Positions 1-64,000 of a stretch of 64,000 nt of DNA are shown piece after piece. The notes under the pieces were generated by a model that was not told the DNA's origin, made no database searches, and saw nothing but the letters and a program-made list of their open reading frames with translations. Where the stretch lies: contig CP120460.1 in assembly GCA_034226945.1 (NCBI GenBank), positions 930,001 through 994,000 on the forward strand, written 5' to 3'. This DNA is from Picochlorum sp. SENEW3 (taxonomy: Eukaryota). Each line of letters starts with the position of its first letter. The stretch's first letter is position 1. Both the position numbers and the translations under genes were made by a program.

Positions 1-263
1 CTACCGTAGGCTGATTCGCACTCAATTTTGGACTAGAGCGCTCTGAGTTGGATACTTTTAGGGCCTCTATCAACGTCGTTTTACCAGCACCGTCTAGTCC
101 TAAAAATAACACTTTTTCTGCTCTTCTTCGAGGTGTCAAGGAGTCAAAAACGTACTCCAAAAGCGAGAACATCAACAAATCTTGTATATTGCACTATAAA
201 TTAGAATATTAAATAACTGGGGCAAGAGTTCCACTGGTGCCACAAAGGTAGGACTTGGGATTT

Positions 264-1414
264 TCACTGCTCTCTGGGCCTTTTCTGTCTCTCTGCAGTG
301 GCATCATCAGGGTCCCTCTTCGCTCCTTTTACCAAGGAACCATCTCTTTCAGGATCCATGGATGGATAAACATGAGAAGATTGGTCTCTGCTCTTTGGCA
401 GAGTCCCAACAGTGGTTTGATTTACACTGCTCGCCTTTGGACGACCCCACAGCAGGGTCAATTTGTCATCATTCACAACCAGGTTATTCCCGAGCTTCTC
501 TATTGCTTTTTCTGCATCTGATCTCTTTCTGAACGTCACAAAAGCGCAATTTTTGGCAGGAACCTTTTTAATGGTTTTTATTTCCCCGTACGAGTAAAAG
601 ACACTCTTTAGATCATCTTCTGAGACAGAATCACCTACATTGCCGACGAATAAAGTGGTAATGCTTCTATCATCTGGCGGCATGTTCTTCTTGTGAGGAA
701 CTTTTGATAGCATTTTCTGAGCGACAGGATCATTTACTCCATAGTATCTGTCCCTGATATTTTGCTCAGCCAAGGGGCCAGATTCAGGGAGTTCATGCCT
801 GTAGGGGCATTCTGCTCCTCGTTTGCACTCACCCTTAACAAAAAACGAACAAATCTTTGCTTTGTTTCTCTTATAATAAGGCTTATCCCGCTGCAACTTG
901 TTCAGAAGATCATTCGAGCCCGCCGTGGTAAATTTGCCTCTGTTCAATTCTCCTTCCTCCTCCAGTCTGTTCAAGGCAAATTCTTTTCCTGCCACACTAT
1001 CGGGCAAGTCCTCTTCTAATCCTAGAGCTTTGTCGCGTACTTGTACTGGCAAATTGTAATCCAAATCGAGGAGGCAAACTTGACAGACATTTTTCGCTTT
1101 GGCCACTTCCTGACAGATGATGGTTTTCTTATATCGGGCGTCATTACCTGGGCGCCAACGGAAAACGGTGTAAGGTCGGCCTGAAATATTACAAGTTCCT
1201 CCATATTCCATCTGCAGGAATAAACAAAGACGCATTATGCCAATAACAGGAGAACTGCCGTGGCGCTCAGAGTTCGAAGTCATGCCGGTTGTAAATAACG
1301 TACTCGTTGCATTCTGACATAGGGGTTGGGTCCTAAACATGTTTCACAGACTATAGGAAAATCACTGCGTTCCCATCCATCCCTTTCAGGATCCTGGAGA
1401 AGTCTGTGGGCCAT
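264..1414 (-). CDS. RBM22: Pre-mRNA splicing factor RBM22/Cwc2/ECM2 (Zn fingers + RRM)
   Basis: Exon 1 [37 protein letters not shown]; intron 1212-1303; then FRWRPG..RYKKT, CCCH finger [19 protein letters not shown] and RRM (TLFVGNV, NCAFVTF). Confidence 0.95.
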
Positions 1415-1512
1415 GCTCCTTCTAGTATACGTATCATAAATGGTATGTTTACTTGTGTGCTTCAGTCAAGAAACTTAATAATTACAACAAAACTGTCATT
1501 TTGTTACATGCG

Positions 1513-3255
1513 TCACATGAGGATCCTAGACTCTTTCGATAAAAGTTTCCAGGCTCCTCTCCTCCGATTCTCCGGACATACCCATTCGGTGCGAACATTG
1601 ACTGTTTTGGGTAGGTTTGCAACTCCAAATTGAATAAGGACTGTCTCTCCTTTGGGCCAGTATAAGTTGTCAGTACCTTTTTCTAAAACACCAAACCATG
1701 CAGAATCTGGCCTGGAAGCAGGCCGATACAAGCGATGTACCAAGGTGAAAGTTTTCTCGTTGCTATCTGTTTTCATCACGAGGGCTATCGGCTTTGCATC
1801 GACAACAGGTCCCCATGTAATGTGCACAGCTTCTCTAGGAAGTCTTTGAACATCGTTCGGTCGGTACGATTTTATTGAAGAATGAACACTTCTTCGCCCG
1901 GATTGCTTTGCTTTGTTTCTTGATCCAAGCGGCCTGCCACGTTTTCTGACCTTTTGCTCCATGCTCGGTGTCTTCATTTCAGAACGATTCTCTGTCTCAT
2001 TTTGTACTTCGAATTCAGAATCGCTATCAGAGGTGTCTTGGCCACAATCTGCTGTTTGTTCAGAAAGTTCTTCGGATCCTGATGACGAATCATACAGCCC
2101 AGGAATGAATATGGACATATCTAAACTCACTCCATCCGCCAATGCCCCGCATTCACATTGCGAGCAATTCTTACCAATGTCGATCCACTCAGGAAGGGCA
2201 AAGTTGACAGCTTCTGCACAATTAAATCCAAGGTTGTATCCAGCATGATAAGATGAGGCATTCAGCACTATAAATTCACCCGGCTGCTGCAATGCCTGCA
2301 CATAATTTATATTGTGACTTCTCAATAAAGATGGAGAAATCATCATATTTTTATGCCTCACAAATTCAGAACAAGCTGATGCACCCTCCGGGAATAGCTG
2401 CCTTGCCATTGCATCAAATTTGTCACTCTCACTTGGAGGGACGCAGTACCACACTTTTGGTTCTCCCATGTGGAGATAATTTATTGAATAAAGGTCTAGG
2501 TCCTCTTTGTGCCAGGCAAAGAAAGCCTTCCACATCCCGAAATATGTCATAGGGGAGGTTACCCCAGCAATCTCAGGAACATCATATTCACTAAACATGC
2601 ACCGCAGATCCCTCAAATTCCATCCCCATGGCAACTCTTCATCAAATAAGCTCATAGGAGTATCTGCACCATAAACAGGTGGGTTCATTGTGATACTGCT
2701 CCAGAATGAACGCTCCATCATTGCATCTCCATGCTTTTTCTCAGGTGGAGCCCTTGAGGCATTGCTTGCCATTCCAGCATACGTGGACCCATTCATAGAT
2801 CTTTGCTCTTCGAGTATACACATGTACGCTCCACTTCTTCCAAAAACATGTTGCTTGATAGGAGCCCCGATATTCACCATTGAAAAATCATAGTCCTCTT
2901 GCCTGGGCTTCCACCCAACTGGGGCAACGACCTTGAAACAGGGGCAGCCAGGGTTCTCCCTGAAAACATCTCCCACATACTCAGAAAATGGTTGACTGAA
3001 TTCCTCACGAGTCGGTCTCAACGTCAGACACATCCTATCCTGAATTTTGAAACCCGTTTGAAGCGACCGCAGCTTTCTCGACTCAGAAACGTCATGAGAA
3101 CATTCTTCCTGGACTCGATGCCTCTTCTTTCCCACTCCAGACGATATATTATTGCTATGGTGTGGATCCAATGTACTTTTCGGGCTCGCTGGGCCGTTTC
3201 CCGTGTCCTGCACTACAGGGTGCTCTTTTTGAACAAGGCCACCCAGTTTAGCCAT
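1513..3255 (-). CDS. JmjN/JmjC histone lysine demethylase (KDM4-like)
   Basis: RPTREEF (JmjN); YFGMWKAFFAWHKEDLDLYSINYLHMGEPKVWY; YHAGYNLGFNCAEAVNFA (JmjC). Confidence 0.93.
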   Translation of the reverse strand: MAKLGGLVQKEHPVVQDTGNGPASPKSTLDPHHSNNISSGVGKKRHRVQEECSHDVSESRKLRSLQTGFKIQDRMCLTLRPTREEFSQPFSEYVGDVFRENPGCPCFKVVAPVGWKPRQEDYDFSMVNIGAPIKQHVFGRSGAYMCILEEQRSMNGSTYAGMASNASRAPPEKKHGDAMMERSFWSSITMNPPVYGADTPMSLFDEELPWGWNLRDLRCMFSEYDVPEIAGVTSPMTYFGMWKAFFAWHKEDLDLYSINYLHMGEPKVWYCVPPSESDKFDAMARQLFPEGASACSEFVRHKNMMISPSLLRSHNINYVQALQQPGEFIVLNASSYHAGYNLGFNCAEAVNFALPEWIDIGKNCSQCECGALADGVSLDMSIFIPGLYDSSSGSEELSEQTADCGQDTSDSDSEFEVQNETENRSEMKTPSMEQKVRKRGRPLGSRNKAKQSGRRSVHSSIKSYRPNDVQRLPREAVHITWGPVVDAKPIALVMKTDSNEKTFTLVHRLYRPASRPDSAWFGVLEKGTDNLYWPKGETVLIQFGVANLPKTVNVRTEWVCPENRRRGAWKLLSKESRILM

Positions 3256-4267
3256 CTTTGATATGAAATCAACTGTTCTACCCTTTCAAAAGATCCGAAA
3301 CACTCAAGTATATCCACCCACTGCGCGAGGTGTAGAGAAAGTGGCACCCGCAGCCAAACTTTCAAAACGTCAAACTAACCCCGCTTGGTCAGGTTCACCG
3401 ACGCATTCACACTAGGCTCAGTGTATGAAACTGCTGACAATAAATTATGTAACATGTATACAGCTGGTCGCGAGAGTCACGATAACGATAAACACACATG
3501 GATGTGATGGAGCGTCACGGGGCTCTCCCACCGGGAGTCCCCAGGACTGTCCTCGAACGAGGCTTGTCAAATTAGATACTCGGCAATTATCACGTAAGCG
3601 TGAATCTTGACCTGGGTTGGCCTACGATAGCCACAGATGATAGGCATCGTAACGACAATACTGTGAGATTCCATTGCAATGTCCACATCTCGTTTTCCAG
3701 GGCAACTATGTGCAAGCCATTTGGCTTGAGACCTGAAGCAGTACGACAGCACATGGACTGCCGACACTCTGACTAGATCATGAGATGAACGAATGGGTAC
3801 TTATGACACAATACCGTCGCTTAATCCTCGCACGCTTCACGCCATTACATCCTCCACGAGAGATCGACTACGGTGAACCCAGCGGAGCAACTGCTTTTTC
3901 AGCATGACAATCAAGCTCTGAATGGTTAATCAAAACCTTGCATAGATATTTCACAGAGCGGCAGATCCTCTATGACTTTATAACTTTAGACCAGTTCGTA
4001 TGCTCGAAAAGGCCGTTTATTGTTGGCGGTTGGAAACTTGAGAACGGCGAATTCACAATGTTGTCTAGGAATGGTCAATGCTCTCCCAGGCCATGGGTTC
4101 CTCATGGGGCCACTCGTCCTACGTGGACAAACCATGTGAGATCAAATGCTTCGAATACTTATTGGAGCCATGCAATGTATCCAGTTACTTTGAAAATAAT
4201 ATCGAATCACCATAGACTCTGAGCAATAGCAACTCTCTTCTGGTATCAAACTAGAGGGACAAGTGAT

Positions 4268-5723
4268 ATGAAGCTAACAATATTGCAACTTGCAATATGC
4301 TGCCTCCCTGGTATTCTGCTGTTTATGGGCACAGTTCGTGCCCTTAACGGAAACGATGCCGACGTCATTGTTATCGGTGCTGGAATGGCAGGCGTGACCG
4401 CAGCCAGAGAGCTGTCTGATGCAGGTATATCAGTCATCGTCCTCGAGGCAAGAGACAGGGTGGGAGGCAGGACATACAGTCTCAATACATCTGAGGGACC
4501 TGTGGATGCTGGTGCTATGTGGTATGTTATAGTTTCAGATGCATGAAGCTTATTTTACGACTCAAACGATTGGTCACCTAATTACCTGCAGGATCCACGA
4601 TGCTCAGGAAGGAAATGAACTCTATGACTTTGCAAAAGAAAAAGGGGAAAAGATATCCAGACTACAGAACTACAATAGCGGAACAATCTATTCTACAGAA
4701 AATACGAAACTTCCTACAGTGGATTGGATCAGGGCATATGCCAACCAGGGAGAATTCCGCAGAAACATTGATGCACTCAAAGAAGCTCACACCAAAGATC
4801 CTTCCATTCCTGACGTGTCTTTATACGCAATGTATGAAAATTTCTTGGAGGCAACTGATCCACCGAAGGCTATCATTCCTTCACTGAACCTCATGACTCA
4901 CGCAAATTATCAAGTTTTGCTGAATGCAAACCTGACTGACTTGAGCACTTTGAGATATGGAGACGCCAAAACATTGCCTGCTCTGGATGTATTCTTGTAT
5001 AATGGATTCGATATTCTTGCTAAAATTCAGGCTCAGGGTCTTGATGTACGTCTCAGAACTCCAGTAAAAGCCGTCGAGCAATCTGAGAATGAAGTGACAG
5101 TAATAGCAAGTGATGGTACTCAGTACAAGGGCAAGTATGTTTTGTCTACTCAGAGCCTGGGATGCTTAAAGGATAACTCAATCGACTATTCTCCTGCATT
5201 GCCAGACATCAAAAAGGAAGCAATCAATACAATGGGCATGGGAACCTTCGATAAAGCTATTTTGGTGTTTGATGAGCAGCACTGGGATGAAACTGATTTC
5301 ATAATGAAGGCCATGGAAGATTTGACTGGAGAATGGAAAGTGTTTTTGGATTATAATGGCGTCCTTCAAAAGCCAGTTTTGGTAGCCCTAAATGTTGCGA
5401 ATACAGCCCAGAAAATTGAAAGAATGGCTGATGAAGAAATCTACGAGAGTGCTATGGCAGCATTGAGAGAAATTTATCCCAATTTGCCAGAACCCAAAGA
5501 ATTCTATGCAACTCGATGGTTTGAGGACCCATGGTCTCGAGGAAGTTATTCATATTATGCTGTTGGGAACGAAAAGAACATCACTAGCGTCATAGCTGAG
5601 CCTTTTGGTCGTGCACACTTTGCTGGCGAAGCTGCAAGCGACTATCCAGGAACTGTTCTTGGTGCATTTTTGAGTGGTAAAAGACAGGCTGCCATTATCT
5701 CAGAGAAAATGGCCACGATATAA
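4268..5723 (+). CDS. Flavin-containing amine oxidase (polyamine oxidase-like) with N-terminal signal peptide
   Basis: [28 protein letters not shown] motif; intron 4522-4591 restores [23 protein letters not shown]. Confidence 0.92.
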
Positions 5724-5826
5724 CTACATTTGAGTCTATTTGCCATTGCAACTTGTTGTCATTTCCTGTTCAAATTTGAAGTTAATATTGTCATCTAAAC
5801 AGTTCATTTGCATGTTTTTTCCAGGA

Positions 5827-8394
5827 TCAATCTCCTCTCACATCAAATAGACTTTCAGTAAGAATGAGTTCCATAGGGCCACTCGCAATGCCTTTTCTTC
5901 TCCTTTGTATCACAAGTCCCTGCTCAAGCAATAAGCCCACGGCAAAACGCATTCGTTTACTTTGACATTCTATTCTATCGTCATACAACCTCGAGATTTC
6001 CATGCGTGTCATTGGCGTACTTGGATTCTCTTTCAGAGACCTGTATATGACCTCAGCTAAGTCTGAAACATTTCTAGATCCTCTAGTGTCCCTCAGGGGA
6101 AGGAGGCCAGGTGCATAAAATGGGGAATCTTTCAATCTCCACACTTTGAGAGGGACACCATAATATTTCCAAGATGGCTCACTTCGAACGACAGCAGCAT
6201 TACTGGAAGATATCATAGCCTTTGCAACAGTAAGTTCTGCTGGTGTTACACCAGACCTTGCAGCCCAGGCACTGAAAACTTTTGGCTCAAGCACACAAAA
6301 TTCTGACGCTCGGAGCAGAAGAAGCAAATTGACAGCACAACTTTGCACTCTTTCTTTAGTCAATGACGAAATGTCATTGACTTCAAAATCATTTTTCAAT
6401 TCGGGTTCTTGGTTGGAATCCAGCATGGCTTGGGCAAGTGCTTCGTCAATAGTGCTGTCACAAATCCATTTTCTGGAAAGGAAAATGATACTTCTCTGGT
6501 TTCTATCACAGAGGTCAGTTCCAATTGATTTCGACAAATTACTCTGAACGAATGGTGTTGAGTTCATCAGAAATTTTGGAGGTCCATCCGTACCTGCAAA
6601 GGATTTTCCTGTTGCACTTGAGGAAGTGCTCTTCTGTTCGCGACGCGTCTCAGATGCATGAATTTGATTGGCATATTGGAAATTCAATCTCATGTCTTCC
6701 ATCTTTTTTCTCTTCTCACTCCTTTTTGCACTTCGATCGGCAACAGCAACGGATTGCTGCTCGCGTTTCCATGCATGCCAAGCCATATGCCACTCTCTCT
6801 CTCTCTCTATCTGCTGCTCCCAGGCAAACTCTTTACTTGCAGCAAAGTTCTGATCTACTTGTTCAGAACCCATGCCATTCTCAGATTCATTTTCTTGTTG
6901 TAAAATAATTTCGGATGCTCTGCTCTTCCTCTCAAGCCAAGGAAGAAATTCCTCAGAGTACCACACATCTGAAAAGAGCTGAAAGGATTCCTGTGATGAA
7001 CCAAGAAACCGAAGGTATTCCGCCACATCTGGACTCATTATCATCTTAAGCAGATGTGAAAGTTTTTCTCTGTCATCAGATGGAAATTGTATCCCGAAAT
7101 GGAGAGCATAGGCTATTCTAGGACCCACCAATGATCCCAGATTGCAGGATAGGGCCCGCGCCTCTGAGGAGAAGTACTCAATTGGCAGTTTTGTTTGCTC
7201 AGTTAACCAATCAACCTTCATCTGCATGACCCATTTATTCGTTTCAAATATTGTTGGATCAGCTTTTATCAAATTAACTATTTCGCTCCTTGGTAGAGAC
7301 TTCCCTGTCCAGAATGCCACCCCTGCTTGCAGGTTTGAAGCATTCCCAGGCTTGAAAATACTAGGGTGGCTGACTATTATGTCAACTATGTCAGAATCAT
7401 CCAGTCCCAAATCTGATAAGTATGCCAAGATAGGCAGCATATGTTTGTCAACGTCCAGAAACAGAATTTCTGGGTATCCTGAAACAATATTGGATACAGA
7501 CTCGTTGCTCAACTCCAACAGCTGCAAGCAGTCCACCACCCCTCGGATGGAATTCGAATTGACCATCTCTGTTGTCGCTATCCAAGGATATCTTGCCAAT
7601 ATTTCTGCTGCATCCTTGCTGTTCAGGTAGCAGTCACCCAGTAGGGAATTAACAGCTTTCCATGCACTGTTCTGGTTGATAATACCGGAATCACAAGATT
7701 CTTTGGCAGGATGGACATCCGGTCCATACACCACTGCATTGCTAATTGCAAGCTTTTGATCGATAGTTAAGGGGATGAGATGCTCAATCACCGCAATGAC
7801 GGATATTATTCGATTTGCTTGGTGGATCAAGGAGGATTGCAATCTGTCCCCATATGGTCTCTGTTCGTTCAGATCCTCGGCCTTCTCAATCGTGCGACTA
7901 CCAACATGAGACTCTCTATTATTAAATCCATGTCCCATCAATGCTTGCCGCATCGCGGCTGCCCTCACTCTGCTCGGAGGCACCCTTGCATGCCTTGATA
8001 ATGCACTCTGCTCCCGCCCAACCAAATGAGTAATCGTGTCCTCCAAAAATGGCAACGCATCGCTTCCATGCCGTGGACCTGGACTATTTTTCCCATGACG
8101 AAGATCTAATTTATACATCTCAAGAGCTTTCGACAGATTTGTAGCGGATACCTCGTCATTCCAGGGAGGCTTGCTGCTCTTCACACCCACCTCCGGGTGA
8201 TTCTGGTACAATAGCATGGTATCCTTCACTGTGGCTCTTCTCAAGGGATCCCCAGGAGAAGGTAATTGATTGTTGATTTTATCTTTAATCTGTTGTGTCG
8301 AAAATCGAGCCCTCTCACCGATCAAGGAATCAAACTCATGCCTCTTGAGGAGCGAGAGAATACTCTTCTTTCTCATACTTCTACCACTATTCAA
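5827..8394 (-). CDS. Large protein with central mTERF-like repeats
   Basis: 855-aa ORF with repeats such as IVSGYPEILFLDVDKHMLPILAYLSDLGL and IIVSHPSIF. Confidence 0.7.
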   Translation of the reverse strand: MNSGRSMRKKSILSLLKRHEFDSLIGERARFSTQQIKDKINNQLPSPGDPLRRATVKDTMLLYQNHPEVGVKSSKPPWNDEVSATNLSKALEMYKLDLRHGKNSPGPRHGSDALPFLEDTITHLVGREQSALSRHARVPPSRVRAAAMRQALMGHGFNNRESHVGSRTIEKAEDLNEQRPYGDRLQSSLIHQANRIISVIAVIEHLIPLTIDQKLAISNAVVYGPDVHPAKESCDSGIINQNSAWKAVNSLLGDCYLNSKDAAEILARYPWIATTEMVNSNSIRGVVDCLQLLELSNESVSNIVSGYPEILFLDVDKHMLPILAYLSDLGLDDSDIVDIIVSHPSIFKPGNASNLQAGVAFWTGKSLPRSEIVNLIKADPTIFETNKWVMQMKVDWLTEQTKLPIEYFSSEARALSCNLGSLVGPRIAYALHFGIQFPSDDREKLSHLLKMIMSPDVAEYLRFLGSSQESFQLFSDVWYSEEFLPWLERKSRASEIILQQENESENGMGSEQVDQNFAASKEFAWEQQIEREREWHMAWHAWKREQQSVAVADRSAKRSEKRKKMEDMRLNFQYANQIHASETRREQKSTSSSATGKSFAGTDGPPKFLMNSTPFVQSNLSKSIGTDLCDRNQRSIIFLSRKWICDSTIDEALAQAMLDSNQEPELKNDFEVNDISSLTKERVQSCAVNLLLLLRASEFCVLEPKVFSAWAARSGVTPAELTVAKAMISSSNAAVVRSEPSWKYYGVPLKVWRLKDSPFYAPGLLPLRDTRGSRNVSDLAEVIYRSLKENPSTPMTRMEISRLYDDRIECQSKRMRFAVGLLLEQGLVIQRRRKGIASGPMELILTESLFDVRGD

Positions 8395-8648
8395 TCCATT
8401 ATAAACATGAATAGACTTAAAATGATTAACATAGCCAATGAATTGGTCTGTGCAATGAAATAGAAAATAACTTTAGTAACTTTAACATCTGCTTGTGTTC
8501 AGTCTGGGTCATCATGCTCATTCAGCATTCATGGCCAGGTGACGGAAACTCGCATATCAGCCACCGCGCAGATAATTCAAAAAAGAAGAAAACTACAATT
8601 AGTAATTAGGAAGGAGGCTACAAGCGGCCTGTACTGAGAAAGGAGACC

Positions 8649-9927
8649 ATGCTGGTGACGTTCCGAACAGTCAAGGGAGACAGTTTCCAACTGGAACTCG
8701 AGGAAGATGCAACGGTATGTGTATTATTAAGCATATATATACCAGTGATATTGAAGGAGAAGGTATAGGTTGTGACGGACCAACGCGTGCCTGTTCCAAC
8801 TCGGAGGACTCTCGGTGTTCTTTCTCCCGTATAGGCATGGGCGTTGCATTTCTCATCCTGCCGAATCTTATTCTTATGGTAAATATAACTGGTTTCCGCA
8901 GATTGAGTCTGTAAAGGCAACGATTGAGGCGAATAGAGGAGATGATGGGTCTACGGGGAAGATTTTCCCAATGGCTAGCACGAATATCATCTTTCAGGGA
9001 AAGATTTTGAGAGACGGATCAACTTTAAAAGAGAATGGTGTGACGGAGCAAGGGTTCTGTGTCGTGATGTCAATGAAGAGCAAGGGCCAACCAAAGAAGA
9101 CAGCAGCTGCTGCTGCTGCTCAAGAGAAGGGTGAGGCAACACCTGCTGCGGCAGCGGAAGGGACAGCTACACCGAGTGCACCGGTGAAGGAAAGTGGTCA
9201 AGGCACAGAGATAAATAATCAGGATCCATACAAGTCAGCAGCATCGGAGTTGGCGACTGGAGAAATGCTTAATTCCAAAATCGAACAGATCATGGAGATG
9301 GGATTCCCCCGGGACGACGTGGTAAAGGCCCTTCGAGCAGCATTTAATAATCCTGATAGGGCTGTTGAATACTTGATGAATGGAATTCCAGAGGAGACGA
9401 TGGGGGACGCAGCTCAAGATGCAGATGTAGGACAGGGAGAAGAATCAGAGGGTGCAGAGGCCCGAGCAGGGGAGCAGCAGCCATTCAATATGTTTGCTCC
9501 TCAGGGAGGAGACAACTCATCTGCTGCAAGCGGTACAACCCCTCTGGCTGCTTTGAGGAACAATCCACAGTTTCAGACACTTCGAGCACTTGTGCAGCAA
9601 AGCCCGCAACTGTTGCAGCCAATGCTCCAAGAGCTCGGTAAGAATAATCCAAGTCTTTTGACAAGAATTAATGAAAATCAGGAAGAATTCTTGTCCATGA
9701 TCAACGAGCCACTTGGGCCAGGGGAACGGAATCTGGCAGAAGCTATGCAACACATGGTTGGAGGAGGAGGTGAGCAAAGGGTAGAAATAGAGCTGACCGA
9801 GGAGGAAGCTGCAGCTGTTGATCGTTTAGCAGCAATGGGATTCGATAAGGAAGCTTGTATAGAAGCATTCCTGATCTGTGATAAGAATGAAGAGGCAGCT
9901 GCAAATTTCCTTTTGGAGAATTCATAG
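8649..9927 (+). CDS. RAD23: Ubiquitin receptor RAD23
   Basis: UBL start [10 protein letters not shown]; intron 8715-8901; UBA1 ([28 protein letters not shown]), XPC-binding region and UBA2. Confidence 0.96.
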
Positions 9928-9993
9928 ATCTTGTGCAATTATTATTTGATAGTTCACAATCAAATAAGTATGCATGTCATTCATTTATCAAGA

Positions 9994-10690
9994 CTAGAAG
10001 AAAAACTTAATGAAACAAACCAGGACCAGCAGTACGAATGTCCTTGCTAATGTTTCTGCATTGGTTCTGGAGTACCGAGGATCTGCCAAACACTTTGTTT
10101 CCACTGAGGGTACTTGCTTCAGCCATTCTATGTATTCTTCATTCAAACCGTGCTCCAAGGCTCCTTCCACTAATATACTCATATATCGATGTGTGGGTGG
10201 CATTGGGTCGGGCAAGGTCGTCCAGAAAGATGAGAAAAAGGCCTTCGTTAAGACAGGAGCCTCGGAATTCAAACCACAAGTTTCCTCACAACCATTTCCA
10301 GAATGAAACAAAGGATAAACCTGAAATACTCCATTGATTTTGTCAGCAAATCTATACTAGGGAGCACGAATCCATCGAAAAACACAAGCGCACCTGAATA
10401 TCACGAGCTTCATACCCAATTTCTCTCTCGGCGATTTTCTCAAAATCTTCGATTGACAGCTCATACACAACCCCATATGGTCTCGAAAATCTCAAGGTGC
10501 TGTGACATTCCTTTCCCGAGTCCCTTCTGAGAAGAGTGGCGTATGCTCCTCTGTGAGCGAAGGCTAGTTCTATATTCTTGTCGACCACGATGGCTGGATA
10601 CCATGCGAGTGGCTTGCTCACCTTCCTTTTCTCGAGGACTTTTGTAGCCATATTTGCCCCGTAGGCAAAATACAGGTAATTCTGGCTCAT
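9994..10690 (-). CDS. Gamma-glutamylcyclotransferase-like protein with C-terminal TM helix
   Basis: YFAYGANM, YGVVYEL and PTHRYMSILVEGALEHGL motifs; intron ~10321-10393. Confidence 0.8.
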
Positions 10691-11819
10691 AGCGTCGACG
10701 TGCAGGTTACCCGACCGTTGTCTGTCGGTTTATTCAAAGCGCGTACTCGAGTTTTTCTTCATCTTTTAGCAATCGAAGGCGATAATATCCCTTTTAGTGT
10801 TTTTGCTGAAATGGAAAGTTACCTGGAATGAAGATTTTCGTTCATTCAGGAAGTTTCTGGCTGAAGGCCTTGAGGTTGCAATGGTCATCTCATGAGACAT
10901 GACCATATGCGTCTATGCGCAAGCTAAATAAATGTTCTAATGACAGACGGAATGTTCGGGGCTCGTCGTTGTTTGCGTGAGTCGCCTGGATAGTTCCCGT
11001 CCCATGACATCATCAAGTATATATACATACTGATTGATCAAGCCACAACTGAAGATGCATCTTCCATATGGTCAGTGTTAGTACCCTCTTTGCAGCATTC
11101 GTCAACAATCAAAGTCTGCATATATTTAGTGGATATCTGCACGTGCCAGGGGTGGGATACAAGGAATGTGGGCCTTTTTTCATTTTCTGGATTCCAGCTC
11201 TCTGAAACCTGCAAGAGACACCATCAGTTTCACGAGTCACCAGGGCATGCAGATTCTTTCGAGTAAAAATGTATTATGCTGACTAGAAAAAAATCAATGT
11301 GATTGCATTGCTTATCGCCACTTACTGAATGCAATTTGTGCGGATCATACATTCTGCTAGTTCACTGAAGGCTCAGCTCGCATGCATGTGATTAACACTA
11401 CTGTTCCACCAGAAAACCTGTTCCAGGATTGCATTGAATGATGCTCTATATCATGCCACATGCAGGATTCTAGAATAAAGCGTAATAATATTCATTCCTG
11501 TTGTAATGGATACGTCTCCAGGCATGACACAGTACGTCCACGTATTACGAACAATTACGGCGCCAAGAAAAGAAAGTCATTTCCAGTTCGATCCCGGGAG
11601 CAAAATGGATAAGAATTTCTGGCAACTCCACTAGCCAAGTTCGCACATATATTTTGTGATTTTGTTATACCGATTTCTAGGTTGAAAATATAACTTTCCA
11701 GCGACGTTGGAAGGTTCATCATTTGATTTTTTCCTCGGTGACGGCTTCAAGAGTGGCCGCTTTGGACGGTGACGGACGCAGGAAGTAGGAAACAGTGCAC
11801 TAAGCGCATAATTTTTACA

Positions 11820-13461
11820 ATGCCAAGTAACAGAAACGAAATTTTTCTTCGTGATGCCAAGGTATGGCCCTGGTTTGGAGGTGGCTGTTTACCTTGAACA
11901 GATTCGACTCCCTTGTCCGCAAAAAACCTAACTCATTATACCCTTGTGACTGGGTTAAAGCAACCTCTCATCACTCCATGAGATTGCATGCGCAACAGAG
12001 TGACCGGAATTTTGCTATCACTCTATATGAATATACTCATATTATATATAAATTCAAATCTGTTCTATTTTCGACGGAATATCTTCTTGCAGGGAGATTT
12101 CAGACTCACGTTTGCCCAGAACAAATCTTCCAGAAAAGGCAACTCCAAAAACAGAGAGAGCTTGCCGACAGTCCCGCCGAGAGAAATACACAGGTTCGTC
12201 GCAAAAACACCATAAATTATGAATTTAAATCTCCTATGCCGATATTCTCATTGAAGAGGTCCATCTTGCCGCAGGGCTGTGAACAATGAAGAGATCAATG
12301 TGAGGCATTTCCTGGACTCATTGGGGGCATCTCAGCAGCAGCACATGTCAAACGGGAGTCCAACCCTTCGTACACGATTTGTCAGCGGTAAGATATACGA
12401 TTGATTTGATTTAATCGAATTGTCGCAATTGTTTCGTGATATCGACCATTTTCTGCCGTCTGCAGGACCAAGAATGGCAGGAGAAGGATGCACATCTGAC
12501 AGCCAGGAAATTACCTCTGCAATTTGTTTGGATGACAGGTAAGTTAATAACTTCTATTTCACAGGTCACGTAAACTCCGAATTCGTTTTGCTCATTATGA
12601 CCTGATGTTGGATTTTTTTCGCGTATTTCCAGGACTGTCTTGCTAAGGATAACAATTTTGGCTGCTGGATTTGTAATTGGTCCCAAGGGATCCAGCATCA
12701 AATCAATCTCTGAAAAGTTTGATGTCCACATTCAATCCAAGACTGTTCTAGGAGGCGAATATCGAGAGTTTAAGTGCTCTGGCGAACGTGCAAATTTGAT
12801 GAAGTGTATTCAAACCATCAAGGAGGCTGTATGTACCTACAAGAGACTGACCGAGGGAGAGTTCAAAGGCGCATGCATTCAATCCTCCTTGATAATATGC
12901 GGTATTGCTTTCGACTATTGTCCTCCACCTAAATCCAAGATGCCGCACGCGGCTTCTGTGGTTACTTTGTCCCCAGGCTTGGTTTCAATGAAAGCCGAGA
13001 GATCCTCCCTGGGCTCTGAGAATGTCACTTTCAGCGTTGACAGCAACAGCAGCTGTGGGAGTCGTAAATGTTTCACACCCAGAAAGGTACCACATCCGTT
13101 AAAAGAAACGTGGTCTCCCATCACTCCAGGTCTGCTTGAAAGAAAATGCGAACTGTCCGATGCACTCTCACTGCCAAGAAAGGTGACCTCGTTCTCTCAC
13201 TCTGAGGAATCCGACTTGCTGCATATGGCGCAGTGTTCTGCGAAGAGAAATCAGAGGATCAAGCAAATGGATATGGACAAAGATCTTTTTGTTCAGGACA
13301 TGAACAGGGAGAGGACTTATGCCAGACTAGATTTTTTGAGAGAAGAAGACTTCCCTCGGACTGAAACCTCAGATTCCTTGGATACTCAGAGCAGCAGCGG
13401 CTCTAATTCCCTAAAACACGTCAGAAATCTCATGAATGACTTTCAGAACGTTTTTCTGTAG
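11820..13461 (+). CDS. KH-domain RNA-binding protein (5 exons)
   Basis: GFVIGPKGSSIKSI GxxG loop; in-frame splicing via introns 11862-12092, ~12194-12274, 12388-12465 and 12539-12632. Confidence 0.75.
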
Positions 13462-14207
13462 TTTTGATGGACAATGGCTTTCGAACTTGAGCTAATCACT
13501 GCAATCTTTTCTCCTTGAACTTTTTGATCTTTCTCACAGCCACAAGAATTCTCTCATACTGAGTACTGAAAGATTGCTTTATTTGAGGATGGAGCACACG
13601 GCAATGAATGGCAGCAATGCAGGGAGATGGCAAGGCTTCTCTCATTCACTGATCAGCAACTCACAAATTTCCTTGTAAGTTCCACAGAATTAGTCTGTCA
13701 GCATCCAAATAGTTTAGGTCGATGCAAAATCTCTCGTCACAAATTTCTTCCACAACGACACTCGCTGTTCCATCCGCCGAGAGATCGAGTCGAATGATCA
13801 TTCATGAATTTGGGTCACACATCATGATGTGCATGCACCCCAATCTGATCAGCAGCCGATGCAGCGTCTGCCACGTGGCAGTGATATTTCGGAAGTGACA
13901 CAGTATCTATTTGGGACACGACTGTCATCGTTATCTGTCAATTTTGTATGAATTTTATATGGAAGAAATGATGCCAATCCCCCTGGCTTTCATGTCTGCA
14001 AACACTCACAAGGCCATGGCGCGTTCTCCTTTAAACTCCAGGCGGTCGTCCGCCCAGCTGGGCTGTCGTTGATGATAGGTACCTCGAATACTTTTGGCGA
14101 AGATGAGACTTGGATCACGCATTCAATATTTTATAAACAATATTTACAGAAGAAAAATCTCATCATTTGTTGATTCAATAGACACGTGGGGAAATCCAAG
14201 TTGCATC

Positions 14208-15398
<1,191 letters not shown>

Positions 15399-15423
15399 TA
15401 GTGTTCTATCCACATACAGTTGA

Positions 15424-16458
15424 TCATTTTCTTGATTTCTGTTTTTGGTCAATCAGAGGGCCGTGGCTAGCTCCAACCCATACTCCAACATAATGCCAGC
15501 CAGTCCCCTTGCCACCACCATGCAATACCCTATGAAACACTCGATGAGATCTATCATTTCTAACCGCTGCTGCCTGCTTTTGTGAGCACCGTACACACTG
15601 AGGGTAATATCTTTGCTTTATATCAGAGAGAGGCCTGATACCCAAAGTCTGCATGGCATTTCTAAATGAAGTATTCCTATACATTTGATCAACTACCCGT
15701 ACAGCAAGAGCTTCCGTCTTCTGAACCACGTGCTTATTAGGAGGCATATGGTCACCTATTACCGGTCCTTTGGTTGTACCGCAGTGATGGCAACCATCCC
15801 TGCGGAACATGCGAATCAATTCTTTCCTCTTCTCCTCACCTGCATACTGCATGCCAGCTGCTGGAATAGATTCCCTAGCAATGGCTCCCACCTTTGTCAG
15901 GTCGCTGGGCATTATGGTTCTGAAACTCCCTCCCACAACTTTAAAGGCTACTATTCCTAATAACATATCCAAACCCACATCTTTCGCTTCTGGCGAGGTC
16001 ATATTATCTAGGAAGCCCTGAAGATGTTTAGGTTTCTTCCTGTACGCAGCTGCGCATATCAAAGAAGCTTGACCGGCAACTGCTGAAGCAAAACCAACTC
16101 CTGCTACCCCGCCTAATGTATTGACCACGGGTGAGGCGCAAGATATTCTCAACGCGGACCCAATGCCTTGTGACAATGCCAATCCAACAGTATACGCTCC
16201 CATGCTTGCACTTGATTGCACGAGAAATGGCACGATAGGTTGAATAAAGTCTTTATAGTAAACTCTACATGATAGTGATACGTTGGTTGTAATCAATCGA
16301 AAGAAGGGCACAAAGCACCGACCAACCAACCAACCAGCCAGCCAACCAACCAACGTACTCTGCCTTCGCAAGGACCTCATCAAACGGATTCTTGTACCGA
16401 CCCATTCTGTATAAACAAAGTTGAAAGACACATCGAAAAGTTTCGGAGATTGGTTCAT
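15424..16458 (-). CDS. Membrane-associated protein with C-terminal HNH-like zinc/nuclease motif
   Basis: Hydrophobic Gly-rich segments, then GCHHCG..IGDHMPP..YPQCVRCSQKQ; probable intron ~16268-16358. Confidence 0.6.
   Translation of the reverse strand: MNQSPKLFDVSFNFVYTEWVGTRIRLMRSLRRQSTLVGWLAGWLVGRCFVPFFRLITTNVSLSCRVYYKDFIQPIVPFLVQSSASMGAYTVGLALSQGIGSALRISCASPVVNTLGGVAGVGFASAVAGQASLICAAAYRKKPKHLQGFLDNMTSPEAKDVGLDMLLGIVAFKVVGGSFRTIMPSDLTKVGAIARESIPAAGMQYAGEEKRKELIRMFRRDGCHHCGTTKGPVIGDHMPPNKHVVQKTEALAVRVVDQMYRNTSFRNAMQTLGIRPLSDIKQRYYPQCVRCSQKQAAAVRNDRSHRVFHRVLHGGGKGTGWHYVGVWVGASHGPLIDQKQKSRK
16321..16354. repeat. (CCAA/CCAG)n microsatellite inside an intron
   Basis: accaaccaaccaaccagccagccaaccaaccaac seen directly. 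Confidence 0.85.
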
Positions 16459-16613
16459 CTATGCAGCATCTTTGAAGGGTCTTCCTTGTTTGGGAATCCT
16501 GGAAGGAACGGTTCCACGTTGAACAGGGCAGATGCCATGTCTTATGATTGACATGACCGTATGCATAGCATTCTAATCAAAGATAGTTATATTTTGAGAA
16601 AGATATAGCAAGT

Positions 16614-17743
16614 ATGGATATGTTACCAGAAAGATATGAGTTGGTACGCGTGTCACAGCCTTGGCAGTTGCTTCGTTGGAACAGACTGATGCTGTGTCAT
16701 TTATGTTGTAGATACGAGATATTGGAAGCGGTAACTTTGGGGTCGCCAAGCTAATGCGATGCACAGCGACCGGAGAAGAGGTCGCGGTGAAGTTCATCGA
16801 GCGAGGTGAAAAGGTAGGTTGACGTGTCTGTCTGCGTGCTTCGACATCGCTCTTGATTGAATGGTAGTATATGCAGATTGATAAAAATGTGGAAAGAGAG
16901 ATAATAAACCATCGGCAACTGTCCGGTCATCCAAATATTATCAGGTTCAAGGAGGTCTTCTTGACGACAACCCACTTGGGAATTTCCATGGAATATGCCT
17001 CAGGAGGAGAGTTGTTTGATAGAATAGTCAAGGCAGGGAGATTTTCTGAAGATGAAGCCCGATATTTTTTTCAGCAGTTAATATCTGGTGTAGAATGGTG
17101 CCACAGGGAAGGTGTATGTCACCGGGACTTGAAGCTTGAAAATACACTGTTGGATGGTCGTCCAGCACCTCGACTCAAGATTTGCGATTTTGGATATTCT
17201 AAATCTGCTATATTTGACTCGCAGCCAAAATCTACGGTTGGTACCCCAGCATATATTGCCCCGGAAGTACTCTCTAGAAAGCAGTATGCTGGTGAGATAG
17301 CAGATGTGTGGTCATGTGGTGTGACATTGTACGTTATGCTCGTCGGAGCCTATCCATTTGAAGATGCAAACGACCCTAGAAACTTCAGAAAGACTATTCA
17401 GAGGATAATGGGCGTAAAGTATTCTTTTCCAGCAAATTTACCGTTAAGCAGGGAATGTCACGATCTCATGGGGAAGATATTTGTTGCAAATCCACTGAAG
17501 AGGATTAGCCTGGCTCAAATCAAACAACATCCCTGGTTTATGAAAAATTTACCTCCTGAACTAAGCGAAAAAGAAATAGGAGCAATATTAGAATCTAGAT
17601 CATCAACGATGCAGCCAGTAGAGGATATCAAAAGGCTTGTAGCAGAAGCGCGTATGAAACCTAATCAAGGAGATTCTGGTGCTTTCAATGAAGAGGAGTA
17701 CATGGATGGCGAAATCGACATGGAAACAGAACTTCTAGATTGA
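16614..17743 (+). CDS. SnRK2: SnRK2-family Ser/Thr kinase
   Basis: [64 protein letters not shown]; acidic C-terminal tail. Confidence 0.96.
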
Positions 17744-17815
17744 AAGTAACAGGTGAATATTTATACATAGTCTGGGTCTTGTCCCATAATGTCATTTTTT
17801 CTAAATGTAATGCCT

Positions 17816-18668
17816 TCATAGAGCCTTGCTGTCTGCACGAATCAATTGCTCACATGACCACTGTTCAAAGTTTTCAGCATTGAGTAGTTCGGCCCAGCTA
17901 TCACCTGCGGCTTCAAACAGGGCGGCATCACAATGGTCCAACTTTATCGATTCCATCTGCGCAAAGAGAATATAGACATCAACTCTAGATGATGCATTGT
18001 AACACATTTCAAAACAACAAGAACAACGTACAGCTAGTATACTAGCCGCTTCCTCCCAGCCTTTATTATGACCCAAACATAGCACGCATTCATGCTCCTC
18101 TGATGCCTCTACCGCTAATATCCGAGCTAAAAAGGGGAGTGTATGGCCGTCCAACTGAGACTCTGTGTACAAGCTGCCAAGAAAATGTAAATCTGCATGG
18201 CTCAATTCCTCAATCACAGACTTCATTACTTCAAAGGTTTGCCTCGATCGCACTGAATTTGAGCTCATAACAATGTTGGGGATCCAACCCAGAGATTTCA
18301 TCTCTTCAGCCACGCGTTTGGCGAGTTCTTGTCCTTCTTGAGTAATTGGCAGCTCGTGGTCCTTCACCCCCGCTAACTCAGCACTCGGAGCATGCCTCAT
18401 TAGCACTATTCTTCTGCAACATTTAGATTTAGATTTAGAATCAATGAATTAAAGGCATAGATCTCACACGACGGGAGTCAAAGGTTGCAGGAGTGTAAAC
18501 CCAAACAGCAACTCTCCAAACAGACCTGATTCTTTGCTCCTTCGCATGACACTCAACTTTGACAGACAGTACTCTTCTAGACGATACATGGCCATGGGAA
18601 GCAAGTCGCATCCGATCACTCACACGTGGACCCGTCGTCTGCCACGCTGACCCAAGGAGCAGTGACAT
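17816..18668 (-). CDS. Histidine phosphatase superfamily (SixA-like) protein, probable organellar transit peptide
   Basis: RRIVLMRHA, SSNSVRSRQT and VLCLGHNKGWEEAAS motifs; introns ~18414-18525 and ~17958-18030. Confidence 0.85.
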
Positions 18669-19028
18669 TTCTCTCACAGCCAAACTCGAGTACCTCTCTA
18701 TTCGCAAGACGAGGTAAAAATACTACACTAATCAAATATGTGCACACATGGTCGTGGCCAAGACAAATGTGTCCGTATTATTGAACAGCATCAGAATGGC
18801 AGTGTGCCATGTCACTCGAGTGACACGCACTGGTGCTCAAGTACTTGGGTAATTGGAATCGAGGAAACATCTCGATCTGGATAGTGTGCTTGTTGATCGG
18901 ATTGGTGCCATCAAAGGCATGTACACGTATTTATGTATATGCAGTATAAGAGAGACAACTCTCCAGTTACAGGATGAGAAGAGCACACAAATATCAGACC
19001 ACAGCATAGTGTTCACTTGCACTCTAGA

Positions 19029-19645
19029 TTACTTCGGGTTGCCTTGAGAGTCAAGTGGCCACGGGTTTCCATTAACATCCACAGGGTGATCCAATTTTCT
19101 CAGCTGTGGTGTCGACCAAGCATAGTCCTTGACCAGTGCCCATTCAACTGGCTTGCCGAAATTCTTCTTGAAAGCATCAGTAAATGTCCGTTGGGCCTCC
19201 TTGAACTCCGGAGTCGAAAAGGATAGTCTAGGATCCTCATTCTTCCTCATATCTTCCAACTGCAATCGAAAATGCGCACAATGTCAGTATTTGCCGTGCA
19301 GCAGCGACACTGAATGGACAAAGACCTCTTTAAGATACCTTTTTGATATGCTGCCTCATCTCGTCCAACAAAGTTTGGGCTGTTTTATCGTTTGGATCCA
19401 CACGTTTTTCGAATTCTTTCTGCAATATGTTCAAAGAGTACCGAATGAGGGCAGGAAACGAGAAAAAGGAAAAGATACCGCTACGTCAACGTTAGGCCAA
19501 TTCGACTAGAAGACTCCCCCCCCCTCCGTTCCTCTCGTGCTTATTTCATTTGCAAAACATATTCAAATCAATGATTATACACTAAAATACATACCAACTT
19601 GTCCACATCTTGATCTCCAAAAGAGTTACCAACATAAGAAGCCAT
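19029..19645 (-). CDS. Small uncharacterised protein (3 exons)
   Basis: MASYVGNSFGDQDVDKL|KEFEKRVDPND..KK|LEDMRKNEDPRLSFSTPEFKEAQR; canonical in-frame introns 19420-19594 and 19260-19338. Confidence 0.8.
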
Positions 19646-19989
19646 TGTCACCGTTGACTTTTCACTAGAAGCAAAAGATGTCAGGTTTTCTACTGATTTA
19701 GCAGCACTGTAAAGTATATCTTGGCGTCTTGAAAACTTTTTCAATCCCACCAAGACCTTCCGGAGTATTATGTTGTTCCCTGGCGAGGAATCCGCATGGC
19801 ATCCCCATGGCCCATCAAACGCCTGTTGTGATGGTTTGATGCACGTCCACGTGAAACTTGATCATGGCCGGCCTGTGGCTCCAGGCCTGTGACCTGTCAA
19901 ACGTCGGCATCTCAAGCATCATGGAGATGGAAACATGCTAAACCTCCAAAGTCACATACTCATCTGGCAAACCAAAGTTAAATTGGAAT

Positions 19990-21465
19990 ATGAGCGTCGT
20001 TTGGTTGACATTGGCAAAAAGAATCAGATCCGCGGGAGGAGGTCCAGGGTTTCGGTTGTCTGGTGCCAAGTCCTTGTATCCCTCAAGGACGCTACGATCA
20101 GGGCCTGACGTGGCTGAATCTCGCATTGATCGTCATTATTATATCAATGATTGGGATATAAACGAAAAGTGGAGACTAAAGGCCGTGTGGAGAGCTTGGA
20201 TCGGGGGGCTTGTTGCTACCTGCTTGGCACTTGGTCAGGTCAGGACAGTGATCTCCTGCGATGAAGGGTCCAAGATTGGGGCAGATACCTTCTACATTCT
20301 ACCAACGAGAACAAGACAGAGGCAATTTTTCAAGTATGAACGCCGTTTACGCGAGAACAGTTCAGCAGAAAAGATATTCGAGTACTTTGCAAATACCAGA
20401 GGAGAGAAAGGCGAGCCTCTTATGAGTCAAGAGGACGTGATGCGAAGCTTTTGTCCGGTCTATCCTCCCTCTGGAAGCAAAATAATACGCTCAGGAAGTC
20501 TTCCAGGGGAGGGTATGGGCGGGATTAATGGCAATGGACATGTTTTTGATCCTGTGAAGAGGTCATCTTCTGCTCTAGGAGAAATGATGAAATTAGACGG
20601 ACAAGACGGAATCTCGCTACACGAATGGCTTCTGATCGATGCTCTTATATCTTTTCCTATCCATGACATTCACATTTTGTTTCGTTTGGTCGATACTGAC
20701 GGGAATGGAGTCATCGATGTTGAAGAATTACTCAAGTTATTTCTTGCAGTACTTAGGCGCTCATCGCTTGATAATACAGAGTTACAGGGTTCAAATCGAG
20801 GACTTCTGGAATCAGCACTCCGGAACAGTAGCCTGGTTAAGGGACTCATCAAAGATCATCATAAAAGTGACAAGATAAATACAAAGGGAATCACAATTGA
20901 AGCTTTGGAAGATTTCTGCCAGAGGCTCCGCAATGATCTTTTAAGTTTAGAATTCCATTATTATAGTCAAGGTGCAGAAAATATAAGTGGTGAAAATCTT
21001 GCAATAAGCTTAGTAAGCTGTGCAGATATCCAAGTAATAGACCAATATTTAGACAGAGTAGACGGCTTGCCAGAAAAACTGAAAAATGTTGCTTTTGACT
21101 TTGAAGACTACAAAACAGTCTCGAAAGTAATCTCCAATATTAAAGATCTGGCATCTGCAGCACTATTTTACGTCAAAATATTTGGGCCTATAGATAGAGG
21201 AGTGTTCGGAAAACTCGTGTGTCAAATAAAGAAGGATACAGGCCAAATCTCCCAAAGCTCACTGGACATTTTGTTTCATTTATTCAGTGACAGCAATGGT
21301 ACGTTCCACATTGATGACATGTATGGTGTCCTCAAATCTCACTTTCAAAATCGCACAGTTGGGGTGAGCAATACTGACATCCCTGCGCAAGAAAGCTTTT
21401 TAGCGTGCTGCTTGAACTGCTTGAGACACACCGCCCATGTCGGTCAACTATTCACACAGATTTAA
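19990..21465 (+). CDS. MICU: Mitochondrial calcium uptake protein (MICU-like, EF-hand)
   Basis: FFKYERRLRENSSAEKIFEYFA; EF-hand DTDGNGVIDVEE; LEFHYY. Confidence 0.85.
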   Translation: MSVVWLTLAKRIRSAGGGPGFRLSGAKSLYPSRTLRSGPDVAESRIDRHYYINDWDINEKWRLKAVWRAWIGGLVATCLALGQVRTVISCDEGSKIGADTFYILPTRTRQRQFFKYERRLRENSSAEKIFEYFANTRGEKGEPLMSQEDVMRSFCPVYPPSGSKIIRSGSLPGEGMGGINGNGHVFDPVKRSSSALGEMMKLDGQDGISLHEWLLIDALISFPIHDIHILFRLVDTDGNGVIDVEELLKLFLAVLRRSSLDNTELQGSNRGLLESALRNSSLVKGLIKDHHKSDKINTKGITIEALEDFCQRLRNDLLSLEFHYYSQGAENISGENLAISLVSCADIQVIDQYLDRVDGLPEKLKNVAFDFEDYKTVSKVISNIKDLASAALFYVKIFGPIDRGVFGKLVCQIKKDTGQISQSSLDILFHLFSDSNGTFHIDDMYGVLKSHFQNRTVGVSNTDIPAQESFLACCLNCLRHTAHVGQLFTQI

Positions 21466-22079
21466 CGCAACAACACATCTTGAGGTGAAGTAGATGTATT
21501 AAATAGGTGAAATGGTACACACATGTAACGTAAATCACGGGAACTGTAAAAAAACTTCCACATCATGATGTGGTGACCATGCATGCGTTCATGCAAAGTT
21601 GTCATCTGATGAGACAAACGTATAGAACACGTCGTTGTCGGTTTTAAAGCATTCTAAATTATATGAAATAATTTCATACACAATTTAAATATTATATATT
21701 GTGTTATTATAACAGGTTTATGTAGAATTAGACCAACTACGCGTGCACGTGAGGTTTGAACGTCCGTGAGGGAGTGAACTCGCCACAACTAAAAATACAC
21801 ACCGTACGTACCTGAAATAGTATTTATCATATATGGATATCACAAATATATCATTGGAAGCAATGGCAACGTCATCTGTCGTCACGTCAAAGACTCCCGT
21901 GTTGCTCCCGAGTTGCCCCGTGGTGGACACTGCCCACGGCATCTCATACTGTGATTCTGCCACGACAGTACACTAACTATGACATAAGTTTGAATTGTAG
22001 ATAGGGGCAGGCGGATGTGGCTGTAGACATGCAGCATGGTACACGTGGCTCTTATGCAAATTCAAGAGGTGTGTTCTGC

Positions 22080-23037
22080 TCAAAATATACGGTGAAACGA
22101 ACATCTCTCGACATCGACATGGCTGACTTTTTTCTTGAATGTTAGAGTTTCAATGGAGTTGACACGTATGTCGAATTTGTGTGCAGGATGTAGAATACTA
22201 GGAATACCATGTCGGAATCAAAGAAAAGGCAGAGAGCTGCTAAACCAACCACCAGTTCTGGGGAAGAAAACCTCCATGGGAACCACATTTGGAACACCCA
22301 GTCCATTAAATGTTCCTTTGACAGTTTTTGCAAGATATAAAGTATGTGGGATGCCCTTCCTGAGCAAAATCATTGGTTCAGCCAACTAGACATGCATGTT
22401 CACAATGAAACCAATTGTTTGCAAAGTCATTGGCATAGACATGGGTAAATCCAATGTATTGACAGCAGCATATCGCCATACATGTTCGCAAAGAGTTCAC
22501 ATGTCCAATGTGAAAACAAGCAAGGAGGATCGTTTCAAAACGCTCAGCAAGACTAATAAGGCATGGAGGCACTATAGTGGTCAGATGGCATACCCGTTTT
22601 TGATAAAGAAATGGATTAAAAAATTCGTACCAAATCTGGATAGCCGTCCAACCACAAAGACAACTAACACTGAAACTATAATGGAGTCTTATCGATTCAT
22701 GAACAATCAGTGGGAGAATGGCACAGATGCTGAATCAGGTGGAGGTTTGAAGGAAGCATTTTTTTCACCAATGCGTTGCTTGTGCTGCATGGAAGGGATG
22801 AAGGCGGGATGTGTTTTCAGATTGAAGTGTTGCAGAAACAACCCATGTGTTAGAACAAACTGGAACAGGGACACGAATGCTGCAATCAACATGTTCAATT
22901 TGCTACTCTGGAAAACACTGTATGAGGATCGTCCTAGAACATTCTCAAGAACTGAGAGGAAAAAAAGAAACAAATATGTCGTGCCATCACAGTACATTCG
23001 TGCACTGATTTGCCTTCAACGTAAGTTTTACTTGTAA
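22080..23037 (+). pseudogene. Degenerate Fanzor1/TnpB-like RNA-guided endonuclease (transposon relic)
   Basis: RuvC-I VIGIDMG (D at 22438-40); Zn-finger CLCC..CRNNPC; RuvC-III WNRDTNAAINM..RPRTFSR. In-frame TAG at 22387; RuvC-II segment missing. Confidence 0.85.
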
Positions 23038-23044
23038 CGGGTAA

Positions 23045-23323
23045 TCAACATTACACAGGATTCTTGACCAGCAAGAATGCTTCCAAACCACATGCCATCG
23101 AGAAAAGCCCATCAGAAAGCTCACACACAGAACGCGCACAGTGCTACGGGAACGAAACAAAGCACGGCTGGAGATGTACAGAAACCTCAACGAAGACACG
23201 ATGGCAACATATAAGGCATTATACCAGGAAGCGAGGCGATTGGTCAGGCATGACCAGACATACAGTTTTCACAAATTTGTGCACAGGGCAGCAGCATCAG
23301 GACCTTCCAGTCCCATCTTTTGA
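23045..23323 (+). mobile_element. Probable non-LTR retrotransposon (LINE) ORF2 fragment, EN-RT linker region
   Basis: KPIRKLTHRTRTVLRERNKARLEMY..YKALYQEARRLVRHDQ..FHKFV resembles the basic helical linker of LINE ORF2; no RT motifs present. Confidence 0.45.
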
Positions 23324-23370
23324 AAGGAACATGTGGACTGTGGTATCTAAGGAGTGAGTTATTGCCATAT

Positions 23371-24047
23371 TCATAAGAGGTAATCAACACGCCATATTCC
23401 TTTGCAATCTGTTGTAAAACTCCAACAGTTCTCCTCTATTCTCAGGACTGGCTGCATCTGGCTGACCCGTCCTCGGTTTATCGAACCTTTCATTCCAAGA
23501 GACACTCTAAGATCCATGTTATCATTGACTTTAAATGATGCATGTGACAATTCTGCAACTGCGTCCCCTGACCAGGAATCAGCCTGAAAATTGTAATCAT
23601 ACCTAGCTTTCAAACGAATATCGGTAGCACTGTCCAGAAAATCTTTGCCACGACTAACCCTCCTCTTCTCGGCGATTCTATATTGTTTTTTCGCCTTCAG
23701 AACGAGAGCAGTGTCTGCTGTCGAGGAAGCAAAGTCAACGCCAGCGGACAATCTCAGCCTGCTATCAAAGCCCTTTCGCACCGTGGAAATATCGCCAATA
23801 CCAATATGCTGCGAATGTAATCCAAATCGACTGAGTGGGCGAAACTAGATATACGCCTCACCAGTGAGGGTCAACAGGCTCTTCGCAAGCATACCTTGGA
23901 TAAAGACCCAAATACCTCAATATTGGCCGATTTTGTGTTGAGTATATGGTTTAATTTCAGCTCAATATTGCTCGAATGCAGAAAATGTGTCTTGCCCGAC
24001 AAAAGCAATGTTTTCTGTCTGCTGTCGAATGAGAGTTTTGTTTCCAT
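23371..24047 (-). CDS. OEP21: Chloroplast outer envelope pore protein 21
   Basis: METKLSFDS.. N-terminus and PVLRIEENCWSFTTDCKGIWRVDYLL C-terminus; one intron. Confidence 0.8.
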
Positions 24048-24158
24048 TTTCTGAGCGCCCAGGGAATAACATACATGTGTATATATATATCCCGTCAATG
24101 GATTAAAATTACGAAACGTTTACAAGGCAACGCAAAGTTACTGAACAGGACTGGTCCG

Positions 24159-27100
24159 TCAGAATGCTAAGAAAATTTCGTGCTGCAAAGAGCTTTTCTT
24201 CGGATCCCCGTCTGGCTCAGGTATTCGTATTGCAAGTTTGCCAAGGTCTTCTGACCAGTGCCATTCGGCCTCAATCCCATCAATGGTACACTTGACAGGT
24301 AAGGCATCACAATATACCAAAAAAACTCCACAGCCCCTAATATCAAGCCGAATCTCACATACCTCTTCCCAGTTAATGCTCTCCTGTGCTGAACCAGTAG
24401 TATTGATCCCAGTCTTGGGTGACATGAAATCAATCATGATCCATTCCTTATCGAAAATGTGCATCAGTAATGTTGACCCACCACCGTTAATCATGTCTTC
24501 CAGGCCAACTGGACAGAATTGAACTTTGAATTTATGAATTGGGACAATGGCTACTGCAGCAGCTTGTCCTGTTGTAAGGCTGATCTCAGTCGAATCTCCA
24601 GGTGACACTACATTCCACATACATCGATCGCTACTTGTGCAAGTGATCAGAAATTGCTGAGTGTCTCTCATGCTGTTAAACATGGGTATGTCAGATGGTC
24701 TGATCGAAGCTTGTACTTTGCAGGGGCCGCTAGCGTGTGTATGAAATTTTCTTTTGTCCCTATCCCATGAGGATCCCTGCAGATTAAAAACCCCTACGAG
24801 AGCCGATGAACAGTTCAAGCTCCATAATTTTAGAGCACTTCGCCCATCTGAGGTTACGTTATTGAACAAGCAGTCGACTGTCGGCCTACATGGCTGTTTT
24901 GTCCGCAAAACTGTCCCATTCACAAGCACCAGTCTCTTTAGCACTGAGAAGTCATGCTTGCCAGGTGCATCTGACACATACACTGGGCCACCACTCACTG
25001 CCCTTGCCACAGCATGAGCCTCACTCGCCTCGTGATTAGACTGAAACATATCAAAATCAGGTACGACAAGAGGGGACAGGAAAAGGCCATTATATGCACA
25101 GGCCACAATGTGGGCCAGGTGAGAGGCTTTGTCTGATGGGTAAAAATCATCTGATGCTCTCGCAACTGCAGTCTTTTTCCAATGATATATGTTTTCAATC
25201 GTATGGCACATGCAATTGATGACAAGATTTTCCTCAAAATGCTTTGAAGTACTTGCCTCAAGAGCATCGTGGTATCTCAGAGCAACTGATGCTCCCCCAC
25301 CTGCAACTGATCCTACCAGCCCAATGCCAGCTTGGCAATCGACCTTGACTCCAGAAACACCACATTTGCAGAGATACTTGTGCATGTCATTGAATAAATG
25401 GAATGGATCATAGAGTGCGCCCATACCCATCAAAACTGTTGGATTCCATTTCATGCTGGGCTCGACATCCAAAAGGCTGTTTTGGGGGTCAGGATGTACA
25501 TTGTGCGGAGCATATCGCATCATGTCAGCTGATTCAAGAGATATACCACTCCAATAAGCCGATATACCGTGCCAACAAATCACAAAGTCGACATGAAGGG
25601 CTGTTTTGAGATGCTGAATCACTGATTTCAGGTCAGGAGAATCTGAAAACTCCGATCCATGCGATAATTTGAATTTTGCGTTAGCTTGAATATTCGTGAG
25701 CCTCCTACTAAAATTTGTCTGATCAGCTATGAAGTCCAACAGTGGACCACGCAGAGGCCCATGGGCTAGTTTTGAAAATAATTGAAATGCCCTGCATGAC
25801 AAAGAAAAATTCATTTCACTTGATATGAGGTTCGCAGTTATTAGTGACCTTTAATACGTACCAACTCCCATTTGCAGCTGGATCAACAAAAATTTCGTAC
25901 AGCGACACGGATACAACCTGCAGAAGTCCCATCAAATATCCAGCAGCAGAATCCAAGACATTACTCAGTTTCCTATGCAGAAAAGCTATCCAAGTGCTTG
26001 GCACTTTCTCAAATGCAACCTTCTTCTTTTCATGCTCCAGAGCGAGGTTGTGGTACTGTAAGCCACCCTTCTGTCCAGTAGCCTCAATTAGCTCCTGAAG
26101 AGCAGCTCCAGATGAGCTACCCTCTGTGATATTTCTCATTGCAGGTCCAAGGGCTCTACTCTCCGCAGTAATGAATGCTTCATTGTGCCTGTGACGATTT
26201 GAAAAGTGTTGTATCTCACTGTTCAAGTCATCTCCCACAAATCCTGTGGGCACATCAGGATATGAGTCCAAATCTGTTTGCTGCCAACCATCGTCGATTA
26301 TGACAAATCTTGGTGGAGTGTGTCCTCGCTGCAAACTCTCAATACCCTGAAAAATATTTGGGGCAGATACTGAAGAGTAGAACGCATCCCAGCTGCACCA
26401 TCCAAAATAATCCAGAGATCTTGGTACAATCTTTTGAGAAAGACTCTTGCCACCTCCGCTGCGTTCTGCAGCAATCGCGACAGATTTTCTCACCAGATCA
26501 TACGGATCTGTGTCAACTGCAACCAATACGGCTTCAGGCCACGCATTCTCACTCAATGCCTTGTCTCCACTCTCGGTTTTGATCACTAGGCTATTCTTGC
26601 CCTTGTTCATCCTGCATCAATTCATAGGACTGTAATCAATATGATATGAACACGAACAAACTTTTCTTTCGAACTCGATTATAGAATCAGGTGGGATGAA
26701 TGAGGTGTCAAGACAAGGATATATGTTTCGGTCCCCTGGACCTCTCCAGGAGACCTATGTCCTCCATGTTGATTCTCTCCCTGAGGGGGCCAGGCCTGGA
26801 CAAATCTCGCAACTCTCTAAATGCCACCTCGTACGTATATGAAAGTAAAAACAGCCTATAAGGACCATTCTATATCTAAATTACTTATCATATACCCAGT
26901 AAACGCGTTCTTCTTGGAAAACTGCCTCGGCCTTTCGATTTTTTGCTTTTGAACTCCGAGGCCGGGTACATATCTTCTATATCTTGATCATTGCGATTCC
27001 GAAACTAGGATCATATTCTGATGGATCTTGTCCCCAAAACGCTAGAGGACGAATTCCAGATAGTCACTTCAGGCGACTGTCCGCAACAGGTGCGTCTTCA

Positions 27101-29656
27101 CTAGAGTATCCAAACTTTCTCAGCACGCTATCAGCTAAAGATATTCAACTCTTCAGATTTCTCGTGAACAATGGGAAGATAATCCCAAGAAGCGACGGCT
27201 GGGAAGCGCTTCTAAGCATTCAGAGAGAACAGAGATAGAAAGAGAACTGGAATCTTCAGAAAGTCCAGTTCCACTCGAGCATGGCTGGATTCAACCTCAG
27301 AGCACAGAAGACAGAGGCAAACGCGCAAAAAAGCCAGCATCATTTGAAAGTTTAAGCCGAGAAAATTCGAGACTTCGCTTCGAGGTCGATAATGCAAAGT
27401 CTTTGCAAAAGGTGCTTGAAAGCAACATACTCTCTCTGCAAGAACAGATTGTTGCACAGAAATCAACCTCGCCTGCCTCAACTATCTCTAGACAAGAGCT
27501 TAAATATAAAGCCACCAAGATACCCACAAAGCATCAGGCTCAGTATTCTGACGAAGTATCTCCAAGTTCCCTGAAAGCCCTCATTGCTGAAAAGCAGGAA
27601 GCAGCCCACACCCTTGAAGTATTTTACAAGGATCGGCTATCCAAGCTGAAATTGGATATCAATGTTATTCAGGACGAAAAGCATAGTTTGGTCACCGCAA
27701 ATGCAAATCTCTCAGCAGAGATTGAGAGATTGCAAAACATATTGGGGACTTTGCAGGCAGAGCGCAACTCCCTCAGAGAGCAAGTTGTTCAACTTGAAAG
27801 TGATGGCTTCAGGAGCAAAAATCCACAGGATGTCAGCAGAGATACACTCGAAGCTAATATTTTCACTGAAAGGCTACACAAAGCTGAATCTGAAGCCGCC
27901 CGAGTCCAGGAGCTTGAGGGAAAGCTCAAAGCATTTGAAATCGTATCCCAAAAACTGGAAGCAACAGAGTTGAGAGTCAGGTGCCTTGAAAAGATAGTAA
28001 AAGAGCAAGACGATTCACACACCTCTTTTCTCAATGTGAAAGACGAATTGATGAGGTGGAAAAACTTGTTCTCCCATGTTGCCAAAGACATAACACCACA
28101 AAAGCTTCTCTCCCACATGCAAAGCCTAGAAAATTCCCTTTGTGAATATCAGCAACAAGCCCAATGCTCTGAAATAAAAGTACGTCCTTTGCCTTCTTCT
28201 TCTAGATTGGATATCATTGTGTGAATAAATAGGTCGGTTTAAGGAGCAAGCCTTTCCGTGCAGGATGTTCAGAGTCTGGATGTAGGATCTAGATTAGATC
28301 TGCTGAACAAGAATGTCGCTGTCCTGGAAAAGGAAAACCTGAAATTACACAAGCACATCAAACAACTTGAATTAAGCAATGAAAGTCGATTCACCAGCCA
28401 AATACATTCTCTCAATCAGCAGGTCTTGACCCTGAAAGAGCAATTGGGCTCAGGATATTTCAATGATGAAACCACAAAGGTTTTGCATATGAAGAGGAAT
28501 CCTTACCACGACCAAAAAGTGGAGAGGTTTGAAGCCCAAATTACTCGTATCGAGGCAGAGAATGCTACCTTAAAAAGTAGACTGGAAAATTTGGGTGGCT
28601 CTCAAAGCGGCATACCTGCTCAGAGTGAGCTGAAACTTGCTCAAATGGATGGAGAGATTAACATGCTCAGGAAGAAACTCTCAGAAGTTCAGAAAGCTTC
28701 TGAGAGACTGAAACATGTTTTTATGCGCCAAATAACTTTACTTCGGGAGTCAGTTCCAAAGATATTCGGCTATCAATTAGAAATGGTATCAGATCCAGAT
28801 AAACGAGATTGCAAAGCTATTTTCACCCTTAGCCCCCACAGCACTGACTCTAAAATAGTCTTCAAACTTCTCAGAGACGGAGAAATGGAGCTGGTCGAAA
28901 ACGATTTTACGAAGAAATTTCCCAAGGAGATCGAGACATTCATTAAGAAATTCAACTCCATCCCAGGATTCATTGCAAATATGACCTTAGAAAACTTCCA
29001 GAGGCAATCTTGATCCAACATTGTGTGTAACGTGTAAAGAAATCCCACCATTCATCCCTCACTGCAGGCACTAGGAAAATACTATACTAATATTATAACA
29101 AGTAGACGCACCCGCTGTTTGCTCCCCCCCGCAATGTACATGTGAACAAATTGTCACAAATTAAAGGCAATATCATTCCATAGTATCCAGATTGCTCCAG
29201 TTCAAACAGAAGAAACTACAGATACCAACAAAAACCTCATCCAACGTTAGATGGAAAAAGGGATATATCCATTAGTAAATTCCATACCTGCGTTTCTATT
29301 GGAAGATACGAGATGTCGCTTCCCCAAGATGGAGTCATCCACCACAACTTGTTCTTTGCACTACAAACCCAACGTCGACTTGCGACTATTCCAAGATGAG
29401 CCATAAATATCGAATCCTCTTGCTCACTCCTAAGACCCAAAATTACGTGTTGATCTGACGTATCCGATACTGTGACTGTTGCGGTGTCGATATCTCGGAG
29501 AACTTCTATGGGTCCGTCTGTACAATTCCAAGAGCTGTCGTGAAACACTAGAGTTCCTGAGCCCAAATGCGGACCCGCCTGATTCAATTTCATTTCCATG
29601 ATTCTTTTATGTCCTGTATATAATATGTATTCGAGGGGCGACTCCATGGCATCCAA
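24159..29656 (-). CDS. Raffinose synthase/seed imbibition protein Sip1 (GH36); start uncertain; 2.5-kb intron 26612-29111
   Basis: KLWWMTP..LPIETQ|FLLFEL..TLRGGANSG|MNKGKNSLVIKTESGD; FGWCSWDAFY; FVIIDDGWQ; GVKVDCQ; RASDDFYP; PDFDMFQS. Confidence 0.92.
27021..29013 (+). CDS. MAD1: Spindle assembly checkpoint protein MAD1 (nested in the Sip1 intron)
   Basis: Long coiled coil; TKVLHMKRNP (MAD2-binding motif), RLKHVF (RLK motif), IFGYQL and SIPGFIANMTLENF; two TGTAA signals after the stop. Confidence 0.9.
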
Positions 29657-29816
29657 GACATCCTACGCAAAACAAACTTATAGAGGTCGATCTCCCATTG
29701 GGTACTCCGATCAATCGGATCCCATCGCGATAGGGCACGTTTCCGGTAATTATTATTATTTCCGCTAGCAAGGCTTCTAGAGCACTGCATCGCCCATTAT
29801 ATAATAATTGCGCGAA

Positions 29817-32529
29817 ATGGACATTAGAAAATTCTTAGCGGGTAAGCCAGGAACTGGAGGGACCAGGAGCAGTAGTGGTACGTGGGATGATTTTGAAATG
29901 ATGTCACAAACACACTGCCAACGCCATGGGTGCATCATCACTGTATGGATTTGATTGATGGGCTTCTATTAAAAAATCATTCTCTGTTATACAGATAACA
30001 ACGCCAATTCCTCTGATGCTCCAGAAATTTTTGATCTCACGGGCGCTGGTGACGATACTGGTGTGCCTAAAGAGGACGTGGACGCTGGCATTGCTCAGAA
30101 GAGTAAAGCATCGAAAACAGATGATCAAATGTCACTTGAGAAAATTAAGGAGCAGAAGGGTCCTGTTTTGAAGCAGAATTTCGGAGAAGGATGGCCTTAT
30201 GCCAAGGAGGCAGTTGCAGCTGTCGATGAGGCAGTAAAGTTGCTCCCAGAAAATGCGAAAGACCTAAAGATGACTCTTCTATCTGAGGCTAGCTACATAG
30301 GGAGGGCTCCAGATGAGCCGAAAATGCGTGGGACCAAGGATAAAGCACCTATTGGTCACCCTGATGCTCTATCAGGCAAGTCCTTTGTCATCACTGGAGT
30401 GCTGGACTCGATGCTTCGTCCTGAGATGGAAGAATATATTCGCACACATGGAGGTCGAGTATTATCTTCTGTGAGTGGGAAAACTTCTTTCCTGATTGTC
30501 GGTGAGCACAGTGGAAAGTCTAAAGTTGAAACAGCAAAGTCAAAGGGTGTAAAGCTAATTGATGAGGATGGCCTCATTTCACTTGTAATCGCTTCTATCC
30601 CTGCCAAGCAGTCTGCTGAAACAGGTAAAAAAGCTGGTATTGGTGAAATTTACGACAAGGGAAAGGCTGCTGGCTCTGTTGTGGAAAATTCATCTAGGGT
30701 CAAATCAGATGGCTCAGAACTGCTTTGGGTTGATAAGTGGAAGCCCAAGAGTTCCTCCGAACTTGTTGGTAACAATGCTCTTATATCAGACTTGAAGAGC
30801 TGGCTGAAACAGTGGGAAGATGTGCATTTACATGGGCGAAAGGCAAATTCCATGAGGAAAGGAAAGGTTATGGAGCACAAGAAATGTGTACTACTTTCAG
30901 GCTCCCCAGGCATCGGAAAGACTTCTGCGGCCTTGATAATTGCAAAGGAGTGTGGATATGAGCCGATCGAAGTTAATGCTAGTGATACAAGATCGAAATC
31001 GGATTCCTCAGTCCTGAAAGGCATAGGTGGGAAACTATCAAATATTGTTCGAGAAATGTCAACAAATTCGCCGCTAAATCTTCAAGCGAGTCAAGGAAAA
31101 AGAGTACGTAACTGCTATATGCTGATCTTTATAAATTATGTCTGACATAATCATGCCTTGCCGAACGTAGTTATGCCTCATCATGGATGAGGTGGATGGA
31201 ATGTCTGCTGGTGATAGAGGTGGAGTTTCGGACTTGATCAGAACGATTGCAAAGTCAAAGGTCCCTATAATTGCTGTATGCAATGATAAATATTCCATGA
31301 AACTAAAATCGTTAAGAAATCACTGTATGGAGCTAGATTTTCGAAAGCCAACTCTTCAGCAGATACAAAAGAGGATCTCCATGATTTGTCAGAAGGAAGG
31401 CCTGCACATGAATGAGGCTACCATGCATGCTGTGATACAAAATGCAAATGGAGGTGATATTCGAGCAATTTTGGGTAGACTTCAGATGATTCGAAGGCGC
31501 ACCGATCATTTGTCTTACACTGACTTATCAAATGATGCCTCGAAAGATGTTGAGATGAGTCCGTTTGAGGCTGCCAGACGTCTCCTTGATATGGATGCAT
31601 CCAGCTCTTTGTCGTTCTCTGACCAAATAGAGCTTGTATTTCAAGATTCAGACCTTGTTCCGTTACTTGTCCAGGAGAATTATCTCAACCATAGGCCTAA
31701 GATTGCTGCATCTGAATTAAATGTTATGGCGGTCCTTGCCAAGGCTGCAGAGGAATTTTCTGGAGGTGATCTTGTATCTAGATCAGTCCGACAATATCAA
31801 AACTGGTCTCTTATGCCTTTTGCATCTGCTCTTGGTACAGTCAACCCAGCCTCCTATGCTAGAGGGCCGCGGCAGATTTTCGGATTGTATCCCAATGAGC
31901 CAAACTTCCCACGCTTCACATCATGGCTTGGCCAAAACTCGAGCCATTCCAAACACAAACGGCTCTTAGGAGAAATTCATACTGCTATGATATCATCAGC
32001 TCACTTTTGCGCGAATAGAACATCTCTCCGTCTGGAATATTGGTCCCCTTTGAAGAAAGCTATTGTTCAGCCTCTGCGACTGAATGGAAAGGAAGGGATC
32101 CCAATTGCATTGGGACTGATGAACGATTATGCACTTCATCGTGAAGATGTAGACACCTTGCTTGAAATTGGTAAGTTTAAGACGAAGGGTCCTTGGGGAA
32201 GAGATGAGTACAAAGAAGTTGCCACGGCTGTGAAGACAGCATTTACCAAGGCCTTCAACCAGCAAAAGCTTAAAAGCAAAACTGGAAATGTTGTAAAGAA
32301 CTTGAAGAAAGAATCAAAAAAGAGAGATATCGAAGATGCTTTTGGTGACGAAGGAGTAAATGATGTTGGCGAGGAAGAAGAAGCAGAGGAATTGCAACCA
32401 GGAGACGTGCAGCAGAAGTTCAGCAACATCCAGAACAAGAACGTCGCAGTCTCATTGTCAATCAACGAAAAGAAGAAGCCTGGAAAGAAGGGATCCTCCA
32501 AAACAACTAAGAAACCGAGAAAAGCCTGA
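29817..32529 (+). CDS. RFC1: Replication factor C subunit 1
   Basis: MDIRKF start; BRCT (GKSFVITGVLDS..VSGKTSFLIVG); LWVDKWKP; Walker A GSPGIGKT; MDEVDGMSAGDRGG; introns 29878-29994 and ~31105-31170. Confidence 0.96.
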
Positions 32530-32569
32530 TTGTTTTCGTTCGATGATCATGGCCATGCATGGTGATCAA

Positions 32570-35330
32570 TTGGTCATTGCGATACGCATGCGTAGATTAA
32601 GGATTTCTGCTGTAACCATAAAAGAATCGGGATTTTCTTTAAATCGCGGCGGCCACCGCGGAATCGATTCCGAGCAAAAGAGCCTCCCGATCGAATAATA
32701 CACTCTATAAGTGTGGGATTTTGCATTTCTCGCCAGCGGAGGTGCCGGGCGCGAGGGGCGGTGTCCGCCGATGTGCGCGATTTCCGGAAATGGGCCGAAA
32801 ATCGCTCCCTCGCTAGGCCCCGAAATTTCCTCGCTCGACCCCTGACGAAACGATATTTCAAAAAAGCTGGGCTGGGCTACGGTCCGGGCGGCAACGGGCG
32901 TTCCTGGCGGGCGGCCCAGCGCCGCAAAGGCGAGGTGCCGACACCTCCGAAACCGGCCTTCTTCTCCTGTCGCGGCCCTCGGTGGGCCGGCCGATACCGC
33001 CGATCGACCCACTCCCCAGAGTGCCCCCAACTTATTACGGAAACAGCAGTGCCAAAGAAGATGAAAGAAGATTTAATGAACAAGAACCTCTCAGAATCTC
33101 TGAGAACATCAGATCAATATTTCATGGACATTCAACAAATATCTAAGATCATCAGAGAACATGTGATCGACATCTGGGAGCATTTGATGAAGCTCTGAGA
33201 ACATCCAAGATCATCTGAGAACACCTGACAAAGCTCTAATAACATCAGAGAGCACCTCAGAGCATTTCATCAACATCTAAAGAGATGAGAAAAGATTCGA
33301 TCTAGTTGCTCATGTTTAGAGTGATCAGTATAATCCTCAAAAAGCAAATGGTTACTGACATGGCACTGATTCTCATGAGATGCATGAGAGGGTACTGTCC
33401 TGTCAACACTTTGTCAGTCAACACAACTGCCCTGCATTCAGAGCATGTCCTCCGTCCGCCCCGACCAATATATGTCCCGATATTTTACTCATCGACCTCC
33501 AAGACCAAAATCAGGCAGCCCGGATCCTTTGAGCCCGGCAAGTATGATCAAATTCGGGGGAATTGAATTAGACCACAAAGTTATACATGTATTCCTCCAG
33601 AATAGATGGCTTTTCTGACTGGTCCAACTGTTGCAAAAAGAAATATTTTCATGGTTTAGATGAAACACTCGGTTCATGAGTGCATTTAGCGTGCAGAGAA
33701 TGAATCAACACCGTCCAAAAGAGTGGCCGGATCTGAATTATTCAGCAGGGACCATCAGATGAAGGTTTTCGTCTCAAAGGTAGAGCATCAAGAATCTACC
33801 TGTGCCCTTTCTCACGGGATGCAACTTTCTAGCTTATTGATACCATCAATATTGCTTCCGTTGGGACTCATTTCCATGGCTGAGTTGATTAAGTGTGGAA
33901 TCTGATGGGGAGAAGGAAACTAGGACCTGCTAACAAATGTGGATCTGGGTCTAATTTTGTTGTACCCACCAAGGGTTGACAGCCAAGCGAGTTTTCCAGG
34001 TGAGATAGTCATTGTGACCCCATTCATAGCATCCTTGCTTCTATCCTGTTGATCGAAGACTCGTGTCTCGTCTGTGCTGGACCTGAAGCTCCATTGAAAG
34101 ACGGCCTGTCTGTTGTCTAATCCAATTTCCAGGTTCGCTATGTGTACACTGAGACAGAGTAGGATATATCGGATAGTAGGGTAGCACTAGCATCTCAAAT
34201 GGAATTGATTTGAAGACAATGTATGGTGGATTTGACTGACAAGATCGCTTTACAAAATCAGTCCCAATTGAGAATTGTCAAATCATATGCATATGAGGGG
34301 GACAATAGGAATGCCACCATCGTATTGATCCGGCCTCACAAAGTCCTTGTGTCCAAGGAATCCAGAAGGCTGTTGATTCCAAGCTGGCATCAACCACAAG
34401 AAATCACTTTGAGGCAGATTATCAAATCAGGAAGCAGTCGACAAATATCAGAAATTATGGCACCAACCATAGCTCACTTTCAGCACCTCCAGGTGAGAGA
34501 AGCCTCCGTCCTGTGATGTTGAGTCCATACCTTCAATTGACCTCTCAGCACACAAAACCCAGCATTATATTTACCGATCATATGAGATAAAACAAAAGGA
34601 TCGAGAGCATCACGAGGATCTGCCCAAACAAAAAGAAGGTATAGGTTGGAATGACATATATCCATACAGTGGGAAATAGAAGACAAGATGATTCAAGAAA
34701 ATAAACGGGGACGTTGAATCACATAGACCATATATTTGATCCATCATAATGATATAGTTTGCTGTAACTGCCTATGGACATGGCATTGCCTTCAATATCG
34801 GTGCACACTCGAACTTCTACAGACCTGGCTACAGCTCTCTGTTGGTCAACACATCTGCCACGCATTTAGAGCACCTCTTCTGTCGGCAACGACCAACATA
34901 TGTCCTCAAACTGCCCTGTCTCATGTTCAAGTCCACAAACAAACACCCCGTATGTTTGGAACCATCTGTGTATGTCCAAATTTTTGAAGTATTCGCATCA
35001 AACCATGCGTTCAAACACATGGGCTGCACCATCCCATCTCGCATGAGACTGGTCGGTCCAGACGCCACCGAACGAGTCCTCGAATCTATGTACGAAATTT
35101 GAAATCACGACCCAGATCCCGATGAAAGGCAGGTAATCAAAGCAGCATCGCGGGAATGTTTGCAATTGCAATGAATTAATTCAGTTCGAACTCGAAGGAA
35201 TCGTGATGTTGGGATTCGATAGCAATCGAGCATGACCTTGGTTCGCTTTTATATTATCAAATAAGGGTGTAATGCTGGAAATTAAATTGATAGGTCGATA
35301 ATATACGCCGCCGCTTCTGTCCTGCCCATA
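32570..35330. other. Gene-free island of probable repeat/transposon debris: GC-rich block, degenerate TCTGAGAACATC repeats and broken ORFs
   Basis: 2.8 kb without an intact gene in an otherwise dense region; abrupt composition change at ~32640-33030. Confidence 0.5.
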
Positions 35331-35365
35331 CCGCGGAAAGGTCATGTTCTTGTGCACTCGTTGAC

Positions 35366-36196
35366 ATGGCTGCATATAATCGCTTCCTTCAGGGATACTA
35401 TATCTCAAATATCATTATTATATTGTCTTATCAGTTCATTAGAAAGTATTTCCTCGCGCAAAATGATTTCTCTCGCTCAAAGCTTGGTGGCGAACTTGAG
35501 CTGTTTAAAATGGTACTTTTACTTTGCCATTCTGAATTGGTTTTACGCTTAACATCACGATGTATGTATGTGCATTTATTGAACAAACATTTGTTCACGC
35601 AGGAAAGACAATCTCTGTCGCTCTTGGGGATCGCTTTGTCTCTCAAGTTTTTCAGAAGACAGAGTTTGGATGGGTATTTTGCGGACGTCTTTTTCTTTTG
35701 TAAAAGCGTGATTGCCTTATTAACATGGTATATGGACTATAGGTGGTCTCTCATTTATATTTTTGGCTACCTAGGTATAGCAATGACTTTTCCACAGCCA
35801 TTCTTCACAGGGAAGTCAAAGATGACAGAGTTTACACCTGAGACCCTTACAGATGTAGTCGAGAACCAAACCGACGAGTCCATCACTTGGATCATCGAAT
35901 TTTTCGCGCCGTGGTCTCCTCAGTGCCTCATCCTTGAGCCCGTCATCGCAGATATCAGCAACCAATATTCGTCTGACAGGGTTCACTTTGGAAAAATCGA
36001 TGTTTCTAGATGGCCCTCAGTAGGAAAGCGTTACAAAATACATTTGACCGGCATATCAGATCAATTGCCAACCTTGATTAGATTCGAGCGGGGAAAGGAA
36101 ACTGGCCGAATCCCTCAGATTTCTGATGATGGCAAGAGAGTCTATGGGGGGAAATTTAGAAAGCATGATATCCTTGCTGCATTTGGCATGCAATAA
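35366..36196 (+). CDS. TMX2: Thioredoxin-related transmembrane protein 2
   Basis: TM segments, then WIIEFFAPWSPQC (SxxC), FGKIDVSRWP and QLPTLIRFERGKE; in-frame intron ~35513-35602. Confidence 0.88.
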   Translation: MAAYNRFLQGYYISNIIIILSYQFIRKYFLAQNDFSRSKLGGELELFKMVLLLCHSELVLRLTSRCMYVHLLNKHLFTQERQSLSLLGIALSLKFFRRQSLDGYFADVFFFCKSVIALLTWYMDYRWSLIYIFGYLGIAMTFPQPFFTGKSKMTEFTPETLTDVVENQTDESITWIIEFFAPWSPQCLILEPVIADISNQYSSDRVHFGKIDVSRWPSVGKRYKIHLTGISDQLPTLIRFERGKETGRIPQISDDGKRVYGGKFRKHDILAAFGMQ

Positions 36197-36239
36197 CCAA
36201 TGCCAAGGGCAGCATGATATATCTCGCATAGAGATATCT

Positions 36240-37022
36240 TCAAGAGACCGAAATATCCCACAGATCACAGTGATCGATATTGAGACTCTTTGGTAGCTTT
36301 GACAGGTTAATGCGCTTCACTGTCTTGAATTGTTTTAAAACTTGCTCGATGAAAATATCTCTCACTTCTGAGGAGCGCCTTTCTAAACTGATCAAGAGTC
36401 TTGTCTTTTCAGAACATAATGCTCTGCATAGTCTAACAAACTCGACGGTATCTGGTGATGGTCCCTCCCCATCCATGTAACAGCAATCAGAAGCGAGAAC
36501 TAAATCAGGGTATCCGTCATCGCACAGGTCCAGTGCACGTTTCATTCCATCTGCAGAGCCCCATTCTAATGGCGACACGTCTACATGACCCTTTTCCGGC
36601 ACTACTCTATCCAAACCGTTTTTCTCAACATTCGTACGTAACAGGGGAACAAGTTTCTCAAGCTCCGTTGCATGCACGTGTCCACCCATCTTGCCCAAAA
36701 CCAAAGATACAAGTCCGACTCCTGCGCCCAGTTCGATTGCCTTGCATCCAATGTATCGATGTCGAGGCTGAGATGCCAAGTAGGCGGAGAGTATGATTGC
36801 TCCATCCCAAACACATGCTCCAACTCCGAGCTTATCGTGTGACAAGTCCCTGGGCTTTTGCTCCACGGTCAGTTGCAAATCGTATAGTCGCACAACTATC
36901 GACTCTGCCGAGTGCACCTCCCACCTATCCAGATGAGTCAAGTGTTTAAGCTCTCTTTCCCCATCAGTCCAACGCTCAAACTCGAGTGAAAAATCAGTCA
37001 TGAACTCCGAACCCATGCACAT
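36240..37022 (-). CDS. Lysine methyltransferase (Methyltransf_16/METTL21 family)
   Basis: GACVWDGAIILSAYL, IELGAGVGL and DLVLASDCCY motifs. Confidence 0.9.
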   Translation of the reverse strand: MCMGSEFMTDFSLEFERWTDGERELKHLTHLDRWEVHSAESIVVRLYDLQLTVEQKPRDLSHDKLGVGACVWDGAIILSAYLASQPRHRYIGCKAIELGAGVGLVSLVLGKMGGHVHATELEKLVPLLRTNVEKNGLDRVVPEKGHVDVSPLEWGSADGMKRALDLCDDGYPDLVLASDCCYMDGEGPSPDTVEFVRLCRALCSEKTRLLISLERRSSEVRDIFIEQVLKQFKTVKRINLSKLPKSLNIDHCDLWDISVS

Positions 37023-37204
37023 GCGGGACAGCAGGTTGCATACTTTTTAGCTGTTCTGGATGATGAAAGCGAACACAATAAATGTATATTCTACAGTTGT
37101 CTAATTACGTAATAAGCTCATGTACATATATATAGGGCTCTCACGTGTGAGATCTCATCAGATCTGAGATCTGAAAGTCGAGACTAGTCCAGGACTACTG
37201 GACA

Positions 37205-39535
37205 ATGGTTAACGTATACAGCCAGATTAAAAGAACAGAGTATTCTATGAGTTTTTATATAGCGATTCTTTGACTCATCCATGAGAAGACTGTAGCACTA
37301 TGTTTATCCACGAGGGTTTTGCTCGCGAGAGCAGTGCTCGAGTCGTTGAGAGCCTCAAGACTGCAAAGCGTGACGTATTCGATGCAGTGGACGTAACGAA
37401 GAATTCTGATAGAGATCCATTGGACAGCATGATGTTGGCTATGGATCAGTGGTCAAGCCTCTTGGCCTGTAGACTTCAGGATGCCAAACCGTCCCTTGGT
37501 CCGGCATCTAGTCATGTAATGTCGATGTCAAGGGCCATGATAGCAGCAGAATTATCTACAAATAGATGCTTTCTAGGTAAGATCACACTTAGGTCCTCTT
37601 GGAAATTCTATGCCTCGTGGCTGTTTGTCTGAGTGGGTCGTTGAAGCTTCTTCGAGGGTACTGGAACATTCCTGTCCAAGTTGGTGGGAATCTCCATCAC
37701 TACTTGCTAATATCTCACACGCAACACTACACATGCAGAAAGCCTTTCGAGGTTGCACGAGCTTACTTTAGAAGAGGTTGGGCAGGGCTCCCTCAGCTCT
37801 TTATCAAGCGTAGTTGATATTTCGTCACGAATTCGAGCCCTTGGGCTGAATAGTTTGCTCAACATGGTATCATATACTGCATTGAGGAAGCATCTGTTTT
37901 TGAAAAGCAAGGAGATTATCCAGGAGCCTGGTCAATCCATCCTGCAAGACGTTCATGCGTACATGAACAATACCCTGGAGAAATATTTTGAGACAACGGT
38001 GCGTATGCAGTGAAAAATCATGACTGTTCTAAAATTCTGACGTGTTAATCTCCAACGGATGAAAACAGGGATTAGGCAGGGATGATTGGGTGAGACAACT
38101 TGGAAGCCCTGTGTTTGAGGTGGTACAAGAGCAGATGATTGACTGCCTGTTCGATCTTGTGACCGAATATCCCGAGAGTTTGCCAGCATTAGGCGATTTG
38201 AAGCAGTGCATTACACGCACCAGGGAATATGGGGTCTTGATTAAGAAGTTCAGCGATGCTATCCAGTCCAGATTGTTACACCCAGGTGCTTGTACTTTGG
38301 ACATTATTAAGCATTATATTTCGACGATCAAAGTTTTGAAGTATATAGAGCCATCTGGATATATTTTGGATGTCATAAGCAAGCCCATTCAGCATTATCT
38401 CCGGTCTAGGAAGGACACAATCAGGAATATTGTCATCCTGCTGACAGATGGGAATGGTGATGATTCCTTTCTGCTATCAGCAGCAGAGGTGGGATCAAGT
38501 CCTTTTTATAAAGATGACGAATCCGCAATCAAAGGAATTAGTAACTGGAATGCGGCTCCGCTTGAGATTGCCCCTAAAAATGCACCACAGCACCAATCCA
38601 TTCAAGATACAATATCATTGCTCACAAATATTTATGGAACAAAGGAATTGTTCTTGTCAGCCTACCGCTCCATGTTGGGTGAGCGGCTAATTCGAAGGAT
38701 TGATTTTGACTGTTCCAGAGAGTTGAAGACTCTTGAGTTGCTCAAGGTGAGATTTGGCGACTCAGCTTTACACAGTGCAGAAATCATGATGAGAGATGTG
38801 CATGATTCAAAGAGGCTGCATACTACCGTACAGCAGGGATTTGAAGACAATGCGTGCGGTATACCAATGGAAGCACTAAAAGTGCTGGTCACTTCGGATC
38901 AGTACTGGCCTTCTTGCAGTGAAAGCAATCTTGATTTTGAATTGCCCAGATCAGTTCAGGACACCTTGAAGGTTTTCGGTGAACGATACCATCATCAAAA
39001 GGCTCCAAGAAAATTAAAGTGGAAAAAGAGTCTGGGAGAAGTGTCATTGAGTTTGAGAGTAGGGGAAGAGGAAGTGCAGTACCATGTTACGCCCATTCAA
39101 GCTAGCATTATTCTCCAATTTGCATCAACTGATTCATTGTCTGTCGACCAGGTATGCAATCACCTGAAGGTCGAAGAGTCTTCTGTGATGCCAAATGTTA
39201 TATTTTGGGTGAACGAGGGAGTGTTGTCCATGGATGAGAAGAAACTTCTGACAAGGAATGAAACAATAACCAGACCTGCTACAACTATTGACATTGAAAA
39301 TAAAGATGGAGCGGACGAGAATGACTCCAGCATGAACTACCTGGAGCCATTTATACTGGGAATGCTCACTAATTTCGATGCATTACCTCTCGAAAGGATC
39401 CACAATATGCTCAAGATGTTTGTCACCGATCCACCATATGACAGGTCCCTGGAGGACTTGAGTAAGTTTATGAACGTGCTGTTACTCCGGGAGAAAATAG
39501 CACTAGACGGCAATAATTTTAAAATATATGAGTAA
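37205..39535 (+). CDS. APC2: Anaphase-promoting complex subunit 2 (start approximate)
   Basis: RLLHPGACTLDII, YLRSRKDTIRNIV, LELLKVRFG, cullin homology and LERIHNMLKMF winged helix. Confidence 0.92.
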
Positions 39536-39561
39536 TACGATTTCTGAATTTTCCGAATCGT

Positions 39562-39789
39562 TCATCCATTTGAATTCAAAATTTTGAAAGTTTTTCGAGG
39601 AAAAACGGTGGGGGGCTGCCTACGGTTCTCCTTCAATATTTTCATCGCTCTGGTGAGCGAGACTTTTTCTATTTTTCCTTGCATCTGTAGTTTCGCCCTC
39701 CGCGTTGAAGGACAAGCATCGCATACCGCTTCTCCCGCACGTCTCTTCGCCCGTTTAACCTTCTTCCTCCTAGCACTCCTGCTCACCAT
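39562..39789 (-). CDS. Small basic hypothetical protein
   Basis: MVSRSARRKKVKRAKRR..CDAC.. ORF filling the gap between APC2 and the kinase. Confidence 0.4.
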   Translation of the reverse strand: MVSRSARRKKVKRAKRRAGEAVCDACPSTRRAKLQMQGKIEKVSLTRAMKILKENRRQPPTVFPRKTFKILNSNG

Positions 39790-39831
39790 TGTGCGCAATA
39801 GGATACCGTATACACATATTCAGAGATAAAT

Positions 39832-40422
39832 ATGGTTCTTATAGTGTTAATGAAAGGTTATCCTGGATCTGGAAAGAGTCATCTTGCCAATGCACTCGCG
39901 AAAGAGCTGAGAAGTGCCGTTGTTGACAAGGATGATGCAAGGAATGCGCTCCAGTCCCTGTCAGACATCGTATCAGGTTCGATACTGAACGATATCAGCT
40001 ACGACATCATGGTCAACTGTGTCAAAAGATTAGCATCTTTGGGCATGAACGTCATTGTCGACAGTCCTCTTTCAAAACAATCATTGTACTGTCGAATGAA
40101 GGCCATCGCAGAGGAAAGCAATGGTTTCATTGTACTTGTGGAGTGCAAGTCATCAAATATTGACTTATGGGCTGAAAGACTGCGTGTTCGGAGCCGAGAA
40201 GCCACAAAAGAAACTTGTCACAAACCAGCAAGTATGGAAGACATCGAGGAGCTGGTGCACAAGTACCAGGGCAAGGAACAGTGGCATCTGCAAGAGGAAG
40301 GTTTGGAGTTTCTCTCGGTGGATACAACGACTCTGTCCCCTCATGAACAGGTCAATGTAGTAAAACAATATGTATTAAATGTATCGGACGTCGCAGAGAA
40401 GATTGAAAAATGTGTATTGTGA
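39832..40422 (+). CDS. P-loop kinase (AAA_33-like)
   Basis: MKGYPGSGKS Walker A; VVDKDD; VIVDSP. Confidence 0.85.
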   Translation: MVLIVLMKGYPGSGKSHLANALAKELRSAVVDKDDARNALQSLSDIVSGSILNDISYDIMVNCVKRLASLGMNVIVDSPLSKQSLYCRMKAIAEESNGFIVLVECKSSNIDLWAERLRVRSREATKETCHKPASMEDIEELVHKYQGKEQWHLQEEGLEFLSVDTTTLSPHEQVNVVKQYVLNVSDVAEKIEKCVL

Positions 40423-41124
40423 AAATAGGATGAAGAATCGTCGGTACCAAGTCCACTGAGTCTGGTGGCAAGACATGGCCTGCCATGCTCTCCTGAGATC
40501 AAAGCTATGGAATAAGCATGATCCATTTGCCCTATACAGCATTTTGATGAAAGCATAAGATAATATACCGGAGTACTTCGTGACGATATTCGAACTTTTC
40601 AAGATATATGACGACATTCCTTGCAAATCTTTCAGCTGACAGCATGTCCTATACGCTAATAACACTCCTGCTGCAGTCCCACTATGATTCAGATGCCCCG
40701 AAACTCCATATTTGTCGAACGATAGCACAATATCTGGTCTTATATCCCGCATACATTGGACTACATATTGTTTTACTCGCTCCTGCTCCCATACATTCCC
40801 CATTCCGTCACGTAGACCATCATCCTCTATGATCTGAACATGCCTCCTAGGTATCCCCAAGACACTGCAACTCATGTACAACTCGCATTTTCTACGCTGC
40901 CCTAGACCGTGACAATCTCCTGCATGAATGGAGCAAGTCATGTCAGCTTTCTTCTTCATTCCTACGTAAGTATACTTGCGTACGGAATGCAAACGGCCCT
41001 GTTGCTTACCTGAACTTAAACACAGAACGTGTACCTCTCCACCCCGCTTTTGTAACCTTGATAGGCTAGGACAGAAAAACATACACTCATCATCGGGATG
41101 AGCTATGACTAATAAAACCTTCAT
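40375..41124 (-). CDS. PIGL: GlcNAc-PI de-N-acetylase
   Basis: AHPDDECMFF, FDKYGVSGHLNH and AMSCHQTQWTWYRRFFILFSQY; in-frame intron. Confidence 0.93.
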   Translation of the reverse strand: MKVLLVIAHPDDECMFFCPSLSRLQKRGGEVHVLCLSSGKQQGRLHSVRKYTYVGMKKKADMTCSIHAGDCHGLGQRRKCELYMSCSVLGIPRRHVQIIEDDGLRDGMGNVWEQERVKQYVVQCMRDIRPDIVLSFDKYGVSGHLNHSGTAAGVLLAYRTCCQLKDLQGMSSYILKSSNIVTKYSGILSYAFIKMLYRANGSCLFHSFDLRRAWQAMSCHQTQWTWYRRFFILFSQYTFFNLLCDVRYI

Positions 41125-41449
41125 CGTTCCTTTTTGAACTCGTCTGTTACGTCCATTGATCAGTCAGCGGGATGAATGGTGCAGCTCCAGCGCTTCTGCC
41201 ACAGAAGAACTACATGGAAATGATAATGAATGAATGAAGTGCGGAAAGAATGAATTCGATATGGATTATTACTTGGATGGTTCTTTAATTAGATATCCAT
41301 TTGGAGTTCATGAATACGAGAAGATCCTCAACTGAACCAAATTATGTTAAAATGATGTATTCATACTGTAACATTTACTGATCTTGTCATTCTGACAAGC
41401 CTGAGAAAACGGCTGGTCGCTCATGCGGTGTTGATTAGTTTATGGTACG

Positions 41450-44400
41450 ATGGATGCAAAGGAAGATATCAGAACCCTCAAGGTTGCAGAGCTCCGAGAT
41501 AGATTACAAAAATTAGGATTGCCTAGCAAAGGGAAAAAGGAAATACTCGTAGCCAGACTGGCCGAAGCGTTGCAATCGGAGGTTGAAGTGGTATGTCCGA
41601 GTCTGAAAAGATGCATCGTTTATATTGATCATGACTTACGCAGAAAATTATCATGCAGAATGGTTTGAAAAAGAAGCGAGTAGCTGATGATATAACAGAG
41701 CCTGCAGTTGGAAAAGAGACACGGAAGAGGAGCAAGGTCAGTCCAGTCACAGGGAGCGAAAATGTAGGGAGGAAGGACGAGAAGCCATGGTCTCGCCTGC
41801 AAACCGTAGAAAACATATACAAAGAGATGCTGGGAGATGGCAAAGTCTATCCGTCTGTGAAGACTATTCAGAATTTGGAGTTCCATGGACTGCTTGAGGA
41901 CGTTCTACTCCCCTATTTTGATCAAGGGTTAGAAAAGTCATCTTTTCTGATGTCGATGATGCTAATGTTAAACGAGAAGTTTGATCAGGCCCTTCCCACT
42001 GCATGGGAGCCGGTGACAAGCCATGCAGAAGGAATGTTTGAGCAATTCTTCAAACAAGTTTTGTGCTTTCTGTACGAAGGGCGCTTCAGTATTGTTGAAG
42101 CAACATTTGCGATGAAATTTCTTTCCAATGCCATTCAATCTTTGGAGAATACAATTGTGCGGCCCTGCGTGATGAAAATATGCAGTTTGGCGATGTGGTC
42201 TCAACTCCCAGAAGAAAGGAGGCAACTTGAACTTCAGACCAGACCAGAATTGGCAAAAAAGTGGAGACATCTACTGAAAAAAGAAAGCAAAATAAAGAAA
42301 CAACATTCAGGAGCATCTGTCTTCGATTCAATAGAAGCCAAATTCCTGCCATGGCTTGTAGATGATGTGATTGAGTCATTCAAGAGGTCTGAAAGTGAGG
42401 CATGTACCCACTCTTTGAGCTACATGAAAGCAGCGTTAGTATTCTTAAAGGATATCATATCTCAACTGCCCACTAGAAGATTTTTTGCCACCTATTTAGT
42501 TCGCTGCAATTTTAGGGCCAAGTTGCAGTGTTGCAAAGCTATGCTCAGAACTAATGAGGCTGAATGCTTGCATGCATACATATCATCTCTGTTTGATTCC
42601 CTGGATGCTGCTGTAGACAATCTGACTGGAGAGGTAATATCGTATGAGCAAGCAATGAGGTCTTTCTATGGGTACACACAAAAGATTGAAAGATTGTTTT
42701 TCACCTTTTGGGAGGACTTGAAAGAGACCTCATTTTCTTCCGCCAAGGATCTCTGTTCTACAGATAAAATGAAGAAGTATCTGGCAAAGATGAGTGATGA
42801 TGATATTAAGAAGCTGGTTTGTGACCAATTGAAACTCGCCAGGACTCAAGACTACGAATTATTCGGCAGAAACTTGTTGGAGACCATATTCGAGGAGGAA
42901 CTGAAGTTGCCTTCCGCAGGGAGGCGGGCAGTGGAAAACTTACCCATCTACCCGGACGAGAAACTTATCATCGATCAATCGTTGATCCCTAACGTTAATG
43001 AAGCAACACACTCTGTATATCCATTGCCCAAAATTAACTTACAGTTTCTTTCTTTGCCAGATTATCTCGAGCGAAATTTCACACTGTATTTAACTGAAAC
43101 CGGCTATGATGTATGTCAGAATTTGATTGATGTTATCAAGAGGCTGTCACCTTATACCAACGATGCCGGAAAGCCCAGTTTTTCTGGATGGTCCAAAATG
43201 AGTCAAGAAGTAGAGGGATTCAGCATGGCTGAGGTTAGGCCATCTAATGTTGGCTGGGATTTCCCTGCCCTTGTTAGGGCAGAATTCTCCATCACAACAA
43301 GGGCAATGCCTGAGAGATTAAAGAGGGAATGGGACCAATTGAAGCAGCACGATATTCTGTTCTTAGTGAGCTTCAAGCATAATCTACCGAGTGTTGAAGA
43401 ATCAGTAGATGACATGAGATATCTCCAGTCTTGTGTGAGGGCAATTCGTGGATGTGAGATTCACGAAGTTAGAGATGAAGGTGAGTTTCGCGTCAGAATA
43501 GAACACAATTGACAACTGAAATCTAATATCGGAATATTTTGCAGAGGGCAACTTAATGAACTGCTTCACAGAAGAAGGAGAATGGGTTGGAGAAGGAAAG
43601 GGCTTCAAGCGGACTTTCACAGTTGAATTTGATCCTGTCCAGTATCACAACGATGCGATTAATGGAAATCTTGCGATTTATCCTTTTTTTGACATCGTGA
43701 TACGAAGAGATGTGAGAGAAAACAATTTCAAATCGGTTTTGAACAGCATTCGTGATGCTCTCGTAAGTGAAAGTATTGCAGGGGACACTTTGCCTCCCTG
43801 GTTGTCCGACACTTTACTGGGTTACGGTAACCCAGAGGACTCCACATTTCTATCAATGAGTGATCGATGCATTCACACAATCGATTATCAAGATACATTT
43901 TTGAGCAAAGAGCATGTCATCGAGTCATTTCCAGACCATTCCATCGAATTCAGAGGCGAACAACCTCCTTTCAAAGTGACATTCTGCACAGGAGAAAGCC
44001 TCAAGTTGGCATGTGGGATGAGGGAAAAAACAGAGCAGCACAAAATGATCGTGGAATCAACCTTTTCAAAGCGAAAGGAAAGCTATGCAATGGGAGGGGC
44101 AGGAAATGCTGTGCGTTTCACGCCCACCCAGGTCCAAGCAATATCGAGGGCATTGCAGCCCGGTTTGAGTTTGATAGTTGGCCCACCTGGGTCTGGGAAA
44201 ACCGATGTCGCCGTACAGATACTGCACGGGTTATATCACAATAACAGTAAAGAAAGAACCCTGATTATTACACATTCGAATCAGGCCCTGAATGATATTT
44301 TCCAGAAACTGTCACTAAAAGATATTAGCATTGGTGAAATGCTCCGGCTTGGATACGGAGAGAACTTATTGGAAACTGAGGAAGAGTTTGACAAGTCGGG

Positions 44401-45826
44401 GAGGGTGAATGCAATGCTGAGGAGACGAGTAGAGCTGTTGATGGATATCCATGCCTTGGCAGAGTCTCTTGAAGTCCAGAGCATCGGGGAATTCACATGC
44501 GAAACTAGTGCGAGTTTCTGGAAAATGCATCTGTTACCTAGATGGGAAAAATATCTTTCTCGCGTCAAATCATCTACAGACGCCGAGACTATAGTTTCTG
44601 AATTTCCCTTTCTGAAGTACACAACCCGGAAGAATGTCATGATCGATCATGAGGATTCCATGAACTCTGTTATGGCTGCATTCGGAGTCATTTCAAGTAT
44701 CTTTGACGAGTTGGAAGGTTTGAGACCCTTCGAGGTTTTAACTTCACAGAAGAATAGAATTAATTATATGTTGACAAAGCAGGCCAAGGTAATTGCCATG
44801 ACTTGTACACATGCAGCAATCAAAAGGCAAGAATTTCTGGACTTGGGATTTTCCTTTGACAATATTTTGATGGAAGAAGCTGCACAAATTCTTGACATTG
44901 AATCAATTCTTCCACTAACAATGCAGCAAAACCGAGAAGATAATTGTCGGCTAAAGCGGCTAATCTTGATTGGTGACCACTACCAGCTTCCTCCAGTGGT
45001 AAAAAACCCTTTGCTGAAGAATTACTGCAGGTTTGAGCAGTCTCTTTTTACAAGATTGATTCGACTGAACACTCCTTATATCCAACTCAATATGCAAGGT
45101 AGATGTCGACCCAGTTTGGCCAGTCTATTTAATTGGAGGTACAGAGAACTGGAAAATCTGCCTCAAACATCAATGGGGAAATTTGCCAATGCAAATCCAG
45201 GGTTTGCATTTGTTTGCCAGTTTGTGAACGTTGAGGATTTCCTTGGGAAGGGTGAAAGTCAACCAATGCCATATTTTTATCAAAATTTAGGGGAAGCTGA
45301 ATACATAGTTCTTCTATACCAGTACATGAGGCTGTTAGGTTACGAAGCAAAGAAGATATCCATTTTGACGACATATAACGGGCAGTGTCAACTACTGAGT
45401 GATATCCTCCATCAGAAATGCGCTGGACATCCATTATTTGGGATGCCGGGCAGTGTTTCTACTGTTGACAAATACCAGGGCCAGCAAAACGACTTTGTTC
45501 TTTTGTCGTTAGTCCGAACAAGGCATGTGGGCCATTTGAGGGATGTGAGGAGGCTGGTGGTTGCTCTCTCAAGAGCTCGATTAGGGCTTTATGTTTTTGG
45601 TAGACTAAACTTATTTCAACAATGCCAAGAACTCAAGCCAGTGTTCGACCAGCTACGAGAAAAACCCAGTCATCTAGCATTAGTTGAAGGGGAGCATAGT
45701 GAAATGGAAATGACTAGATCAGTCTACGAAGTGCCCCTCAAGAACCTCCACGTTCAAGATATATCACACATGGCGAGTATTGTTAAAAATATGGAAGCAG
45801 AGTGGAAGAGACAAAATGCAATGTAA
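41450..45826 (+). CDS. AQR: Intron-binding RNA helicase Aquarius with N-terminal SAP domain
   Basis: LPKINLQFLS, RENNFKSVL, VGPPGSGKTD, MEEAAQI and TVDKYQGQQ; introns after 41590 and at ~43481-43544. Confidence 0.95.
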
Positions 45827-45834
45827 ACCGCAAA

Positions 45835-47899
45835 TCATGACAGATTAGACAAATCATCAATAAATGACCGAGGATTTAGCATTGATGTTCCTCCAATGAA
45901 AATGTCCTTGTCCAACTTTGAACTCAAATGATGTACTACTCTAAGCTCACTATAGGTAAACCCTCCAAGGATATAGATAAATAACCTTCCCTGCCCTGAT
46001 GCGACCTTCCTTCCTGAGTTCTGTCTACCTTTTTCATCTGAGTGATCGGACCTTGTGTTCTGGTTATTGCTTGAGTTATTTGTGGCCTTGCCAACCCAGG
46101 TGCTATTCGATCGCAATGTCCTAAAAGACGTCACAGCTCCTTTACACTCTTTAACTTGACTGCCATCACGAGAACTCGTTGTATCGCTGAAGGATATGTT
46201 GGATACTGAAGGACTTCTGGGAGCCTGTACAAAAGGATACTGCTCCTCAGACATCCTTCCAGAAATCAATTCCTCCAATTTTTCAGCCAGAAGAGGGACG
46301 AATCTTGCCAATGTATAGTCCTGATTGTTAATTCCAAACACATTTCTGTCTCGACGTGTTACCTTCTTTTTCTTCCTGCCAAATGATATCCCAGACAATG
46401 CCCCTTTGTTCCTTTTGCAGACAGGAAGGCCCAGGTATTCCAAATTTGTGATACATTTCATGTCTTTTTCTTGTAATCTAGCCAATTTTCTCCATTGAGC
46501 TTCTCTGACCTCATCTAACTTTTCCAAATGGGTTGCTGAGTAACACAAAAGTAATCGGAGTTTGTCAAATCTATCCAGCAATTGATTTGAAGAGAGAAAT
46601 GAAATGAGCTCCTTTGATGTTGCATCGCCGCAAACTATTTCTTGTTCCAATGTGCCAAATTCTGCAAGTCTTCCAGCATCTATATCTTTATTCAAGCGAC
46701 TTGCAATCTCAACATGCGTATTCAGAGTACGTAAATCATCCTGATACTTTGGCAGTTTTTGCACCAATTTTGCCATGCTCCTCAGATCCATATTCCTCAC
46801 TGACATTGACGACATTTTGCCACCCCTCATCAATTCATCTAGATAGTTGGTGATACGCGTCGATGCGTCAGCAAAATGCTTGTGGCGCAACTCCATGTAC
46901 AAACTATCCCGTTCATCAAGCACATGCTCTTTTTCCTCTGACACTCCAGCTTCTGATACAACTTCACATCGGAAAACTCTTCCTTGAGTGAGAGTCCCAT
47001 TGCTCTCCAGCACATCCTGTATCATGGATTCATAAGTCCACTCGTGGATGATTGGAGCTACTGCATCAAATCCTCGGTCAAGTATGATCAACTCACAGGT
47101 TTCACACTCGGGAACGTGACTCAATTGCTGAAAATGATTCAAATGGTTTGACAGTTCTATGGCAACTCGCTGGGTCGCCAATAACCTGGAGTCTAAACCG
47201 TGGGGAAACTCGTCCCCCTGAGGAACTACCGCTCTGTATCTAATGGAAGGCATCTCCTTCATCGTCACAAAGAGCGATGCAAGCCTCTGAGAGATAATCG
47301 ATAGAGCATCATCATACCTTGGCTGCACCATTTCCGCCCCAGCCCCCAAAAGTGTTACGAGTGCATCCTCAGGGCCTGTGAGAAATCCTCTACTATCAGG
47401 ATACAACACATACTCAACATTCGCCTCCTTCAGCGTACAAAGTCGACTTAGCAATTGACTAGATCTCTTGATCCGCTCAATGTGCTGTGGGGAGGGAGCG
47501 GTCGAGAAGAAAATATGCACCTTCTGAAAGCAAGAGCGTTTTGAGTTCATAGATACAATAGCGTTCACATTCTCGTCCGTTGGGGTCACAAAGTACACTC
47601 CAATCCCCTGACCTGAATATCGTCCTTGGCTGTTTCCTTGCATGAGATTCTCAACCACTGCAAGCACAAATAGAAAAAGTTACTTCCGAGTGAACCTACG
47701 TTTTGACCGCAACAGACGCACGTGATACACCGTAATCCAGCAGATCAGATATCCCGCAGATATTAGACATTATCCGTGTTGTAAATTTATCCAGGAGCAG
47801 TACAGCCCATTCCCCATCCTCCTTAACGCTCCCAAGCATCACGTCCAGGACGTGCATTTTGGTGACCGCACTCAAGGTCGTTTCCGTGTCGGAATTCAT
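45835..47899 (-). CDS. SEC1: Sec1/Munc18 family protein (KEULE/SEC1-like)
   Basis: WAVLLLD..ISDLLDYGVS, LIILDRGFDAVAPIIHEWTY, LRHKHFA and IYILGGFTYSELR. Confidence 0.93.
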
Positions 47900-48186
47900 A
47901 CGGATGACCATTCTGGATCCAGTATTTTGGAAGTAAGCATACCTCTGTCTGCCAGAATTTACATATGCCCCATCGTATGAGTATGGCCAAGTACCATTGG
48001 CCACCCCACGGCCAGGCCCTGGCCTGAGGCCTGGGCACACTTGAGTGGCCATGGCCACTGCCATCAGGCTTGACCCCGCCCTGGATCTAGCAAATTGCTA
48101 TAGAGTGCCCACTCATTGGTAATGTCCTCGACAGTATTTGAGTAAGAGATAACACTCACGACTATCTTCGTAGGACTCATATCAAT

Positions 48187-49035
48187 GTGACAAAAAACAT
48201 GTTTGCAAGGTTGAATTCTGCTGCACCACGCCTGGCGGTCTACCACAAAGTACTCAAACGGCCTCATCAGTATTCACGTGTAGCACGTACATTTTCACAG
48301 AAAAAGAATAATGTAGTTGAATTGATCGAGGACAACGGGAATGTGATTGGTAGTGTTGGTTTATTCGGCCTCTGGGGGGCCTTGTTGGGATACGCAGTTT
48401 TCCTGTCGCCGAACCAGACTCCCGCCTTAGATCAATACTTTTTGAGAAAGTTTCTGAATCTGGAGGACGATGGAGTTTCAATTAATACAGTGTTTACATC
48501 TCTCTTTTATGTGATGGGTTTATGGCCTTTGATTTACACATCCCTGTTGATACCTGCTGGAATGAGGAAAGGTTTGCCAGTCTTTCCATTCGTGGCCCTG
48601 TCCTATGCTATAGGCGCATTCGGGTTGCTGCCCTGGATGGCGCTGTGGGGCCCCTCAACCAGTGATGACGGAGGACCTCCAAACATGCCTCCAGGTGGCC
48701 AAGATGTGGAGGGATTTAAAAACTCAATCACGAGAGGAATGGAAAGTCCCATTACAGCATGGGGGATCTTGGGGGGAACATTGTACTGTCTTTGGAGTGC
48801 AGCAGTGGCTGGAAGCGGCCAATGGAACGATTATTTGCAACTATTCTCAGTGAGTAGGTTTGTGCATGTGACAAGCATAGATTTTACTACCCTCTGCCTC
48901 TTGGCACCATTTTGGATGGAGAACGATGCCAAATTGCGGAGATGGGAGGGTAAGGATACACTTCTTCCCATCCTGGCCTGTTTCCCAGTGCTTGGCCCTG
49001 CTCTATACCTAGTACTGCGACCCAGATCGATCTGA
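48187..49035 (+). CDS. Multi-pass membrane protein, likely plastid-targeted (DUF2834-like)
   Basis: Transit-like N-terminus; SLFYVMGLWP, GAFGLLPWM, SRFVHVTSIDF and PVLGPALYLVLRP. Confidence 0.7.
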   Translation: MTKNMFARLNSAAPRLAVYHKVLKRPHQYSRVARTFSQKKNNVVELIEDNGNVIGSVGLFGLWGALLGYAVFLSPNQTPALDQYFLRKFLNLEDDGVSINTVFTSLFYVMGLWPLIYTSLLIPAGMRKGLPVFPFVALSYAIGAFGLLPWMALWGPSTSDDGGPPNMPPGGQDVEGFKNSITRGMESPITAWGILGGTLYCLWSAAVAGSGQWNDYLQLFSVSRFVHVTSIDFTTLCLLAPFWMENDAKLRRWEGKDTLLPILACFPVLGPALYLVLRPRSI

Positions 49036-49074
49036 AGATATCTTCAGAATCATGAATGGTATCATTTACATGTA

Positions 49075-51085
49075 TTAACCTATGTGGTGATTCTTTCTTT
49101 TCAATTTGAATTTCAACAACATCGACTGAACATTCTTGTTCTTGTTTATGATTTTACTTCCACTGTATACCATTCCTCCTAAGATGAGGACCATGAGCAG
49201 AGTACGTCCACTTGGAAGGAATGCATTTGATTCTCTGGTTCCAAGATTGAAATAATTACTGCCCGATGACGACGAGAAAAAGTCATCATCATCGTCAATA
49301 TCAAATATCTGTGGATCATATTCAATACCATCCTCTGCAAACGAAATACATCTTTCCACCTGAGATGAAGTCCATGACGGAAACTTCTTGCAACGTGCTT
49401 TTAACTCTGGAATTATTTTGGTCTCCAGCAACATTTGCATATTATTCGTGGAAGAAGATGCATCCTTCTCAGCATCTTGTGCCTCGCCATCTTGCTGCTG
49501 CTGCTGCTGCACTTGTTGCTGCTGCTCTTGTTGTTGCTGCACTTGTTGCTGCTGCACTTGTTGCTGCTGCTCTTGCTCATGCAGTTCATTTGAATCAAAG
49601 GCATCGAGTATCGGTTTTATTTTGATAGCATGCCTCTTAGGTGTGTGTGTGAAGGTTTGATCGCTTTCTTCAACAGCTCTGTCCTGTTCATTCAATTCAA
49701 AGGCTCTTATGACTGAACTATCCTGCGATTCAAGGCCAGACCTTCTTGTGACACAGAGCTTGCAAGACTTCCTGCAATTTTTGAACATATATGCTGAATT
49801 ATTGTCGCACTCTCCTTGTTCGGCCCATTGCTGACATTTCGTATGTGAGTCGGTGCAAGAATCTGGCAAAACGTCCAGCACTTCTGACAACATTGATTCC
49901 AATTCTTCTTCATATTCGTCTACTTTGGAGCATTCCTTCTCCAACTGAGGGGTTCGCATGCAACGCGACCTATGTCGCTCGCAGAGTGCTGCATTTAGCG
50001 TGATAGGCACTTCAACAGACAAGAGGTCGCTAAGCAGTGCAGCTCCTTTGGTTTGAAAGCTAGATGGTCTGGGAGGATGAGGGAAAATTCCGCCCTTTGG
50101 CTTTTCTTCCTCAAGATTCCAAGGAGGACACATAAATGGGTCAAATCCAAAGTGCCAATGCTTATCAAATGAATATTCCTTCTCTGGGCTATGAACTTGC
50201 CACAACAAACCATAGTGGAGCACATGTGGGGGCTCAGAAGTGGCATATCCAGGATATAACATTAGAGACTGGGGTGTCTTGTGCCAAACATTGGCTTTCG
50301 CACACGCAAAACTGTATCCGTACATCTCACTTATCCACGGCTTATCGCCGGGCTTCTTACTGTATGCATCTCCTGTTAAGTGCCATGCTTCAGGGTCTGC
50401 CCTAACATCTTCTGTGAATTTCAACCACATTGGCACCACACGCCTCAAGTCTTGCGTACTCATCAACGTAAATCCCCCTGCATCGTCACTCTTCCGCCCA
50501 ATGGGTCCTGCAAGAGAGTCTTCCCTAGGATGAACCTCTGGAATATGTGTATCAGCAAGTTCATTCGCAACCCCCTTCATATACCCGAAATGAGCAGAGA
50601 TGGCCCAACCTTTCGATGCCCCCAGCTCCTCGGGTACAAATGGACGCCTTATTATCATGTCTGCATCGATGATCAGAACATAGTCCTCCTTCACGTCTGT
50701 CCGTGCGAGGAAATCAATCACAGCAACCGGCTTGTTGTACGCGGGATATACATCGCCAGTCCTGGGATGATGCGTGTACGATGGAGCCACGTGTGAATTC
50801 ACCAAACTCTTAGCTTCCTCTGGCATCTGATCCCATTGCTCCTCCGTGCAACTCACGATCCGAGTCAATGGGCCAGGTTGCCCGGCCTTCCTGTGGCTGT
50901 AGACCATGCCTGCACGTGTGGCAACTTATCATCTAAAGAATAGTCCTTCATCTCTTTCAGTGCGGACTCGACGTACCTAAACTTTGCCACACGAAATACT
51001 GACCACATTCCGCAGGAAAAGCCGTATGCACACTTGCACCGAACACGCGGTCGGCCAAGAATACTACAAACAGAAGCAATCTCAT
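49075..51085 (-). CDS. Peptidyl-serine alpha-galactosyltransferase-like (SERGT1/HPAT family) with ShK domain, poly-Q and C-terminal TM
   Basis: VHTAFPAECGQYFVWQSLG|MVYSHRKAGQPGPLTRI, YPAYNKP, IDADM and WISEMYGY; ShK-type CTDSHTKC..CRKSCKLC. Confidence 0.88.
49490..49582 (-). repeat. Coding CAG/CAA poly-glutamine repeat
   Basis: QEQQQQVQQQQVQQQQEQQQQVQQQQQQ. Confidence 0.9.
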
Positions 51086-51110
51086 AGCTATATTTAAAAT
51101 AATTACAGGA

Positions 51111-51887
51111 TTAGCGTTTCTTGTATGTGCAAGCCTTGAGAACCGGCCATTCGACAACCAAATTCTTCTTCCTGTTCTTCTTCTTTTGCAGTACAATCGT
51201 GAAAAAATGGCTGTTTTGATCGACTGTTTTTGACCTTAGATCGAATCCTAAAGCTTCGATGGCACGAATCAATTCATGGACCAGATTATTGCCCTGGTCA
51301 TCCATGCACCTACTTTGGACCTCTGCAATCCAGAGCCAGCCCTTCTCCTTCAGCACCCTCATGGCTTCTTCGATAAAAGACCCATAATCTGTTCCCATCA
51401 GCGACAAACAGAATATAGCGGCGTCCACAGACTCGTCTTCTAGTGGTAATGATGCTATGTTGCAGACAGTGACGTTTGGAGCTGACGAGGACAGGTCAAA
51501 GTTCTGAATATTTTCCTGCTTGGCTCGCCTTGAAATTTCAGCATCGCCGCAACCGAGATCCAATACCTTCCACTCTTCAGGGCGTTTGGATAACCATTCA
51601 ATAGCTTTGTCCACCGGTCTCTCCGGCCATTGCTTCGTCTGTTCTCTGAATCCTTGGTGATATTCACGATACAGTTCAGGATTCTCCCGTAGCAAGACCA
51701 TCGCCTCATCACCACTCCTGGTATATAGGACTTCATTCAACCATCTAAATTTACTACCTTGTAGTTTTTCTTTGAACGACTGCAGAACACTCTTCTTCTT
51801 GTTCCCTGCACGCGACCTAACAGAGTGTAGAGTGTTCTTGTGCCTCTTGTTCCCCTTCTTTGTGTGTTTCTTGGACGAATCCTTCAT
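51111..51887 (-). CDS. RRP8: rRNA-processing methyltransferase RRP8
   Basis: LQGSKFRWLNEVLYT, YHQGFREQ..WP, DLGCGDA, FCLSLMGT and LKACTYKKR; the ORF is open upstream to 52025. Confidence 0.95.
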   Translation of the reverse strand: MKDSSKKHTKKGNKRHKNTLHSVRSRAGNKKKSVLQSFKEKLQGSKFRWLNEVLYTRSGDEAMVLLRENPELYREYHQGFREQTKQWPERPVDKAIEWLSKRPEEWKVLDLGCGDAEISRRAKQENIQNFDLSSSAPNVTVCNIASLPLEDESVDAAIFCLSLMGTDYGSFIEEAMRVLKEKGWLWIAEVQSRCMDDQGNNLVHELIRAIEALGFDLRSKTVDQNSHFFTIVLQKKKNRKKNLVVEWPVLKACTYKKR

Positions 51888-52136
51888 TTTAAGTATTTTA
51901 TTTGAATATGTGCCATTCCACGTACGCATGGATAGACATGAATGCAACACCTGTCTCGAGATGTCCTGTTTTCTTTGTCGGAACTTTGATGACTCCTTGT
52001 CGCCCAACACCTTGTGATATCCCACGCAAAGTACTATTATCTATCCTGAGACTGTGTTTCAGTTCGGTTGACGAAGTTCAGACGATCGAATACGTTTAAC
52101 GAAGCAAAACTATCTCTCGCGATGCCATTTCATAGG

Positions 52137-52143
52137 TATATAG
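52137..52143 (+). promoter_or_regulatory. TATA-like box upstream of the permuted tRNA
   Basis: TATATAG about 40 nt before the 3' half. Confidence 0.55.
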
Positions 52144-52180
52144 CAGAGAGAAAATTCTGCTCCTAGCACACACAATGGTT

Positions 52181-52273
52181 CACAGGAGGTCCCCAGTTCA
52201 ATTCTGGGTTCGAACAGAAGTGCATTGCACTCGTCAGTTCGAATGGTCTAGTGGTTATGATTCCTGTCTAACA
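52181..52273 (+). tRNA. trnV-AAC: Circularly permuted tRNA-Val(AAC): 3' half 52181-52216, spacer 52217-52236, 5' half 52237-52273
   Basis: The rejoined halves fold into a full cloverleaf: acceptor GTTCGAA/TTCGAAC+A, D loop AGTGGTTA, anticodon arm CCTGT-CTAACAC-ACAGG, T arm CCCAG-TTCAATT-CTGGG. Confidence 0.92.
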
Positions 52274-52285
52274 TATCGATATCAA

Positions 52286-52298
52286 TTTTGCAATTTTT
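52286..52298 (+). terminator. Pol III oligo-T terminator after the tRNA 5' half
   Basis: TTTTGCAATTTTT 13 nt after the 5' half. Confidence 0.6.
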
Positions 52299-52394
52299 AC
52301 TTTCAGAGTTTTAGATCCTAATGGCATGGATCACCCTTTGGTTGTACTGACAAGCTTCAATATGACTGATGTACAACCTAAACGCCCTGCAGGG

Positions 52395-52844
52395 CTACAG
52401 CTGTAGGGAAGAATTCTCGACATGAACACGTTCGATGCTTCTCACATGCATACTGCAAATGATCAATCGTCCCCTCCAAGATCCTTCCTTGTTCTGCAAA
52501 AGGAAAAGGTCACAATAAGAAGTATGTGTGTTTCTGTGATTATTTCCCTGTAATTTGTCTGGGCAAACGATATATTCTATATCACCCATGTGCTCTTTTA
52601 CTGCTCTTGTTACTCTCTGATTGACAATCGCCGGTTCCATTGCCACCCTAGTGGTGATTGTATAACGGAAAAAAGGCAGTCGTCTGATGTTCCTAGGAAG
52701 ACTAAATTCTTCGATTGTCTCATCAAAACCCCCTCGGACCTCAGCCCCCTCGCATATCGTCAATAACTTCTGAAGAAGTTCGATTTGGCGGCCATCCTCG
52801 GATTTTCTTTCGCAAGTTTCTTGGAAACTGTCGTCGCTGGCCAT
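52395..52844 (-). CDS. Hypothetical protein
   Basis: ORF of about 150 codons starting MASDDSFQETC; no recognised motif. Confidence 0.35.
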   Translation of the reverse strand: MASDDSFQETCERKSEDGRQIELLQKLLTICEGAEVRGGFDETIEEFSLPRNIRRLPFFRYTITTRVAMEPAIVNQRVTRAVKEHMGDIEYIVCPDKLQGNNHRNTHTSYCDLFLLQNKEGSWRGRLIICSMHVRSIERVHVENSSLQL

Positions 52845-53953
52845 GGTTCGTTCGTTTTGAGAGAAAAAGAAAGCAAGAAAAAACCCGAAAAGCACTCTAT
52901 GCTATCACCGTTGCCTCTGCATATCGGAAATAGTAACATGTCTATAAATCGTTGTGAATCGGATAGAACAAGCCGCGGCAAAGTGTTTGTGACAGAATTG
53001 TTGATTCGAGATGATCGAGTACTAGATGTCGCTCGCAACCGCGCGGTTGAAACCGTTTGTAGTGATAAAAACGGGTTCAGACACATAAATACATCAATAT
53101 TTCATATCTATGTGATACTTATCACATATGACAGTACGTACAAGAGTTTCGGTTCGAAGTTGACTTTGCGTTCGACTACTCTGCTCTACTCTCAGCACTT
53201 GAGAAGAAAAGACAGTCGGTACCTAAACAGAGAATAATTACTACTGTTGTTTGGTATATAATATGAATTGGAGGGTCATTACATGCTGCAGTGCCTCATG
53301 ATGGCGGAGTTTTGCGGATTGATTCTCGAATAGTCTGCCCTTCAAATTTTGAAAGCGCGGGTAAATTCAAAATCCTAGGATTCAATTGACATGCCCTGTC
53401 AAAGGCTCTTTTTGAAGGGATCGTGGGAAACCCTTCCCCGAGATGGTAAATGTATCCCATCAAAAGGAACGTTTGACCGGACATAGAAGATATGTTAGGA
53501 GATGTGAGACTCTCTTGGTCAAAATCGACTTGTGGTGTGATTACAGATGAATGTAGATGTGTAGAAGAAGACAATGATGTAGAAAAGGTAAAAAAACCTG
53601 GCTGTGAGGCAGACGTCATACCACTAGACCACTCGAGCAGACCTCAGTGAGGACAGATGTATACATATGCTCAAGCGCAGAATTGAACTGCGGACCTTCT
53701 GCGTATTCACTATGTTCATTCCATCAATTTACTGTTGAATATGAAGTCATTGAGTTGTATTTCTGACTCAAAAAATATTTTATATACGATGATATCAAGT
53801 GAAATGGCCCAGGCTACCTGACAACAGATGAACAGATGAGTGAGAAAACTCTGACTGAGACGGAATAGGGGCTGCCTGGTGCTCATTTTAGTGTCGACAA
53901 TAGAAATTCTTACATGCTTACATGCTTTCTTCTTCTTACAGAGAAGGCTGCAA

Positions 53954-55698
53954 TTATTTCTTGGGAATTTTTGTGACTTTCCCAATAGCAATAGTGCGAC
54001 CTTCATCGCGCAAGGTGAATCTTCCAAGCTGGGGGTTTGATTGGAAAGATTCCACACAGATGGGCTTCTCAACAGCAATGCGGGCGATGCATATGGATCC
54101 ACTCTTGACAAATTTCGTTTTCTTCTTCTCCTTGGTTTTCGGATCGATGGCTGCGACGATCTTCGTTACTTCGCACTCTTCCACTATAGAGTGTAAATGC
54201 AAAATTGCCGTGTATCCTCCTGTCAGGATGGGTTTGTGTTCCAAGAGGTCCAATACTACAATCTGTGCTTCAAACTGGTGTACGACTGGAACGAGCTTGT
54301 TACAGTCTGAAAGCACAAAGCCAGAGGAAACTTCATCCTCTTCTATGCCAGCCAGACGAAGCCTCAAATTCTCCCCAGGTCGAGCTGCGTTGACCTCGTT
54401 CTCATCTCTCCACACAGTTGTGACTTTCACCTTGACCTTGTTGGGCATCATCATTAGCTTGTCTCCTTTAGCAACAACACCTGATTCGCATTTTCCCATC
54501 ACTACTGTGCCCATGTCCTTGTATTTGTCCATAACTGGCATGCGGAACGGAGCAAAAGGATCCCTACTGATTGCTTCGACATCATCAAGAATGTCAAAAA
54601 ATGGCTTTCCGTTGTACCAAGGGCAGACATCCTTGCTAACAAGTTCCTTCATATTGTGCCCCATAAGTCCTGAGATGGGAATATAAATCAAGTCCTTTTT
54701 TGGATTGTACCCGCACCCTCTAAGAAAGGGAGATAATTTTCCAACAATCTCATCATAACGCTGTTGTGACCAAGCATCTTTATCCTCAACGATAGAAGGA
54801 TCGTCCATTTTATTGATAGCAACAATGAGTTTTGAGACCCCTAGTGTCTTGGCCAACTGTGCATGTTCTCTGGTTTGGCCACCTCGCTCAAAGCCTGTCT
54901 CAAACTCTCCCTTTCTCGCAGAAATCACGAGCACTCCGATATCAGCTTGCGAAGCGCCTGATATCATATTTGGTACAAAAGACTTGTGCCCCGGTGCATC
55001 CAAAATGGTATACCTTTTTCTTGTTGTTTCAAAATGAGCTCGCCCAACTTCAACAGTCTTACCCTGCCAATAGAGCAATACAACCTGTCAATTGGGAGAA
55101 GCACAACCATTGGATTCGTCATCAACGTACCTTGGCCCTTTCCTCTTCGTTGGTGTCCATGATGTATGCCATGTACCAACTCTCTCTATTCTTTTCTTTC
55201 GCTTCTCTTTCGTACTTCTCTATTGTTCTGTCATCCACACCGCCTGTCAGAAATAGAATTTGTCCGGCAGTGGTACTCTTTCCTGCATCAACGTGGCCTA
55301 TAAAAACCACATTCATATGCTCTCTGCACGAATATCGCATTTCCGTCATGAACATGGGGTCCTTGTACAGGGGAAATACAAACTCTGACACACCTGCCAT
55401 CCTCCTCGTCGAGTTCTGTCAGCACTCGCTCAATCTTTTCCTTTCTATGTGCCTCATCTTCAAGTACGTCATCATCATCCTTCAGAGAAGCGCTGGCCAT
55501 TTTGTCTTCTACGGCCACTGCCGATGGAACCTCTTTGCTTTCTTTCTCCCCTGGGTCCTGATCCGTTTTTTCAGTTTCGCTTGTTTTACCTGATGGCACA
55601 AATGTAGCAACTGTTGGATTAAAAGAGAATGATGCCGCTGAAGGATTCAAATTCGTCGTTTTCGAACCCTCCGCGTGTTCTTCCCAAGAGTCTGACAT
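53954..55698 (-). CDS. eRF3: Eukaryotic peptide chain release factor 3
   Basis: PAM2 LNPSAASFSF; GHVDAGKST; GKTVEVGRAHFET; DAPGHK; NKMD; QLGRFTLRDEGRTIAIGKV. Confidence 0.96.
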
Positions 55699-55984
55699 GT
55701 TTGTGTAGTCTTCTCGGCGACTGACTCTAATGCCCCACGATCAATGTGCTCGTGACAGATACAGATTGTTTCTTTAAAATAAATGATTGCTGACCTGTCT
55801 CCGCCCTTGCGCCGTATCATCATCACTGTGCATGCGTCGCACCGCATGCTGCGCAGCACGCGGTCAACAGAGCTCTTTGAAAGGATAATGCGCCTTCAGT
55901 TTCCATCCCCACGATCCAGCTGCAAGGACAATTCCTGGGCTATCTGCTGCTGCCCAAATAAATTCTAAGAACAGGAAAAAGAAC

Positions 55985-57791
55985 ATGCACCTGGCCACAT
56001 TGCATCATCGCGCTCTGTGCGGACAGAGTGTGCTCGTTGGAGACCGTGCACAAGGGCAGGAAAGGCGCAGCCGTTTAATTGCAGCGTCTGCGACAACGCC
56101 AAAGCGAAATGATCAAGTAACCCTTCTTGATTACGGTACGTCATCAATGCGCGTTCATTTTGACAAAACCTGGGACTTACGCTCGAGGGTTGCATGTGTG
56201 AGCAGGTGCTGGTAACATACGTAGCATCAAGAATGCGATCAGGAAACTTGGATACTCCATCAAAGAAGTTGAACACCCAAAAGATATTAGCAGCGCGGAG
56301 AAGCTGATATTTCCCGGCGTCGGAGCGTTTGGGCAAGCCATGGAGATTTTGAAAAAGAGGGATTTTCTTAATCCTCTGAAGGATTATATTTTGGCAGACA
56401 AGCCATTTTTCGGCATTTGCATAGGAATGCAGGTGCTTTTTGAGGGATCAGAAGAGGATGGAGGCAGCGAAGGTTTGGGAATAATACCAGGTGTAGTGGG
56501 CCGTTTTGATTCAGCAAACGGTTTACAAGTGCCCCATATCGGCTGGAATACCATGCATCAAAGGCGCCCTTCGGATTTACTATCTTCAGTTGGAGATAAG
56601 AGGGTTTACTTTGTGCATTCCTATCGAGCCACCCCAAACGAAAAGAATGATCCATGTGTGCTAGCAACTTGTGATTATGGCTGTGAATTCATCGCAGCAG
56701 TCAACAAGAATAATTTATATGCTACTCAATTTCACCCAGAGAAGTCTGGAGCTTTGGGGCTTAAGATAATTGATTCGTACCTAGGTGGTGGAGGGTCGTC
56801 AGAGGCTCAAGACGAGGACGCATCACTGGGACCTCCAGGTCTGGCAAAGAGGGTCATTGCTTGCTTGGATGTTCGTGCAAATGACCAGGGAGACCTAGTT
56901 GTCACTAAAGGAGACCAATATGATGTTCGGGAGAGTGCAGGCCCTTCTTCAGGAAACGTGAGAAACTTGGGGAAGCCGGTAGAACTTGCCCAGCGGTACT
57001 TTGAAGAGGGCGCTGATGAGGTGACGTTCCTAAACATCACAGGTTTCAGAGATTTTCCTCTAGGAGACTTACCGATGCTTGAGGTTCTGAAACAGACATC
57101 TGAGAACGTATTCGTTCCTCTCACTGTTGGAGGCGGGATCAGGGGTTTTACCGATGCGAATGGGAAAAAATATACTGCTCTGGAAGTGGCAGCAGAGTAT
57201 TTCAGGAGTGGTGCAGACAAAGTGTCAATCGGAGGAGATGCAGTGATCGCGGCAGAGGAGTATATTAGGAATGACGGTCGGATGGATGGACAAAGTTGCA
57301 TTGAGCAGATCTCAAAGGTCTATGGAGCACAAGCTGTGGTGATCTCTATTGATCCCAGGCGTGTATATGTCAGCGAGCTAGACGAGACTCAACATCATAC
57401 GATACGAACGAATAAGATAGGCCCAAAGGGAGAAGAGTACTGCTGGTGGCAATGTACTATAAAAGGAGGGAGAGAGGGCAGAGATATTGATGTCGTGCAA
57501 TTGGCCATGATATCTGAAAAATTGGGGGCAGGAGAAATTTTGCTGAATTGTATTGACAATGATGGGGTAGGACAGGGTTTCGATATTGAATTGGTAGACC
57601 TAGTTTCGAAATCTGTTTCAATTCCTGTCATTGCAAGCAGTGGGGCTGGGAACCCTGCCCACTTTACTGATGTATTCCAAAACACTGCAGCTTCAGCTGG
57701 TCTGGCAGCCGGCATTTTTCACAGACAGGAGGTTTCTATTGATCAGGTGAAGCAAAACATGTTAGTCAACAAGATACCAACTCGATTATGA
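55985..57791 (+). CDS. HIS7: Bifunctional imidazole glycerol phosphate synthase (HisH-HisF), plastid transit peptide
   Basis: LLDYG|AGNIRS, PGVGAFG, GICIGMQ, TQFHPEKSG and LAKRVIACLDVR. Confidence 0.96.
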
Positions 57792-60204
57792 ATTACATGT
57801 ATTATTTTTTTTTGGAAAAGCTACCTCGACAACTTTCACAACCTTCTGCCCCTTTGATACATACATTAATCGAATCTTCATGACAACCTTGTCACTCCCA
57901 TGGGTAACTATCCACATTTTTTGAGTAACAGGACTGCTGTGCGGCGCAATCTTCCCAGCTGAGGCTGCCTCTAAACGGAGTTTCATGTGTTTGGGAACAG
58001 CTGCCTGTACTCGAAACTCCTCCATAGTCGCATCGGTCTGATTGTAATATTTTGCTGAGAAGTGTATAGTGCTGTTGTCATCACAATTGGAATCAAAGAA
58101 TTGCACATCTATTTTTATGGTCTCATCTCTATACGCTTCAAAGGTAGATGTGCTATCTTGAGTTGCCTCATCAATACCGAGGAGTTTGGTCAAATCCACT
58201 GAAGATTCTTGGTCCTGCAGATCTACAGATGATGCTGGATCTGCTACTTCGTCCATACCTTCCAGTGCGGGTATGGGGCCGAAAACAGTATCATATATAG
58301 TCTTGTGAGGGTACAAACAAGTGATCTCCATGCTTCTGTTCTGACTCTCAATGGAGATGCTCTTATTCATTTTACTGACAATGGAATACATCTTCTCCCT
58401 GTCATCACTAGATTTGGTTCTGGCACAAACCTTTCCCAGTGCTACCAATGCATATGAGTGGCAAGACTGGGGAAGATTAGAATCAATGGTGACTTTTTCC
58501 GCCAACTCAATAAAAACCGGAACCTTGTCAGCCTGGATGTACTCACCGCAGAGCCACAGAGAAACTTGGGTGAGAGCTGCATTGCTGTCTTCTTTGCAAT
58601 CTTGCCAAGCCGTGATATACTTATCAGCGGTATACTGATGAAGATCTTTAGCATTCAAAATTGTTACGATCAATGAGCGACAGGCGTCCTCGCTAACATA
58701 TTCTCCACACTCCACTAGAATATTCAACATGGAGTCGATGTACCAGGAAGGATCCATGGACAGTTTCTGGATCAGAATACAGGTTTTATCGGCAAGTTCC
58801 TCTCTAAAAGATTTATCACATATCTTCAGATATTCTATCAACTCTTGCACTATTTCTTTTGCATTTCCTGGATTGACAAGAGCAAACACAAGATCCAACG
58901 CTTTCCTCCTGATTGAATCGTCATCATCTCGCACACATTCTAAAACCACACTCTTGTGCCGCTGCATCGCCTGTGGATCCTCGGATATTGTATTGAGAAG
59001 CAATGATAGAGATATATAACGCATATTATTGTCTCTATATCCGAGAAATCGCCCCAATGTATTCACTGCAAGAACTCGAAGGCCTCCAATACCTTTGACT
59101 GCCATTATCGTTTTCACGCATTCGTACAAAACAGCATTACCAGCTGGCTTGTTATTATCTACATTGGTAGCTACCTGAGCTAAAATATCACTGATAGAAT
59201 CCCCGAGACTCTCATCATTTTCACTGAGCAAACGGAGCAAATGCAGAATTTTCACTTGGAGATACGGGTCTGACACTCCATTTACATCATACTCTGCAGC
59301 AAAGCCTCCTGACACGAGAACTTTTAGTATGCGACACAAAAGTGGAGCAGATTGTGCTATTACAGCCCTAAACAATTTCTCCGCTGTAGCGATATCAATC
59401 ATCAATGTTACCCCTGTCAGGACAACTGCATGGTTCCTCTCATGGAGCTGCTCCATCGCCCGATCAACAAAAGCTTCCATCATATCGGGCATTTTATGAA
59501 CTATTCTCCTAGCACACAAGGCGGCTTTTTTCCGTATATATGGATTTGGACTTGCCAGCAATCGATCGACTTCCGGCGAGAGGTCCCTAGCCATCTCTGA
59601 GGAGCATATATTGCCAAGTGCTGTCAAGGCAAGACCGATGACATACTGATCCTGACTGTTCAAATCATTTTTCAAAGAATTAGTGACAAGCATCAAAACC
59701 TCTTGGCGCTCATCAAGTAAAAGCATCAACCCAAGATACCCCACCCTCTGCACATGGAAGAAGAGCACCAGCTCAGACAGTGACACATGGACCAAACAAT
59801 ACGCATATGTCACACCTTATCAGCAAATCCATTTGAAGCAACTAGTTTCAATGTTTCCATCTGCCCAAAGTGCGTTGGATAACCAAGCATGTGCATAAAC
59901 ATGAGTTTTGCAACATTCCTGCAGTGATACAACCGTAACCAATTGTCACCCTGTTATAGCCGACCACGCTGGTACTTATGACATTACCTGTGTCTATATC
60001 TACTATTTTGTTCTTTGAATGCTTTTCTGAGTGCCGCTGCCTCCTTAGCGATGATATTCCGCTCGTCCTGGGCAGTTTTACTTTGGCGAACGCTCCGAAT
60101 GAGATCCCTGAGGATACAAAGTCAGCATTTTAGAATGATAGTTTTTTGAAATACGATCAAAAGAAGCGAGTCTCGTGGAACACGCACCGCAGTTTGCAAG
60201 ACAT
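57786..60204 (-). CDS. AP1G: AP-1 complex gamma adaptin
   Basis: [34 protein letters not shown] and [19 protein letters not shown]-terminal ear QAAVPK. Confidence 0.95.
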
Positions 60205-60260
60205 TTCGGTTACGATCGTAGCGCTTCTCTCCGGATGAACAAACTTATTCTTACACAAAT

Positions 60261-61340
60261 CTAATAGTCGAATGATTTCAGAAATATTGTTGCCTTGGAA
60301 GTGCCTAGAACCTTGCTGAAGTACGCCATGATGGAGGACGTGTCATCAGTCTCTTCATCCTTCCCAACAATCACCCCAAGGGCTTGTTCTTCTCTCATCA
60401 TCGACAATATCTTCTCTGTTATCTTCCTGGAGCTCTCTCTCGCTTCAGCAGTGTTATCATTCAGACCTTGTGCAAGATAGACAATGATCCTATCCAATCC
60501 AACCTCCAGTATCGTGGCAGCAGTACACTGGCTGCCCCCAATAACCATCAAGAGCAGGCTCATGATTCTCCCACGCACTTTTGGATTCTTGTGCTCAGCA
60601 TATGGCAGCAAGGCATTCATGACGCTTAACGAGGACAAAGACTGTGCCATTTCCTCCAGAGAAGCAACAGCCTCCTCCACTACGAAACGTTTATCATTCG
60701 ATGCTGCTTTCAGTAACAACTGTGACAGCAAGCTGGTACTCGTGCTACCGCCATCAATCAGGTCGGCCATTGAGATAGGTATATATCGAAATAAATCTCT
60801 CGACGTGATTATCGCACTTTTGGAAAGAGCACTTCGAGGACTGCGGATGGCCTTCACCACGAAAGGAAGCAAACTCGAGACAACACTGTCACATCTGACG
60901 GGTTGATGAACGGCAAGGCTCCTAAGACCGTTCATTCCCGAACAAACTCTAACCCATTCTGTCGATTTTAGCTGTGCTTCTACATCCAAGACGAATTCAT
61001 CTAGGGCGCCTTCAGCAATGGGAGCCAACTCTGAGACTGAGGGATATGTGACCTCCACGACCTTCGGTTCGCCTCCGTCCGGAAGCTTGTGCATACAATT
61101 ATGATTCTCTTGCTCTTCTTTTATGGTACTGGGTTCTCTACAGGAGAGTTTCTCGCCCCCAAGAGGGTGCGACAGTACCCCTCTTCGAGCTGATCCCTTC
61201 ATGTCCGGGTTCCCACTCTCCAGTCTCTGATTCAGTGGTTTCGGCGTCAGCACAGCACAAGGCTCCTCAGGTATATCGCACGGTTGATGCTCAGATACCC
61301 CGTTGTTCAAGCGAACTCTTTGGCTCCTTGTCAAAACCAT
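60261..61340 (-). CDS. TOG/CLASP_N HEAT-repeat protein
   Basis: IRSPRSALSKSA, LLLKAASNDKRFVVEEA, HKNPKVR and LNDNTAEARE. Confidence 0.85.
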   Translation of the reverse strand: MVLTRSQRVRLNNGVSEHQPCDIPEEPCAVLTPKPLNQRLESGNPDMKGSARRGVLSHPLGGEKLSCREPSTIKEEQENHNCMHKLPDGGEPKVVEVTYPSVSELAPIAEGALDEFVLDVEAQLKSTEWVRVCSGMNGLRSLAVHQPVRCDSVVSSLLPFVVKAIRSPRSALSKSAIITSRDLFRYIPISMADLIDGGSTSTSLLSQLLLKAASNDKRFVVEEAVASLEEMAQSLSSLSVMNALLPYAEHKNPKVRGRIMSLLLMVIGGSQCTAATILEVGLDRIIVYLAQGLNDNTAEARESSRKITEKILSMMREEQALGVIVGKDEETDDTSSIMAYFSKVLGTSKATIFLKSFDY

Positions 61341-61595
61341 GGGGTTAGTTTAGTCGAGCAAACCACGATACGAGTAACAGAGCGATTCCTTTTGCCTGAA
61401 CAATGAGTATGAAATACTGATGTTATAATAATATGCGAGCGCTTCAGGGAATCCCAATCTCATCGATCTATACACGCGCATACCTGCCATGGCCATAGGC
61501 CGGGCTTTGCAATTTGGGGTGCCTCAAACGCGGTGAGTACTTCTCTTGTATGCAGCAGGGCTCGACGCACACGGCATGGATTGAAATGAAAACTT

Positions 61596-62552
61596 ATGTC
61601 AAGCAGAATGGAGGAAAAGAAGGATCAGGAAGAGGCAGTTAGGGAGGTACCGTTGGTTGAAAGCAGCAGCTCTGCTTTTGAAGCGCTCGATCCCTCGACC
61701 AAGAAGAAAAATAAGAAGAACAAGAACAAGAAGAAGAAAATTGCCGCGTCTCAGGGCGACGCCGGGCGAGTGGATGAGACTGACAGGAAAGGAGAAGAGG
61801 AAGGGGAGCAAGAAGAAGTGCAAGCCGTGGAGCAGCCTCCTGAGCAGGACGTGGAAGTGGCAAACGAGGTGACTGATGCGTGTGAGCAGGAAATGCAGTT
61901 GACATCAGACCCTGACAGGAAAGGAGAAGAGGAAGGGGAGCAGGAAGAAGTGCAGGACGTGGAAGTGGCAAACGAGGTGACTGATGCGTGTGAGCAGGAA
62001 ATGCAGTTGACATCAGACCCTGACAGGGAAGGAGAAGAGGAAGGGGAGCAGGAAGAAGTGCAAGCCGTGGAGCAGCCTCCTGAGCAGGACGTGGAAGTGG
62101 CAAACGAGGTGACTGATGCGTGTGAGCAGGAATTACAGTTGACATCAGACCCTGACAGGAAAGGAGAAGAGGAAGGGGAGCAGGAAGAAGTGCAGGACGT
62201 GGAAGTGGCAAACGAGGTGACTGATGCGTGTGAGCAGGAAAAGCCCCTGCAAGACAAGGGGGGTATCAAAATCAGGGAGGTGCCCTCGTCGTATCTGTCT
62301 GATGCTGCCAAGGCATGGGGTGGAATCCCTGTCTCTTTGACTGAGGATGAAACTTTTAAAACTGTTGAAACATTTATACCCTACAATAAATTGAAAGATA
62401 TGCGCGCAGAGGATGGACTGGATATGACCAAAAAGGAGTATTATCTTGCGCCCGAAGAGTTCTCGAAAGTTTTTGGTTTGGATATGCAAGCATATCTGAG
62501 ACTTCCTCTCTGGAGGAGACAAATGCTTAAAAAGAAAGTTGGGTTATTTTAA
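61596..62552 (+). CDS. Acidic repeat protein with C-terminal villin headpiece domain
   Basis: KEYYLAPEEFSKVFGL..LPLWRRQMLKKKVGLF. Confidence 0.85.
   Translation: MSSRMEEKKDQEEAVREVPLVESSSSAFEALDPSTKKKNKKNKNKKKKIAASQGDAGRVDETDRKGEEEGEQEEVQAVEQPPEQDVEVANEVTDACEQEMQLTSDPDRKGEEEGEQEEVQDVEVANEVTDACEQEMQLTSDPDREGEEEGEQEEVQAVEQPPEQDVEVANEVTDACEQELQLTSDPDRKGEEEGEQEEVQDVEVANEVTDACEQEKPLQDKGGIKIREVPSSYLSDAAKAWGGIPVSLTEDETFKTVETFIPYNKLKDMRAEDGLDMTKKEYYLAPEEFSKVFGLDMQAYLRLPLWRRQMLKKKVGLF
61780..62240 (+). repeat. Coding tandem repeat of alternating 132-nt and 108-nt units (ABAB)
   Basis: DRKGEEEGEQEEVQ(AVEQPPEQ)DVEVANEVTDACEQEMQLTSDP x4, near-identical at the DNA level. Confidence 0.95.
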
Positions 62553-62573
62553 TTGTCCTGTATCCTCTATATC

Positions 62574-64000
62574 TCACAATTTTAAGTCAAGCGAACAACG
62601 GATGTTCATTGCCCCAAGTTCGCTCACAAGATATTTGAAAACAAAAGGCACAGCTACCCTCTCGACATACTTGCTTGTGTCACAAAGTCTACAGATGACC
62701 CTTCCCCGATTCGTTGTATCTGCCCTGGTTGCATGAACTCCGTGCGCTGTAGAAGCCGTATGTGGGACATTTTGAGTAGATATTAATAGACCGCATTTGG
62801 AGCAAACATCAGAAACATGGTAGTCTGAGCATGAGTGTAATCTGTCATGAAGAAGGTATGCAGCCCCATGGGCGAGCAACGAATCTCGCTCCATCTCCCC
62901 AAAACGGATACCTCCACCAAATTTCCTTCCTTTGATAGGCTGGCGGGTCATTGGGTTGATGGGACCAGTGGATCTCACCTGGAATTTATCCGACACCATA
63001 TGGCGCAGTCTCTGATAATAGACAACACCAATATATGTGTCCACTTGGAAAATTTCACCAGATACTCCACAGATCATCGTCTCTCCCCCGTTTCTAGTAA
63101 AACCTGCATTTTCCAATGAATCGCAAAATTCTCTACAGATCGCCAGGCTATCATTGTCTCGCTTGTCATCTTGGGACTTCTGGAAAGGCGAAGAATCGAC
63201 AAAGGATCCTTTCAAAGCCCCTGCTTTACCTGTCAAACTTTCTATGAGCATTCCTATGGTCATACGTGATGGGAAAGCATGGGGATTGATGAGAAGATCT
63301 GGTCGCATGCCTGAAGTTTCAGAAAATGGCATGTCAATGTCATCAAACAGCCTCGACAATACACCCTTCTGACCATGTCTGGAAGAAAACTTATCTCCTA
63401 TTACTGGATTCCTATTAAATCGCAGTTTTATATTAGCGTGCCTTATATTCTTGTCCTTCCCGTGACCCACTATAGAAACCTGGTCCACAACTGCTGTTTC
63501 CTCACCCTTCAGTTTCCCAGTCTTTGCTTTGCCAGTGAGGCTATCCAACGCGCTGTAATAAGTCTCCCCAGACCAAACGGGTGCACCAACCCTCGGTAAT
63601 CCATCCATATCGAGGATGTGAGGTTGCACAAAGTCCTTTGTTTCATCAATGGGTACTTGGGGGTATTGTGCACCAAAGGCACCCTTGAATGGTCCTCGGA
63701 GCTTTTCCCGCCTATTGCCTGCAGCAAATTTTAAATCAGAGCCCTTTTCTTTCGACAAATTAATCGACTCAGTCTTATATAGTGAAGCATGCGCAAAACC
63801 ACGCTCTACGGATGATTTATTCAGAATCATGGCATCCTCCATGTCATATCCTGTGTAGGCAAGAACTGCAACAATCGCATTTGTCCCATTTGGAAATTCG
63901 TCCATCGCATACGTAGGATATCTCTGTGTGCGAACAATAGGAGTCTGAGGCGTCTGAAGCCTATATAGCTTGTTGTCAGTCCTGTGTGGAAGGGCCTGAG
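62574..64000 (-). CDS. RPA2: RNA polymerase I second-largest subunit (3' part; runs off the window)
   Basis: GTNAIVAVLAYTGYDMEDA, GDKFSSRHGQKG, YQRLRHMVSDK, GGIRFGEMERD and C-terminal Zn finger. Confidence 0.95.
   Translation of the reverse strand, partial: QALPHRTDNKLYRLQTPQTPIVRTQRYPTYAMDEFPNGTNAIVAVLAYTGYDMEDAMILNKSSVERGFAHASLYKTESINLSKEKGSDLKFAAGNRREKLRGPFKGAFGAQYPQVPIDETKDFVQPHILDMDGLPRVGAPVWSGETYYSALDSLTGKAKTGKLKGEETAVVDQVSIVGHGKDKNIRHANIKLRFNRNPVIGDKFSSRHGQKGVLSRLFDDIDMPFSETSGMRPDLLINPHAFPSRMTIGMLIESLTGKAGALKGSFVDSSPFQKSQDDKRDNDSLAICREFCDSLENAGFTRNGGETMICGVSGEIFQVDTYIGVVYYQRLRHMVSDKFQVRSTGPINPMTRQPIKGRKFGGGIRFGEMERDSLLAHGAAYLLHDRLHSCSDYHVSDVCSKCGLLISTQNVPHTASTAHGVHATRADTTNRGRVICRLCDTSKYVERVAVPFVFKYLVSELGAMNIRCSLDLKL

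Follow-up and report, generated by a model that had tools for sequence, protein, structure and literature searches.

A 1.9-kb intergenic gap in the window (the whole 64-kb stretch of DNA analyzed here) houses the relic of a Fanzor1 gene. The gap lies between a plus-strand gene for an EF-hand protein, which ends at 21465, and a small minus-strand gene (ORF 23371-23844), with a raffinose-synthase gene next after it. The host DNA is that of a compact green-algal nuclear genome, and every named close relative of the relic comes from Picochlorum. A first-pass annotation, made from the sequence alone, had likewise spoken of an algal nuclear genome, and we found that 28 of 36 large ORFs scanned with Pfam matched ordinary nuclear-gene families; a GT..AG intron is also present adjacent to the locus, as judged by contig comparison. 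The 36 were drawn from 59 ORFs of at least 130 aa in the window, with shadow ORFs and those scanned earlier left aside. None of the 36 matched a transposase or a reverse transcriptase, Pfam and ORF scans revealed no viral genes in the 64-kb window, Rfam and tRNA scans of the window gave no match, and neither a repeat search nor searches with relatives located a second copy of the relic within the 64 kb.

Inside the gap, a frame of 215 codons is open from stop to stop on the plus strand (22390-23037). It encodes VIGIDMGKSNVLTA (RuvC-I; Asp codon at 22438-22440), the stretch AWRHYSG..KKW..RPTTKT, four cysteines (codons 22777-79, 22786-88, 22831-33, and 22846-48), and WNRDTNAAINMFNLL..RPRTFSR, with a further Asp codon at 22870-22872; each motif string quoted in the first-pass annotation is present in the sequence where it had been placed. 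Searched alone, the 215-aa product matched nothing in Pfam, NCBIfam, the PDB sequences, or a phage collection. The frame-1 ORF before it (22096-22389) terminates at a TAG directly upstream of the 215-codon frame and matched no family in Pfam or NCBIfam.

Remnants, deletions, and junctions

The anatomy of the relic emerged from comparison with P0061, its closest intact relative (1,012 aa, 77-85% identical), which tblastn placed in the window as three collinear pieces. The first (22209-22406, plus strand, frame 3) is 85% identical to P0061 residues 1-67 (E 6e-30); it begins with the basic N terminus MSESKKRQR... and is interrupted by an in-frame TAA at 22338-22340. The first-pass annotation had pointed to an ORF at 22135-22389 as the upstream part of the gene, set off by a TAG. 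The TAG does separate the two frames, but the homologous piece is the one at 22209-22406, which lies in frame 3 and carries a stop of its own.

Next comes the junction of deletion 1 (22407-22419, plus strand), where ∼676 aa (∼2.0 kb) are lost. The missing residues, 68-743 of P0061, have no counterpart in the window, so that the whole N-terminal body is gone. In the alignment, the ETN codons at 22407-22415 correspond to P0061 residues 744-746, and four extra bases (22416-22419) shift the reading from frame 3 to frame 1; an overlap of 2 to 3 nt is suggested at this junction. This deletion, between codon 67 and the RuvC-I block, had been overlooked in the first reading. The second piece (22420-22767, plus strand, frame 1) comprises the RuvC-I block together with the conserved region that follows, and matches P0061 residues 747-862 at 83% identity (E 4e-49).

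Deletion 2, whose junction lies at 22765-22768 on the plus strand, removed ∼85 aa (∼255 nt), including the WY/FRK..KM helix, the IIVAYGD strand, and the catalytic Glu of VLVDE(H/F). Here the earlier reading had joined FFSPMR directly to CLCC at ∼22776. The join is real, but it falls between FF and SPMRC: the SPMRC of the relic aligns with SSMNC of the intact protein, which places the junction upstream of 22776. Beyond it, the third piece (22765-22962, plus strand, frame 1) carries the C4 zinc finger and RuvC-III (WNRD) and is 77% identical to P0061 residues 947-1012 (E 7e-28). The P0061 stop is equivalent to 22962, and the window frame continues for 25 codons to a TAA at 23035-23037; the 215-codon frame is thus two fused C-terminal remnants plus 25 read-through codons.

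In all, ∼760 of ∼1,012 residues, about three quarters of the gene, are missing. The Glu of VLVDE(H/F) is invariant in 12 of 12 members of profile A1, which we built from 12 full-length relatives of the ORF, and in the A1 alignment (8gkh chain offset 394) residues D606 and E541 of Spizellomyces SpuFz1 fall on the Asp of the RuvC-III RD and on the lost Glu, respectively; both are metal ligands (PMC10432273). The relic therefore lacks the catalytic Glu equivalent to SpuFz1 E541, within the DE[YFH]xxS motif before the zinc finger, and keeps both Asp residues and all four Cys. The claim that the RuvC-II Glu had been deleted is borne out, since it lies in the ∼85 aa missing from the relic. Spacing tells the same story: the relic has ∼108 residues from the Asp to S-P-M-R-C, with Pro in the second position, and so fails the D-X(125,275)-[TS][TS]-X-X-Cys motif (PMC3627910), whereas the distance from D753 to S947-S948 of P0061 is 193. 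With the catalytic triad incomplete and the N-terminal body missing, the copy is predicted to be unable to make an active nuclease. That it is inactive and non-autonomous had been proposed from the loss of the RuvC-II Glu and the bridge helix; the 676-aa deletion, the stop codon, and the frameshift make a stronger case than the first reading had.

We compared contigs of four runs (X3, X10, X12, and X17) with the window over 21400-24200. The junctions are not assembly errors, because contigs of other runs cross both without mismatch: X3 record 27 spans 22144-22713 across junction 1 (X3 shares its sample with the run that matches the sequence best and may not be independent), and X10 record 3 spans 22444-22850 across junction 2. 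Intact-type sequence was seen at both junctions in other runs. Record 12 of X12 carries an insertion of 259 letters relative to the window right at junction 2, where a loose end in X17 reads the intact ..ATCVLVDEH..; at junction 1, loose ends before 22421 in X10, X12, and X17 continue as the intact ..EKVQIYETN.. (X17 is an oligo-dT RNA library, whose contigs are no proof of transcription). An origin of the deletions by splicing or through a retro-copy was considered and rejected, partly by inference: the end lacks a poly(A) tract, and junction 1 cannot be read as GT..AG in the sequence available.

Family assignment and relatives

Because curated libraries miss the ORF, its family was assigned through a chain leading from the ORF to full-length relatives and from these to solved Fanzor1 proteins. 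Searched exhaustively with phmmer, 1.84 billion representative proteins yielded 35 relatives of the ORF, of which 13 reach E ≤1e-10 and 5 reach E ≤1e-30. A 985-aa protein is matched at E 8e-47, and the full-length proteins among the relatives range from 591 to 985 aa. Pfam does not call the C4 zinc finger domain PF07282 (Cas12f1-like TNB) in the relic itself. Among the 14 relatives scanned, it is present above the gathering cutoff in 11, below it in 2, and absent from 1. PF07282 is the TnpB/Fanzor zinc-ribbon domain.

Profile A1 provided the link to known structures. The top 3 of its 11 PDB matches are Fanzor1 proteins, from Guillardia theta (9cer; E 4.2e-21), Spizellomyces punctatus (8gkh; E 4.2e-16), and Parasitella parasitica (9cf0; E 2.3e-13), and the rest have E values of at least 0.014, in a structure set that may lack Fanzor2. 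Each Fanzor1 structure was matched in two or three stretches, the N-terminal part included. At the other end of the chain, hhalign aligned the ORF to profile A1 with a probability of 99.9% (E 1.3e-33), leaving a gap exactly over the lost block. In this alignment, the Asp of RuvC-I (GIDMGKS) falls on the invariant D717 of A1, the four Cys residues on the invariant C918, C921, C936, and C941, and WNRDTNA of RuvC-III on the invariant R948 and D949. Descent from a Fanzor1 gene, as predicted from sequence and established via these intermediates, is secure. The relatives that carry PF07282 (11 of 14) and the three best PDB matches of A1 thus support the family named in the first-pass annotation, which had named the lack of a significant RuvC/TnpB profile match as grounds for refutation: judged by the curated libraries, which gave no match, the claim would have failed, and only the profile built here, matched at 99.9%, overturns that outcome.

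The same core is found in bacterial TnpB of the IS200/IS605 and IS607 elements, where RuvC, zinc finger, and RuvC again follow one another as D...[TS][TS]xx-C4...RD (PMC3627910). Profile A1 reaches TnpB-like solved proteins weakly (LaTranC, E 0.014), and the relic differs from TnpB in its eukaryotic host, in the much larger size of the protein it derives from, and in ends that look mariner-like rather than IS200/IS605-like. Its full-length relatives match the N-terminal, middle, and RuvC/zinc-finger parts of Fanzor1 (SpuFz1, GtFz1, and PpFz1; 8gkh, 9cer, and 9cf0), and the relic shares with these the RuvC-I Asp, the C4 finger, and the RuvC-III Asp. Compared with them, it lacks ∼760 residues, the Glu among them, a stop and a frameshift interrupt it, and its guide RNA is putative.

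A word search with the 985-aa relative uncovered a tighter clade of proteins of 913 to 1,014 aa, of which P0061 is closest to the relic; the intact relatives of 1,012 to 1,014 aa are 74-85% identical to it. One full-length relative (1,014 aa), an MMETSP transcript marked complete, is named Picochlorum oklahomense, two members of the P0061 cluster sit on contigs of 969 and 983 kb, and the source names of close fragments are Picochlorum BPE23, SENEW3, and P. renovo. A quick 29-row tree placed the relic, entered as pieces joined with X that fill 31% of the columns, inside a fully supported clade of 985- to 1,014-aa proteins. This parental clade is longer than the nearest sequence relatives outside it (590-850 aa).

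The first-pass annotation had supposed that intact elements may exist elsewhere in this genome or its viruses. For the genus Picochlorum this holds, given the P. oklahomense transcript and the contigs of 969-983 kb; on the side of the viruses, only distant relatives (25-35% identical) were found. A metagenome scan likewise returned distant relatives only, with best-segment identities of 19-47% (25-35% for those of full length); close copies would have been missed because the search patterns lay partly within the block lost from the relic.

Fanzor1 is known in the green algae Chlamydomonas, Volvox, and Chlorella (PMC3627910), and that of Auxenochlorella and Chloropicon is mentioned (PMC12633428). 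Papers that name both Fanzor and Picochlorum exist, but no Picochlorum Fanzor is reported in the passages of them that were available, and the word Picochlorum is absent from the readable supplements to PMC10432273. No description of the 985- to 1,014-aa clade was found in the literature searched, and the database names of its proteins read only "hypothetical." The relic is ordinary in itself, in that transposon decay is known to leave behind dead Fanzor1 copies with internal deletions; it has modest value as a pointer to a coherent, apparently intact Fanzor1 clade that has all catalytic residues and lies unannotated in Picochlorum. Picochlorum is a fast-growing alga with uses in biotechnology, for which reason a native RNA-guided nuclease there could merit testing.

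Ends of the element and its carrier

Downstream of the gene, the 3' tail and right end of the repeat occupy 22963-23036 on the plus strand and finish ..TTTTACTTG followed by TA. Loose ends begin behind 23036, and likeness to the window stops at that position in two X3 contigs and one X10 contig. The motif at this end resembles the right end of two metagenome loci carrying distant relatives, L009 and L010 (..TTTTTACTG followed by TA), and also those of L006, L008, L012, and L013. Of the termini in the window, only this right one (..ACTTG, then TA) fits the Tc1/mariner type.

On the other side, the noncoding stretch upstream of the first remnant (21475-22208, plus strand) may be the 5' region of the element. 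It occurs in diverged form in other runs, where X17, X10, and X12 contigs of 87-93% likeness tile 21523-22407, with loose ends at 21479 and 21495. No Pfam family reached the cutoff in 13 small ORFs from both strands of 21462-23268, 10 of them within 21475-22208; two chance-level rows appeared (E 0.14 and 0.19). Nor did we find a left inverted repeat: the best inverted match to the right end within 21440-22230 scored 9, against a shuffle mean of 9.8, and the local alignment of 21466-22226 to 22227-23060 was at shuffle level (score of 23; shuffle mean 21.7, maximum 29). A second terminus-like motif does lie at 21984-21999, in the same orientation as the right end (plus strand), and matches the terminus at 13 of 16 bases. 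It is the sole such match near the locus, with 0.43 expected per window; it is collinear with the short match D6, and an X3 contig joins 21803 to 22001. It could represent an older copy's tail or mark a boundary near 22000; both readings are uncertain.

Of the metagenome loci, L009 and L010 have 2,453 nt in common at 99% identity between unlike flanks. Among 10 loci examined, TAC-N-GTA termini flank the Fanzor ORF on both sides in 5 (L006, L009, L010, L012, and L013), occur on one side only in L008 and L014, and were not found in L001, L002, and L004; the two 21-base ends of L013 differ at a single position. The relatives' elements measure 2.4-2.9 kb and consist of a Fanzor gene alone between inverted repeats of ∼20 bp that start with TA-CAGTA. 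These loci show that the distant relatives are single-gene Fanzor1 elements with mariner-like ends that were recently mobile in giant-virus contigs. An inverted repeat starting with TA-CAGTA is a hallmark of Tc1/mariner elements.

Fanzor1-only mariner-type elements have been described as PUl-4 and, in Phaeocystis globosa virus, PGv-1 (Bao and Jurka 2013, PMC3627910). Our distant relatives are of this type: single-gene, bounded by TA-CAGTA inverted repeats, and in several cases located in giant-virus contigs. The window shares the terminal motif of these relatives at its right end, but differs in that a left repeat and a transposase were not found. Because no left repeat was found, the mariner-type carrier is deduced from the distant relatives (25-35% identity) together with one shared terminal motif. 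No transposase was present among the window ORFs or inside the relatives' elements; lacking a DDE transposase, the elements, if mobile, need one in trans. The parent of the relic would by analogy have been a lone Fanzor1 gene between ∼20-bp TA-CAGTA inverted repeats, with the transposase supplied in trans.

At known Fanzor1 loci, the sequence for the guide RNA and the 3' end of the nuclease gene overlap (Saito et al. 2023, PMC10432273); in the relic, too, the right end lies just past the gene. The guide RNA of an intact copy would be expected to span the gene's 3' end and to reach as far as the right end, position 23036. The predicted RNA fold of 22840-23060 was no better than that of shuffled sequences (z +0.81), and in an alignment of the right-end regions of six elements the terminal bases alone were common to all, the rest being too diverged for a shared structure.

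Origin and fate of the deleted copy

We favor, with a probability of about 0.9, the reading of the locus as a pseudogene, namely a Fanzor1 transposable element that has lost internal parts and with them its autonomy. The parent element would have measured ∼3.3 kb or more, a length suggested by the contigs of 3.2-3.8 kb on which full-length relatives are often found. The sole gene of the parent element would have encoded a ∼1,000-aa Fanzor1 RNA-guided endonuclease, of the eukaryotic TnpB/OMEGA family. What the copy still has is codons 1-67, the RuvC-I block, the C-terminal zinc finger with RuvC-III, and the right end of the element. Both internal deletions may have arisen by faulty repair. Internal deletion by such repair is the usual pattern for derivatives of DNA transposons.

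An alternative is that the deleted form, instead of being a dead single copy, is a propagating non-autonomous subfamily that keeps the guide-encoding right end and relies on intact elements within the genus to move or serve it in trans; we think this unlikely. What speaks for it is the sharing of deletion 2 among the window, the contig P0001, and P0003, a sequence from Picochlorum sp. BPE23 that is 68-77% identical to the relic, has the same deletion 2 plus a frameshift, and is longer upstream, retaining ∼87 more residues before RuvC-I than the window relic does. Since P0003 has deletion 2 yet keeps more upstream of RuvC-I, deletion 2 must be older than deletion 1. Moreover, diverged 3' copies in X3 (records 29 and 30; ∼88-89% alike) end at 23036, and ORF-less "ghost" derivatives of Spizellomyces Fanzor1 have been described (PMC10432273). 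Yet deletion 2 may be plain inheritance at one orthologous locus, and P0001 (99% identical) provides no second copy: its sequence continues into the flank that the relic has in the window, which identifies it as this very locus from a different data set. Depth sums over contigs, besides, are not copy numbers, and neither a left end (inverted-match search) nor a structured RNA (z +0.81) was found. The wider scenario is that Picochlorum harbors an undescribed and perhaps still active lineage of unusually large (∼1,000 aa) Fanzor1 nucleases, transcribed in P. oklahomense, with the deletion-2 form (window and BPE23) as a propagating guide-end parasite that kept its right end and draws in trans on the intact protein and on a mariner-type transposase; taken as a whole, it strikes us as doubtful.

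Still less likely, indeed improbable, is that the relic arrived directly with a giant virus as part of an endogenized viral insert. Viruses have been proposed to spread such elements (Bao and Jurka, PMC3627910), and distant full-length relatives do adjoin giant-virus genes: a scan of 17 neighboring ORFs in distant loci, 5 of them without a family, recovered a major capsid protein in L009, a D5-like primase and DUF5764 in L006, and YqaJ in L008. One further relative, L072, belongs to a giant-virus bin of IMG/VR. Against this, the window is without any viral gene, and the relic sits within the 985- to 1,014-aa clade, which includes the Picochlorum transcript and proteins on contigs of ∼1 Mb and is separated from the virus-context proteins by a branch of length 0.95 in the quick tree. 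In addition, no close relative was found in IMG/VR with P0061 as the query (34 pattern matches, no relatives among them).

We give very little credence to the idea that the 215-codon frame is a working, domesticated mini-protein, made of RuvC-I, the zinc finger, and RuvC-III without the Glu. The frame has stayed open for 215 codons, both Asp residues and the four Cys are kept, and decay at invariant sites is mild: the relic deviates at 7 of 83 positions that are invariant in six intact relatives, against 0 to 6 in leave-one-out controls, and with such mild decay the remnants do not by themselves prove a loss of constraint. Other evidence runs the other way, since the same locus carries a 1-nt frameshift inside the ORF in P0001, the BPE23 and SENEW3 gene models at the relic are short fragments, deletion has taken both the catalytic Glu and the core strands that link RuvC-I to the zinc finger in intact proteins, and the final 25 codons come from reading through what was once the 3' tail. 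Finally, a chance match, or an unrelated zinc-finger protein, which might be suspected because the ORF alone is unmatched in Pfam, NCBIfam, the PDB sequences, and the phage collection, is refuted to near certainty by E values of 1e-28 to 1e-49 over three collinear pieces, the hhalign probability of 99.9%, and the phmmer relatives.

The favored reading, a decayed Fanzor1 copy, has close parallels. Fanzor1 elements with internally deleted or ORF-less derivatives are on record as CMe-1A of Cyanidioschyzon merolae and the "ghost" Spu-1 of Spizellomyces (PMC3627910, PMC10432273). The likeness lies in a single-ORF Fanzor1 element of ∼3 kb in a compact algal genome, decaying through internal deletions with its ends spared. 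In contrast to both, the relic is in a green alga and belongs to a different protein clade, and its coding ends are kept and still legible.

Retroelement fragment and gene at the Fanzor1 right end

By sequence likeness, the stretch that adjoins the right end of the Fanzor1 relic is a retroelement fragment (23045-23326, plus strand): its 92 codons share 90% identity with residues 24-114 of a 490-amino-acid Picochlorum renovo protein, in which a reverse-transcriptase domain lies downstream of the matched residues. The fragment is present in different contexts in other sequencing runs, with boundaries at ~23048 and ~23326. A 16-base near-repeat (14 of 16 bases identical), found at 23035-23050 and 23374-23389, brackets 23051-23373 and could be a target duplication of the fragment; by our own estimate, chance alone would yield ~0.5 occurrences of a 14/16 match in 2 kb.

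The right-hand copy of this near-repeat overlaps the last codons of a small minus-strand gene (23371-23844), and because of this overlap transposon insertions may have reshaped the C-terminus of its product. We assign the gene an intron at 23809-23894, since a contig from sequencing run X3 omits this stretch, which on the minus strand is bounded by GT..AG. The nearest Atlas look-alike clusters score 0.91 to 0.92, with the recognition score of the query falling under the tool's threshold, and all consist of unnamed proteins; Chlorophyta is the commonest taxon in the two best clusters, Streptophyta in the third. Resemblance of the product to outer-envelope-pore or porin-like clusters is a weak lead only.

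Fanzor1-related sequences in sequencing runs and metagenome loci

A diverged X3 contig (word depth, 161.6) links 21698 to 22620 via 31 unmatched letters, and run X12 has a similar joint that starts from 21663. The window stretch represented in these joints is 21619-21698, then 22620 onward; they are candidates for a further copy or allele, deleted differently.

Among the metagenome loci with distant Fanzor1 relatives, L009 (3687-6126) and L010 (2600-5052) carry the same 2.45-kb, one-gene Fanzor1 element with mariner-like inverted ends. Because these two copies are 99% identical and occupy different sites, one of which adjoins a giant-virus major capsid gene, their sequences suggest that a single-gene Fanzor1 element moved recently in the genomes of giant viruses from estuarine or marine metagenomes. 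Four further loci (L006, L008, L012, and L013) were grouped with this pair for Fanzor1 elements.

Split homology and internal repeats elsewhere in the window

Profile matches to raffinose synthase (24159-26616 and 29240-29662, minus strand) are divided among three minus-strand ORFs, which cover positions 260-749, 136-249, and 7-100 of the profile. A distance of 2.6 kb, with a plus-strand MAD1-like ORF in between, separates the N-terminal piece from the others; such a split could reflect an intron of unusual length, another gene fragment, or a rearrangement.

Internal repeats occur in two other ORFs. One ORF, which ends in a villin headpiece domain, contains a repeat with a 225-nt unit (61780-62244; spacing, 108/24/108 nt); the other, hydroxyproline arabinosyltransferase-like, contains a CTG/TTG-rich array with a 15-nt period (49484-49597).

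Follow-up and report, generated by a model that had tools for sequence, protein, structure and literature searches.

Gene Organization

Two tRNA-Val genes with their halves in reversed order lie in the window, that is, the whole 64-kb stretch of DNA that was analysed. They are convergent, about 1.4 kb apart, and both appear to be circularly permuted. Gene 1, a tRNA-Val(AAC) gene on the plus strand, had already been reported in a preliminary description of this DNA, the coordinates and sequence strings of which are correct base by base. Its elements are the following.

52137–52142 (+): TATA-like element, TATATA, 44 nt 5' of the 3' half
52143–52180 (+): leader, without a T4 run
52181–52216 (+): 3' half, tRNA positions 38–73 (C38 to A73), 36 nt
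52217–52236 (+): intervening sequence between A73 and G1, 20 nt, with an internal palindrome and without T4
52237–52273 (+): 5' half, tRNA positions 1–37 (G1 to A37), 37 nt
52274–52298 (+): trailer, with T4 at 52286–52289 and T5 at 52294–52298, the presumed RNA polymerase III terminators

In the 3' half, the 3' side of the anticodon stem is followed by a variable loop of 5 nt, then by the T-arm and the 3' side of the acceptor stem, and the half stops at A73; CCA is not encoded. The 5' half contains the 5' acceptor strand, the D-arm, the 5' strand of the anticodon stem and the loop C32-U33-A34-A35-C36-A37 with the anticodon AAC. In its native order the gene is not called by ARAGORN. After rotation of the halves by a script, 5' half before 3' half, the program reports a tRNA-Val(AAC) of 73 nt with 7 acceptor pairs, 5 anticodon-stem pairs and 5 T-stem pairs. 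The swapping of the halves with a break at 37/38, as originally proposed, is thus borne out by a clean cloverleaf. The hairpin ascribed to the 20-nt spacer is present as a palindrome and forms in the MFE fold, and the TATA box and oligo-T stretches mentioned together with it correspond to the TATATA at 52137–52142 and to the T4 and T5 runs.

The second gene, overlooked in that description, emerged from a generic permutation-aware scan of the window. It is a permuted tRNA-Val(CAC) gene on the minus strand (53703–53603), built up as follows.

53779–53786 (-): TATA-like element, TATATAAA, 83 nt 5' of the 3' half and directly followed by a T6 run
53668–53703 (-): 3' half, tRNA positions 38–73, ending in A73, without an encoded CCA
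53639–53667 (-): intervening sequence, 29 nt, with two short palindromes and without T4
53603–53638 (-): 5' half, tRNA positions 1–37, 36 nt, anticodon CAC
53590–53602 (-): trailer, with a T7 run (53596–53590) that starts 7 nt past A37

Rotated in the same manner, gene 2 is read by ARAGORN as a tRNA-Val(CAC) of 72 nt, the D-loop of which is that of gene 1 minus one base. The break is at 37/38, and an A on both sides of it makes 36/37 possible too.

Detection by Standard Tools and Chance Controls

At default thresholds, and with introns of up to 3 kb included, ARAGORN detects no linear tRNA in the 64-kb window, and no tRNA is found there by Rfam at the gathering thresholds. A sensitive Rfam search of positions 51900–54000, with E values up to 10, yields four weak matches (E 1.2–4.8), none of which is a tRNA. 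When the ARAGORN threshold is lowered and introns are allowed, 17 calls appear scattered in the window, two of them borrowing parts of genes 1 and 2; these 17 calls are regarded as noise. The silence of both programs at default settings agrees with the earlier remark that standard scanners miss permuted genes, and according to the literature tRNAscan-SE likewise misses them. Because permuted genes escape standard gene finders, genomes that carry such genes are annotated with apparently incomplete tRNA sets.

The generic scan demanded a T-arm with 5 of 5 pairs and a TTC.A loop, and acceptor strands pairing at 7 of 7 positions around a spacer of 0–120 nt; it was not derived from gene 1. Its chance level was assessed on 100 neighbour-preserving shuffles of the window, a candidate being counted as complete when a 5/5 anticodon stem and U33 were formed across the 37/38 junction. 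Under strict settings the real window gives two candidates, genes 1 and 2, both complete, while the shuffles give 0.08 candidates on average (largest number, 2) and not a single complete one. Under relaxed settings there are 10 real candidates, among which again only genes 1 and 2 are complete, against shuffle means of 8.04 candidates and 0.11 complete ones. The permuted layout at both loci is more than chance. A simpler pattern count (2 versus 0 in 100 shuffles) was set aside as a control; it is circular, because the pattern had been written from genes 1 and 2 themselves.

Comparison of the Two Genes

Genes 1 and 2 are paralogues, with 58 of the 73 aligned positions identical. Both rotated genes carry U8, G18G19, U33, a purine at 37, T54-T55-C56, A58 and A73, as well as the pairs G15:C48 and G53:C61, and in each gene all 20 standard pairs are intact. 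When the paired stem positions are compared (n=21), 14 are the same, two differ on one side and five differ on both sides. The single-side changes, G-C to G-U at 5:68 and G-U to G-C at 10:25, keep the pairing, and the double changes (2:71, 7:66, 27:43, 31:39 and 50:64) are compensatory. Four of these five (2:71, 7:66, 27:43 and 31:39) link bases across the two halves. It would be difficult to account for such cross-half pairs if the halves of a gene did not act jointly within a single folded RNA, and the compensatory changes across the break point to selection acting on the complete fold. No sequence relationship is seen between the leaders, spacers or trailers of the two genes. The tRNA genes form the sole substantial inverted repeat in their area; an interpretation as arms of a mobile element was considered and rejected, there being no inverted repeat beyond the tRNA bodies and no relationship between the flanks.

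The usual scenario for the origin of permuted genes is a tandem duplication after which the outer halves are lost, and such an intermediate must, by this scenario, once have existed. It could therefore be imagined that both loci are dead relics, tandem pairs of linear tRNA-Val genes that lost their outer halves and are no longer processed, while other, ordinary genes decode valine. The genome may indeed contain linear Val genes of the usual kind at other sites, and the permuted copies could be redundant or silent. However, the cuts on either side of both loci fall precisely at 37/38 and leave no residue of an outer half; for two relics of independent origin, it would be a coincidence to end at one and the same nucleotide. 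In a direct comparison, each half was aligned to the 60-nt flank in which its tandem partner would sit and the score was set against those of 1000 shuffled flanks. No trace of an outer half was found in any of the four flanks: the scores are 5–7 of a possible 36–37, and shuffled flanks do equally well or better in 681, 251, 309 and 958 cases of 1000. Nor does the window hold further convincing copies of any half, the leftover matches being 12–15 nt long (E 0.08–0.33). The possibility of remnants of tandem linear copies, raised in the preliminary description as something to be checked, finds no echo in these shuffle-level alignments or in the absence of a linear tRNA call at default settings. 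The intact stem pairs of both genes with their five compensatory changes, and the T-run 7–13 nt past position 37 and TATA-like box upstream of each gene, likewise argue against dead relics, which we consider unlikely.

An inversion of the order of the halves by an error of assembly or sequencing, a concern also voiced earlier, is hardly credible. The same layout is found in two different genes, and the junctions fall exactly on functional tRNA boundaries. Moreover, both loci are reproduced without any difference in Logan contigs of X15, a DNA-like run: positions 51900–52570 lie inside a contig of 17,493 nt (17.5 kb) and positions 53566–53900 inside one of 8,244 nt (8.2 kb). This best-matching run may be the sample behind the window assembly, so that its agreement is not independent and lends weak support. 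No joint is seen at either tRNA gene in the contigs of X15 or in those of runs X1, X3 and X7, the latter three not extending over the two genes; none of the 19 runs listed is recorded as RNA, and this result has no bearing on expression.

Environmental Permuted Genes

Metagenome contigs were scanned with a pattern consisting of a Val/Pro-type variable loop and T-arm with a D-arm 25–55 nt further on. Of the 81 loci that match, 10 look permuted, in that they combine an acceptor stem of 6–7 of 7 pairs, an anticodon stem of 5 of 5 pairs across the break and an ARAGORN call upon rotation with no credible linear call; long-intron ARAGORN calls overlapping the loci L009, L080 and L081 were discounted. 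Nine of the ten are tRNA-Pro genes, and locus L035 is doubtful. Another two (L018 and L022) were placed in neither class, and the remaining 69 are not permuted, being mostly ordinary tRNAs in tight tandems or arrays. A permuted tRNA-Val gene is not among the 81 loci; diverged orthologues would be missed, because the T-arm, the variable loop and the D-arm are in part fixed by the pattern. Viral contigs yield six loci with the same pattern, none of them permuted. Linear tRNA calls are present in many of the metagenome loci and in all six viral ones.

Six distinct environmental permuted tRNA-Pro genes served to build a covariance model (CM) with the permuted cloverleaf as its structure, the genes of the window being excluded, and the whole window was searched with filters off. 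Gene 2 (53603–53703, -) is matched with 56.5 bits and gene 1 (52181–52273, +) with 55.9 bits, each over the full model length and with an E value of about 1e-14. Among the 16 matches listed for the window, the next one has 9.1 bits and an E value of 2.2. The model is not specific for permutation, as tight tandems of paralogous linear tRNAs score too (for example, locus L029 with 73.7 bits). Its matches therefore demonstrate an architecture of half, spacer and half, and it is the absence of outer halves that makes the loci permuted.

Expression Signals and Folding

Past A37, gene 1 has a T4 run at +13 and a T5 run at +21, and gene 2 has its T7 run at +7. In the environmental permuted genes, a run of at least four T residues starts 7–14 nt past position 37 in 9 of 10 cases and a TATA-like hexamer occurs between -85 and -56 in 6 of 10; the boxes of permuted tRNA-Pro genes that are comparable to that of gene 1 are located at -58/-59 and -85. 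A and B boxes are present in genes 1 and 2 in inverted order, a feature of the permuted class that is discussed in section 5 of Soma 2014.

The TATA-like box of gene 2 is distant (-83) and the T6 run comes immediately after it, which counts against a functional reading of the gene. The T6 run would be avoided if transcription started about 25–30 nt downstream of the box.

The signals have a bearing on a scheme in which each half has a transcript of its own and the two are joined in trans without a circle, as happens in Nanoarchaeum. The mature product of such a split tRNA would be identical to that of a permuted gene. The halves are, however, adjacent and on the same strand, and neither spacer (20 and 29 nt) contains a T4 terminator run or a TATA-like hexamer. 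Being so short and free of signals, the spacers leave no room for a second promoter. To our knowledge, trans-spliced split tRNAs occur only in archaea, and their occurrence at these loci seems highly improbable.

For gene 1, a pairing of C32, U33 and A34 in the anticodon loop with positions -3, -4 and -5 of the leader had been put forward, giving a relaxed BHB-like motif. The helix itself is possible and comprises 3 bp (C32:G-3, U33:G-4 and A34:U-5), one of them a G:U pair. The motif is weakly supported; gene 2 pairs in a different register, with a helix of 4 bp from 33:-4 to 36:-7 (U33 to C36) and no 32:-3 pair. Helices of 3–4 bp are too short to be significant individually, and the MFE fold of gene 1 proposes another 3-bp leader helix.

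In the MFE fold of gene 1 in native order, the two ends form the anticodon stem, the T-arm is present and the spacer closes the acceptor stem (z score -2.16); equally good folds are obtained for 4 of 200 shuffles. A shorter construct of gene 2 forms the anticodon and acceptor stems (z -0.07), and the MFE structure of a longer precursor is not a cloverleaf (z +1.00). Thermodynamic folding supports gene 1 modestly and gene 2 not, and it is a weak discriminator here.

Genomic Context and Lineage

The window is gene-dense nuclear DNA with 43–47% GC, and the genome of the trebouxiophyte Auxenochlorella is much more GC-rich. Families of the plant lineage are represented by HPAT, raffinose synthase, mTERF and ShK. 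The AP-1 gamma protein encoded in the window has near-identical relatives and others at 91% and 65% identity, while its matches in Chlorella, Micractinium, Trebouxia and other genera have 44–53% identity. In a quick IQ-TREE analysis of this single gene, the protein belongs to a clade of eight rows with full support, the long branch of which lies apart from the named streptophytes and core chlorophytes. One member of this clade (P0008, 52% identity) belongs to the same 90% cluster as a protein of Picochlorum soloecismus. The tentative assignment to Trebouxiophyceae made from the sequence at the outset is therefore roughly right, in that the nearest named relative in the AP-1 gamma tree is Picochlorum, a trebouxiophyte; the relationship is a distant one (52% identity), and the class assignment has this one link as its basis.

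Relation to Known Permuted tRNA Genes

The layout of genes 1 and 2 is rare and already described, and the two genes extend the known class of permuted tRNA genes. Table 1 of Soma 2014 comprises 34 permuted genes, none of which is a tRNA-Val gene. The green-algal and nucleomorph genes in this table are of type II, with one exception, and their identities are Ser, Leu, Cys, Arg, Asn and iMet. The intervening sequences have a known range of 1–74 bp according to the same source, with 5–64 bp for the green-algal and nucleomorph genes. The list for O. tauri (supplementary table S4) contains six permuted genes; valine is represented in it by four genes, each of the ordinary type. Furthermore, Bathycoccus is credited with seven permuted tRNA genes and a prasinovirus with one, while for chlorarachniophyte nucleomorphs permuted tRNA-Ser alone is on record. 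The preliminary description knew of no documented permuted genes in the presumed lineage of the alga. The novelty implied by this was overstated, as they have been reported for the trebouxiophyte Auxenochlorella UTEX 250-A (Plant Cell 2025, PMC12636532). There, they came to light through an incomplete tRNAscan-SE set, and the gene illustrated is a tRNA-Pro(UGG) (legend of Fig. S1, PMC12636532). The accessible portions of a 2026 EMBO J review and of PlantRNA 2.0 name no further lineage with permuted tRNAs. Neither a permuted tRNA-Val nor a Picochlorum-like case appears in the openly accessible text searched, in which the Bathycoccus and prasinovirus genes figure by number.

In many aspects, genes 1 and 2 are reminiscent of the type II genes of the Mamiellophyceae Ostreococcus and Micromonas (Soma 2014; Genome Biol Evol 2013, PMC3673656). 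Both groups of genes are nuclear, belong to green algae whose genomes are compact and have the 3' half in first place, the 37/38 junction, a short spacer (here 20 and 29 nt), an AT-rich or TATA-like sequence upstream and a T-stretch downstream, and no CCA. They differ in lineage and in identity, the identities tabulated for green-algal and nucleomorph genes being without Val. With Auxenochlorella the half-swapped layout is shared and probably also the algal class (PMC12636532), whereas the gene illustrated there is Pro(UGG), with no mention of Val in the accessible text. The genes of Cyanidioschyzon merolae, for which maturation via a circular intermediate has been demonstrated, resemble genes 1 and 2 in having a TATA-like box upstream, a T-stretch downstream and a spacer, there of 7–74 nt (Soma 2014). 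This organism is a red alga, however, and uses four junction positions, often with extra non-canonical introns (Soma 2014); in genes 1 and 2, both junctions are the canonical 37/38 and introns are absent. Finally, ordinary tRNA genes with a 37/38 intron would have in common with genes 1 and 2 the cuts after 37 and before 38 and possibly a loop paired with the sequence upstream of 38, and presumably the same endonuclease and ligase are used here. In contrast to these ordinary genes, the "intron" is open here, the leader forming one part of it and the trailer the other. Ligation would thus close a circle, and it would fall to RNase P and tRNase Z to open its acceptor end.

Proposed Maturation and Decoding

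Taking the evidence together, it is probable that both loci, the plus-strand one for tRNA-Val(AAC) and the minus-strand one for tRNA-Val(CAC), are functional, circularly permuted nuclear genes of type II (37/38). Their features agree with those given for the permuted class in sections 4, 5 and 8 of Soma 2014. For gene 1, the original reading of a genuine and probably functional permuted tRNA-Val(AAC) gene is supported by the cloverleaf, the covarying paralogue, the expression signals, the lack of outer halves and the CM match.

A maturation pathway can be proposed by analogy with Cyanidioschyzon and Mamiellales; what is observed is the gene anatomy alone. RNA polymerase III would start downstream of the TATA-like box, read through the 3' half, the spacer and the 5' half, and stop at the T-run past position 37. 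The transcript would then fold as a tRNA in which the spacer closes the acceptor stem and the ends of the transcript form the anticodon stem, and its anticodon loop may pair with the last leader bases. Cleavage by the tRNA-splicing endonuclease would take place between the leader and C38 and between A37 and the trailer, which are the canonical intron cut sites, and A37 would be joined to C38 by an RNA ligase, so that the RNA becomes circular. The spacer would subsequently be removed by RNase P and tRNase Z, which would open the acceptor end for the addition of CCA.

A34 of eukaryotic tRNA-Val(AAC) is deaminated to inosine, and this would be expected for the AAC species here. The IAC and CAC tRNAs together could read GUU, GUC, GUA and GUG. 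All four valine codons are in use: in 13 Pfam-supported ORFs of the window, 505 of 7,503 codons specify valine (GUU 158, GUC 102, GUA 88 and GUG 157).

Permuted tRNA mimics of the YrlA type are tRNA-like in their body, have a closed acceptor end and lack an anticodon loop. By comparison with these, the transcripts of genes 1 and 2 could be thought of as non-decoding tRNA-like RNAs with a closed acceptor and an open anticodon loop, serving as a mimic, as a source of tRNA halves or as a polymerase III/TFIIIC landmark. Such a role is compatible with the fact that the re-joining at 37/38 is, for these loci, something we infer. Yet in both genes a complete loop of 7 nt, including U33, a Val anticodon and A37/C38, is regained exactly on rotation, and the anticodons of the two genes would complete the valine box. 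Furthermore, the DNA is part of the nuclear genome of a green alga, a group for which section 5 of Soma 2014 reports expressed permuted tRNAs. A non-decoding role is thus very unlikely, and decoding by permuted tRNAs is the reading followed here.

Implications

Genes 1 and 2 add a second lineage with permuted tRNAs near the trebouxiophytes. The identity involved is valine, with both isoacceptors side by side, and this identity is absent from those published lists that were accessible for examination. The paralogue pair provides internal covariation evidence that selection maintains the layout.

It is possible to speculate further that the valine box of the alga is served solely by permuted genes, and that permuted tRNAs are old and widespread in the Chlorellales/Picochlorum branch, a proposal that we put forward tentatively and consider rather doubtful. 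If it is true, a valine box with permuted genes only, together with the permuted tRNA-Pro of Auxenochlorella and those from the environment, would make permuted genes an old trait of this branch. The AAC and CAC genes would then have stayed permuted for long enough to diverge at about one fifth of their positions, in a compensatory manner, and permuted tRNA genes would be no mere quirk of prasinophytes and one red alga. Maturation via a circular intermediate would, moreover, be essential for the viability of the alga. If the genome is without linear Val genes, the alga relies on circularisation by the splicing endonuclease for a whole codon box, and it would then be a clean system for asking why permuted genes persist.

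tRNA genes and their surroundings in the window

The nuclear DNA of the window is gene-dense, and across its whole 64 kb neither ARAGORN nor Rfam calls an ordinary tRNA gene, yet it holds the permuted tRNA-Val(AAC) and tRNA-Val(CAC) genes.

The stretch of about 1.1 kb that separates the two genes (52500-53600) behaves in public contigs as multi-copy and variant-rich sequence. In the contigs of X15, a DNA-like sequencing run, where the baseline depth is 62, it peaks at about 690, while in those of a second run, X3, depth is very high at 52503-52905 and 53106-53239 and zero in the flanks. In the contigs of both X3 and a third run, X7, positions 52905-53142 are replaced by 13 other nucleotides. 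A search for a second copy within the 64-kb window found none, and a sensitive Rfam search of 51900-54000 gave no convincing match for this stretch. Two open reading frames that overlap its left part (52395-52901 and 52767-53237) match no Pfam family. This stretch might represent a repeat family located next to polymerase III genes.

Other features of the window are protein-coding:

41635-43512 (+), open frame, Aquarius-like intron-binding protein, N-terminal domains
43520-45826 (+), open frame, Aquarius-like intron-binding protein, helicase domains
57786-59816 (-), AP-1 gamma protein gene

The two neighbouring Aquarius-like frames are separated by only 7 nt, and their split could reflect a frameshift, an error in sequencing or an intron of small size. 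The AP-1 gamma protein was placed in a quick single-gene tree, where it and its seven nearest relatives lie on a long branch of unusual amino-acid composition outside the named core chlorophytes; one of the seven falls into a common cluster with a Picochlorum soloecismus protein. The lineage of this clade seems to be fast-evolving and represented by few named proteins.

Permuted tRNA-Pro genes in environmental DNA

Nine metagenome loci, comprising six distinct sequences (L009, L080, L041, L077, L045, L058, L059, L070 and L081), are by sequence type II permuted tRNA-Pro genes, that is, broken at 37/38. Their anticodons are TGG, AGG or CGG, their spacers measure 8-16 nt, and a T-run begins 7-14 nt past position 37. 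The permuted tRNA illustrated in the Auxenochlorella report (PMC12636532) is likewise a tRNA-Pro, whereas the Pro genes of O. tauri are ordinary.

Two further metagenome loci, L018 and L022, score 50-55 bits with a covariance model built from the six environmental sequences. Both have 7/7 acceptor pairing around spacers of 8-9 nt and yield no linear tRNA call; the anticodon stem across 37/38 has just 3-4 of 5 pairs. They may be permuted genes that have their junction elsewhere or bear an intron.

In L041 and L077, the permuted gene, a tRNA-Pro(AGG), has an ordinary paralogue immediately upstream on the same strand:

locus positions 475-576 (-), ordinary intron-containing tRNA-Pro(CGG), called by ARAGORN in both loci

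Such adjacent linear and permuted paralogues could inform the origin of permutation.
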